Shown here: in pieces, positions 1 through 64,000 of the stretch
How the letters are laid out: every line of letters begins with the position of its first letter
How positions within the stretch are numbered: position 1 is the stretch's first letter
DNA from: Malacoraja senta
Taxonomy: Eukaryota
Direction of reading: 5' to 3'
NCBI GenBank assembly: GCA_038087875.1
Contig: CM075984.1
Coordinates: 32,922,001-32,986,000 of the forward strand
Length of the DNA stretch: 64,000 nucleotides
Translations under genes and position numbers: made by a program
The notes under the pieces: generated by a model
What the model was told of the DNA's origin: nothing
Seen by the model: the letters and a program-made list of their open reading frames with translations, nothing else
Databases searched by the model: none

Positions 1-359
1 ATATGGAATAAGAGCCTGTTAGTGCTGAAAGTGATCATGAATTATGTATTTAATAGCTAGTGTAGAAACTATCGAGGACTATCTGCGAGGACTAATGTAT
101 ACTGGTTCATCACAGATGTTTCTTCCCTGTCCATACGGATCATTGTATCCTTATTCATCTTGGCACATATTTTTAACTTATTCTCTGCAAACCTGCACAC
201 TTCCCTCGGGTAACCTGTTCACAGGCTCGTCCCCCGGCAATTGCTTGTTGGTTAGCTGCAGACTGCCAGAGTTTCAGTGCACAAAATTACAAAGTTTTTA
301 TCCAGCCATCATTTATTCCCTTGTGCTAGAGTCAATAGCCCAAATCATTTATTGTGTAG

Positions 360-488
<129 letters not shown>

Positions 489-1149
489 TGAAGAAGTTGA
501 AAGACAATTTTGTTTCTTAATTGTCCAGAGATGTGGGAAGTAGGGTGCTACTTAATGAAAGTTTTGAATGGATGGTTTTGGATGAGCCCCTTGATGGTTG
601 GGAAAACATACTTCCCATGCTCTGTAATATCTGTTCATGAAACAGATTAATGCTTTCTCTTCTGCGTCAAATCAAAAGGCAAACCATCATGAATGTAATT
701 GTTCTGCAACTCCAATAGAGGGAGATCAGAAAAATATATTAAGCTTTACTACGTCGATGAGAAACATACTGGAAGCCAAGTATCCAGTGCATGATGTTTA
801 CACTCATTTTTTCTACTTATTGAAATGTGTTAGTTTAACCCCACAGTGAAGTATCATAAACAAGGAGATGAATGACCTCCTTGTGTTTGGTTAGAAGCTA
901 TGTGTATGGTTAGAAGATGAATGTTTGCCAAGCCAATTACCCAAGAGGTCTTGGAATAGCGTTTATAGGCTTAAATTTCAGAAATGAGGTTCAGTGGTAC
1001 TTCCTTGAACATATTTTTTCTACAAATTTAAACACCTAATTAGTCTATCAAATCTTCCAGATATGATATCAACGAAATGTTCTAAGATACTTCATAGGAG
1101 AGTTTGTCAGAAAGTTATATGAAATATTAAGATAGAAAAGAGTTAGATT

Positions 1150-1610
1150 TTCAGAAGAAAAGGTTTATTGAGGAAATGTCACATGTTAGGGGCATGGCGG
1201 CTGAGTGTATGGAGCCATTGGTGAAACAGTCAAATCCAAAGTTGATGGAGTGCAGATCTTTCAGAAGGTTGTAGGCCTGGAAGAGATTAATGAAATATGG
1301 AGGCACGAGGGCATGAGACGATCTCAAAAGACGAGTATCTTAAAATGAAGGAATGGTAAACTGCGAGCTAGTACAGGTCAGCAAGTACAGGGGTGATAGA
1401 CAAACTGGAATTAGTGCCACCTGAACATCAGCGATCACGTTTTAGACAGTTTGAAATTTACCTGCTGGAGATTGAGTGAGAGCATCGGGAATATATTAGA
1501 ATAGTTAACCAGTTGTAATAAAAGCAGAGATGAGGATTTCACCAGAAACTGAACTGAGAAAGGTACAGGTGGACAATGATATGGAGGTTAAAATAGATTG
1601 TCTTTTTGAC
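1150..1610 (-). mobile_element. Ancient L2-like LINE fragment
   Basis: Minus-strand translation ...FLSSVSGEILISAFITTG resembles the L2 C-terminal LSSSAAETLIHAFVTSRLDY motif; heavily decayed. Confidence 0.45.
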
Positions 1611-1750
1611 ATTGAAATATTGTCTGCAGCAATTATTGGGATAACAACATGTAGGTCATCGGAAAAAATGGTGAACAGAAACACAAGCCTCCAAAACAGA
1701 GGCATCTTTTCCCAATGGATGAATAGTAAGAAGGAGGGTTTTTTCCCCTT

Positions 1751-1850
1751 TGTGTGTGTGTGTGCGGCATGCACGTACATATGTGTTTGTGTATGTGTCT
1801 CTGTGTGTATGCGCACATTTGCTCGAGTGCGCATGTGTGTATGTGCCAAT
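1751..1850. repeat. Degenerate (TG)n/(RY)n microsatellite
   Basis: tgtgtgtgtgtgtgcggcatgcacgtacatatgtgtttgtgtatgtgt... Confidence 0.85.
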
Positions 1851-2096
1851 GCATATCTGTATTGTGGTCATGCTCATCTGTGTGAAGATTTTGTTAACAT
1901 TTATCCACATTGAGTATGTGTAAAATGTCTTTGTTTTAACTCCTATCAGCTGCACACCATCTAAATTCCAATAATTGCTGCTTTATAAATTGTATACCGG
2001 TGTCTTTTGTTTTTGCTATCTCCTTCACTTTCCCACCGTTTCAACTCCTCACCGCTCCCGACGTGCTCAACCCTGCAACTGTTTAATTCCTGTTAG

Positions 2097-2159
2097 ATTG
2101 AACGGAGAAGAGCAGCTCAGATGTTGCTGGAGTCTCTGGGGGTGTTCTCTCCCAAGGAG
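2097..2159 (+). CDS. KIF1A: Candidate 63-nt alternative cassette exon of KIF1A: IERRRAAQMLLESLGVFSPKE
   Basis: ttcctgttag acceptor, GAG|gtttgt donor, phase 0-0, no stop; last 8 codons parallel LGVFSPKK of exon 401-476. Confidence 0.65.
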
Positions 2160-4624
2160 GTTTGTTTTGGTGACCATGTGTGTGAAGTGCTGTGCTCTCT
2201 TGGATTTGGTTTGTTCTATCACTTATAATATGGAATCCTCGATTCCATTGGCTGGTTCGGATACATTCATCAGCATCACCGCCCTGTCTTTAAGAGCCCA
2301 ACTTAATCGAAGAAAATGTTCCCAGTCCATCAACTTTTGAAGAGGACTTTGCGACCTAACTCCATTCACACTCCAACTCTGTCCTCTTGTCTCTCCTTCT
2401 CCTGTTCCTTCTCTCTGCAACCCCCACCACTCTCTCTTCACTTTCCTCATTTTCTTGGATTTCCTATCCATCCTTCTTCCATTCATCCGTTTCTTCCCAT
2501 TCTACCCCTCGGCCCCAATTATCCACTCATCTTTCCTTCCTCACCTCATTCTCGTTAATGCCATCTCCAATTCTCCCTATAAATGTCATCTGTTTAAGTT
2601 CATGAGAAAATATGGCAGGCGGAAATGATGCATAATCCATCAAGCCTGTCAGTTGCACTGCCAAGATACTGCCTGCTCATTTAACCTCCTGGGAAAAGAT
2701 CCTCTGATTTTCCTAAAGGTAAAATTCCTTTCCTTGACATGTTCTATATCCTTATGCATAAATCCAGCATCTCTCTGCACCCCATGTCGACTGGTTTTGA
2801 CTATTTTTCTTAGTGTTTCTAACTCCTATCAATATGGTTTCCATTTTGTGAGTTAGTGAATCCCAGTATTTGTACTGATTAAATAAATTGTCAGCAGAGG
2901 TTCTAATTACATTGCTGGAGAGCATCTCCCAACAAACTCATCAATCCATGAAGATCATCTATTTCCACAATCCACCTGACATTGTGGCCATTAGCTCAAT
3001 GGAATTTACGGGATTGCTACAGATTGGACAATCTGCATCCACAGAGACATGATGGATCACAGTCTTCACTTACAGTGAGGTACAGATTAGATTTTCAGGT
3101 TTTTGGATCAATGGAGCAGACAGAGGGCTGGAATCATCACTACAGTAGAACCATATTATTTTTCCATCAGACTTTATATACAACCACAACACAAAGGAAG
3201 CATTCATGTATATTAGTTGGCATTGTCAGGGGTTAAAAAATGAGACACCCCAATTTAGCCATTGTCTGAACTGGGTTGACATTATGACCTGGTTTTACAA
3301 TAATCTTACTGAGATTTCTGGAGGGCCAGTAATCCTACTAATAGTACTGACATAACCCTGTTCATAAGCAGCCTCCCCATATAGAGGGAAGACTGGAGTA
3401 TTATAACTAGAATGGTTATAGTTTGCTAATTAGGAACTCGCACTCAAATGTAATATCAAGCCATGAAGATCATTAATATGAGTCCATCTTGTCAGTCTCA
3501 GCCGGAGCATCAGCAGTTGAAAGCCATAATCCTTGCTCAAAAATAAGATAAGAGTAATATCAGCCAGTGGTTCTTAATATTGTTTGTTACACTTGACATG
3601 TTCAAAAATGTACATGTAAACCCATCCCCAGCTCTGATAGCCACAGGCCAGGGCTGTGCTAGCTTTTAGAAAGAGCTAATTGCTTGGTCCTATTCAATTA
3701 TTTATTTCTCGAGTGGATAGGCAATTCACAATGGAAATTTACAACCAAATATTTTCCCACCACACATTCTGTAGTGCCCAACACATCATGACAACAGGTG
3801 TGGAAAAATACCCTTTCCTTCTCTGCCAGTTTTATTGACAAGGGACAATTCTTCAAAGAATTAAAGATGTGGGCAGTGGGGGAGAAGGGCTAAAGTGCTT
3901 TGTTATTATCCCCAATTCACTGTTTAAAGATACACGCAATCCTTTATGCAGAAGAGTGTATGAATTGGTGTTCGTAACCTAAATCTCATCAATCCAACTG
4001 CAAATTATAATGTAATTTTTTGTGTAAAAAAAAGGATTGAAATACCATCAACACGGGGGTTTATGTCAATAAATGCCACTTGAGGGGTTCATAACCCTCC
4101 AAAGTGCCACTGTTGAGGATATATTGCACAGTTTAAGATGCATTGTCTTGGCAGTGCATTTTGAGATCTGTAAGACATGCTCCATTTCCAAGCTGCCTCA
4201 CCTGTGAGTGTTAATATTTGGGTTCCAGAAAATGGTCTATCCTGTGTTAATTAGTTGTTGCATGTTTAATATCTATTCTCTTAGAATCACGTTAAGGACC
4301 ATGGATGATGGATGTATATTTGGGCTAGAAATGTTTCAACCAGTCTAACAACTTTGCATGTGTGCATGTACGTGTGCATGAGTGTGTGTGAAGCATTATT
4401 GGGTGTGATTCCAGCAGCAAAATATGGCCACTGGACCAGAAACCAGCATCGTTTTAAATTTTTTACTTTAAAGAGTAAATCCGTTAATATCAGAACCTTC
4501 CACAATTAGACACGCATTTTCTTTCTGAGAAGAGTCCTGGAAATGAAGTCATCCCTTTAGTACAATTCTGAGGTTAAGTTGTTTGAGTGATTTTGGTTTT
4601 AGTGTTCATGCCATGTAGAAAGAA

Positions 4625-5712
4625 ACCTATGACCTCTGGTTCCCGATTCCCCTACACTGGGCAAGAGACTCTGGGCGTCTACCCAATCTACTCCTCTCAT
4701 GATTTTATATACCTCTATTAGATCACCCCTGATCGTCCTGCGCTCCAAGGAATAGAGTCCTTGTTTGCTTAACCTCTACCCATAGCTCAGGCCCTCGAGT
4801 CATGGCAACATCCTCATAAATCTTCTTTGCACCCTTTCCAGGTTGACATATTGTTCCTACAACATAGTGCCCAAAACTGAACACAATACTCTAAATGCGG
4901 CCTCACCAACGTCTTATACAACTACAACATGACCTCCCAACTTTTATACGCAATGTTCTGACTGATTCAAGGCCAAGGTGCCAAAAGCTTTATTGACCAC
5001 CCTGTCTACCTGTGATGCCACTTTCAACGAACTATGTACCTGCACTCCTGGATCCCTCTGCTATACAACACTCCCCAGAGTCCTACCGTTCAATGTGCAG
5101 GTTCTGCCCATGTTCGTGCTCCCAAAATGAAACACCTCAGATTTATTTGTATTAAATTCCATCAACCATTCCTCAGCACACCTGCCCAACCAATCAAGAT
5201 CCTACTGCTATTTTTGACAACGACTTCACTATCTACAATCCCACCCACTTTTGAGTCATCTGCAAACATGCAAACCATGCCATGTATGTTCTCATCCAAA
5301 TCATTGATATAGATGACAAACAGCAATGAGCCCAGCACCGAATCCTGAGGCACACCAGTAGTCACAGGCCTCCAGTCCGAAAAGCAACCTTTTACCATCA
5401 CCCTCTGCTTCCTTCCATGAAGCCAATTTTCTATCCATTCAACTATCTCCTTGAATCCCATGGGATTTAACATTCCAGAACATTTGATAAGGTACCTAGC
5501 GGAACCTTATCAAATGCCTTACTAAAATCCATGTATACAACATCTGCAACTATGTCTTCATCCCCCTTTTTGGTCACATCGTAACAAAAACTCAGATTCG
5601 TGAGCCACGACCTCCCATGTACAAAATCATGTTGACTATCCCAAATCAGCCCTTGACCATCTAAGTGCATGTATATCCTATCCCTCAGAATACTCTCCAG
5701 TAACTTTCTAGC
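4625..5712 (-). mobile_element. CR1-clade LINE fragment (RT region)
   Basis: ORFs with VYMDFSKAFDKVP, GVPQDSVLG, FADDSKVGG; frameshifted. Confidence 0.9.
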
Positions 5713-5866
5713 CACGGACCACGTTATGTTTCCATTTTTGTAAAAATAATCATTGGGTATTATCCATTTCTCGTCAAATGGCACGTGGTTGTGGAACACA
5801 CTGTTTTAACAATAAAACATGACCATCGTAAGGTCAGTTTCTTCCCCAGTCAGTACTCAGCCAGTG

Positions 5867-6366
5867 AACATATAACAGTACAGCAAAGAAACAGGCCATT
5901 GGCCCACCATGTTTATGCTGACCATGATGCTAAGTTAAACTAACCCTAACTGCTTGAATATCCCTCTATTTCTTGTTTGTTCATGCAAGTGTCTAAATGC
6001 CTCTTAAATGCTACAATTGCTTCTTCCACCTCCACCAGCAGGATGTTCTGGGCACCTATCACTCTGTGTAAAGGTTTGACTCACAAATATCTTTTAAACT
6101 TTCCCCTCATACTTTAATCCTATGCTTTCTAGTATTTGTCATTTTCACCTTGGGAAAATGACTCTGAATGCCTCAGCCTTTGACCCTCTAGAGAAAACAA
6201 TCCAAGTTTGTGCAACTTCTAACAGCTAATACTTGCTAATCCAGGCAACATCCTAGTGAACCTTATCTGTACCCTCTCCAAAGCCAGCACATCCTTCCTA
6301 TGTCCTCTGGTATGGGGACAAGAACTAGAAAACAGTACTCCAAATATGGGTGAACCAAGGTTTTAT
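5867..6366 (-). mobile_element. Old CR1 3' end fragment
   Basis: Reverse complement of CR1 3' UTR (acagtacagca..gaaacaggcc..ggcccac) plus decayed ORF2 C-terminus. Confidence 0.7.
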
Positions 6367-6833
6367 GTGGAATGGGCAGGGAGCTGGGCAGTCAATGCAG
6401 GAATCCCTGGCATGTACAAAATGAATGATTCAAAGAATGGTTGTAGATTTATCTTGCCATGCTTAATGAAAACTAACCAAATGGCAAAAGAACAAATTAA
6501 CATTAATTGCCAGCCAGTCAGTGAGAGCCATGCTTGACCATGCCCAACACCCAAAGGACAAAAACTTCAATGGACAAGAACATGTTTGCCAAATTGAAAG
6601 CTTAATTTCTTAGCTTTGCCAACTCCAGAGTATATGGTATTCATGTTAATGGTGTGCGACTGCACAACAGCCTACCATGGTGGAACTCGAAGGATCTGGA
6701 TGTTATTTATTTTTTAGTTTACTGGGAAACCACTGCAGTGAAGCTAGCAAAATAAACAAATATGTCTGGTCCCACGTTCTTAATGCACAGAAGTCCACAA
6801 TTTCCTTTAACATTATCTAATCTTCCCTTATAG

Positions 6834-6974
<141 letters not shown>

Positions 6975-7193
6975 TAAATGTGGCTGAGCAAAGCATAATG
7001 CTCAGGATGTGTGGCCAGTGATAGATTGACAGTAATGACTGACTCTAAATTTAGTTGGAAAGTATGTTTTTTCAGTTACCAACAATGGAATAATCAAATT
7101 GAAAACGTTTCTGCAAACAGGCAAGAAACAACACATGATTAAAAAAAGTATAACTCAGAGCCTCTGTAAAAAGCTTTAAGTGAAACCAAATAA

Positions 7194-7289
7194 AAGACAC
7201 AAAATGTTGGAGTAACTTAGCAGGTCAGGCTGCTTCCCTGGAGAATATGGATAGGTGATGTTTCGGGTTGAGACCATTCTTCAAACTGG
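7194..7289 (-). mobile_element. Penelope-like terminal repeat (pLTR) fragment
   Basis: Same repeat family as 19146, 23821, 31980, 46432 (ggagtaactcagcgggtcaggcagc...gtttcgggtcgagaccc). Confidence 0.65.
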
Positions 7290-7351
7290 TGAAACCAAAC
7301 TGAGTTCATGTGTTGAGATGAGTTGGGTAAAGAGATGTTTAATAAAAAGTA

Positions 7352-7520
7352 CAGGCACTCGCCGACTTAAACAACAGGTGACCTACGTAAACTCGCACTT
7401 ACATAAGCAATTATTTAAGCCCACTGACACCCACATGGTCTCCCCGTTGGAGCACCCACATGGTCACAACATCTGACTTACGCAAAGGATGTAACCCTTG
7501 CGTAAATCAGGGAACATCTG
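7352..7520. mobile_element. Tigger/pogo-like MITE (about 169 bp)
   Basis: TA|caggcactcgccgactta...cgtaaatcagggaacatctg|TG; imperfect CAG-type terminal inverted repeats with a TA-like target duplication. Confidence 0.55.
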
Positions 7521-9655
7521 TGAGATTTAATACAGAAGGCAATAGAACTCTGAACTGGCATGAACTACTAATGTTTGTTGTTGTAGCAGCGACAATATTG
7601 ACACCAATGTAATCTGGAAAGGAGGGCCAGGAGTTATTGGAACAGGACAAGTGCTTACAATTTGGTCTGCTGTTCCCGTAAGGGATAAATACCAACATGG
7701 GCTGATGGAGCCACCCAGCCTTTTCCATGGTGTAATTTCTGTGGGGTTTTATGTAAACTTGAACCAAATGGACTGTTACGTTTGTGGTTCTTTAATAATC
7801 CTCTTGCTGAAGATCATTTCAGCGTCTTGTTTGCCAGAGTTTGTGAGCCTCATTCCCACGGAGGCCCGAGGGGACCAATAAATGTTCCCCACAATCCATT
7901 TCAAATGATCTATGTTGCACCCGTGCTGAAATATTGCCTATTCACAGAAGTAACAGCCTGCAGTGTATTATGAGGTGATTTAAAATCTTCAGGAATTAGC
8001 AGTGGCAGCATGAACAGAAGCCAGAAATGCTGATGACTCATCCCGTGAGCAGATGTTTGGCATCTACACAACTCTTGATATCTTTGGATCATTCCCAATA
8101 CCTCTGAGAATGACTAACTTGGTCTAAAGTTGGTAAGCATTTAGCACTGTACCTGGGAAGCAAACAGCACACGCTGCTTGGCAATTACCTACACGGCTGC
8201 TTATGGTCTCAACTAAATGCCCTGCAAATGTCACATTAGGTACGTTTTAAATTTAAAATATCAAGCTAATCTTCTTTTACCAAAACATAAGCAAACACAT
8301 AAATAAGAACCATAAATATAACTGCAAGCTGACAATAGACCATCCTCTACTCAACCACAAGGCAGCATAAAAATAAACTCAATGAACTAATCCTACTCAT
8401 TGAAAATAACCTCTAGGTAATGCATCGTTTGTTTTCCTATAACATTTTTAGCAGTCTGGCAGCCAGTCCATATTGCTTCTTGGATACCAAAACTGATTTA
8501 TCTTTTTTCGGGAGGTTCAGACTGATTGGTCCCTTCTCTCAGGTGCTTATACAGACTTTCTTGGACATGAACAGAGCAGCTCCTATTTCCATTTAAGAAA
8601 AGTTACCAAGATATTCTTGGATCTTGAAAATCTGACCACATATATTTAAACAGGAACTTCAGACACGTATAAACCAAATTCTAAGTTAGGATTTCTTCAC
8701 TTTCTAGGCTATAACTAAGATAATTGAGTAATATTATTTTTGGATATGGTTAGATTGCTTGTTCATTTCAGTTTTACCTATGTGCCTCATATCATGCAAG
8801 TTTGAATTTATATAATGTCTGTCATTTCTTGTAACTGTTCATGTGCAATTAATTAAATTTGCACACTGCAGCAATTGTGCGCATAGTTACCTCCAGGTGG
8901 TTGGATGTGTTTCAGGAGATTTCATCATGTAAACTCCCATCTCCAGTCTGCCCCATTCCAACAATCCCACCTTTGGTTGTCCGATACGCGAGCTTCACAA
9001 AACACCACCTTCCTTTCTGATCAGTAAACAAACAGGCTCTTCATTTACTGAGTGGATGTTTCTTGACAGTTATTCAATCTTGTTTCCCATCTTCAATATT
9101 TTATGAATAACAATTAAGAAATCTTCATGAGTGCTTAAAACAAAAGCAAACCTTTTTATAACTATACCCATGATTTTTCTCCATTGTTGGCCAAACTAGA
9201 TTATGGTAATTAATCTCTAATCTGTGGTACTGGGTGGTACAAAGACAGACATTGAACCTGGTAACACATCACAAATGGCCAAGCAATGATGTGAATGAAG
9301 GCTACCAATTGGTCAAGACAAAAGAACATACACTCACAGTCACTCACTCACACACGCACACCCCAGTAATTTACACATTGGTTGCGTCCCTTTTTCATTT
9401 ATTTTTGATGGAATCCTGAGAGAATCAGTCTAAATGGCTATTGCCAGCAATTTGGTGCATTTCAAACATAAACTCACTCAGTTATACGCCATGGCCTTAA
9501 TAGAAATTGTGAACAATTGATTGGTTTCATTATAATTAAACTCCTGATGCAGTATTAGGCAATCAGGCATGAGAACTTCACAGTGGATCTGGGTTTCAAT
9601 ATGCTATTCGGTGATAATTTTCATGGATTTAAAACAATTTAATCTAATTCCTCAG

Positions 9656-9762
9656 AGTTGGGCGTGAAGATGCAGAACGGCGCCAGGATATAGTACTGAG
9701 TGGACATTTCATTAAAGAAGAGCACTGTATCTTCCGAAGTGATGTCAAGGCATTAGGTGAAG
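9656..9762 (+). CDS. KIF1A: KIF1A exon: [38 protein letters not shown]
   Basis: ttcctcag acceptor, gtatgg donor, 107 nt. Confidence 0.95.
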
Positions 9763-10986
9763 GTATGGCACTTTGTAGTTCCCACCTGAAGGAAACTGGC
9801 CATGGTTATCTCTCGAGTTTCCATTTACTGACGGTCTAACCTATGAGCTACACATTAATGTGAAGCACTATCTTAATAGTGGGTGCCAGGCTGCATGCAG
9901 TGTGAAAATCTTCCATTTTTGCTGATGTTCAAGTGAAATTTTAATTTGGACTGCAGGGCCTCACTGAAACATTAGATGAATGATCCTGTGCTCTGCATTC
10001 AAGGAATGGCAGCTCACTGAAGAGGTCCATTTTATGCATAGTGTGCTGCAATCAATTATTAAATATTTACTGACTAGCCTTTTTGTTGCCTTTTACGTGG
10101 GTCTTAATGACAAAGCCAGCACTAAACCTCTAAATACAAGACTGAAGGTGACGTTGAGAGCTTCTGGAACTACCAATGACCTTATGATCAGACTGTTGTG
10201 CAGTTTGATATAATTAAGCTGATTTCTACTCAATTTCAGAGGGTAGCTGAGAGTTAATCAAACTAGACCCATGTCTAAGCAGATGGTAGATGTTCTAAAG
10301 AACATTGCAATAGTTTAATGGGTACTAATAGTACTACCTTAAATTCCACAATCTTCATTTTAACAGTTTTTAATATCCTTAGCTCCAAATGAGATTACAA
10401 TTTACTTCTCTGGAGCTTTGCTTCGGCTTCTTCATTACTATGTACATTATTTCTGTCATCCAGCTACCATTTTAATGAACCTTGCCTTTTGAAATTTATG
10501 ACGCACTGATGGATAACATGGGCTAGTTATGATCAAAAAACAAACTGCTGGAGGAACTCAGTGAGCAGAGCAGCATCTGTTGGGGGAAAGAATTGTTGAA
10601 GTTTTTGGTCGAGACCCTCATGATATTATGGCAGTTTAACAGCTTCATGGTTACTTTTACTAATGTCAGCTTTTTATTTCTGTTCCTTTTTAAATGGACC
10701 TGTATTCCTGTAGTGTCATTGTGCTGAACATTTTCCTTTGAGTTTCCATTCAGTAACATAATTATTACACTCCTGTTACTGAAGTCAAAGGCAAATATTA
10801 AAATCTATCTTCAGGTGACAGCAAGAGAACTGGGCAAACTGGGTTAATCTGCAGTGCTGAAAGCTGCTGTCATTGATGTGGACTGCAGGGGGAGCAGGGA
10901 GATGAAGATCTAGTGTGGTTGATGAAATTACCAGCTCACTTATGTTACTTTTAAGAATCTCTCAGCATTTTTCTTCTGCTTTATAG

Positions 10987-11070
10987 TGATTGTCATTCTT
11001 GAACCATGTGAAGGAGCAGACACATACCTCAACGGAAAGCAAGTGACTGAACCAACTGTACTTAGATCAG
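10987..11070 (+). CDS. KIF1A: KIF1A exon: (V)[30 protein letters not shown]
   Basis: ctttatag acceptor, gtacat donor, 84 nt. Confidence 0.95.
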
Positions 11071-11124
11071 GTACATATTTTCAACCATCGAATCATACAG
11101 CATGGAAACAGGAAACAATACTTT

Positions 11125-12439
11125 GAAACGTAGAAACATAGAAAACTTGTGCAGGAGTAGGCCATTTGGCCCTTCGAGCCAGCACCGCCATTCAATATGA
11201 TCATGGCTGATCATCCAAAATCAATATGATCATGGCTGATCACCCCGTTCCAGCTTTCTCCCCATATCGCTTGATTCTGTTAGCCTGATGAGTTGTATCT
11301 AACTCTCTCTTAAAAACATTGTGAATTAGTCTCCACTGCCTTCTGTGGCAGAGAATTCCACAGTTTCACAACTCTCTGGGTGAAAAACTGGTGAATTTAT
11401 GCTGCACTCCCTCAATAGCAAGAATGTTTTTCCTCAAAATAGGAGACCAAAACTGCACACAATACTCCAGGTGTGGTATCACCAGGGCCCTCCTTACTCC
11501 TATACCCAAATCCTCTCGCTGTGAAGGCCAACATGCCATTATCTTTCTTCACTGCCTGCTGTACCTGCATGCTTACTTTCAGTGACTGATGTATAAGGAC
11601 ACCCAAACCTCGTTGCACCTCCCCTTTTTCTAATCTGACACCATTCAGATAATAATCAGCTTTTTCTTGCCACACAAGTAGATAGCCTCACATTTATCCA
11701 CATTATACTGCATCTGCCATGCATGTGCCCACTCACCCAACCTATCCAAGTCACACTGTGGCCTCATAGCATCCTCCTCGCAGTTCACCCTGCCACCCAG
11801 CTTTGTGTCATCCGCAAAGTTGAAGATGTTACATTTAATTCCTTCGTCGAAATCGTTAATATATATTGTAAATAACTGGAATCTCAGCACTGAGCCTTGC
11901 GGCGCACCGTTAATCACTGCCTGCCATTCTGAAAAGGACACATTAATTCCTACTCTTTGCTTCCTGTCTGCCAACTAGCTCTCTATCCATGTCAATACCC
12001 TATCCCCAATACCATGTGCTCTAATTTTGCACACATATCTCTTGTGTGGGACCTTGTCAAAGGCTTTTAGAAAGTCCACATCCACTGGCTCTCCCTTATC
12101 CATTCTACTTGTTACATCCTCAACAAATTCCAGAAGATCAGTCAAGCATGATTTCCCCTTCATAAATCCATGCTGACTTTAACTGATCCTGTCACTGCTT
12201 TCCAAATGCGCTGCTATTACTTCTTTAATAATCGACTTAAGAATCTTCCCACTACCGATGTCAGGCTAACTGGTCTATAATCCCCTGTTTTCTCTCTCCC
12301 CTTCCTTTCTTTAATAGTGGGGTTATATTAGCTACCATCCAGTCCACAGGAACTGATCCAGAGTCTATTGAACTTTGGAAAATGATCACCAATGCGTCCA
12401 CAATTTCAAGGGCCACCTCCTTGAGTACTCTGGGATGCA
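11125..12439 (-). mobile_element. CR1 LINE, 5'-truncated, internally deleted, 3' tail present
   Basis: ORFs with PQGSVL, FADDTKLGG, KAFDKVPH; (catagaaa)n tail at about 11125-11144. Confidence 0.92.
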
Positions 12440-12457
12440 ATGAGAAATGGCTTCTGA

Positions 12458-12739
<282 letters not shown>

Positions 12740-14131
12740 TAAAATGAGGAATAATGGTGTCCAAAGAGAGTCAAACGAAGCATTCCCTGTAAAATTTAGT
12801 GACATGAAGTTGAACAACCTATTGAATGACAATGACTGCATTTTGTCCAGCGACCTGCATTCTAGGTTCCATTGCATACCTTTCTAAAATGGTAATGATT
12901 GAATTTATGAGTTCTGTTAGTTGAAGGTATCATGGCTTTATTCAGTGAAAATATTCCTTCGTTATGAACTTGGATTGGGTTGATACCCATAAAACAATCA
13001 TATTCGCTTCCAATGATAGCTTTAGAATTTGTACTAAATTTTACATGGTTTGGTTTTCCATTTAGTGACAACAAACCCCAGGAGTATCCTGATTGCGCAT
13101 GTTCACCACTTTACCATCTTATTATTTTTGATTGTGATGATGTATAGAACACCGTTTCCTTCTGTATATTTAAAAAAAGGTAACGTTAAAAAGCCTTTAC
13201 GTCTTTGTTCTATTGTAGTCATCATTTCACAGTGAAATAGAAGTGAGGTATGTCCAAGCCTTTCATTTGTTTACTGGTGAATTTTCACCGGGAGAACAAG
13301 GTTACTTCCAGGAACTGCAGACAAATCATTAAAAGCAACAACATGACACACTCAGGTCCAGTTATTTAACAAACAGTTACTGAATAATATATTCTGCATC
13401 GGTAATACACCTTAACTAATTAATACATGCATTTCCAACCAATTCATATATACATTTCCTCGGAGCATACTTTGTATATATGATGACAGTCAATTTAGAT
13501 TCACATTTTTTTCCACTCTGTGTGATTACTCACAGATTATGATACATGATTAATTCAGTCTTTTTATTACACTAGGCAATGGGATATCTGCCAATCTGTT
13601 ATGTGATTTAATTTACTTTTCTGTGAACTTCACTGCACAGAATATTAACCTGATTGTCACACATGTAATACAGGGGGACCTTTAAGTTGATCTGAAATGT
13701 CTGGTGTAGCTTACCTCAGAGTAATAGATGGAAGAGGTTTATTCTCACAGAGAATAGAATCATGACACAGAAACATGTCCTTCAACCCACCATGCCGATT
13801 ATCACGCACCTGTCTACACTAATTTTCCAGCATGACTCATAACCTTCTACTCCTCGATGATTCCGGTGCTCATCTAGATACTTACAAAACAATGTTTTGT
13901 GGCAGTGTTTAATAGGATAGCACTAATGGAATTAGTATTCTAGATACAGTGTTCTCTATACTATACGCATAATTTCTTATGGCACAGTGTTGAGGGATAT
14001 TTACAATAAGAAACACAAACCTTTTCTCCCAGGTTTATATCAACTTTTGTTTAATTTTATTCTACATTGAAGAGACTTGCAGTGAACTATGATACTTTGT
14101 ATGGATTTTACTTCATTGAATTATTTCTTAG

Positions 14132-14204
14132 GTTGCAAGAACTAGAAACTCAGTACCGGAGAGAAAAGGAGGAAGCTGATTTACTGTTAGAACAGCAGCG
14201 ACTG
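14132..14204 (+). CDS. KIF1A: KIF1A exon: LQELETQYRREKEEADLLLEQQRL, CC2
   Basis: tttcttag acceptor, gtatgc donor, 73 nt. Confidence 0.95.
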
Positions 14205-14754
14205 GTATGCAACATTAAACTTTACTGAGACTTTCTGAGCCAACAACATAATTTTGGTGAATTAAGACTGAATCTCACTGAGGTAAAGTCGAGTCAAGGA
14301 CCAGGAAACAATAATGTAACTGACAGCCTTTTAAAGATAAGCCAGCTTGGAGGCTGTCCATGCACATTGCCACAAGAGGAGGGGTGGGTTGAGAGGAGAA
14401 CCACCAGAGCTTCCTGGGTGATGGAATTGGCAAATATGGTGAAGACAGATATAAAGATAGACAGTGTTAGACATACTCAGAAGATCAGGAAACATTTGAG
14501 GGGAAAAAATTATTCAGATTGATGAACTATCGAAACACTATTTTGGCTCTAGCGGGAGCATCCAATGAATGCTTTCATGGATAAAGGTTACTAAAGTTCC
14601 CAATAATCTGGCATCCGGTAACACATTTGAAGGAGGAAATTTATGCACATAATGTTTTGATTAATTGGGCATCCCAAACCAAGCGCCCGTCTTCCAGCAT
14701 TATTAACGGCTCCACCCTGTTTTTGTCTACCCCTGTTTTTGTCTACCATTCTAG

Positions 14755-14848
14755 GACTACGAAAGCAGACTGGAAGCTTTACAAAGGCAGATGGATTCCT
14801 GCTTTTACCCAGAAAATGTACAGGAAGATGAAGAACCAGAGGAGGAAG
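14755..14848 (+). CDS. KIF1A: KIF1A exon: DYESRLEALQRQMDSCFYPENVQEDEEPEEE
   Basis: attctag acceptor, gtgaga donor, 94 nt. Confidence 0.94.
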
Positions 14849-15373
14849 GTGAGAGAACATCCCTCTTCATCTTTTGTCATGTTTTACTATGGTCTCATTT
14901 CCCCGTGGTACTACTAGGAAGCTAGCGAAATAGATCAGGAAGCTGTGGCAACATTTGAAGAGTCAACTAACTCTCACAGCAAGTACTGCTCTTGTGATGG
15001 TGTGTGGCTTCACCAGGGATCTCTTACAATTGAAGGTGCCCAGTCTCAGCTCAGGCATAACAAAGGCAAAGAGTCCCTGTATCAGCGAAGGGGAAAGTTG
15101 TGCAGAGAGTTTACAAAAGTTTGTAATTTCTCAGGGAACTTTAATCCAAGCTTTTCTTTTTAATGTTACACTGGTTTTACTGCATTTTACCAAAAATAGA
15201 TGAAGCAACTTTATTGCAGTGGCAAGGTGCACTGTCCTATCATACTCGGGGACTGGATGTTGCAATCCACACAGAATCTGGGGCAGTGACACTACGGGCC
15301 ACACTGTGCTGTCATTCTCTGAGACTGGGTATTACATTGAGTCACACTATCCTTTCACACTCTGGGATTGGGT

Positions 15374-17454
15374 GATCCAGTTCATTCCATAGAGGAAGAA
15401 AGATTCCAAGGGGAGTAAGGGGCAACCGTGGCTGACAAGAAGTCAGGGACAGTATAAAAAGAAGTACAACGATGAGAGAAGCAAAGATGAGCGGGAAGCA
15501 AGAGGATTGGGTAATGTTTAAAGAGCAACAAAAGACTACTAAAACGGAAATACAGGGAGAAATTATGAGGTACGAAGGTAAGCCAGCCAAGAATATAAAG
15601 GAGGATAGTAAAAGCTTCTTTGGGTATGTGAAGAGGAAAAAATTAGTCAAGACCAAAGTTGGATCTTTGAAGCCTGAAAAGGGTGAATTTATTATGGGGA
15701 GCAAGGAAATGGCGGATAAGTTGAACAGGTACTTTGGATCCGTCTTCACTAAGGAGGACACAAACAATCTTCCTGATGTGCTAGTGGCCAGAGGATCTGG
15801 GGTGACCGAGGAACTGAAGGAAATCCACATTAGGCAGGAAATGGTTGGGTAGACTGATGGGACTGAAGGCTGATAAATTCCCAGGGCCTGATTGTCCGCA
15901 TCCCAGGGTACTTAACGAAGTGCCTCTAGATATCGTGGATGCATTGGTGTTTATTTTCCAATGTTCTATAGAATCAAGATCAGTTCCTGTGGATTGGAGG
16001 GTAGCTAATGTCATCCCACTTTTTAAGAAAGGCGGGAGAAAGAAAACAGGGAATTATAGACCAGTTAGCCTGACATCGGTGGTGGGGAAGATGCTGGAGT
16101 CAATCATAAAAGATGAAATAGCGGCACATTTGGATAGCAGTAACAGGATCAGTCCGAGTCAGCATGGATTTACGAAGGGGAAATCATGCTTGACTAATCT
16201 TCTGGAATTTTTTGAGGATGTAACTAGGAAATTGGACAAGGGAGAGCCAGTGGATGTAGTGTACCTGGACTTTCAGAAAGTATTTGATAAGGTCCCACAT
16301 AGGAGACTAGCGGACAAAATTAGAGCACATGGTATTGGGGGTAGAGTGCTGCCATGGATAGAAAATTGGTTGGCAGATAGGAAACAAAGAGTAGGGATTA
16401 ACGGGTCCCTTTCAGAATGGCAGGCAGTGACTAGTGGGGTACCGCAAGGCTCGGTGCTGGGACCGCAGCTATTTACGATATAGATCAATGATTTAGATGA
16501 AGGGATTCAAAGTAACATTCTCAAATTTGCAGATGACACAAAGCTGGGTGGCAGTGTGAACTTTGAGGAGGATGCTATGAGAATGCAGGGTGACTTGGAC
16601 AGGTTGGGTGAGTGGGCAGATGCATGGCAGATGCAGTTTAATGTGGATAAATGTGAGGTTATCCACTTTGGTAGCAAAAACAGGAAGGCAGATTATTATC
16701 TAAATGGTGTCAAGTTGGGAAACGGGGAAGTACAACGAGATCAGGGGGTCCTTGTTCATCAGTCAATGAAAGTAAGCATGCAGGTACAGCAGGCAGTGAA
16801 GAAAGCAAATGGCATGTTGACCTTCATAACAAGAGGTGTTGAGTATAGGAGCAAAGAGGTCCTTCTGCAGTTGTACAGGGCCCTAGTGAGACCACACCTG
16901 GAGTATTGTGTGCAGTTTTGGTCCCCTAATTTGAGGAAGGACATTATTGCTATTGAAGGAGTGCAGCGTTGGTTCACAGGATTAATCCCCGGGATGGCGG
17001 GACTGTCAAATGCTGAGAGAATAGAGCGGCTGGGCTTGTATACTCTGGAATTTAGAAGGATGAGAGGAGATCTTATTGAAACATATTAGATTATTAAGGA
17101 TTTGGACACGCTTGAGGCAGGAAACATATTCCCGATGCTGGGGGAGTCCAGAACCAGGGGCCACAGTTAAGAATAAGGGGTAAGGCATTTAGAACGGAGA
17201 TGAGGAAACACTTTTTCACACAGAGAGTTGTGAGTATGGAATTCTCTGCCTCAGAGGGCGGTGGAGGCCGGTTCTCTGGATACTTTCAAGAGAGAGCTTG
17301 ATAGGGCTCTTAAAGAGAGCAGAGTCAGGGGATATGGGGAGAAGGCAGGAACGGGGTACTGATTGTGGATGATCAGCCATGATCACATTGAATGGCGGCG
17401 CTGGCCCGAAGGGCCGAATGGCCTATTCCTGCACCTATTGTCTATTGTCTATTG
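15374..17454 (+). mobile_element. CR1 LINE, about 2.1 kb, 5'-truncated, complete RT domain and 3' tail
   Basis: Consecutive ORFs (NYRPVSLTSV, YLDFQKVFDKVPH, GVPQGSVLGP, FADDTKLGG) broken by a few stops and frameshifts; (tctattg)n tail. Confidence 0.95.
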
Positions 17455-17610
17455 ATGACTACAGTTCCTGCATAATGTTAGTTGGTGAAAGTCTGTAACA
17501 CTACTTAAGTTCAGCTGCAATGTTTGATTTCCTTTACCGATAGGCAGTTAATATTGTTATTGTGACCTCTGGTGTTGTGATGCACATTATTGGGCTTGAA
17601 AGGCTTGTGA

Positions 17611-17844
<234 letters not shown>

Positions 17845-18155
17845 TAAGGGTGACAGAGAGATTCACACAGTGGTGTTGTCATTTAACCTGTTATAGTTGT
17901 GAATGGGTCCAGCAAAGGCTAGAGAAAAGTCACAATGTCTCCTTAGCCATTGCAATGAGACCTTTACGGCCAGCAGATGCTGTGTAAGTAGCTCACCAGG
18001 TACAGAGACAGATCTCCCTACTGCAATTCCAAAGGATGTAATTCAAGACCGTGCCTACTGTGGGTCTGTATACAATGCAGGGGAGAAGCTAGCCTGAATG
18101 GGCCGGAAGAAAGATTGGAGAACGAATGCCAGTTGTAAGGTGGTATTGTTTTTAG

Positions 18156-18509
<354 letters not shown>

Positions 18510-19145
18510 TAACCAGGAAGTCTGTTTATAAGAAGAATAGGGCTAGGTAAGAATATAATTCATTTAAAAACAAATACAAAGTTATTAGAATAGTCTCAAC
18601 AAATATTCAAACTGAGTTCACTCGGATACTGTGCTGGAGAAGTATATTCATACAAATTTTTCTAAATTGTTTCATTGTTGGGCATGTTAACCAAGATTGC
18701 ACTTTCAGTACAGATGTGTACAAGATGGAACTCAAAATGAGGGGTAGTTTTGGTATTGTGCTGATGGGTAATCTGTACCATTGTTCATATTCCTGCCCAT
18801 TTTGAATTTGAAAGCTAAAAATTTCTTAAGCAGAAAATGTGTATTGCTAAGATTTTCTAACGTTAACATTACTTGTTTCATATCATCATGATTTATCTCA
18901 GAGTTCTATTAAAATCTCCCACCAGGAGACTGCTTTCAATAAAAGCTTATGGCTGATCCACTATCCCATCTCTGCTCCATAATCCATCATAAACCATTAC
19001 CTAACAAAGATCCTATAAACTTGGTCTTGAATTTTCAATTGTCCCAGCATCTGGAGTCATGTGGGACGAGCAAAGATCAAATCTCCACAACCTCTTGTGT
19101 GAAAAGGTATTTCCTGCTGTCAACCCCAATGTTAAGGTTAGGTTG

Positions 19146-19397
19146 AAGATAGACACAAAAAACTGGAGTAACTCAGCGGGTCAGGCAGCATATCTGGAGA
19201 AAAGGAATAGGTGACGTTACGGGTCGAGAACTTTCTTTGGACTGAGAGTCAGGGGCAAGGGAAACAAGAGATATAAATGGTGATGCAGAGAGAAATAGAA
19301 CGAAGGAATGAAAGATATGCAGAATGGTAACGATGATCAAGGAAACATGGAGCCCACAATGGTCCATTGTTGGCTCTGGGCTAGGTGATAATGAGTT
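19146..19397 (-). mobile_element. Penelope-like terminal repeat fragment
   Basis: agatagacacaaaaaactggagtaactcagcgggtcaggcagc...gtgacgttacgggtcgag. Confidence 0.65.
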
Positions 19398-19490
19398 AGG
19401 TTGCCTTATTGCAGAATTCTAGAGGAAACGACTAAGTGGGACCCGTTGGGTCCCAGCTGCACACGGGAGGGCTGGTCCCCCAATGCAATA

Positions 19491-20298
19491 NNNNNNNNNN
19501 NNNNNNNNNNNNNNNNNNNNNNNNNNNNNNNNNNNNNNNNNNNNNNNNNNNNNNNNNNNNNNNNNNNNNNNNNNNNNNNNNNNNNNNNNNNNNNNNNNNN
19601 NNNNNNNNNNNNNNNNNNNNNNNNNNNNNNNNNNNNNNNNNNNNNNNNNNNNNNNNNNNNNNNNNNNNNNNNNNNNNNNNNNNNNNNNNNNNNNNNNNNN
19701 NNNNNNNNNNACACACACTCACTCANNNNNNNNNNNNNNNNNNNNNNNNNNNNNNNNNNNNNNNNNNNNNNNNNNNNNNNNNNNNNNNNNNNNNNNNNNN
19801 NNNNNNNNNNNNNNNNNNNNNNNNNNNNNNNNNNNNNNNNNNNNNNNNNNNNNNNNNNNNNNNNNNNNNNNNNNNNNNNNNNNNNNNNNNNNNNNNNNNN
19901 NNNNNNNNNNNNNNNNNNNNNNNNNNNNNNNNNNNNNNNNNNNNNNNNNNNNNNNNNNNNNNNNNNNNNNNNNNNNNNNNNNNNNNNNNNNNNNNNNNNN
20001 NNNNNNNNNNNNNNNNNNNNNNNNNNNNNNNNNNNNNNNNNNNNNNNNNNNNNNNNNNNNNNNNNNNNNNNNNNNNNNNNNNNNNNNNNNNNNNNNNNNN
20101 NNNNNNNNNNNNNNNNNNNNNNNNNNNNNNNNNNNNNNNNNNNNNNNNNNNNNNNNNNNNNNNNNNNNNNNNNNNNNNNNNNNNNNNNNNNNNNNNNNNN
20201 NNNNNNNNNNNNNNNNNNNNNNNNNNNNNNNNNNNNNNNNNNNNNNNNNNNNNNNNNNNNNNNNNNNNNNNNNNNNNNNNNNNNNNNNNNNNNNNNNN
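19491..20298. other. Assembly gaps (N runs) in or next to a CA-rich microsatellite
   Basis: N runs with a short acacacactcactca island at 19711-19725. Confidence 0.98.
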
Positions 20299-20436
20299 AT
20301 ACACTCACAAACACACACACATACAACCACACACACACACACACACAGACTCACACATACACTCACACACACACACATACACTCACATACACTCACACAC
20401 ATACACTCACACACAGACTCACACACACTGACTCAC
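20299..20436. repeat. Degenerate (CA)n microsatellite
   Basis: acacacacacatacaaccacacacacac... Confidence 0.95.
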
Positions 20437-20526
20437 CATATATATGACAGTAAACTTTCTTGAATCTACTCACACGGCTGAGCGCAGCCTCTCCACTGTG
20501 AGGCTTCCGCAGTCAGCGGCACTTCT

Positions 20527-20650
20527 GCAATCAGCGTGACCTCTGCACTTACCGGAAATTACGCAATCAGCGCGGCTTCTGCACTCACCGGAAATTACGC
20601 AATCAGCGCGAACTGTCCACTAAGCGGAAGTCACGAAATGAGCGGGACTT
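20527..20650. repeat. 36-bp tandem repeat, about 3.5 copies
   Basis: Unit gcaatcagcgcggcttctgcactcaccggaaattac; ccggaaattacgcaat at 20552 and 20588. Confidence 0.85.
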
Positions 20651-20658
20651 TTGGACTA

Positions 20659-20832
20659 AACACAAACAGACCTAATAAAGCATTTATTCCTTCCAAACAC
20701 AGTCGGACCTAATAAAGCATTTATTCCTTCCAAACACAGTCGGACCTAATAAAGCATTTATTCCTTCCAAACACAGTCGTGCCTAATAAAGCATTTATTC
20801 CTTCCAAACACAATCGGACCTAATAAAGCATT
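20659..20832. repeat. 37-bp tandem repeat, about 4.5 copies
   Basis: Unit ggacctaataaagcatttattccttccaaacacagtc, exact copies at 20705 and 20742. Confidence 0.95.
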
Positions 20833-20959
20833 GCAGTTTCAAGCACAGGCAGGGCAGCAGGCCAAACAACTCATAGCATTGTCATTTCATTTCCAATTAA
20901 GCATTGCAGTTTCAAGCACAGGCAGGACAGCAGGCCAAACAACTCATGGCATTGTCATT
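20826..20959. repeat. 73-bp tandem duplication
   Basis: aagcattgcagtttcaagcacaggcagg... at 20826 and 20899. Confidence 0.9.
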
Positions 20960-23119
20960 AAGGGCTAACAAATCATTTATTGCAAGTACATTGCAGACTC
21001 ACAGATCAGTTGATTCACAGCTTAGAATGACAGTCGTGGCCTCTCCCTCGCGATCTTGCAGAGTGACTGACTCTCATCCAGGCATCTGGGGTTTTATAGT
21101 CCTGCCCCTCCCCCCGGAAGGGGCGTTACCTTCATCGCGGTGATTGACAGGTGAGAGGACCAATCAGCTGATCTCAAGGTTTTTTAAACAATCATAACTT
21201 TTTTATTTTTCATCGATGGGAAACATCCTCGGGGCTGGCTCAGCGAAGGAGGACTGTGAGTAAGATGGCCAAAAATCGCAGCGATACAGGGTAGCGTTTT
21301 TTCTAAAATCAATATACAGCGCAGACAGGAAGTGGTCAACATGAGACTTTAATTATATAGATACGTGTTTATTGTAGTGAATCTTTGAAATCTAAAATGC
21401 CTGGATAACAAAATAAAAGACCTGGATAACATTCTATTGAATCTGCATTATAAACTTTGGGATAATAGATTATGACATTTGGGTGTCCAAAATTGAACAC
21501 AGTTGGTAACTGACCAAGCTTCTATACAACATGGTCACTTTTTTTCCTTTGCACATCAAGTACCTTGAAATAAATATAATTGAACATCAATGTTCCGGCA
21601 TTAGTCATTTTGTTTCCTGTTTGAAAAAGTGCACTAGGTTCTTATTAATTGTATACATGGCAATTGTCCATTTGTTCCATGATTCTCACATTGGGAGAAT
21701 ATTATAAACCCTTTTCGTCCTCACAGGTCCCTGCACTGAACTTGCATCTCACAAAGATATTTGTTCTTGTCACTACTTTACCATTAACACTTTGTCCTTG
21801 AGCGTTCCTCCTGTCTTGAATTAGCTCAATCACGGACTTACATCAGACAATTTCCCTCTGTGTTGGCCTGACTTTGATGCACTGGGAAAAGAGCACAAGA
21901 GGAATGAACTTCCTACTCTAACTACAGTTGAAGAGCAGCTAGATCATCCTCAGTGAAAGATCAGTATGGGTTTGGCCCTGTTACATCCCGACTCATCTTG
22001 GCATTAATGAACATGGCCGATCATTTGATGAAAACAAATGATATTCAGGCTCAAGTGCGCAGCCTCGGATGGGTGCAGCAAGCCAGAATTTATTGCAAAT
22101 GTATATCCAGACTCGTGGGTGTTCTAGAAATCCCAGAATTATGTCGGGAGACACCCAGTGTATTTGTTCTTCAGATCCTTTTCCTCCTTTCCTTTGATAA
22201 ATGAGGAACCCACAGACGTGAGTAATTAAGTTACTGGATCTGTCCAGGGGTTTGGACATGCACCTGAAGTCATTGCTTAAATTCCCTCCAGAGCAGTGTT
22301 GGAAACTAAATCCAAATATAAATTATAAGTCTAATATCAGTAATGTGGACCGTGATCATAAGAATGCAGCGCCCCTCAGGGAGTGAACTCTGCTGATCTT
22401 ACCCAGCTTGGTTTATATTTCATTTACCAGACTCACCAGTGACACTCAGTCCTGGGAAATGGCCTAGCAGTCTACTCAGTTCAGGTATAGATAGATGGAA
22501 ACAGTGACCTTGCCACTGGCAATCACATCTCATGAACAAATGCATAAAAACTAAATCCTTTCTTGAATGTTGGTGACATGTTCACTTTATGGAGTAATAC
22601 ATAAATGAATGTTCGCTGCAAAATTCAGCCTTTTATTTCATCTACAGATTTGCCGTAACTATATTACCCTGTAATCATCAAAGTTAAAACCTGTTATTAA
22701 AATCTAATTGATTTTACTCAGCCTCTCAATTTCCTTCTATGTTTTATTGTCCATTTAACTTTATTTCATTCTTAACTGTGCTTCCTGCACAAAACGGATT
22801 GAACATTTAACAGAACATTAAAATGTGCCCAAATTCAGAATCCAGCAGTACACACCAGTAGGTACCATGCATTAAGCATGTTTTTGTTTTATTCTTCCAC
22901 TTTATCCTACATTAAAAAAAAAAATCCATCATTTAGTTTGTTGAATTCTATTTATCTTTGTCGAATTAAATTACTAACTGGCTGCAATGGTATCCTCAAT
23001 AAAGGAACTCTGCAGGGAGCAACATTTGTCCCTGCAATCTCTATGAAGTCTTGTCAGTTTGTGCCCGTGCCTGTAAGGATGTGGCTGAGATTGGTGTGTT
23101 GGACTCATATCTCTTGCAG

Positions 23120-23257
23120 ACAGAGACTAGACCAGATGCGTGAGATGTATGACCGTGCCGCTGAAGTGCCTTCTAGTGTGGTCGATGACTGTGACAATGT
23201 TATGACGGGTGGAGATCCATTTTACGATCGTTTCCCATGGTTTCGGTTGGTCGGAAG
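23120..23257 (+). CDS. KIF1A: KIF1A exon: [45 protein letters not shown](R/S)
   Basis: ctcttgcag acceptor, gtaaga donor, 138 nt. Confidence 0.95.
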
Positions 23258-23820
23258 GTAAGATTGTGATGAACTTTTTATAGTGTTGTTTAGCATGATA
23301 ACTAATAGTTGTAGTCATGTTTAGAGATGAGCAGTGAAACCAGTGAAACACAGGTTCATTTAAATTTCTAATTATGGTTTCAATTGATTTGGAAAATGAA
23401 TTAGCTTTACCCATTTAATCTGGATGACACGAGAAAACCCAGAAGCAACGAATCCATGTTGAATGAATTGCACTGCAGTGTAGTTCTTTTCTTTACAGTG
23501 CAGTTTGGATGCAATTTTTCCAAGGGTTAATTGTCCAGATGCATGTGGATACTGCTCATCCCTATCATTGTCTCCATGGAAGTAGCAACAGAAGGTTGAG
23601 AGAGATGTTATACCCTCTCTAGAATCTCTCTGCTAATTCTTTATGGAGTCTCAATGTTTTCATCTGAATGATGGTGAAACTTTCTTTACAGTCCAGCCTG
23701 TAGTATGTGTCTCTTCCTTAGGACAGATACACTATCCCCGTGTTGTCATCCCAACCGTCAGGATGGCATCAAATGCCTCTTCAGTAGGGTGTGCCACCAC
23801 TAATCTCAAATCTTGATCTG

Positions 23821-24005
23821 GGCACAAGGAACTGCAGGTACTGGAATCTTGTGTAAAACACACAGTGCTGGAGTAACCCATCTGGTCAGGCAGAATGTCT
23901 GGAGGATGTGTTAGCCTGAGGAAGAGTCCCAATCCAAAATGTCGTCTATCCATGTCCTCTAGAGATGCTGCCTGACCTGCAGAGTCACTCCAGCACTGTG
24001 TTCCT
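23821..24005. mobile_element. Penelope-like terminal repeat with inverted (fold-back) structure
   Basis: acacagtgctggagt...ggtcaggcag (23860-23906) is the imperfect reverse complement of ctgcctgacc...actccagcactgtgt (23955-24001). Confidence 0.7.
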
Positions 24006-24628
24006 TTCAACATCTTGCTGTCAGCTCCAGGTTTGGAATTGGAGGAGATAAATTGTTTACCATACAATCCTTAGGGTTGGGAGTGGTTCTGAAGGGAGCA
24101 TGACCCATACATATATCTTTCTGTGTATTTTGTTATTATACATTCTCTGGATTTGGGAGAAGATAGGAAAATTGCATTTATTTCCATAATTTACCTGAGG
24201 AGTTGATAGAAAGTTTATCTTTGAAATGTTGCACTACTTGAGAAGCTGCAGGAATGCTAGAAAGTGAAATTCAGGATATTGATCCAGAGAAAACAAAATG
24301 ATGGTATGCTTAATAGATTCTGAGTTTAGTCAATATTTGCAGGGAGATGGTACGTGGCTCATTTTTATCCCCCGTTATCCCCTCTGAATCCTTTTTATAC
24401 CCCATTATCTTTTAAATTTCTGCCTTTCTACATTATATTATCACACCAGTATCTTGGCCCACATATCTGACCCTCATCTTCAGGAAGATTGCTAGCTCAC
24501 CTCTTGAGGCAGCAGGATTGCCTTTCTCCAGGAAAATGACATGCAATCAAATTGTCAAGGGATCAAGCACAACAAGGGAGTGGGGCACGGAAATTGGGTC
24601 ACTTGGTTTGTATTCTACATATCAAATG

Positions 24629-25090
24629 CAGTAAACACTCGTGTTAATGGACCCCTTTATAACGGATTTTGGATGTAGCGGACAGACCTGCGGACCTTCC
24701 CAGGGCTCACACCACCTCCCTAGCCCTGGCTTCCGACACCACCCACGATGCGCCACGTGCACCAGTGAGGCCTTCTTCACCCGCTGCACTGTTCGGTTGA
24801 CAGTTGTTGCGGCTCGCATTGTAGCTCCTGGGGACAGCATTTCTTCGGGCCGCTGGCACCAACAGGAAGCGCTCGGTCACCGTAGGGCTCCCTCCCCTCT
24901 CACCGGCTCCCGTCAGCCCATCGCTTTGTCCGCTTCCCGCTCCACTGTCGCCTCCTCCTCATCCTCTTGATGTTCTGTCCACGGCCTCATCCCCGACCCC
25001 CCCACGCCCCTGCCTCCCCCTCCCTCCACCCATGCCGCCTTCGCCTCCTCCCCCTTCTCCCCCAGAGTCGCTGACATACTGGATGTCTCG
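24629..25090. mobile_element. Possible Tigger/pogo-like DNA transposon end followed by a GC/CpG-rich body
   Basis: Starts cagtaaacactcgtgttaatggacc...tataacgga (Tigger-like terminal repeat); partner repeat not found. Confidence 0.35.
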
Positions 25091-26264
25091 GCACAGGCAA
25101 CCATTGTGCAATTCTGAGTTTATACCTACCTTTCCATATTGATCTGTGATTATTTAGCGCATAGCATGAACGTGATTTCAGCAGCATGAAGACCCCACTT
25201 ACCTTCACAAACAGTTCCTCCCCCACCACCAGTCACATGCACTATTCGAGGAAGAGGATTCTCAACTGTTTCAATTCTTTCACAGTATGTTGTTGATGGA
25301 CAGCAGGTGAAGATGTTTGTTAGATCTGTTTAATGTGACACTTTTCGATAAAGACATCTGAGATGCAATATTGATGTCTTTATCGAGGGGCTTGGCCAGG
25401 CAGAGGAGGAGGTGGAGAAAAGGATGGCCAACAATTTGCAGAGAAGGTCGAAGGAGAAGGGTAACAGGCTTAGTCAGGAGTCTTTACTTTCAGAGACAGT
25501 GGCAATGTGGATTTGTTGGAGACTATCATTTTCCCAAACTGCTGTGGCATTGGTTCCCCAAGATCAACCACTAATGGCAGAATAACCAACCACAGAGCCT
25601 TGTCAGGCCTCCAATTACAGTGTAAATACTGTGGACATTTTCCTGTTTATCAATCTGGTTTATTCTCCAGATTGTGAGAGGAAAGCACATAATCCTGAAG
25701 GATCACAACCTTCTGTGTGTCTGAGCAGGAAAAATGAAGCAGATTTAAATATGCAGCATTCATACTTATTAATGTACTCAATAAAATACTTTTTAACATT
25801 GCTGTTAATATTGTCCATTTGGTCCTTTGGAATCTGCTGCACCATTCAGGAAAACTATGGTGGTTGATCCCAGCCCTTTCCTGTTGAGCTTCATCTTGCT
25901 TGATTTTTCTGGTTTCTGCAGAGCTTATAGTTTCAGAGCTAAATACAACCAGCCACTTAACCTTTAGGAGGTGTGATTTAGTATACTGGATATGGAGGAG
26001 CCCGGTAGATAAGTTAGTGAACATGGAAGGTTTATTTGCATCATATCACAGCAACATGGGTTGTAAGTTCAAGAGGATACAAGTCAGATTGTCATATAAA
26101 CCTAACTGGATAACTAATATCATAGTCCTACAATACCGTGAAAGGTCCTTTGGTCCGCCATGTTACACCTACTCTCAAATACATAGCTGCACTAATCCCA
26201 TCTCCTAGCATTACATCTCCTGCTTTCTATGGCAATTCAAGTGCTCATCTAGCTCATTAACAGC

Positions 26265-26890
26265 ACTAATGCACAGAAAGACCTTGGGGACACAACCCAT
26301 AGCTTCCTAGGTGACACACAAGCAGATGGAATGATAAAGAAGGCGGTTTGTTTGTCTTCATCAGAAGGGTATTGAGTATAAGAGCCAGGAAGCCCATTTA
26401 CAGCTTTAGAACTTTGGTTAGGAGTATAGAACTTTGGTTTGGAGTATTGCGTTCAGTTCTCTTCGCCCCATTACAGAAAGGATATGAAGACTTTGGAGAG
26501 TGTTTACCAGAAGTTTATCAGAATGTTGCCTTGATTAAAGGGTATTAGCTATAAGGAGAGGTTGGACAAAAGGATTTTTTCTCTGGAGTGTCAAAAGCTG
26601 ATGGGAGAATTGATAAAAAATTATAAAATTATGAGAGATATACAGTAGATAGGGTAGACGAACGGAACCTTTCTCCCAGAATTGAAATATTAAAGACTAG
26701 AGAGCATAGCTTTAAGGAGGGAAGGCAAAATTTAAAAGAGATGTGCGGGGTATGTTTTTTTACACAGTGAGTGATGGGTGATTGTAATGTGCTGCCTGTG
26801 TTGGTGGTGGAAGCAGATATGATAGTGGCATGTAAGAGGCTTTGGGATAGGCATATGGATATTCAGGAAATGGAAGATATCAGGATGGAA
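26265..26890 (+). mobile_element. Old CR1 LINE 3' fragment
   Basis: Decayed ORF2 C-terminus (actttggttagg, ttggagtattgcgttcagttct, ataaggagaggttggac). Confidence 0.8.
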
Positions 26891-27231
26891 GGGGAGTCAG
26901 GCCCAGAGCTATAATGATTGTTCGACAGGCTGACCATGGCAAACATGCTGGACTGTAGGAGAGAATCCGTCATTCTGAAGGATGTCACTATATCACACTG
27001 TAAGGAATGTTTTATTCCGTTGTTTCAAACTGTCATTTGTCTGCAGTTTGTTGTAGAGCAACCTTACTGTTTTGATTAATTTTAGATCCTTACATAGAAT
27101 ATTTAAGATTTTAGTAATTCAGTTTATGGAATGTACCAACAAAATAATGTGCAACAACATTACTGAGTCTTCGTGTCACCACTCAACGAATTTTGAGTCA
27201 ATGCTATCAAAAGGTGAATGTGATACTACCC

Positions 27232-27720
27232 GCAAGTCAGTCTGAAATAAGTCAGTGCATTCACTATGAAATCAGTCAGTCCAAACAATGACGCTGTGAC
27301 ACTGGCTAGTGTAAACACTGGCACAGGGCACCAGTCAGTGTAAACGCTGATACTGTTGAATCAGTCAGTGCTAACAATGAAACTGTCGGTACAAACACTG
27401 ACACTATCAAAACAGTCAGTACAAACAGTGCCATTGTGTGACAAATCAATGTAAACACTGACCCTGTGGCAAAGACCTGTGTAAACATTAAAACAGTAGC
27501 ATCGGGCTGTGCAAACACTGGCACTGTGACACCAGCAAGTGCAAACACTAACAGTGTGACACTAGTCAATACAAACACTGACACTATGACACTGACAGTC
27601 AGTTTCAAAAATAGCACCAAATCAGTGCAAACCTTGTGACAAATATCTGTGCAATATCTAGCATTATAGAATCAGATCATTCAAACATTAACACTGGAAC
27701 TAGTCAATACACACACGTTG
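27232..27720. repeat. Degenerate minisatellite, unit about 30 bp
   Basis: Recurrent cagtcagtgtaaacactgacactgtgacac variants; gives the 10-aa periodic ORF 27306-27620(-). Confidence 0.8.
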
Positions 27721-27949
27721 TGAGATGAGTCAGCAGGATAATCATAAATATACCCATTTTTAACTTTTAATGCAAAGAGAAATGTCACAAATTGGTGGTG
27801 TAACTAACAGGCTTCTGAATGATTTAAATGAATGAGTTATCTCATGATCACCTGATAGACACAGAGATCTGTAAGTACAGTACCTGGCATTGCTGGGGTG
27901 GCCTCCATTATGCCCAATAACATGCACTCCAGGGCAGACTCAGACTAAG

Positions 27950-29900
27950 AGTCCCCCCCCCCACCCCCTACCTTCCGCCCAAGCATCCTCTTGGCTAATG
28001 TACAGTCCTGAGAAAATAAGATTGAAGACTTAAGAGCATGACTGCTTTACCAAAGGGACTTGAGGGAAGCTGTGTGTGCACTGTTTCACAGAGACTTACC
28101 TTACCCCCAGTTCTCCAAGCTCCGCCTCTAGCCCAAAGGTTTTTCAATCCATCATAACGGACCAGAAAAAATGAGCCGACGTCTGTCTCAAAATAAACTC
28201 TTTGTGATGCTCAGACATAGCGATCTTGTCCAACTCCTGCTCCTCTGCCCTGCAACACCTAGCAGAGAAGTACTGTCTCTTCTATGTCCCAAGGGAATTC
28301 ACTTCCATGACTGCATTCCACATCCCAGCTCAGGTAGACGTTCGGCAAACACTTAAGGAACTCTATGCCGTGGTCAATGATGTCCTCTGGACAATGTACT
28401 CCACGATCTTCTCCATTATTAATGGGGACGTCAACAAGGTTAGCTTGAAGAAGATACTTCCAAACTGTCATTAGCATGTCTCCTGCAGCACCAGAAGATC
28501 AAATATTCTTGAGCACAGTTATTCCACTATGAGAGATGTTTATTGTTCCATCCCTCCGCTGCACTTTGGTAAATTGGACCACCTGGCTGTGCTACGTATG
28601 CATATAGGCAGCGACTGAAGATTTCAACTCTGGTGAAAAGGATTGTGTAGATCAGATCAGGGGAGGCAGAGGAGCAACTTCACGACTGCTTGGACTGGGT
28701 AGACTGGGCGATATTCAAGGACTTGGCAATGGACTTGAACAAAAACGCCACTGTTGTTACCAACTTCATAAGGAAATGTGTGGAGGAATGTGCTCCTACC
28801 TAGACCATCCAAGTGTTCCCGAACCAGAAGCCTTGGACGAACTTGGAGATCAGCAATCTATTGAGGACCAGATCTGTGGCCTTCAGGTCAGGCGATCCAG
28901 AGTCATACAAGAAGTCCAGGTACAAACTTAAAAAAGGTCATTGAGAATGCACGGAGGTACTTCCGGACTAGAGGGTCAGGCAGAAGCTTGGAAACAGTGG
29001 CACTTCCTTCAAGGTGAAACCAAGTAGAATAAGTGAGAGCAATGAATCATTCTCGGACAACCTCAATGCTTTCTATGCTCACTTTGAAAAGGAGAACAAC
29101 AATGTATCTTTAAGGCCACCGCGGTCCCTGACACCACAGTGATCTCAGTGTCCAAGGTTGAAATCAGAAGATCCCCCTTGAGGTTGAACCCTCAGACCGC
29201 ATCTGGCCCTGATGGTGTACCTGACCATGTTCTCAAAACCTGTACAGACTGGTGCCGTTCAACACCATCATCCCTTCCAAACTCATTGCTAAACTCTGAG
29301 AACGGGGTCTCTGCTCCTCCTTGTGCAACTGGATCCTTGACTTCATCATCAGGAAACCTTAATAAGTATGAATTGGCAACAATACCTCTTCCCCGCTGAC
29401 CATCAGCACGGGGGTACCTCGGGGCTCTGTGCTTAGTCCCCTGCTCCACTTTCTCTATATTCATGATTGTGTAGACAGACACTGCTCCAACACTATCTTC
29501 ATCACCGCCAACGATACCACCCTGGTGGGACAAATAAGGGGTAATGACAAAATAAGGGGAGATCGTTAATCTTTTTGAGTGGTGTCAGAACAGCAATCTC
29601 GCTCTCAATATTAACAAGACCAGAGTGCTGATTGTTGACTTCAGGAAGGGAAAGTCAGGGACCATGCACCTGCCTTCTGGTGGGTTGGTGGTGGTGAGCA
29701 TCAACAGCATCAGGTTCCTGGGCATACATATCTCTGAAGATGTGTCCTGGCCCCAGCATATTGATGCAATCACAAAGAAGGCCTACCAATGCCTCTACTT
29801 CCTTAGACGTTTGAGGAGATTCAGTATTTCTCCGAGTCCTCTAGAGAATGTCCATAAGAGTGTGGTGGAAAGTAGAGGGTTGCATCATGTCCTAGTTTGC
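27950..29900 (+). mobile_element. Rex1/Babar-clade LINE, decayed and internally deleted (APE and RT pieces)
   Basis: SILLANVQS..NKIEDLRA (APE start), ASGPDGVP, TGVPRGSVLSPLL..YIHDCV, LIVDFRK, FLGIHISEDVSW..AYQCLYFLRRLRRF. Confidence 0.8.
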
Positions 29901-29919
29901 TTGGTCTCGACGATGTAAA

Positions 29920-30590
29920 AGTGGCAACATGGGGAGTACCAAATGCAGTTGATGAGATTCAAAGTGCATGTAAACCTCTATCTCACCTGGAAAGGCTGCT
30001 GAGATCCCTGGATGGATGTGAGCAATGAGGTATAAGGACAGGTGTTACCTATCCTGCGATTGCAGCAGAAAATACCTGGAGAAGGGGCAAGTTAGGTGGT
30101 AAGGGATGAATCAACCAAAAGATGTGGACATTATGGTCTCTGCGGATAGCAGAAAAGATTATGGCCAGATTGAGGCCAGACACAAACTGGAGGAACAACA
30201 TCTCATATTTTGCTTTGGTATGAATATAGAATTTTCCACTTTCAAGTATCATCATGCCACACCCTCTTTATTTTTCCTACTCCCTGGTGTGCTCACATTT
30301 CTCTCGCCGTCACCCACACATCCCCCCGACTGTCGCCCTGTTCCTCTCCCCACCTTTGTACACTATTTACTATCCCCCATAACCCACATCCTTCCCTCTG
30401 GCTTTACATTTCACCCTTTCCTCTCCTTACCTGATATCCTATTGTTTCCTTTTTACCTCTAACTTTGTCTCTTACAACACCAATCAGCCAAACAAACATC
30501 CCAGCACCTGTATCCACCTACCACAGCCAGGTTGTCCCATCCCCATCTCTCTTCTCCAGCTTTCTCCCCCCCCCCCCCTCCTCACTCCAA
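29920..30590. mobile_element. Penelope-like element remnant: inverted GIY-YIG pieces plus 3' UTR
   Basis: Minus strand 30085-29940 reads PSPGIFCCNRRIGNTCPYTSLLTSIQGSQQPFQVR*RFTCTLNLINCIW; plus strand about 30165-30245 reads QIEARHKLEEQHLIFCFGMNIEFSTFK (GIY-YIG C-terminus). Confidence 0.75.
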
Positions 30591-30594
30591 TCAT

Positions 30595-31250
30595 TGTTCT
30601 TGAAAGTGGCAACACAGATAGACCGACGGGTGAAGAATGCATTTGGTACTCTTGCCTTCACCAGTCAGGATATTCAGTACAGCAGTTGGAATGTCATATT
30701 ACAGCTGTACAATATGTTGGGTGGGCCACATTCAAAGAATTGTGTACAGTCTGGTCGCCCTGCTATAAGAAGGATATCATTACAATGAAAAGAGTGCAAA
30801 AAAAGGTTCATAAAGATGTTACCGGGATAAGAACGTTTGAGTGATAAGGAATGGCTGGATAAGCTAGGAGTTTTGTCCTTGAAACTTAGGCTGAGGGGCA
30901 AACATTGAGATATATAAAATCGTAAGGGAATAGATAAGATGAATAGCCACATTTTTTTCCCCCCATGGGAAGCAGAATCAAAAGCTAGAGGGCATAATTT
31001 TAAGCTGAGATGGGAAAGGTTTAAAAGATACATTGTTTTCACAGAGAGGTGCATATATGGAATGAACTGCCAGAGGAAGTGGTACAGGGGGGTACAATTA
31101 CGACACTTAAAAGCCATAGACAAGTATATGGATAGGAAACGTTAGGAGGGCTATGGGTAAGGCATAGGCAAATGGGAATGGCTTGGTTTGGCAATGTGGT
31201 CAGCTGGTACGTTGGGCTGAAGGGCCGGTCTCCATGCGATAACTCTCTGA
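30595..31250 (+). mobile_element. Old CR1 LINE 3' fragment
   Basis: LKVATQIDRRVKNAFGTLAF, SKARGHNFKLR, CR1 3' UTR. Confidence 0.85.
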
Positions 31251-31671
31251 CCACACATTTTTCACATAATATCCTATCCGCCATGGTGTCATACATTCAC
31301 AACTTGCCTTTAACCCCCGCCGATTCTCAGAAACCTCCCTGCAAATATCCCATGCTGTCAGCCAGCTTGGTACTATCAACAAACCTGGATATATTATGCT
31401 GATCACCTCATCTGAAACATTGATATAGATTGTGAATAGTGGAGTCCTACCATGGACCCTTGAAGCATCCCACCAGATACATTAACCCCAAAAGAAACTA
31501 ATACCTGAAATGTACAGGTGATCTCACAACAAAAGATTAGACAGAAGGTTTCTGTTATCTGAAGTTTGGAAGAGTGTGAGGAGATATAATTGAAATGAAT
31601 AAGATCCTTAAGAATCTTGACGAGTTGGATGTAGAGAGGATGTTTCTTCTTGTGAAAGAACCCAGACCTTA

Positions 31672-31980
31672 GGGTGGCACTGTGGTTTAGCGGTGGAGCT
31701 ACTGCCTTACAGTGCCAGAGATCCGGGTTTGATCCTGACTACAGGTGCGCTTGTCTGCATAGAGTTTGTACGTTCCCCCCGTGACCTGTGTGGGTTTTCT
31801 TCGGTTTCCTCACACACTCCAAAGATGTACAGGTTTGTTGGTTAATTGGCTTGGTGTAAATGTAAAATTGTTGCCAGTGTGTGTAGGATAACATTAATAT
31901 GCGGGGCTCGCTGATTGGTGCGGACTCGGTGGGCTGAAGAGCCTGTCTCCACACTGTATCTCAAAGCTAAACTAAACTAA
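31672..31980 (+). mobile_element. tRNA-derived V-SINE (HE1-like), full length
   Basis: Pol III box A (tggtttagcgg) and box B (ggtttgatcc), V-domain (ggtttcctc.cacactccaaaga), CR1-like 3' end, (ctaaa)n tail. Confidence 0.85.
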
Positions 31981-32150
31981 ACACAAATTGCTAGAGTAAC
32001 TCAGGGGGTCAGGCAGCACCACTGGAGGACATGGTTAAGCGACGTTTCAGGTCAGGACCCTTCCTCGGACCGATTATAGTAGGGGGAAAAAGCTGAAATA
32101 AGATTCTGGCAGGACGTGATAGATAGGGTGGGCTGATTGGCACATGGGTG
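31980..32150 (-). mobile_element. Penelope-like terminal repeat fragment with hammerhead-like motif
   Basis: Minus strand CCGAGGA-A-GGGTC-ct-GACCT-GAAA-CGTC (32068-32041). Confidence 0.65.
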
Positions 32151-32360
32151 GACAAATACTCCCCCACATGACAAATACTCCCCCCACTACAATGTTTAAG
32201 ATAGAGATGTGGTGGGTTTTTTCTACTGGGAATTTAGAGTCTTTGGAATCCTGTTCCTCAAAGGGTGGTGGAAACAGTGTTTTTGAACAGGAATGGACAG
32301 ACCCTTAAGAAGCAAAGTGGTGAAAAGTTATATTAGAATACAAACTTGAGATTACAGTAA

Positions 32361-33159
32361 CGGGGCTGTCCCACGGCGGCAACCTAATCTGCGAGTTTAG
32401 AAAAGTTTGTCATCTACTCAAACTCGCAGCATGGTCGACACGTGGTCTTAGGAGGTCCTATGAGGTCACTGGAACTCTCCTTCATGCTCGAGGGAAGTTC
32501 CCGCATACTCGCGGCCTCAGCTAGGTCGCGGAAAAATGTTCAGCATGTTGAAAAATTTTCCGCGAGTAAAATTTGGTCAGCATGGTTCTTTTTAACTCGT
32601 AATGCAGTGGAGAGGGGTCGCTATTTAGTTACAGGCAGTTGAGGGCAGCCATAGGCAATCTCCTTCGCTGACCGGGCATTTTACTTGGCTCATTGGAGTT
32701 TTCAGGACCAAGGAAAACCGACCGGTAGGTAAAATGCCCGCTAAACATCATTAAACGTTGTCTGACTTATTAAAAGTGTCTCCACTCCTTCTCCTCCCCC
32801 TTCTCTCCCTTTCTTTCCCCATCTCTCCCCATCTCTCTCCTTCTCTCCCCCTCTCTCCACTTCTCTCCCCTTCTCTCCCACCCCCCCCGCGCTCTCGGAA
32901 AGACTTACCATACACTGTGTAGCCGTCTTTTACCTTACCCTTCATCGCGTGTGTGAATTTCAGACAGGGCTCCCCCGCTTTCCCTGGCCTCCGCCTTTGC
33001 GATGTGTATGTGTGTGTGCGCGGTCGGTCGATCCAGCTCGCGGTTTCATCGCTGACGGTCGATCCAGTTCGAGGTTTTTCAGGCGAGTGCCCTCGAGCTT
33101 GAAGGTTGAAGACACTCTTCTGAACTCACGGATTAGGTCGCCGCCGTGGGACAGCCCCT
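32361..33159. mobile_element. PIF/Harbinger-type MITE (about 800 bp)
   Basis: Terminal inverted repeats of about 45 bp: ggggctgtcccacggcggcaacctaatctgcgagtttag versus ctgaactcacggattaggtcgccgccgtgggacagcccc; flanked by TAA and TTA. Confidence 0.85.
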
Positions 33160-33239
33160 TTAGGTCAACCCTAATCTTATTGAAAGAGAACCAGGGTCCA
33201 GTGGTAATGTGAAAGCACCAGGTCAGATTGCTGGTGAAA

Positions 33240-33880
33240 AGAACATTAAGTTGTCAACCATCTCTACAGCAGCTCAGTTGATGAGGACAGAGCTTGTTCA
33301 ACCTCTTTGCTTCCTTAGGTCAACAACCAACACTTTTGTCTTGCTGAGGTTAAGGGCTAAATTGTTGTAGAAGGTTTTCAATCTCTTTCCTGTATCCTGT
33401 ATTATCATTGTTGTTGATATGGCCAACAACAGTAATATCATCAACAAACGTAACCATTGAGTTGGTGTTGTACTTGGCCACACAGTCCTAGGTGTACAGG
33501 AGGTAGCGCAAATGACTGAGCACGCAACACTGAAGGATACCAACAGGATGAAGGAAATGTTATGGTCAATTCAAACTTATTGAGGTCTGCCAATCAAGAA
33601 GTCCAGAAGCCATTGGAAGGCTCTAAGGCCAAGGTCCAGAAGTTTAGGGATGAACTTAATCGGTATTATGGTGTTGTAGGCTGATCTGTCAAGACATATT
33701 GTCAAGATGATCTGGAACTCAACGTGATACAAGAGAGATGGTATCCTCGTGGATCTATTTTTTCCATATGCAAACTACAAGGGATCTAGATTGCTCGAAG
33801 ACTGGCACAGATATGAGCTATTACCAGTCTTTCAAAACACTTCATTATGGTTGATGTTAGAACTAAAGGGTGACAGTCAG
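33240..33880 (-). mobile_element. Rex1/Babar-like LINE fragment
   Basis: Minus-strand NNLALNLSKTKVLVVDLRK. Confidence 0.65.
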
Positions 33881-33929
33881 TAGCTCTAAATGTTTTCTCT
33901 TCTTAACCTGAGACCATGGCCTCTTTATT

Positions 33930-34380
33930 TTTGTTTGACATCTCTTAATTTGACACCTTATCAAAGTCATTCTGAAAGAGCACATGCACCATATCTATCT
34001 ATTCTGCCTACTACAATCTCAAAAATACTCCAGTGGATTTGTCAAATTCTGTTTCATAAATCCATTTTGACTCTACACAACAACAATATAATTCTCTGAG
34101 ACTTCCATTGTTCTTAATTATAAACTCCAGCATTTTCCCTCCTCTTGGCTTAGAGTAACTGTCCGATGGTTCCTTGCTTTCTCTCTGTCGCCTTTTTCAA
34201 ATGATTGGTTACATTTGCACCCTTTCAATCTGTGGAAACCATTCTTGAATCCATAGAATTTTGGAGGATGACAACTAGTACATCCGCTATCTCTGTAACC
34301 ATGTTGTTCAAAACTTCAAAATGCCATTGGTTCCAAAGGATTTCTGACCTATCATTCCCATCAATTTCTCCTTGACTAAT
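33930..34380 (-). mobile_element. Old CR1 fragment
   Basis: Minus-strand EIADVLVVILQNSMDSRMVSTD, like CR1 EIVDALVIIFQNSLDSG. Confidence 0.65.
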
Positions 34381-36113
34381 TTGTATTAAAACTAATATTT
34401 TGTGCTCCTTATTCATTCCGAACCTCGTGTACTCCAAAAAACTCAATTTTACTGTGAAGTCAAACACAAAATATTTTGTCTGTGTCATTTTTCAACACAA
34501 TGTTTTCTACCTCAATCTCAAAAGGGCAACTCTAAACCAGCTAATTTTCCTTCGTATATATTTACAGAAGTTCTTGCAACCTGTATTTGTGTTTCTTCTG
34601 AGGCTATACACTTTTTCTGCTTTTTCTTTCATAGCAATGTCTTGGCCCTCCTTTACTGAAATCTGAAATTGTTCCACTAATTTTTTCTACTTTTGGTCTC
34701 ATGCCGTCAATATGTTACCACTTAATGCAATCATCAGGTCAGTGTGAAACCTGTCACTGGGACCGTGTGACAAATGTCAGTGCTATTACTTCAGTATAAT
34801 CATTTGATTTGTGTCACGCCATCACAGTAATCAATGCAACTAGTCCATTCCCTTCACAGATGTTGCCTTACCCACTGAATTACTCCACCACTTTGTGTTT
34901 CCTTCCAGTTTCCAGCGTCTCCAGTTCCTTGTATTAGTCAATAGAGTCATACCAGTCAGTGCCTTCATTGCAGAAAATGACATCAGTTAGTCCAGACACC
35001 AAACATTTAAATCATGAAATGAGTCATCATTCAGTATGATCAATGGACCAACTTCATATAAGTCATTTCAATTAGTGTGGCTGTGTTACTCGTGGTCCAA
35101 TAAATGAATCAGTGTAACATCAGTCCTTGCAATCATTATGTCTGTGCAGAATGAGCTGGTGCAGTTAATGAATGAATGCCATACGTGTCGGTTTAGATAC
35201 TGGGAAAGTGTGACCCCCACCCCTCCCCTCATGCAGTCTTCATACCCATACTGCTTCCACTGGTCATTCCTCTCACTACATTCTGCCTATTTTTTTCCAA
35301 ATTCCACAAGCGCCACTGATCATTCCCCAGGCTACATACCTTGTATTGTTCACTTCTCCCCATGCACACTGTACTGGCCGTCCCATGCAGCGCACCACGT
35401 ACTGTGTGGTTGGTGCTTCTCCTGCTCCTCAGCTTGTACAGCCCACCCATTATCAATGGTACATCTTCCACCTGTTTTAGGGGATAAGCTTGTTGTGTAA
35501 CAGCTGTAATGTTTGGACAAGCGGGTTAATTATGTGCAACTCACGGAATTGTTTCTTGCCCAGATAAAGAGAAATTCCTCCTGATGCAGAGAGCGATGTA
35601 AATAAGTGATGAATAATGCACTTGTAGGAGTGTCATATTGTGATATCCACATGAAATGATTGCTATTGTTTGTAACATTTCTTTGATATACTATTACACT
35701 TCCTCTGCATATCACTTGAAGATGATGAATATTGAATTTGTTTTGGTAATCTTGCTCTGGGTATCCACTTCACCAATCAATCCATGTGCTGGCTGATTCA
35801 GATTTCCACCCATAAATACAGCCAGCCTTGTGTGCAACAGAAGAACGAGCAGGCCAGGTTAACATTGAACGAGGGCAAGTGAGTGCTGATCCTGTACCCA
35901 TACTTTTGTTCCTATCGCGTACCTCACGCATTGGACAATGTACTGATTGCTAAACAAAACTCTGTTTTTGATTCTCCTATTGGTATCCAACTTAAAATAA
36001 CAATTAACTGGTTTTGAAAGCGGTTTGGGATGTGGTCCTGCAGTTAATAGCTATAAAATCCAGTTGTCCACAGCTTAGATTAGTCCTGAACTTGCATCCT
36101 CATCGTGTAATAA

Positions 36114-36425
36114 CATAGAAGGAGGTCCCTTGGGCCAACAGATCTACGCTGGCTCCCAGGAGAACATCCCAGCATTCCCCTTCTCCCTCTGTTCATTTCC
36201 CAGCAGCCCTGCAACTTATCCTCTCTGGCACATAGCCATCAACTCCACTTTAAGTCTTTTTGCCATAAACCTACATGAAAGGGTAATTTTCAACAGCCAA
36301 CTGCCACATCTTTGGGATGTGGAAGGAAACCAGAGCATCCAGGTGACGCCCATGCTGTTGCATGAAAACTACATGCAGTCAACACCTGAGGTCAGGATAA
36401 AACCTGGGTTCCTACAGCTGTGATT
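36114..36425 (-). mobile_element. Degenerate V-SINE
   Basis: Reverse complement of V-domain (tctttgggatgtggaaggaaaccagagca) and box B (gaggtcaggataaaacctggg). Confidence 0.65.
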
Positions 36426-37354
36426 CCATTAGATGGCCACTCCATAAATAATTGTTCACTTGGTGGGCAGCGAAGGGTGGAGAGCGTGTATTATTTACTA
36501 ATTAGATTATTAGAATCATAGTATCTGTTTACTGAAAATGTTCACCTGAATATTGCCTTTAGCGAAATAAACTGAGAAGGATGAGAATATTTATGAATAC
36601 AAATTTGTCATGACCTGAATGCACTGTCTAAATGGTAGCAAAAGAAGCATCAGGTGACAATTGGATATATACTTAAAACAGTGAATGGAAGGGTGGTCGT
36701 ACTGTGGTTATTTCATTGAGTAGGGGCATGAACTAAGGGGCAGAGGAAGAAAACACGGTGATGGCCAGGCCATGTGACGATCCGTTGAGGTGGATGCCAA
36801 GCGCAAGGTCTGCTGTGTGAAGTACTCTGACGGGGTAAAGGATCAGATTGGGGTGTTCTGAAGCTGGCCCTCAGATCTGTGAAATCAGTAAGAAAATGGT
36901 CAGAAGTGGTCATGGGTCACTGCAGTGTCTGGGAAAGGGCTAGGGTATCTTCTGATTTTGTGCCAGTGTTGTAGAGCTCATTGGTAAAGTAACAATATCA
37001 GGAAGTGGTACCATCTAGAACCTTAAGACCAACACTTTAACTTTTATAACTATTCTATGCAACTATTCTCTCTCTTGTTATTCTTTAAAAAACTCAAATA
37101 TCTATTGCTATTTCAACTGTGACCTGAATGAGGTGAATATTCCCTTTGAGCCTGCACTGTGCGTGAATGCCTGATACATGTATTTTTGACAGCAGATCTT
37201 TAAGAGGGAAACACCTTCTGACCAAAGCTTGCTGACTTCAGGTTTCTGTGGAGCAGATATCAGAATCTTGATGACAGGTGTCAGATAGAGTTTCTGGCCT
37301 ATTGTTGAATGATGAGTTTTTTTTTAACATGTCTTTGTCTTGTACTAACCCTAG

Positions 37355-37663
37355 TTCCCCTGTCTCTGGCTGTACTAGTACTCCCATTTTCAACACTTGC
37401 ATGACTGAGCGCATGGCTGATCTCACCCCCTCCCCCACCTTCTCGAACCCTGACTCTGACATCACTGAGCTCGCAGACGAGCGCCATGATGGAAAGGAGG
37501 AGGAGGAGGAGGAGGATGAGGATGAGGATGAGGAGGAGCTGGACGATGAAATCTTTCTGGATGATCCCTTTTCTGACCTGGGGGGAGACGAAGGGTACCA
37601 GTTCCACCATGATGGCCAGGACCCGTTTTACGACCGCTCACCCTGGTTCAGTTTAGTGGGAAG
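37355..37663 (+). CDS. KIF1A: KIF1A alternative acidic cassette exon (equivalent to mammalian exon 25b): SPVSGCTSTPIFNTCMTERMADLTPSPTFSNPDSD...poly-E/D...DPFYDRSPWFSLVG(R)
   Basis: ccctag acceptor, AG|gttggt donor, 309 nt, phase 2-2; matches recalled long-isoform insert NTCMSERMAALTPSPTFS..poly-E..DPFYDRPPLFSLVGR. Confidence 0.92.
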
Positions 37664-40600
37664 GTTGGTGAGGTCTCTAGAGCATGAAGGGAAGGGACTA
37701 GCTCTTTCACACTGAGAAGAGTAACCCCAGTGGCAAATGGCCACAACAGATCTTAATGCTGGAGGCATTATCCATTCTCCATAAGCCCCAGATTTGACTC
37801 AATGGCCGCTGGTTCACACTGATGGAGATTTCATTCAAGATGTGGACTGTGATACTGTGCAACAGTTGCGTTATCACCATCAAGAAAAAAAAGAGAAAAC
37901 TAATACATTGCAAATGCCAAGACAAAATTCATGTTGTCAGATAGAGTGGAATCCTACAGTATGCAACAAATTGGTAAAAGTCATACCAAAGTCATCCCAA
38001 ACCTATCTGGGATTGCTGACATATTCACATGAATCTGTTGACACTCTACTATTTGGGGTAATGAGTTTCCAAGCCTAGTAAGTTTATTGAATGTACTCTG
38101 TCTTCTGCTCAACATGAGAAAGGTGAGACTGAGCAGAGATTTCTGCAAACAATTTCCTCAGCTTACTCATTCTCAGCACATGATTTACCGCTTGTTGGCT
38201 GATAGGGTGCAGGATGCCCAGTGGATCCCCCTGTGTTTGAGAATATACTGACAGAGCAGCAGCTTCCACTTGCTGCATTCTCCCTCTTGTCAGAGACACA
38301 TGCGTTCCACGGGACAATAAAATGCTTCAGTTAGATTTTGGATGGGTGGGTCAGAAGCACTGGATTTGGCCTTTTAAACCCAATGACTGGATAGCCAAAA
38401 TGGATGCAGCTAAATTGGTTAAATTTCTGTGCCTTTGTTTACATCACAGTTGTATACATATGGATTCCATTGTATCTCACGGAGGAACGCAGCTTTTGCT
38501 GTGGTTTCTAGCATGGTTGACAATAGGGCACTGCAGTGAGACTTGCATTAATGAACAATTTACTACACCTTTTTGTTAATTTTTTTAAAGAAGGATTGTA
38601 CAACTTTTTTGGTTTGGAAATTGGTACCGCTTACCAGGAAAGCATTTGATATGCAGTTGATAGAACTAGAGCTTTCAAGGAAAGCAGGAGAAATCTGCTC
38701 CTTAATAGAGTTGTCCAGTGCTTGTGTTTAATCTCAGAACACCAACAACAAGCAGCAATTAAATATACCCTTTACCTTCTGACCATGGAACAAGTAAACT
38801 CTTAAATAGGAGAAAGCAGGGCTTCTGATGTAAATGAAAGGGTGCGAAATAAAAGCAAGTGAATGACCAGTTTAGTGGGAAGAAAAGCAGTGAAAAAGAA
38901 CATTTCGGGGCAGAGAGAAAGGCCGATGTACTGTACATAACATCTCTTCAACTGATGGAGGTCTGAAAGGTGGCATAGCATGTGACAAATTTATAAAGTT
39001 AGTTGTGGGTAAGGCCGTTGGGAGAATTGCAAAACTAAGTATTTGATGAATTCATGGAGTTGGAGAAATCAGATTACTGGAGATGGGTAAGGGCAAGGGT
39101 GGGTGCACCCTAATGCAGGGTTAAGATGCAAGGAATACTGTTCCAACATAGTTCAATTTCAGGAGGCCAACAGTAAACAACTTGGTAAACAAATTCTTGT
39201 GGCATTACACGCAAGATGAATTGGGCCAGGGATGGTTGTAAAAGATCCTGAAGATAGACAGGAAGCACCGAAGAGTGTGTGTCGCTATGCCTACTCTTCA
39301 CAGCTCATGTAGGTGATGGTCACTCTGCTCACTACTCACAGTTGCAGGCATGTGTTAATCTCAGCTCACTCCTCGGTTTTCTTGGGAAAGATTATCCTTC
39401 TTGAGTGTCTACTGAACAGCTAGATGGTATTATGTAAAGGTAACAAAATCTCCAGACCAATATGATTAAATATATTAAAAATATTTAATTTCAGTTACAT
39501 TCAGTTACATTCACTGTGTTGCTTCTGGTTTAGAAGTGTTTGAATTATAATGTTTTGAATGTAAACCTCTATATTAACTTGGAGGTTTAGTCCCAGTGTC
39601 AATGCAGTTGCCTTGTCAGTCTTACAATTCATAGCCCATTGATATCTGAGATCTTTTTTCACAGCTTTGAATCCTACAGTTCTCCCGATGAAAGAGCTTG
39701 TCCCCTTACCAGCTCATCTCAGTAGGGCATGCCAGACTTTCTGAGTAGGTCATGCCAAGGCATCGCAACAAGGCATGCCAAGGCATTCAGTTTCCAAACA
39801 TGTTTCAGTTTATCTCAATTGGCTATTCCAGCACAGCGACTTTGGAAAAATAATAAAATAGTTTTCTCAAACTGTGCACGCACGTTGGCACTACTGTTTT
39901 GCTACTTGCTGTGCAGCCATTTTGAAAACCGCTGCGTCAGATGCTGGGTACCTTCTGTTAATGTTACAGGCGCTACAATAGAAGCTGGCTCTACCAATGT
40001 TTAGCCAATGTTTTCTTTCAACTGACGTTCTTCATTTCCTTATTTCTTGTGTTGAAAGCTTTGTGTTCTGAGCATGCCACCTTTGCACCTCACCAATCTT
40101 GTTACCAGCTCCTTTGCATTGGCCACTGTATATTCAGTCTGCTTCAAGTGTCTTGCCATGTTCAGGGTTTCTCTTTGTGATTGTCGCATGAGTCACACAG
40201 ATGTTTTTTTATTCCTGTTTATCATGTTTTAGATTAAAGCTGTGCTGAACTGAATTGGTACAACATTATCACACACCCCTGGAGCTAGTTGGACAAGGAG
40301 GGGATTAACTTTGTTAAGAACCTTGCAATTTCTTATCATTACAAATGCATTTAATGACATACGTTTCCTGGATGATTTCTGTGGCTGCCGACTCAACATT
40401 CTATTTAAAATTATTTTCACTATGTTCAGAAACAGATGTTAGCAATACATAGAATTATATTTCATGACAAGCACCCAGGAAAACAATATATAAAATTCCT
40501 TCTAGATGCCCAAAGCTCAGCAGATAAATCATTTAATTTGGACGGATCGTTTCGGAGAGTATCTGATACAGTAATAATAAAAACAAAATATTTTGTAACA

Positions 40601-43600
40601 CAGAGCAGCTCAGGCAACATTTGTGGAAAGAGAAACAGTTAACGCTTCCTATCCAAGACCCTTCATCAGAGATGTCAGTGGGTGCTCACCGAGCAAGACC
40701 CAGGAATCACCGTTGGTGAAAAATTGATGGGATCTTACTGATAGCATCCCTGAGAATATGTTGATTCTAAACTTCTATGTGTATACAGTAGATGGAATCT
40801 TCCGCTATCCTAGACTGGGCTCTTCATGGTGTCTATGTTAAGAAATCTTGTAAAATGAAAATATGAGAATGATGGACATAGAAATGAAATGGTATACCAT
40901 CACCATCAGAGGCACTATGGAAACTGAGCAGAGTGAGCTACATTCTGGTAATACGTGCAAGATATTGTGTATTAATAGAATGGCGTACGGAACATTTATG
41001 TGTGTGACATTTCCAGTCCTGTCCACCTGAAAAATTCCCTGGCCAGAAATGCAAAAAAGTATGATTAGAATGTCTAGGCTTTTTGGATTGGTAGGACATT
41101 TACAAAATCCCACCTTTCATCCCCCATGTCTGACCTCTTCCACCCCCCACCCCCCATCCCCATCCTCCAATTTAACATTATGTCCTCAGTCTGAGGTGAA
41201 AGGAGCAACTAACATAATGTCTGCATTAAGTAATTGAAATTAAGATTTCAGGAAACTCAATGTATTTCACTGATTTTAATCAAATGGTGTGCTGGCCACC
41301 AAGTGTTGGGAGGCAGGCTAGTGTTTCTTTCATTCAGCCAACCCTAATTCCAAGCTAATAGAACTCTAAACTTTGATCACTATGAACATCACCATAAACC
41401 AGTGTGGGACAAAGTTAAATGTCGTAATGGAGTTTCAGGATAGCTATGCCCCAAATCATCTGGTGTATCTTGACATTGAGCTCACTACTGCTAATACTTC
41501 ACATCAAAAGGTTCCTGACAATTTTCCAGGAGTATAAAGAACATAATACTGATTACACTGTGACCCTGTTTTCCAAAGGTGAACTGACATGTTAATCACA
41601 TGATATTTTGCAGTGATAAATGAAAGTGTAGTGCACTGAACCAATACAACATCAGTATTGGTGTTTATTTTACAACAAAAAGCTTAAAAACTGATTCCAA
41701 AAGTCTTTGCTCTTCACTAATCTGGAGATGACTTAGTGTCAGGTTCTGGGCAATGGATGTCATACAACCAGTGAATAAACAATTTATCTCATATTTTTGG
41801 AAATGTTAAATTCCCCCAGATTATATCTGCAGGATGCATTGGAAAGGTAAATTGCACAGAAGCTTTGGATCTGATTACCCCTCTACGGATTTGGATTTGC
41901 AATAAACTTACTTTTCCAGTTTGCATTATTGTAAATATTCCTAAAATTGCATAATTACAGACCCTACAATATAAGAAGAAATAATCTGTGGATACACCTG
42001 AAGCTAGTGAGTGATCAAGCTTCACACTTTAGACACTTGGTAATATCCTACTGCATTTAGAAGTCCTAAAGAATGATAAAATTTATGCTATTGGTATTTT
42101 TTAATTATTAATGCCAAATTTTATTTTTTGCCTATGCATCTGGCTATGATATATTATTCCCTTGGGTAATGCAGGCAGCAATTCTACATAATCCCAGTAT
42201 AACATCCAAGAAGGATAAAGATATAAGAGAACTTTGAATCTTGGTGACTGGTTAGTTGCCAGAGATGATCTAGCTCACACTGAAAAATGCCCTTGAAATA
42301 CAATAACGGCTACACACAGCAGACTACCCCGATATGTCACGCTCAAATGAACAGAACATTGCCTGCTCTACCTTTCTCCATTTGTCACTGTTTGTGAAAC
42401 TTTATTATGACAAAAAAAGGTTGAAGTGCCTGGTAAATGTTTTGCAATTAAGCAGTTGAGCTCATGAGAAGTTTTAATCTCCTGTGTACTATATTCCATT
42501 TTTTTTGTGGAAAATTTACAGATTAGGCAATGGAAACTGGGTGTTTGTCCCATTCGGATTTTGTTTCCTCTTGAAGCAGACTGAATCCACTGGATCCAGT
42601 ATGGTTGCTCATATTTAATGCTACTGAATATCTTTTTTCTTTATGTTCTTTTTATTACAGATGTTTTTATGTCCACAAAGTTTGCTTGATTGCAAGGCAG
42701 CAGTGATTCCCGCCCCTCCGTGCTAATTGTGACTTGTTGATGAATCTTTTGGTGGTACATGTGTGGTTGTCTCCAGTTTCTCACTGGCTGGCTTTGGCTG
42801 GCTTTTGATGCTGCTTTGTTTTGCTGCTTTGCTTCCTGGCACTGTGGCGTGCTGTATATGTTGGATGAAGATTACAGGTGGTTCTACTTCGATCACTCAG
42901 GGACTTTACACTTTATTCCCTTTCCCACACTTGAATACAACCTCATCAATGGAATTCTTTCTGCCAGTGGCCAATCATGGGGCCTTCTTCACAAATTCAA
43001 TAGCCTTTTCCTAAAACTTAGTGAGTGAGAACAAGTAATTCACTTTTCCTGTCACATTAAGTACCCATTTACTGGGATGCTTTGTCAGTTCCCTACTCAA
43101 GTTTATGGATTTTGAAAAGTTTTCTCTATTATAAACTGTTGCAAGATATCCGGTCATCACGAGGAATCCGACTAGCTCTGCCTTCAAGAATTAATTAATG
43201 GTTAAACCATTTGAGAATGTCCAGCATTTTGTGGTGCCTGCCACTTAAAGTTATAGAGGCTGCTGGAAGGTAGAGAGGTTATTGTGGTGCCTGTATATGT
43301 CTCAGTCAAAGAGTATTGCATTACTTGGCATATCACCTGATGGTGGAGATGAGTCCAGAAGCCTGTTTCATGAATAAATCACTATTGGAGATGGTTTCAG
43401 AACTGGATGAAATACTTCCTAAAATAACAAAGTTCAAGTTCTGATAACTGTAAAGGCATCAAACAAGAGTCGCCAGTTAACACCACATCAATGTCATCTC
43501 GTGAAGGCACTTTGGAGAAAAGCAATCCAGTTCATTGTTAGTATTGATTAAAGAAACGTGAGATGGTTATTTCTGACATAAACAGGCCAACAGACAGAGA

Positions 43601-46203
43601 ACAGCAGATTGCAGATCAATGTTTTTTACAGAAAAATAGATGCCCCGTTTCTTACCTGTGTTATCGAAGGAGGGTGTGGTTCTCATGGAAAGACGTTGGT
43701 TGATCCATCTATGAAAGATACTTTGGAAACAATTCTAATCAACCCTTACAATTCTTATCAATTTATTGCTCTTCACCTGAGTTTCCATTTCGGTTCGTGG
43801 GACTTCTGGATAGCCACCAGCCTAAGGAATCCTGTCAAATCAGCACAAAATGTCTTCATTTCTCAGGTCTGAAATTTGATTTGGAGTCAGCGTAGATTCT
43901 CCAAGATCTGGCCTAGAACCGCAGCAGAGGACAATCTAGTCAATGAACATTAATAATTTCCTTTTCCTGTCACTCTTGTTCTGTCAGTTTCCTGGTCAGG
44001 CATTATGTCTGTTGAAAATGTTCTCTGCCTCACCAGTGATCCAGACCACTTCTCGATTGATACTGCAGGTTGTCCAGTGATCACAAGGAGTCATACCACT
44101 GCTTCCAAGAGGTCACCAACACAAGGCTCACTGCTGCCTCCCCTTTGTAGTCTACTCCATGCAAAACACTTTAGAGATGCAGGCTTCTTCTTCTTGGCAG
44201 ATTTTGCTGGGACCCACATGTAATTGCTCTCTTTCCGGTACCAGCATATAGGGTTTGGTATTATCTCTTTCTTTCTCCTTTCATTTATTCTTTGAATCCC
44301 CCCTTACTCAGACTCATTTTCCTGGGTCAGGAATCTTTAATGATCAATGGAACATTACTTTTTGGCAGTGAAACGCCACTGTGTGTCAGTGTTGGCCAAT
44401 TATGCAGGGATTGAGGGGTTGGTGGAAAATTTGCCCCGCTAGAATTCTACCCCAAGAGGAAGATATATTGTGACAATTGGACCGATCAACATAATGTGAT
44501 CACCTTTACCTCCTCTTTGAGAAGAAATAAACAATGGAGTGGGGGCAACAGTTAAAAATAAATATACTGAATCATATACTGATTTTGTCTATAATTCATT
44601 CCCATAGAGGAGATTGGAAGACAAATTTGTTTACCCAGAGGTTAGTTGGAATACGGTGGAGGCAGTTACACTCACATTTAGGAAGTATTATGATGAGCAT
44701 TTGAATTTCCACTGCACAGTAGGCTTCAGATCAAGTGCTGCTAAATGTCATTAGTATAGAAAAGTACTTGATGGTCAGATGGTAGGCTGAAGGGCCCATT
44801 TCTATGCAGTATGATTTTATTACTCCATGTTAGGAACTAAGATCTCTTAGTTAATTGTCAGTGGTGGTTCCGTCAATGCCACTCTTGTCTTTGAGTCGAA
44901 CGTTTGTATGTTGAGGCCTCTTTGGAAACTCCAGTAATGTGAGGAAGAACTGCAGCATTGAAATGCTCTGTGATGAACCAGAAGATAGTCCATATGAAGT
45001 TGGAAGATTTACCTTCACCTAGAAGCAGGAACCATTCATGTACCATCATGGCTTGGAAAATGTGACTCATTTTAATTGAAGAATGTGACTGTTGCAAAAG
45101 CATCACTTGGTTGGCCAGTGATAGGCATCCTGTTAGGAAATTGCATCTCATGGCAGTTTTCCTTAAATAAAAAATGTCATACCAGTTACTATCTTTGAGC
45201 ATCCAAAGGTAAGAGCTGTATTTACAGAAGAAGCGAGAGGACAGCCCAAGCAGAGGTGGTGTTGGATGTAGAACCACTTTTGTCGACTAAATCCATTCAC
45301 AAAGTGAGCCAACTGCTAGTGCATGACCGCTACATTCGGTGTTGTTAGATCTCTAATTGAATGTCAAGTCCTATCAGTATAAGAAAAAGAGTGATGAACA
45401 ACATCATCAGCTAAGGCTCCAAATCGAGCCAGTATGCCTTGATGGGCAGAGCAAACTATTCCAATTGCGCAAACTATCAACTGTACATGGCCAGTCCAAA
45501 AATTAGCTGAATACTCATTACTACCACTCCCCACCCCTCTGTTTCAGTATCTGCCAGGAGGAGGCACCTTCTCCATGTGGAAAGCAGATTAGATTTTGTC
45601 ATGAAAGTTTCTGAGCCAGCATAAATCCAGATCTGATGAGTTAATACAGAGTATGATTTCAATGGTGGAGGCAAAGTGAACAGCGGTCTGCTCCGCCATT
45701 CTGGACATTGGGACAATCTGACTGAACTCAATACTCAAATGAACAATGCAACCAAAAACGGTGACATGCCGACACAAAGATTTAGGGATACTTGCTACGA
45801 AATCTTATCACTGCTACCAGCCTATTGAGTTGACACATGACGACTAGAAAGAGAAAAGAGCATTTGGGCTAATCAAGTTGGTGGCTTCTGTGGGCCATCT
45901 ATTCAGTTCATGCGGAGAAAGAGAAAAAAAACCATTAACACTAACTACCAGCAAACTGGAGCATCTTTAAATGAAGTCAGCACCAGATCACAACTGTTAA
46001 AAAATATTGGACAGGCAAAATTCAAATCCAAACCTTCAGTCATTCATATTCACCATGTTCATTCTTTCTCACAAACCTATGCAGTGGGCTCTGTCTTCAA
46101 AAAATCTTGTCTTAACTAATTCCAGCTGCAAGAAAAACAAATCAACAATGCCATGTTCTAACAATCCCAGCTGTGAAGTCCCTGAGCCAACAAGGAAGTG
46201 TAG

Positions 46204-46392
<189 letters not shown>

Positions 46393-46431
46393 TGAGAAAG
46401 TGTGAAAAAAATAAACATCAGAATGAGGTAT

Positions 46432-46605
46432 GTTTAAGAAGGAACTGCAGTTGCTGGAAAATCGAAGGTAGACAAAAATGCTGGAGAGACTCAGCGGGTG
46501 AGGCAGCATCTATGGAGCGAAGGAAATAGACCCGAAACTTTGCCTATTTCCTTCGCTCCATAGATGCTGCCTCACCCGCTGAGTTTCTCCAGCATTTTTG
46601 TCTAC
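46432..46605. mobile_element. Young Penelope-like fold-back insertion with 16-bp target-site duplication
   Basis: catcagaatgaggtat at 46416-46431 and 46606-46621; 63-bp inverted arms 46467-46529 and 46544-46606. Confidence 0.85.
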
Positions 46606-46704
46606 CATCAGAATGAGGTATAGTGGACACACATTCTACTTTCACTCACTGGGAATGAGTCGTACAGAGGGTCACACACTGTATTGCCACACATCGGGAG
46701 ACAT

Positions 46705-46860
46705 TTAGAAGCATTTAGTACTAAGAAACATTTAGACAGGTACATGGATAGGACAGGTTTAGAGGGATATGGGTGGGACTTGTGTAGATTGAACATGTTG
46801 GCCGGTGTGGGCAAGTTGGCCAAAGGGCCTGATTTCACATTGCAAAACTCTATGCCCCTA
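46705..46860 (+). mobile_element. CR1 3' end fragment
   Basis: aaacatttagacaggtacatggataggacaggtttagagggatatggg...aagggcctg. Confidence 0.75.
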
Positions 46861-47207
46861 GGGGTTAGACCGTGTCTTTCACTCTGGAATGTATTAGCAT
46901 CATCAGAAAAGGAAAGAATTGTATGAAATATGTTTGGTTGCCCTGGAATTAAATCTGTCAGTAGTCAGTAGCAAAGAAAATGAGTTTGAATGAGGTGGTG
47001 ATTTGCAATTACCCATTTATGCTTCTGCCCAGCACAATCTCATCTCAGTGTGGAAAGTAAACCAAGACAAGTGATTATTCCAATCCTTTAATGTTTTACT
47101 TGACATGTGAGGTTAAAATGGTGTCCTGTGACTTGTGCCTTAATACATGCTGTCATGGTTTTAATATGCACTAAATGACATCACATTGGATAGAAATTCA
47201 GAAATGA

Positions 47208-47399
<192 letters not shown>

Positions 47400-48623
47400 T
47401 AGCATTCTCACTTCTTGAACCATATTGCATCTGGCTTCTCAGACAATTTAATATTTTTTCATCTTTATCACAGGAAGGCCATTTCAGCCTATCAAGTCCA
47501 TGCCAACCCACAGAGCAATTCTATTCCCAGTTAGCCATCTTCCCCTCCTTCACATAATCCGCTCTCAGATTCTACCACTCCTGACACACTTGCGGCATTT
47601 GGGCAAATTCTCACAGGCAGCTCCAGAGATCATCATCGAACCAGAGTTGCTGGAGATATGAGCGGCTGCTCCAATACTTGTGCCACTGCCATCCTAGAAT
47701 AGACCCAGAATAGATTGAATAAATAATTTACCAACAACATAAACTGTGAGGATATGTACGTGGTAAGACATCCTGAATACCCAATGTAATGTAATAATTC
47801 AGAGAACACACTGCGTAAGGCCTAACCTTGAGAATCTCTCCCTCACCCCCAAAATAACTTCAAACCCTGAAGCACCCATACTAACATCTAAAACTGAGAA
47901 TGTCCACCGTAATCTATGTCTAAGAATGTTCAAAAGAACCTCTGATCCAGGGATCCCAAAGACATGTCGTTTTGTAAGTTAATAAATCACTGTAAATTGC
48001 TGCTGGTGTGCAGGTGAGTTGTCGATTCTCGTGGGTGGAGTGGGTTGACAGGAATGTGGGGAAAGTAAAAATGGAATTAGTTTAGGATTATACAATTGGG
48101 GCTTGATGCTCGACATAAAATCAATGGGCTGAAGGGCCTATTTCTCTGCTGCAAAAACTTTGACTAGCTTAAAACATTGATTCAGTAAAATAGCTGTGAA
48201 TGACAAATGAAAATAACAATGTGAGACCTGAGATTCTAGATTAATTTCTATGGGAGCAAAGAAGGTCAAGAGGTAACTCAATGGAAAACGTTAACATCTT
48301 AAAACATGAACATAACATCAGACTCTCCTTTGATGGGGATTCAGCAATTATATTAATATTTTAGGTAAGGGTGGGAAGTTATATTGGAAGACATTTTGCC
48401 ACAGGTTGAATTGTGCAATGCCTTGCCACCCACAGTGATGAAAAAAGTGCTCAAGTACATGGAGCAGAGGAAAGTACAAGACCTTAGACTATGTGGCTGG
48501 GTTAGCTGCACTATAGGCTAAAATGGTCTTTATTGTTAGAAACATCACTAGTTTAATTAACTTTGCCACAGATTCTTACAAGGATATTTGATGTCGATCT
48601 GTGATTCTCTCTGCTGTGTTTAG

Positions 48624-48759
48624 TTTCAGTCGGACTGCTGTACAGCTGGAATGTCTCGCTCAGGCACGTCACAGGAGGAGCTGCGCATTGTTGAAGGACA
48701 AGGTCAGTCGAGCGACTCAGGCCCTTCAGCCGACGAGGTTAACAACAACACCTGTATAG
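48624..48759 (+). CDS. KIF1A: KIF1A exon: [45 protein letters not shown]
   Basis: gtgtttag acceptor, gtatgt donor, 136 nt. Confidence 0.93.
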
Positions 48760-49693
48760 GTATGTACTGGCCGATCAATCCCACGTCGCTGTATATTACC
48801 TGGTTTGAATTGTCTGGGATGTGGATGCTTCAGGTCAGGAGCTATTTGGAAAAAGAAGATCTAATATACTTGGGATATCTAAGTGGGATATCCAGAAGGT
48901 TATATGTTCATATCTGGTTTCTTCCCAGCAAAGTGAAATCAGCTGAGCTGGTGGGACAGGTTTATTTCTAAACCTGTTGACTGTACAGCAATAGTGTACA
49001 GGTTACTTGCAATGTATAGAAGATTATCAACATGTTACACGAGTCATTTAGTTTGGAAAGACATGAGGTAATTCAATTAAATCACAACCTCGAGAAACTG
49101 ACAATGCAGGCAAATTCCCATACCCACTCCAAAAGATAGCCCGTGGGTGAGCATTTACAATTGACATTATTGATTCAGTCATACCTTTTCCAGTATAGTC
49201 CAATTTTACTTGAACTGTACAAACTGTGTTTGATTTGGGACCATCCATCTCTTTTGTTGAAAAGCTCTTAGAAACCTTCTTTTGATGAATTAACTCCTGA
49301 GCTCTCAAACCTGTGGTTGTGTTCCTTGGGGAAAGGAAGTGAATTAATTTTTTATGTAACAAGCTGTTATTATCCAGAATGCACAACCTGAAGCCAAAGT
49401 ATTAACCTCCAAAATGTAATTGGTCAAGTATCATTTTAAAACAAAATATATAGTCCTGTGGCAAAATATCAGGATAGTGAGACAAATTGAGTAGCTCGAT
49501 GGAAGGCTGACACTGATATAGTGGGCTGAATGGACTGTTTCCATGCTTCAGATTTTTTAATACCCTTTCTTGATTCCTCTTTTGATTGTGGTACATGGAC
49601 AACAAATAAGGGTCACATTTAGATATGATCTGGATTCACAGATCTAGAAATTGCTCCATGCCATTCTTAGCTGTAAAATACTGCCTTTGTCTT

Positions 49694-49736
49694 TTGACCT
49701 TGTCTGCCTTGACCTTGTCTGCCTTGACCTTGTCTG
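49694..49736. repeat. 15-bp tandem repeat x3
   Basis: (ttgaccttgtctgcc)3. Confidence 0.9.
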
Positions 49737-49825
49737 TGAAAGTTGCATAAAGAGCGTGAACTTCAGCAATGAGATTCACAGTCACCATTGTCAGGTTTCC
49801 CTGTGTAACACAGCATTGTGACACT

Positions 49826-50530
49826 AATAGAGTCATACAGTGTGGAAATAGGCCTCTCGGCCCAAACGCCCACGCCGACCAACATGCCCCACCTACACCA
49901 GTCCCACCTTCCTGCATTTGCCCATATCCTTCCAAACCTATCCTATCCATGTACCTGAGCAAATGTCTTTTAAAAGCTGTGATAGTACCTGCCTCAACTA
50001 CTTCCTCTGGCAGCTCATTCCATGCACCCACCATCCTCTGTGAAAAAAGGTTGTCCCTCGGGTTCCTATTAAATCTTTCCCACCTCACCTATGTCCTCTG
50101 GTTCTTGATTCTTGTACTCTGGGTAAAAGACTGTGCATTTACCCTATCTAATCTCCTCATGATCTTATACACCTTTATAAGATCACCCCTCACCCTTCTG
50201 CGTCCTATTCTGCTCAACCTCTCCATATGGCTCAGGCCCTCGAGTCTTGGCAACATCCCCGTAAATCTTCTCTGTACCCTTTCCAGCTTAACAATATCCT
50301 ATGGCAGTGTGACAAAAACCGAATACAGTATTCCAAATGTGGCCTCACCAATGTCTTGTACAACTGTAAAATAGTCCCAACTTCTATACTCAATACACTG
50401 ACTGATGAAGGCCTATGTGCCAAAAGCCTTCATGACCACTCTATCCACCTGTGACGCCACTTTCAAGGAGCTATATACCTGCACTCCAAGATCCTTCTGC
50501 TCTACAACACTCCTCAGAGCATACCATTCA
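49826..50530 (-). mobile_element. CR1 LINE 3' fragment
   Basis: LQLYKTLVRPHLEYC, FSQRMVGAWNELPEEVVEAGT, CR1 3' UTR. Confidence 0.9.
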
Positions 50531-50865
50531 TGCTTTGTAAGTACTCAAAGGTAGCATAGTTGTCCTACAGGTGGGACAGTGCAGCCAGTCCTCAAAGGAT
50601 CTGACCACCATTCAGGCAGCACTCTTCCAACTGAAGGACAATGTTATAACTGAATGAATGGGTATTGCAATGATGAGAAGGTAATTAGGGTTAGGGTTTG
50701 CGGAGAATCAGAGGGATCAGATTGGGCTGGTGAAGAAGGGGAACCTTCTTTGTGCATGGGGAAACAGGAAGCTCCCCCACCACCATCTTACACTGGTCTT
50801 GAGTTTGTGCGAGATTGGGGGTAAATACCTCAATGAATGTTTGTGGTTTTGTCTCTATTCTGTAG

Positions 50866-51028
50866 CCACCCAGGAGGATCTGGAGAGTCCATTGAAGTCA
50901 CCAGTAGATGCACAGATAGACGGGCTAGTAGAGCATCTCAGGATCGGCAGCAACTTCACTTTCAGAGTGACTGTCTTACAGGCATCAAGTATTTCCGCTG
51001 AATATGCCGATATCTTCTGCCAGTTCAA
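50866..51028 (+). CDS. KIF1A: KIF1A exon: (A)[53 protein letters not shown](N)
   Basis: ttctgtag acceptor, gtaagt donor, 163 nt. Confidence 0.94.
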
Positions 51029-51413
51029 GTAAGTAAGCCATTCCCAACTGTATTTACCCATTACCATGCACATGGAAGGCATAATGTTTCCACACTACAC
51101 TGTGGGGCCATGCTATATTCACCAATGTCACAGTGCCATCTCTTATCCACACCCAATCCCCATGTTCCCAAACCAATCTCAAGAGTTTCTGCTGGCAAGA
51201 TGAGAGGAGGTGTAATATAGCTCATTATGTGGTTTTGCCTATATTCTGCAACCCCCAGTGAGTCTAATGTATTGACCCAGTACTATGATTGAATAGCACT
51301 TTATATATGTAGACTTTGGCAGTTCCACTGAATTAATATCAAATAAGCAAAAACAAGTAAGGAACTTCTAACCAGGGTCTAGCTGTGATTGTCTTTCTTT
51401 ATTTCTCTTATAG

Positions 51414-51504
51414 TTTCATCCATCGCCAAGAAGAAGCCTTTTCTACAGAGCCATTAAAGAACACAGGCCGAGGACCCCCACTGGGTTTTTACCATGTGCA
51501 GAAT
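51414..51504 (+). CDS. KIF1A: KIF1A exon: [30 protein letters not shown]
   Basis: ctcttatag acceptor, gtgagt donor, 91 nt. Confidence 0.95.
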
Positions 51505-53116
51505 GTGAGTCGATATTGGGGTTACAACAGTGATTAGGCAGAACCAGATAGTTTGCCCTGGCATTACTCTACCACACAGATTGCAGAGAATCAGGAAGGT
51601 GGTGAAAAGTTGATAATGAATGTTGACCTTCCTGCAATGTCTATATCCCATGGATGGAGAAAATATTCTGATATAATATTAATATTTAAAAGTGTGATTG
51701 GGCATCTTGTGTTGCACTATGTTGATGACAATACAGTACTGTTCTTGGTGTCTGATGTTGGCAGTTTGGTGTCTGTGCTGTATTAGTAGATGTGATTTCA
51801 CGGGACAGTAATGTTGTTTCCTACCATGCAGATGCAGCGGGAGAGCAGATTCATAGGAAGTGAGTGAGTCTGGAAAAGGAAAAAGCGGAAATGTGGAAAA
51901 ATGGCACCTCAAAATGGCTTACTTGTTTATTCCACGACTGCTCAGATGTCTGTCTAAATATATTTTATTTGCTGCTATTTTATCTGCTTTCACTATCTCC
52001 CCTGGCAATACATTCTGTTACTGGAGGAGATTCTGGGAGACAGGATCTATCTGCATTTGGAAAGACAAGGACTGATTAGGGATAATCAGCCTAACTTTGT
52101 GCAGAGGATGAGAGTGGAATGTCCCCTTTCAAATTGGAGCCCGTGACCAAATGGTGTGTTGCGGTGTCCATTTTTGTTTTATGTTAACAATTTCGATGAG
52201 AATGTAGTGACATGACTGGTGAGTTCATATTTGACACCAAAATTGGTCGTGGAATGTAGCTTGTCTAAGAGTACAACAGCATCTAGATGAAATGGGAAAG
52301 TGAGCTAAGGGATGGTGGATGGAAATTAACTCAGACATGTGTCTTTTGGGAAGTTAAACCAAGATAGGATGGCATAGGTTTGAGGGGAGAGAGGATGAGT
52401 TGTGCCAATGGGCCTGCATCTGTGCCGTATGGTTCGGAGTTTTTGACATTTTACCCCTCTAGTCCTCTGACATTGCCAAGGGGCAGTGGAAAATGGTGTG
52501 CAGTTTCATTAACCTGGCAAGAATTTCATCCAAACCACTTTGCAAACAGTTGCAATGTACTATCCAATTGTCACATCCGCTCCAATATTGTTACATGGGC
52601 AACACCCTCTCAAGTGGTTCCAGATGTGATGTGCTGATTTAACACCATACCCAGCCCTCTGCTTCTTTGAGAATTTTGGTCATGGCTCAAAATTGGTCAT
52701 TCATTTTTTGACACCCCTTTTTGTTACTCATTTCATTTAACCAAGTACAGTTTATCCCCCTCTTGTTTGATGCCTCCAACCAGTGTTTACTCAATCATAC
52801 CCTCCAATGGGTCCCGATCTGCAATTCCTCTGGTCCACTAGACCACAGTCTATATACCCATGTAGCCCTCAACTGAACTTCGAAACCTACACCCTCCCTG
52901 TCCGACCCCCTAAAGAAAGCAAGGCATGCAAGGCTAAGCTTAAAATCAAAGAATACATATCGTGCACTCTGTTATGGACTTGTTGCATGGTGCTTGCACT
53001 AATGGCCTGCTGCACCAAACCTCAGTAGTATCTCAGGCCCAGGGTTGCTGATCTGCTATTGCACCATGGAGGGAATTCAGGGATTGAAAGGTCAAGAGCT
53101 CAGAGGGCTGGGCTGA

Positions 53117-54905
53117 TCAGAAACAGGCGAATTGATCATGGGGAACAAGGACATGGCAGACCAATTGAATAATTACTTTGGTTCTGTCTTCACTAAGGAA
53201 GACATAAATAATCTGCCGGAAATAGCAAGGGACCGGGGGTTAAATGAGATGGAGGAACTGAGTGAAATCCAGGTTAGCCGGGAAGTGGTGTTAGGTAAAT
53301 TGAATGGATTAAAGGCCGATAAATCCCCAGGGCCGGATAAGTTGCATCCCAGAGTACTTAAGGAAGTAGCCGCAGAAATAGTGGATGCATTAGTGATAAT
53401 TTTCCAAAACTCTTTAGATTCTGGAGTAGTTCCTGAGGACTGGAGGGTAGCTAATGTAACCCCACTTTTTAAAAAGGGAGGGAGAGAGAAAACGGGGAAT
53501 TACAGACCAGTTAGTCTAACATCGGTGGTGGGGAAAATTCTGGAGTCAGTTATTATAGATGGGATAGCAGCACATTTGGAAAGTGGTGAGTTCATTGGAC
53601 AAAGTAAGCATGGATTTATGAAAGGTAAATCATGTCTGACGAATCTTATAGAATTTTTCGAGGATGTAACTAGTAGAGTGGATATGGGAGAACCAGTGGA
53701 TGTGTTATATCTGGACTATCAGAAGGCTTTCGACAAGGCCCCACATAAGAGATTAGCATACAAACATAAAGCACATGGTATTGGGGGTTCAGTATTGATG
53801 TGGATAGAGAACTGGCTGGCAGACAGGAAGCAAAGAGTAGGAGTAAACGGGTCCTTTTCAGAATGGCAGGCAGTGACTAGTGGGCTACCGCAAGGCTCAG
53901 TGCTGGGACTCCAGCTATTCACAATATATATTAATGATCTGGATGAGGGAATTGAATGCAACATCTCCAAGTTTGCGGATGACACGAAGCTGGGGGGCAG
54001 TGTTAGCTGTGAGGAGGATGCTAGGAGGCTGCAAGGTGACTTGGATAGGTTGGGTGAGTGGGCAAAGGCATGGCAGATGCAGTATAATGTGGATAAATGT
54101 GAGGTTATCTGCTTTGGTGGCAAAAACAGGAAAGTAGACTATTATCTGAATGGTGGCCGATTAGGAAAAGGGGAGATGCAACGAGACCTGGGTGTCATGG
54201 TACACCAGTCATTGAAAGTAGGAATGCAGGTGCAGCAGGCAGTGAAGAAAGCAAATGGTATGTTAGCATTCATAGCAAAAGGATTTGAGTATAAGACCAG
54301 GGAGGTTCTACTGCAGTTGTACAGGGTCTTGGTGAGACCACACCTGGAGTATTGCGTACAGTTTTGGTCTAATCTGAGGAAAGACATTCTTGCCATAGAG
54401 GGAGTACAGAGAAGGTTCACCAGACTGATTCCTGGGATGGCAGGACTTTCATATGAGGAAAGACTGGATAGACTCAGCTTGTGCACGTTGGAATTCAGAA
54501 GACTGAGGGGATATCTTATAGAAACTTACAAAATTCTTAAGGGGTTGGACAGGCTAGATGCAGGAAGATTATTCCTGATGTTGGGAAAGTCCAGAACTAG
54601 GGGTCACAGTTTAAGGATAAGAGGGAAGACTTTTAGGACCGAGATGAGGAAATCATTTTTTACACAGAGAGTAGTGAATCTGTGGAATTCTCTGCCACAG
54701 AAGGTAGTTGAGTCCAGTTCATTGGCTATATTTAAGAGGGAGTTAGATGTGGCCCTTGTGGCTAAAGGGATCAGGGGGTATGGAGAGAAGGCAGGGATGG
54801 GTACTGAGTTGGATGATCAGCCATGATCATATCAAATGGCGGTGCAGGCTCGAAGGGCCGAATGGCCTACTCCTGCACCTATTTTCTATGTTTCTATGTT
54901 TCTAT
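53117..54905 (+). mobile_element. Young CR1 LINE, 5'-truncated, 564-codon uninterrupted RT ORF (53132-54826)
   Basis: NYRPVSLTSV, KAFDK, PQGSVLG, FADDTKLGG; (tttctatg)n tail. Confidence 0.96.
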
Positions 54906-55147
54906 CATGGATTGTGAGTCATTGGCTTGAGGAGTTTGACCAATTGTTGCAGGAGCAAACATGGTTTGAAGGAGTTGAGGGCAGGTTCGCTCTCAAGTAA
55001 AACAAGACTCTTCAGCTCTAAAACCTCCTTACTTACAATATTGTAACGACTCGGCAGCAACCTGTACATAGCAGTATGTCCTACCACATGTCCTGTTAAT
55101 GGCTGCAGCAGTCTGGAATCTTGTCTTTTTTTAATCTTAAAATGTAA

Positions 55148-55291
<144 letters not shown>

Positions 55292-55985
55292 TAACCTTAT
55301 CCTGCTATGTTGTTTACAGCCACATGGCTCAGTCTTTTCTGAGATAGCTCAGAAAATCTCAAAGATATCTCACTCTTCATAGCGTTAGAGGTTCTGCAAC
55401 CATCTTTAGTTCCGTTGGTATTGTCGTGGGTGGGAAGCATCTAGGATAAGACAAACTATTGGTGGACATTGTACAACACATGAAGGTGCAAATGCTAGTT
55501 ATGAGCACAAACTCTAATTGAAAGAGAATTACTTCAGCCATGCCTATTGTTGGTGTACAAATTGGCACCCAGAATTTATATTCCTGTCCCATGAATTTCA
55601 CAGAGGCCAAATACTGGCTCAATAGTTGAGATGATCAGAAGGAACATTACCTCAGGTTGGATCTGTCACATCCTTTCATATGAATAACACAAGAGAGGAA
55701 TGGGATTAGATGAGTGAAATTGTAACCAGGTCCCCAACTTCAATCCCTCGCTGATCACCTAAGGAAGAAGAAAAACACTTGAGGGGGGAAATTAAAATAC
55801 ATGTATTGAGCTAGTTGGAGTGGTTGTTTTTCACATCAAGAACATTCAATTCCAGCCTGTTTACCGTTCAGAGACCTGGGAAAGACAAGCAAATAAGCGT
55901 TGGATCACACATGCACACTTACCTGAAATGGCAATGGTCTCCTGCCTGTCTTATTCCAACTCAGAAGGAGGCCATCCTGCCCAGC

Positions 55986-56186
55986 ATAGAAACATAGAAA
56001 ATGGGTGCAGGAGTAGGCCATTTGGCCCTTCGAGCCAGCACCACCATTCAATATGATCATGGCTGATCATCGAACATCGGTACCCTGTTCCTGCTTTTTC
56101 CCCATATCCCTTGGCTCCGTTAGCCCTAAGAGCTAAATCTAACTCTCTCTTGAAAACATCCAGTGAATTGGCCTCCACTGTCTTCA
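55986..56186 (-). mobile_element. CR1 3' end (about 200 bp)
   Basis: atagaaacatagaaaa tail; VFKRELDLALRANGAKGYGEKAGTG. Confidence 0.9.
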
Positions 56187-56449
56187 CGTGGACTGCAGAG
56201 CCATGCCAGCTTCCAGGGGACCGAACCCATCAGTCCCATTTCCCCTCTCCTTATTTTGCATTCTTACATTATTCTCTCACACACACCCATCAAAACCATT
56301 TGACTCTTTTTACCACGAATCACTCTAAAGGATAAGTTACCAGTTAACCTACCAGCACATCTTTGAGTGTAGGGAGAAACCGGAGCATCAGGAGAACATG
56401 GGGGATAATGAAAATATGGTCTGGTGGGAATGAATGGGACAGCATTGGT

Positions 56450-57000
56450 GATATTTTTCCAGACACTTCAAGTGTCTGCAGTGGGTAGTCCAGGTATACA
56501 TAACCCTATAGTTTAGATGACAGCTGGCATACCTGATTCTGTACTGTGCACCACAATCTAGAAGTATATGTTCAGCTTGGAGCAATAGCTAAAATGCCAG
56601 AAGGCCAGTTGTGAGAATAGTTTACAGAAACTAAAGTTTGTATTCACTAGAACTTAGAATTGACTGAAATCTTCAAGACATTAAGAAAGTCTGATAGAGG
56701 GGATAGAGATAAATGTTTCCCACAGGTTGGTAATCAGGTAACCACATAACCAAAACACATAACCAAAAGAACTGAGTCAGAGCTATAAGGAGGGAAGTTA
56801 GGACATTTCTGCATGGAAGTTGGTAAAAGTTTTTTCCTCTACTCTGGAAATTCAGTTCAGCAATCAATCATTAATCAGCGATTGATACTTTTTGTTCATA
56901 TAGTTATCAAGGATTGGGAGCAAAAGTGTGATATTGGTCAGCCAAGTTCCCATTAAATGGTGTAATAGGCTTAAGGGACTGTATACTTTTCTCCTGCTCA
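56450..57000 (+). mobile_element. Old CR1 3' fragment
   Basis: Decayed ORF2 C-terminus and 3' UTR motifs. Confidence 0.6.
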
Positions 57001-57232
57001 TATGACAATGGGTTAGTTGCCATGCCCCGGAGAAAGCCTTCATTCCAAGAGAAATAGTTTTTTTAAACATTTTATCAGACCCTGCACTTAACAACTAAAC
57101 TAGGAATTTCACTGTGCAAACAAAATGACTTATCTATTTATGGTGTAACCAGTGATCTGCTCTTCAAAAGCACCCAACTACATTGTGTTTTCTAAGTGTT
57201 TTTTACTTGGTCTTTTCTCTCTCTGTTCTCAG

Positions 57233-57288
57233 TCCTTTAAGACCTTCTCGCCGGCAGTTCCCTCGGGTGATGCCCTTGAGTAAACCAG
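57233..57288 (+). CDS. KIF1A: KIF1A exon: PLRPSRRQFPRVMPLSKP
   Basis: ctgttctcag acceptor, gtgaga donor, 56 nt. Confidence 0.95.
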
Positions 57289-60200
57289 GTGAGACAATTG
57301 AACGCTTTATGCTTTATTGATTAACTTAGTGACAATTAACTGGGAAACAGCAAAAAGCAGTCACTTATCGTATACAATATCCTTTAGCCAATCAATTTAT
57401 GGGGAAGGTGAATTTTCGGATATCTCAGATGACATTAGGTCCCTTATAGTTGTAAATTTGAACCTCAATTTCATTGCAGTCACCAACAGCAACTGATGAT
57501 GAGTTGGAGGTGCTGGTTCTGCTATAGCTGAGTCCTATGCCGGACCTGTGCTCAGTCCAATAGTCCCTCAGGCCAGAGAGTAGCAGGTCGCCTGAGGGAA
57601 ACCATCAAACTGGAGCAAGAGACAGCAACTTCAGGGTAGTAGGGAAAGAAGGAGGCAAGAGTAATGCAAAGTTCTTGATGGACATGCTCAGAAATTTAGT
57701 TTGTACATATCAGATTGAAAATGGGCAAACACTCTCTTTCGATAACATCAGTGAGTGGCATTGCATGTTTGAGACATAATCAAGGCTTCCCATCCACTCT
57801 CCCTCTCACTCAGCCGCTTAACTGCCATACTCTCTACATTGACAAAGACCTTCACTCTGAAACTACCACCACATTCATCAGTGCCAATCTCTAACCTCAG
57901 GCTTTCTATTGAGATTGAAACCAGGCAAGAGTGGAGAGGTTGGATTTCCAAGTATTAACCTTAAAGCTTAACCTAGTATCAATATCAGCCTCAGTCTGTC
58001 TCGATCAGTCCAAGGGCAACATTTAACTTCCTCCTGTGATCATTGTAGTAACCCTGATCTTCATCCTTGGTGCCCTGCACTGTTCTAACATCAACACTTC
58101 GGCATCCATTAGCATGGTGGTATGCCATTAGATTTGTCATCCAAAAACTTGGACTTAATAATGCAGACATGAGTTCATCTTCCTCCACAATAGATAGGAT
58201 GGTCATCTTAAGTTAGTTAAGCAAATTTGGAATGAGGAGCTTATCAATAATGAAGACCGTAAAAACCACGCTGGGAAAGAATCTGAGCCCAGAACTAGAT
58301 TTGGTCTATTTTCGGTGCACAGGCATTTGTCATGCTTTGTACCAGATTAGGACTTACTAAAAAAAAAGAGAAAGTTCAAAAAACATTTTTGAAGCTAGCT
58401 TAGGCTGGTGATCCCCCTGAAACGGGATCTATGTGGTTCTTGATGGAATCAGACTCGGGTTAATGTAGTCTACTTGCTGAGCAAGAGAAACATAGAAGTA
58501 TCAGGGTTTAGAGACACATTGTCATGGCCACCAGGCAATTACAACAGGCACCATGGAGATGGGAGAGAGTTCCAGTTTTGCTCAGAAGTCCTGACTCCAT
58601 TAGGAAAGGAAATGACTTGTGTTTCCCAGAAACATGATATTCTTCTCATGTTCACAAAGCTTGCATTTGGAGGAAGTAGAAACTTTTCCTATTAATAAAA
58701 CAGTCCAGGTTATTCAAGGGAGCTCTACATGAAGTGTGAGGCAGCGCATAATCGCCTGCATTGGTGGGAAGCCAGCGGTGCTGTCAAGGTGCCACCTTCT
58801 CGCCAAAAATAAGAGATTAAACAATTTCTATGTGAATAGATAGTCTGAGTAACCTCTCTACTCCACAATGAGCTAAATTAAGAGGGTTGGCAAGGGTCTG
58901 CTTAAGAAATGATACATTGACAGAAAACTAAGAAACATGACCGATCAGTAAACAACACGGTCTAGACATGAGCATAACTGAAGGTCTTTCTGTTTTCAGT
59001 GACAATAGCCATGGAAACCTGAGCTGACATGTACATTGTTCTCTGGGAGGACCATGTATTTTGGCATCTCAAAGACTCACTGGGAATTGTCTCTAATAAT
59101 GAACTACTCCTGAGGTCTGACCCATCCTGAATGGCCAGCATTACTGTAATTATGCCTCCAGCTACAGTATCCATGGATCTCTGGAGTTGTCTCCACGGAT
59201 GAACATGGCTTCACCTGAGGTCTTTAAGGCCAGCCATGGCTGTAATGATGCCTATGGCAATGGTATGCTGCCAGCAGTCATACCATGTTTACCCTTTGAA
59301 TTGGTATCTCAGAAGCTGAATGCTGAGAGAAACATCCCCTGTTAGTACAAGAGCGTTGACTTTGGAAGGTGCCTGTGCAGTTCGTTGTTAATTTTGAAGG
59401 TGCCTAGTCAATTCCCCCAATGCCGGCTGTGAGAACAATACCCAGGCAAGCATAATGTGTTCCAGTTTTTAGTGAGTCTTCCACGAGAGCCCCAATGTGG
59501 AGTTTTATGTTCCAATTGATGTCAGCGTGGGCAATAACAGCCCTGGCGTGAATAGTGACATCAATAGGCATGCACCTGATGCCAGGAAAAAGTCATTAAT
59601 CTGGAACTACAAAAACCATTTACGAGACTGCCGCAAATCCACCCAGACAAGATCTCGAACATGCTATTCTCATAAAATCAACCTTTGAGCATGTCACATC
59701 TGAGAAACCAGTCTCACTGGATCCAGTTGCCAGATACTGCTTGGAGGACTTAATTGCCAGATTGGTGACAGCAGCACATGATATTAGGGCATGTTCATTA
59801 ATCTACAATGCCACCTTTTCTGAGAGCTGCATTGTTTTACTGAGTATTGCAGGCAGAGAGATGGGTATAGATAGGTCAGGTCTCAGTTATCAGAAGTAAA
59901 AGCACCTGAAATCAGATAAGTGTCCCAGGGCTAGACAATATCCAAGGACAGCATTCAAGTTTTCTCTCGCACACTCTAACCTGCAGCAATTGTCTGGTCT
60001 TGGTGGAGAAGTGGATGGGGACTGGGAATACTAACACGTTTCTTTCTTCATTAGGCAGCCTGTCGGAGTTGGTGTAATGTTATGATTTCTGTTATTTTCT
60101 GTTCCCATGTCACACTTTGCAGAGAATGAGAAAGCACTTGTTTTAATTAAACACCTGATGCCTGATGGGTTGAACCTCCCATTCCTGGACTCGCTGTCCA

Positions 60201-62747
60201 TGCACGCCGTGTCTGCTGCTAGTGTTGCTGTTTCCTATCTCTCCGAGGAGGAGGATTATGTCCACTTGCCCCTTCCCTCTTCCCTTGGCTGTGCTGTCAT
60301 GAAAGCCCAAACACATGGTTTGTAGCAAAGGATCCTGTTGGAAGTCACTTCAATTGGATACTTTACCCCAAAACAGCTCCACATATTATTGCCAAATTCA
60401 TTGTCCATTTCTTAAACTATAAGTGTGTTCACCTTACTTAGTTGTGTGCTCCATCTACTCAACTCTTTGTATTACTGGATGCTTCAACACTCTTCTCCTG
60501 TATGTTTCACCTGTAAAACCCTGTATGGTCAACTGATTATTCTCCCACACATGCTATACATAAAACTTCACAGGACAATGTGGTAATCCAGCATCCTCAC
60601 TACAATGCTAGTATCACACACTTTTAATTCACTTTTTTAAATAAACATATGTATTAAAAATAAAGTATTACATTTCCATCAGTTTAATGGGAGCAGGAAC
60701 CTGAGCTCTAGCAAGTTTAAAGGTCGCACAAGAAACAGGAGCTAATAAGTTTCAGCTTTTCGAAAATCAAAACAAGCTGACACATTCAAGCACCCCAGAC
60801 CCTGGATCCAGCCACAAACCTACCCTCATGCCCCTGACCCGAGACATTCCACACCCTGAGCAGGAATGAGTGAGGCAGATGCTGAACTAGACCATAGTGG
60901 TTTCCAAATAATTGGATACCAGATTTTTGGAAATTTACTGTGCCTGATTCAGTTCAGTGATCTGTCTCCAGGCACAGTTGGGTACCTCACCTTCCACACT
61001 TCCTGTCTTATATGAATGTGAAATGTACCCCATAACTATTTTCTGACCATTTTCCTTCACACTGAACATACATTGCTGTGGTGTGGCTGGACTCTTAAAG
61101 GCCTTGGATATTCTATTTTCCTTACTTTTGTTTTCTTTCTGTAATTTGATTTTGGGATAATCTAAGAAAAATAATGTTTTACTGATGGAATCTCAGTCGA
61201 TAAATTTCTGCATCCTTCCTGAAGATGCTGATTCCCTGTTTTATTCCACTCACTTCTCTTGCCCCTGGTGATATACCCAATTTAAAGTGATTTCCCACAG
61301 GATGCAGCAGTGTGTCATTTCTCAGTCCTGTGCCCTTGTGTCTCACTCAGTAACATACAACAGTGGACAAGAGTGTGCAACTAAATTGAAAATAGATGTG
61401 ACTGCAGAATAACATTGAAATATTTGATATTGATGCCAATATTTGTGATTCATGTACAATTTGGAAGTTGAAAACCTTGGTGAAATCTAAGATGGAAGTT
61501 TCCTCCAAGGTAGATAGAAGGACAGAATCAATTTGGTGATGATGTGAAGTTAAGGTTTATTTTTTAATTATATTGACAACAAAAGGTATTAGAGGAGTCC
61601 TCGGTGGCTCTTCTCAATGGAGAGCAAGACTGAATTGATTATTATACGGCACCGTTCGCAATTGACAACCCAAAACCTGATTCGTAATTGAGATGATTGA
61701 TAGCCAATACAATTTGTAAACTATGCACACTTAGTCCATTGCTGTTATTCAATCACACCCCAACAGGTGCCTTTTTGTTTAATTTTTACATGTTAATTTC
61801 AATTCAAGAAGCTAATGTTGAGCCACAGAGTGCTCTTGGCCCATTGCACAGTGACATTTTCATAGTGATCAGAATACTCATTCCAATCAGATTTTGGTGT
61901 GATTGAATCTGTCATTGTGTGCGCAAATCTTCGGAAGGCGACTAGATCCTTTCGGAAGAGAACATGAAGCTGCAGGGAAATGTACAGATTTGCATTTTAA
62001 TGTAAAAGGAATTAATTCTTAGGGGTGGGATTTGCATTTTGGTTTTCTAACTGAGAAAGACAGGTCCAAGAGTGAAAGTTGAAATTTAGTGGAAGATGCA
62101 CATTTCCTGAATTTAGTTCCTGCGCAGCAAATCAGGAGCTGGAGAGATAGGTGGAGTGCGATGCCACAAAGATATGCTGCTACAAAACAACATTTTTATT
62201 ACTAAATTAGATTTGTTGAATGATAATTCAACACATAAACAAGTGGAGCAGAGAACATCTCAGGTTTGATGGCCCTTCTGAGGAAAATCAATTTCTGCTC
62301 CAGTTGGTTAATACATGTGTGAAAAAGAAAGAATACATTTTAAAAGATGAAAGGAGTGAGATCGGTCAATGCAGTGTGCTGTGTGGTCTTTACTCTTAAT
62401 TCTCCTGAGTGTCTGCTGTGTTTTGTGTCATTTTTATCTTGTGTACGAAATTGCGATTTTGTTTGTCAGTTTTAGTGTGGTAAGAGTCTTTCAGCCCACT
62501 GTGAATCTAATCTCTAAACCGCTGCAAAGTCCAGAGACTCCTTGAGCTGCCCAATTATCTTAGAAAGTATGGAGCAGAAATCCACTTAACTGAGCATCTT
62601 CACACACATAGACTTAAGGTGAAATCTCCCAATCCTAATCCTTGGCTTGCACCTACCTCAAGTAGTCATCCAGGCAATGTTTAAATGAGGGTTCTGCCTC
62701 CAACACCCTTCCAGACAGTAAATTCAAGATCCCTAACACTTGAATTT

Positions 62748-64000
62748 GACAATAGACTATAGGTGCAGGAGTAGGCCATTTGGCCCTTCGAGTCAGCACC
62801 GCCATTCAATGTGATCATGGCTGATCATCCCCAATCAGTACCCCGTTCCTGCCTTCTCCCCATATCCCCTGACTCCACTATTTATAAGAGCCCTTTCTAG
62901 TTCTCTCTTGAAAGCATCAAGAGAACCTGCCTCCACCGCCCTCTGAGGCAGAGAATTCCACAGACTCACCACTCTCTGTGAGAAACAGTGTTTCCTCGTC
63001 TCCGTTCTAAATGGCTTACTCCTTATTCTTAAACTGTGGCCCCTGGTTCTGGACTCCGCCAACATCGGGAACATGTTTCCTGCCTCTAGCGTGTCCAAAC
63101 CCTTAACAATCTTATATGTTTCAATGAGATCCCCTCTCATCCTTCTAAACTCCAGAGTGTACAAGCCCAGCTGCTCCATTCTCTCAGCATATGACAGTCC
63201 CGCCATCCCGGGAATTAACGTTATAAACGTATGCTGCACTCCCACAATAGCAAGAATGTCCTTCCTCAAATGAGGGGACCAAAACTGCACACAATACTCC
63301 AGGTGTGGTATCACTAGGGCTCTGTACAACTGCAGAAGGACCTCCTTGCTCCTATATTCGATTCCTCTTGTTATAAAGGCCAACATGCCATTCGCTTTCT
63401 TCACTGCCTGCTGTACCTGCATGCTTACTTTCATAGACTGATGGACAAGGACCCCCAGATCCCGTTGTACTTCCCCTTTTCCCAACTTGACGCCATTTAG
63501 ATAGTAATCTGCCTTCCTGTTTTTGCTACCAAAGTGGATAACCTCACATTTATCTGCATTAAACTTCATCTGCCATGCATCTGCCCACTCCCCTAACCTG
63601 TCCAAGTCACCCTGCATTCTCATAGCATCCTCCTCACAATTCACACTGCCACCCAGCTTTGTGTCATCTGCAAATATGCTAATGTTACTTTGAATCCCTT
63701 CATCCAAATCATTGATGTATGTTGTAAATAGCTGCGGTCCCAGCACCGAGCATTGCGGTACCCCACTAGTCACTGCCTGCCATTCTGAAAGGGACCCGTT
63801 AATCCCTACTCTTTGTTTCCTGTCTGCTTACCACTTCGCTATCCATGTCAGCACTCTACCCCCAATACCATGTGCCCTAATCTCCTATGTGGGACCTTAT
63901 CAAATGCTTTCTGAAAGTCCAGGTACACTACATCCACTGGCTCTCCCTTGTCCATTTTCCTAGTCACATCTTCAAAAAATTCCAGAAGATTAGTCAAGCA
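62748..64000 (-). mobile_element. Young CR1 LINE, continues beyond window end
   Basis: 312-aa ORF 62835-63773(-) with GVPQCSVLGP, FADDTKLGG; apparently same subfamily as 15374-17454. Confidence 0.96.

What the first reader, a model, noticed from the sequence alone, without database searches (positions are those of the whole stretch)
2097..2159. Candidate 63-nt KIF1A cassette exon duplicating the CC1-FHA linker motif (IERRRAAQMLLESLGVFSPKE)
Seen: acceptor ...ctcaac...ttcctgttag after a long pyrimidine tract, 21 open codons, donor GAG|gtttgt, and phase 0-0, so it fits exactly between SPKK and TPHLVN. Its last 24 nt (CTG GGG GTG TTC TCT CCC AAG GAG, 2136-2159) parallel 453-476 (TTG GGT GTT TTC TCT CCT AAG AAG). 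There are 5 differences, 4 of them synonymous, and the donors also match (gtttgtt vs gtatgtt). That is the pattern expected of a duplicated exon kept under protein-level selection. Known: the CC1-FHA linker of KIF1A forms a beta-finger involved in dimerisation and autoinhibition, and I do not recall this peptide in canonical human KIF1A isoforms. Inference: the insert (helix-like ERRRAAQMLLESLG, loosely like the CC1 end [14 protein letters not shown], plus a second GVFSPK strand) could be a splicing switch that rewires motor activation. Alternatively ATG 2121 could start a motor-less isoform.
Basis: partly seen in the sequence, partly recalled or inferred. Interest (0 to 1): 0.75.

Follow-up and report, generated by a model that had tools for sequence, protein, structure and literature searches.

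The report
Ancient KIF1A linker cassette exon
The 63-base stretch is very probably a real optional exon of the nerve-cell motor gene KIF1A: the same small exon, repeating one strand of the hinge that controls motor pairing, is conserved in bony-fish KIF1A and in KIF1B of fishes and amniote-like vertebrates, but its use in this animal's RNA could not be tested.

Summary
Window 2097-2159 is a 21-codon open frame (IERRRAAQMLLESLGVFSPKE) bounded by tag| and |gtttgt. It lies between the KIF1A exons ending SPKK (401-476) and starting TPHLVN (6834-6913). Its last 24 nt plus donor match the end of exon A at 25/31 positions; 200 shuffles reached at most 21, and the rest of the window at most 19.

Comparative evidence makes it a real coding exon:
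- Three teleost kif1a loci carry a phase 0-0 unit in the same intron (63-75 nt), ending RKPQPVFIDTVGLFSPNE|gt. Two of them differ by 10 synonymous and 0 non-synonymous codons over that core.
- About ten further teleost lineages keep the same peptide.
- A zebrafish RefSeq model (XP_021326561.1) splices exon A directly onto it.
- KIF1B loci of teleosts and of two amniote-like vertebrates carry a 63-nt unit of the same build.
- The shark peptide matches these in register outside the repeated motif (P about 0.001-0.003).
- Two amniote-like KIF1A loci lack it.

Limits: every sequencing run I could lay was genomic DNA, so inclusion in this species is untested. The "helix-like" and "motor-less isoform" ideas are not supported. 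The proposed function, a longer tether plus a replacement beta-finger strand in the CC1-FHA hub, is inference. I found no paper describing this exon.

The parts
401..476 (+). Constitutive KIF1A exon A, end of CC1 plus first beta-finger strand: (R)[25 protein letters not shown], donor AAG|gtatgt
   Evidence: It is 100% identical to KIF1A CC1-FHA chains 4EJQ/4EGX over these residues. In a relative (run X7) its only two differences are third-codon-position changes.
2010..2096 (+). Pyrimidine-rich upstream region with a candidate branch point ctcaac (2066-2071) and acceptor ttag| (2095-2096)
   Evidence: 72 of the 100 bases upstream are pyrimidines. The same in-frame TAG acceptor followed by AT/CAT is found in KIF1B units L013, L014, L002, L010 and L011.
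2097..2159 (+). 63-nt, 21-codon, phase 0-0 cassette exon: IERRRAAQMLLESLGVFSPKE
   Evidence: 25/31 match to the exon A end; shuffles at most 21; in-register similarity to the teleost kif1a and KIF1B cassettes, P 0.001-0.003.
2160..2168 (+). Weak donor gtttgtttt (+3 T)
   Evidence: the GTTKGT-type donor is shared by 8 of 9 cassette copies in KIF1A and KIF1B loci. The window's exon A uses gtatgt.
6834..6913 (+). Constitutive KIF1A exon C, second beta-finger strand and start of the FHA domain: [26 protein letters not shown](R)

Best explanation
Window 2097-2159 is this species' copy of an ancient, frame-preserving alternative cassette exon of the kinesin-3 genes KIF1A and KIF1B. The gene in the window is KIF1A.

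Origin (inferred from shared architecture). The exon arose by tandem duplication of the 3' part of the exon that ends GVFSPKK. Its position, phase, 63-nt size, TAG acceptor, weak GTTKGT donor and peptide register are shared between KIF1A and KIF1B. The duplication therefore most likely happened before those two genes separated. The unit was later lost from amniote-like KIF1A and from a second teleost kif1a-like group with a ~90-nt intron.

Effect on the protein (shown from sequence). When included, it inserts 21 residues between ...GVFSPKK and TPHLVN.... This is the linker between coiled-coil 1 and the FHA domain. In the solved KIF1A CC1-FHA dimer that linker forms the beta-finger hairpin (from my knowledge of Huo et al. 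2012, not read here).

Mechanism (inferred). The cassette's own G[VL]FSP[KN][EK] is contiguous with TPHLVN, so it probably takes the strand position in the hairpin. The exon-A copy plus about 14 new residues would then become a longer CC1-to-FHA tether, and the residue before TPHLVN changes from K to E. This is expected to shift the monomer/dimer and autoinhibition balance of the motor. The conserved weak donor and weak or pyrimidine-rich acceptor region fit regulated, not constitutive, inclusion.
For: 1. Sequence anatomy and above-chance duplication.
2. Gene identity is KIF1A. Exons D-G resemble the KIF1A-type loci L003 and L016 more than the KIF1B-type loci. PDB 4EJQ/4EGX KIF1A match at E=7e-27.
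3. Teleost kif1a loci L001, L007 and L008/L009 have a unit in the same intron, phase 0-0, 63/69/75 nt, ending VGLFSPNE|gt. L007 versus L008 shows 18 core codons with 10 synonymous and 0 non-synonymous differences.
4. A profile search of 1.84 billion representatives returned 12 significant hits. Apart from P0110, which was already part of the query alignment, and the weakest hit P0251, an unrelated tandem repeat, these are 10 teleost genomic ORFs carrying ..PQPVFIDTVGLFSPNE followed by V (the GT donor) and then unconserved intron.
5. Zebrafish RefSeq XP_021326561.1 reads ...GVFSPKK|PSQRKPQPVFIDTVGLFSPNE|, so it is spliced at the predicted acceptor.
6. KIF1B loci carry a 63-nt unit with the same TAG acceptor and gttggt donor: teleost L002, L010, L011 (HFVEKPCDLYTDFNGVFSPKK) and amniote-like L013, L014 (I[LF]TPRPCDLF..GVFSPKK).
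7. The shark N-terminal 14 residues, outside the repeated motif, match in register the teleost kif1a unit (P=0.0015) and the L013/L014 units (P=0.003/0.001), but not exon A (P=0.26). tblastn of the L013 unit against the window intron hits only 2109-2159 (E=0.003).
8. For the strand-replacement idea: HMMER aligns query residues 39-73 (LGVFSPKE+TPHLVN...) as one contiguous stretch to 4EJQ. In teleost contig L001 the exon-A copy has lost frame and donor, and only the cassette copy remains next to TPHLVN.
Against: - There is no RNA evidence for this species. Both run searches returned runs that proved to be genomic DNA, with flat depth over the introns and no joints at 476, 2097 or 2159.
- I could not see the substitutions in the three related species over 2097-2159, because the differences table was truncated at 1356.
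- No full-length spliced protein with the cassette was recovered. The only spliced example is a truncated predicted zebrafish model that then reads into the intron.
- Searches for short spliced fragments found none with an insert.
- Shark-teleost identity outside the motif is low (1-2 of 14 identical; similarity is mostly conservative).
- The L001 argument rests on a single assembled contig.
- The functional mechanism is entirely inferred.
Confidence: 0.78

Rival explanations
1. Relic pseudo-exon. The unit descends from the ancient cassette but is no longer spliced in this lineage, and it is intact only because too little time has passed since it stopped being used.
For: There is no RNA evidence of inclusion. 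The cassette has demonstrably been lost in other lineages: amniote-like KIF1A L003 and L016, and the teleost group with a ~90-nt intron. The donor is weak (+3 T, +4 T).
Against: Frame, acceptor AG, pyrimidine tract, donor GT and the G-V-F-S-P-K-E codons are all intact. The weak donor is the conserved state of functional copies (8 of 9). In-register similarity to distant orthologues persists, whereas lineages that lost the exon show no trace of it (17/31, chance level).
Confidence: 0.14
2. Chance or lineage-specific duplication with no function. A local duplication of the exon end, or a pyrimidine tract plus AAG/GAG, happens to mimic an exon and is unrelated to the units in other species.
For: Pyrimidine tracts before acceptors can by themselves encode L-F-S-P-Q. 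Examples are P0114/P0116 'TLFSPQ' and P0111 'GLLSPQ', directly upstream of exon C in other species.
Against: The match is 25/31 against a shuffle maximum of 21 and a window-wide next best of 19. The same intron, same phase, same 63-nt length, same TAG acceptor and same donor type occur in KIF1B of distant vertebrates. The similarity extends beyond the pyrimidine-encoded motif.
Confidence: 0.03
3. Alternative first coding exon. Transcription starts in the intron and ATG 2121 initiates a motor-less KIF1A starting MLLESLGVFSPKE-TPHLVN....
For: An ATG lies in frame at 2121.
Against: None of the orthologous or paralogous units contains a Met, so the ATG is not a conserved feature. A conserved acceptor and pyrimidine tract upstream is what an internal exon needs, not a first exon. 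No promoter evidence was sought or seen.
Confidence: 0.02

Closest known systems
Teleost kif1a cassette, as spliced in zebrafish RefSeq model XP_021326561.1 (P0256) and present in loci L001, L007, L008/L009 and about ten further teleost ORFs
   Same: Same gene (KIF1A) and same intron (SPKK|...|TPHLVN). Phase 0-0, 63 nt in L007 and zebrafish. Ends G-[VL]-F-S-P-[KN]-E with a final GAG codon and a GT donor of gtt[tg]gt type. In-register conservative similarity R[RK]xxx[MV][LF][LI][ED][ST][LV].
   Different: The teleost unit lies only ~100 nt after exon A, against 1.6 kb here. It uses an AAG| acceptor instead of TAG|. It is proline-rich (PSQRKPQP) where the shark has ERRRAAQ. Its length varies from 63 to 75 nt. 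The zebrafish model is truncated and reads into the intron.
KIF1B 63-nt cassette in the homologous intron (teleost L002, L010, L011; amniote-like L013, L014)
   Same: Identical architecture: in-frame TAG acceptor, exon starting ATT (L013, L014), 63 nt...GVFSPK[KE]|gtt[gt]gt. tblastn matches 17 residues, RPCDLFLDPSGVFSPKK against RAAQMLLESLGVFSPKE.
   Different: It is in the paralogous gene. The last residue is K, not E. There is a conserved [KR]PCDL[FY] core. Teleost kif1b has a further conserved 54-nt unit (LSDERPFDEQFDCFPTKK) that the window lacks.
Mouse Kif1a exon 13 (hinge cassette; PMC12436618)
   Same: A short frame-preserving alternative exon in the regulatory stalk of KIF1A. Its inclusion lengthens a linker and was shown to promote dimerisation, ATPase activity and velocity. 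It is a working precedent for the mechanism proposed here.
   Different: The location differs: it lies between the neck coil and CC1, not between CC1 and FHA. It encodes 10 residues and is not a duplicate of a neighbouring exon end. It is present in mammals, whereas this cassette is absent from the amniote-like KIF1A loci examined.
KIF1A CC1-FHA dimer structures 4EGX and 4EJQ
   Same: They cover exactly the flanking exons. Residues [25 protein letters not shown] and [27 protein letters not shown] are identical to the window.
   Different: The solved proteins have no insert. The cassette's LGVFSPKE aligns a second time onto the same strand.

Membership tests
Vertebrate KIF1A/KIF1B CC1-FHA-linker cassette exon (defined here from teleost and amniote-like loci) | Lies in the intron between the exon ending GVFSPKK and the exon starting TPHLVN | tested here: met
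   Window 476 | 2097-2159 | 6834. The position is the same in L001, L002, L007, L008, L010, L011, L013 and L014.
Vertebrate KIF1A/KIF1B CC1-FHA-linker cassette exon (defined here from teleost and amniote-like loci) | Phase 0-0, open frame, length a multiple of 3 (63 nt in most copies) | tested here: met
   63 nt, 21 codons. 63 nt in L007, L002, L010, L011, L013, L014; 69 and 75 nt in L008 and L001.
Vertebrate KIF1A/KIF1B CC1-FHA-linker cassette exon (defined here from teleost and amniote-like loci) | Ends G-[VL]-F-S-P-[KN]-[KE] followed by a GT donor of GTTKGT type | tested here: met
   GVFSPKE|gtttgt. 8 of 9 copies have gtt[gt]gt.
Vertebrate KIF1A/KIF1B CC1-FHA-linker cassette exon (defined here from teleost and amniote-like loci) | N-terminal two-thirds similar in register to other cassettes, not merely the repeated motif | tested here: met
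   BLOSUM62 ungapped score against 20,000 shuffles: P=0.0015 (L007), 0.003 and 0.001 (L013, L014), combined 0.0006. Against teleost kif1b P=0.1-0.2, not significant.
Vertebrate KIF1A/KIF1B CC1-FHA-linker cassette exon (defined here from teleost and amniote-like loci) | Purifying selection on the encoded peptide | tested here: inconclusive
   Shown for teleost kif1a (10 synonymous, 0 non-synonymous codons). For the window itself only the paralogue-type comparison with exon A is available (4 synonymous, 1 non-synonymous in 8 codons). Substitutions in relatives were not displayed.
Vertebrate KIF1A/KIF1B CC1-FHA-linker cassette exon (defined here from teleost and amniote-like loci) | Included in mature mRNA | not testable with these tools
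   All runs that hold the locus are genomic DNA, and the run searches are exhausted. The only indirect evidence is that zebrafish RefSeq model P0256 splices the orthologue.
KIF1A gene (kinesin-3) | Flanking exons encode the KIF1A CC1 end, FHA domain and following coiled coil | tested here: met
   4EJQ/4EGX E=7e-27. Exons D-G are KIF1A-type ([16 protein letters not shown]...MEQR) rather than KIF1B-type.
Mutually exclusive exon pair with exon A | Both exons have the same length modulo 3 and the same entry phase | tested here: not met
   Exon A is 76 nt and enters in phase 2. The cassette is 63 nt and open only in phase 0. The only AG upstream is at 2095-2096.
Poison (NMD) exon or recursive-splicing exon | Contains a stop or frameshift, or regenerates a 5' splice site (AG|GTRAGT) at its acceptor | tested here: not met
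   There is no stop and the exon is frame-preserving. The acceptor is followed by ATTGAA, not GT.
Mouse Kif1a exon 13 hinge cassette | Located between the neck coil and CC1 | tested here: not met
   This unit lies after CC1, directly before the FHA domain.

The most novel reading that the evidence does not exclude
The cassette is a vertebrate-wide 'strand-swap' regulatory module of the KIF1A/KIF1B motors, inferred to predate the KIF1A/KIF1B split. Inclusion supplies a second copy of the first beta-finger strand, which replaces the constitutive one next to TPHLVN. This converts the original strand into a longer CC1-FHA tether and retunes the dimerisation/autoinhibition hub. It survives in KIF1B of amniote-like vertebrates, possibly including mammals, where it has apparently not been studied. 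Teleost contig L001 would then be a natural experiment in which the swap has become obligatory.
Probability: 0.3. Interest if true: 0.7.

Novelty: new member of a known kind. Interest (0 to 1): 0.52.

Why it matters
KIF1A is the main fast anterograde motor for synaptic-vesicle precursors and dense-core vesicles. Its activity is set by a monomer/dimer, autoinhibition equilibrium in which CC1, the FHA domain and their linker are central. A short hinge cassette elsewhere in mouse Kif1a already changes dimerisation, ATPase activity and velocity.

A second cassette that sits in the CC1-FHA linker and duplicates one of its strands would be a natural, testable handle on that hub. Because a copy of the same build exists in KIF1B of amniote-like vertebrates, the question may carry over to mammalian cells.

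For genome annotation, it shows that a 63-nt unit in a 6.3-kb intron should be modelled as a coding alternative exon. The loss from amniote-like KIF1A explains why it is missing from the usual reference isoforms.

Tried and rejected
1. RNA evidence. The look-up of sequencing runs on 380-2400 and on exon F, then the single read-laying run on 390-6389 with X1, X7, X3, X5. All four runs behaved as genomic DNA. No joints were seen, and the differences table stopped at 1356, so neither splicing nor close-relative substitutions at 2097-2159 could be read.
2. A spliced 73-aa query against 5.8 billion proteins found no short fragment with an insert. The length filter of that tool excludes full-length KIF1A isoforms, so this is weak negative evidence.
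3. Exact look-up of four window ORFs next to the cassette, meant to pull relatives' contigs: none is in the collection.
4. P0148 (no DNA served), P0198 and P0135: the contigs did not reach the intron.
5. Mutually exclusive splicing with exon A, a poison exon and a recursive-splice exon were rejected on frame and sequence (see the membership test).
6. Rbfox GCATG motifs near the cassette show no conserved occurrence.
7. A possible relic in mammal-like KIF1A (PKPVLASSVG at L003:4654-4683) has E=1.5 and is not significant.
8. Literature. No paper contains the peptides. Searches on KIF1A/KIF1B splice variants and zebrafish kif1aa/kif1ab found nothing on this position. Huo et al. 2012 is not held.
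9. Structure prediction with and without the insert was not run.

Full report
**1. Observation**

- Exon A (401-476) encodes (R)[25 protein letters not shown] and ends AAG|gtatgt.
- At 2097-2159 there are 21 open codons, IERRRAAQMLLESLGVFSPKE. They follow ...ctcaac...ttcctgttag| and are followed by |gtttgt.
- The in-frame TAG directly upstream is the acceptor AG itself.
- Exon C begins at 6834 ([26 protein letters not shown]) and ends at 6913.
- All junctions are phase 0, so inclusion adds exactly 21 residues.

The last 24 nt differ from 453-476 at 5 positions, 4 synonymous and one K>E. The donors agree at 6 of 7 positions.

In an ungapped scan, the 31-mer made of the exon-A end plus its donor matches 2136-2166 at 25/31. 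The best score in 200 shuffles of the intron was 21. The next best site in the whole 64-kb window, on either strand, scored 19.

The stretch is single-copy by word depth. It contains no Rfam family or tandem repeat.

**2. The gene**

Their peptides ([27 protein letters not shown]......[35 protein letters not shown]) are of KIF1A type rather than KIF1B type. The junction region matches the solved KIF1A CC1-FHA chains 4EJQ and 4EGX at E=7e-27. Those chains have no insert, and HMMER aligns the LGVFSPK segment onto them twice.

**3. RNA evidence: none obtainable**

These came from the source species (X1) and three relatives that are about 4% diverged (X7, X3, X5). Depth is flat across exon A, the intron and the candidate, and there are no joints at 476, 2097 or 2159.

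The table of differences was cut off at position 1356, so I could not see how the candidate evolves among close relatives. In exon A the only two differences in X7 are third-codon-position changes.

**4. Comparative evidence**

This is where the case is made.

*First lead.* The short-protein search with the spliced peptide found no fragment carrying an insert. It did turn up P0110, an ORF from a teleost-like kif1a contig (L001) that reads ...VGLFSPNE and then runs into gtgtgt, between exon A and exon C.

*Teleost kif1a.* Fetching contigs through exon-C and exon-F ORFs gave more loci. L007 (NCBI assembly GCA_977066275.1) and L008/L009 have an intact exon A. About 100 nt downstream they carry a second unit: aag|PSQRKPQPVFIDTVGLFSPNE|gttggt (63 nt) and aag|PSDNPRKPQPVFIDTVGLFSPNE|gtttgt (69 nt). 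Over the 18 shared core codons these two loci differ at 10 codons, all synonymously. That is the signature of a translated exon.

*More teleost lineages.* A profile of the units searched against 1.84 billion representatives returned 12 significant hits. One was P0110 itself, which was part of the query alignment, and the weakest (P0251) is an unrelated tandem repeat. The other 10 are teleost genomic ORFs with ..PQPVFIDTVGLFSPNE. In each, conservation starts near the predicted acceptor and stops at NE, followed by V (the GT donor) and divergent intron.

*A spliced model.* The last protein search recovered P0256, which is zebrafish RefSeq XP_021326561.1 'kinesin-like protein KIF1A'. It reads ...[26 protein letters not shown]|PSQRKPQPVFIDTVGLFSPNE|VGRHVF.... 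Exon A is spliced to the unit at exactly the predicted acceptor. The model then runs into the intron. This is a predicted, truncated model, so it is moderate evidence of use, not proof.

**5. The same unit exists in KIF1B**

Teleost kif1b-like loci L002, L010 and L011 have, in the homologous intron, tag|HF[VN]EKPCDLY[TA]DFNGVFSPKK|gttggt. It is 63 nt long. They also carry a further conserved 54-nt unit, LSDERPFDEQFDCFPTKK|gtttgt.

Two KIF1B loci from unidentified, very frequently sequenced vertebrates (L013, L014) carry tag|I[LF]TPRPCDLF[LA]D[PS][SN]GVFSPKK|gttggt, again 63 nt. They look amniote-like from their exon sequences, but I did not determine the species.

The shark unit shares four features with these: the TAG|ATT start, the length, the weak GTTKGT donor (8 of 9 copies) and the reading register.

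Outside the repeated GVFSPK motif, its 14 N-terminal residues score better in register than shuffles:
- against the teleost kif1a unit, P=0.0015;
- against the L013 and L014 units, P=0.003 and 0.001;
- against its own exon A, P=0.26, not significant.

tblastn of the L013 unit against the window intron hits only 2109-2159 (E=0.003).

The simplest reading is one ancient duplication of the exon-A end that created a cassette before KIF1A and KIF1B diverged. Since synonymous sites are long saturated, the 19/24 nucleotide identity inside the shark gene is explained by amino-acid constraint, not by a recent copy.

**6. Losses**

- Two GC-rich, amniote-like KIF1A loci have no unit in the intron: L003 (intron 1.9 kb) and L016 (intron 570 nt). 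The best 31-mer match in L003 is 17/31, at chance level, and tblastn found nothing significant in either. This fits the absence of such an isoform from the mammalian KIF1A literature I could search. The known mouse exon 13 cassette is at the neck-coil/CC1 hinge, a different place.
- A large group of teleost-like ORFs read straight through an 80-100-nt intron between SPKK and TPHLVN without any unit. These are probably a second kif1a paralogue.
- Invertebrate-type sequences have no intron or only a short one there.

**7. Mechanism**

*Shown.* The insert is frame-preserving. It sits between CC1 and the FHA domain, and it repeats the strand that precedes TPHLVN.

*From established knowledge.* CC1-FHA fragments dimerise, and CC1, FHA and CC2 contacts control the monomer/dimer and autoinhibition equilibrium (and Huo et al. 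2012 as cited). That the linker forms a beta-finger hairpin is from my memory of that paper, which I could not read.

*Inferred.* The cassette's G[VL]FSP[KN][EK] is contiguous with TPHLVN, so it takes over the hairpin strand. The exon-A copy and about 14 new residues become a longer tether, which shifts the dimerisation/autoinhibition balance. Two observations lean this way:
- HMMER aligns cassette end plus exon C as one uninterrupted stretch onto 4EJQ.
- In contig L001 the exon-A copy has lost both frame and donor, while an upstream GTAGGT donor and the cassette remain. That would leave the cassette copy as the only strand. This rests on one assembled contig.

The mouse hinge exon 13 shows that a cassette of similar size in this stalk can change dimerisation and speed.

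The ATG at 2121 has no counterpart in any other copy.

**8. Novelty and verdict**

This is an ordinary kind of feature, an alternative cassette exon, but an old and well-conserved one in a mechanistically interesting place.
- It is machine-annotated in at least one zebrafish model.
- I found no paper that mentions the peptides or an exon at this position. The library is incomplete, and I could not query full-length isoform databases.
- I file it as a new member of a known kind.
- My confidence that it is a genuine, selected coding exon is about 0.78. The main rival, at about 0.14, is that it has recently fallen out of use in this lineage.
- The functional model deserves perhaps 0.3-0.4.

Noticed in passing
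L002:1296-1349; L010:7852-7905; L011:7850-7900: Teleost kif1b has a second conserved unit in the same intron: cag|LSDERPFDEQFDCFPTKK|gtttgt, 54 nt, phase 0-0, also ending in an F-x-x-K-K|GT motif. No counterpart was found in the window intron, nor any significant one in L013/L014.
   Followed up: partly
L001:750-870: In this teleost kif1a contig the 3' end of exon A is degenerate (ggtgtttttctccaaagacag: one base short, no GT donor). The cassette copy VGLFSPNE|gtgtgt and an upstream ACA|gtaggt donor are intact. Either the cassette has become obligatory there or the single contig has errors.
   Followed up: partly
P0007, P0023, P0029, P0034-P0036, P0039-P0042: Many teleost-like genomic ORFs read through an in-frame 80-100-nt intron between GVFSPKK and TPHLVN with no cassette (DGITK/DGTTK type). 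This is probably a second kif1a paralogue that lost the unit.
   Followed up: no
window 4590-6389: Very high-copy repeat. Summed word depth reaches 1.5 million, against about 24 for the flanks, with many rearranged joints. The contig of the relative in run X7 jumps from 4520 to 6186, so this transposable-element block is absent or collapsed in that species.
   Followed up: no
window 1740-1870: An imperfect (TG)n / GTGTGTATG-type microsatellite region about 230 nt upstream of the cassette. Word depth is raised to 450-3,500 in runs X1 and X7. TRF did not score it.
   Followed up: no
L013:6357-6419; L014:6178-6240: KIF1B of two unidentified amniote-like hosts, found as contamination in metagenome assemblies, keeps the 63-nt cassette (I[LF]TPRPCDLF..GVFSPKK). 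Whether this is annotated or expressed in human or mouse KIF1B could not be checked here.
   Followed up: partly
window 19491-19710 and 19726-20298: Two runs of N inside the KIF1A gene region.
   Followed up: no
P0111, P0114, P0116, P0118: The pyrimidine tract plus CAG acceptor of exon C translates as ..LFSPQ or ..LLSPQ in several amniote-like loci. An F-S-P string next to a splice site can therefore arise from a polypyrimidine tract alone, which is a caveat for motif-only calls.
   Followed up: yes
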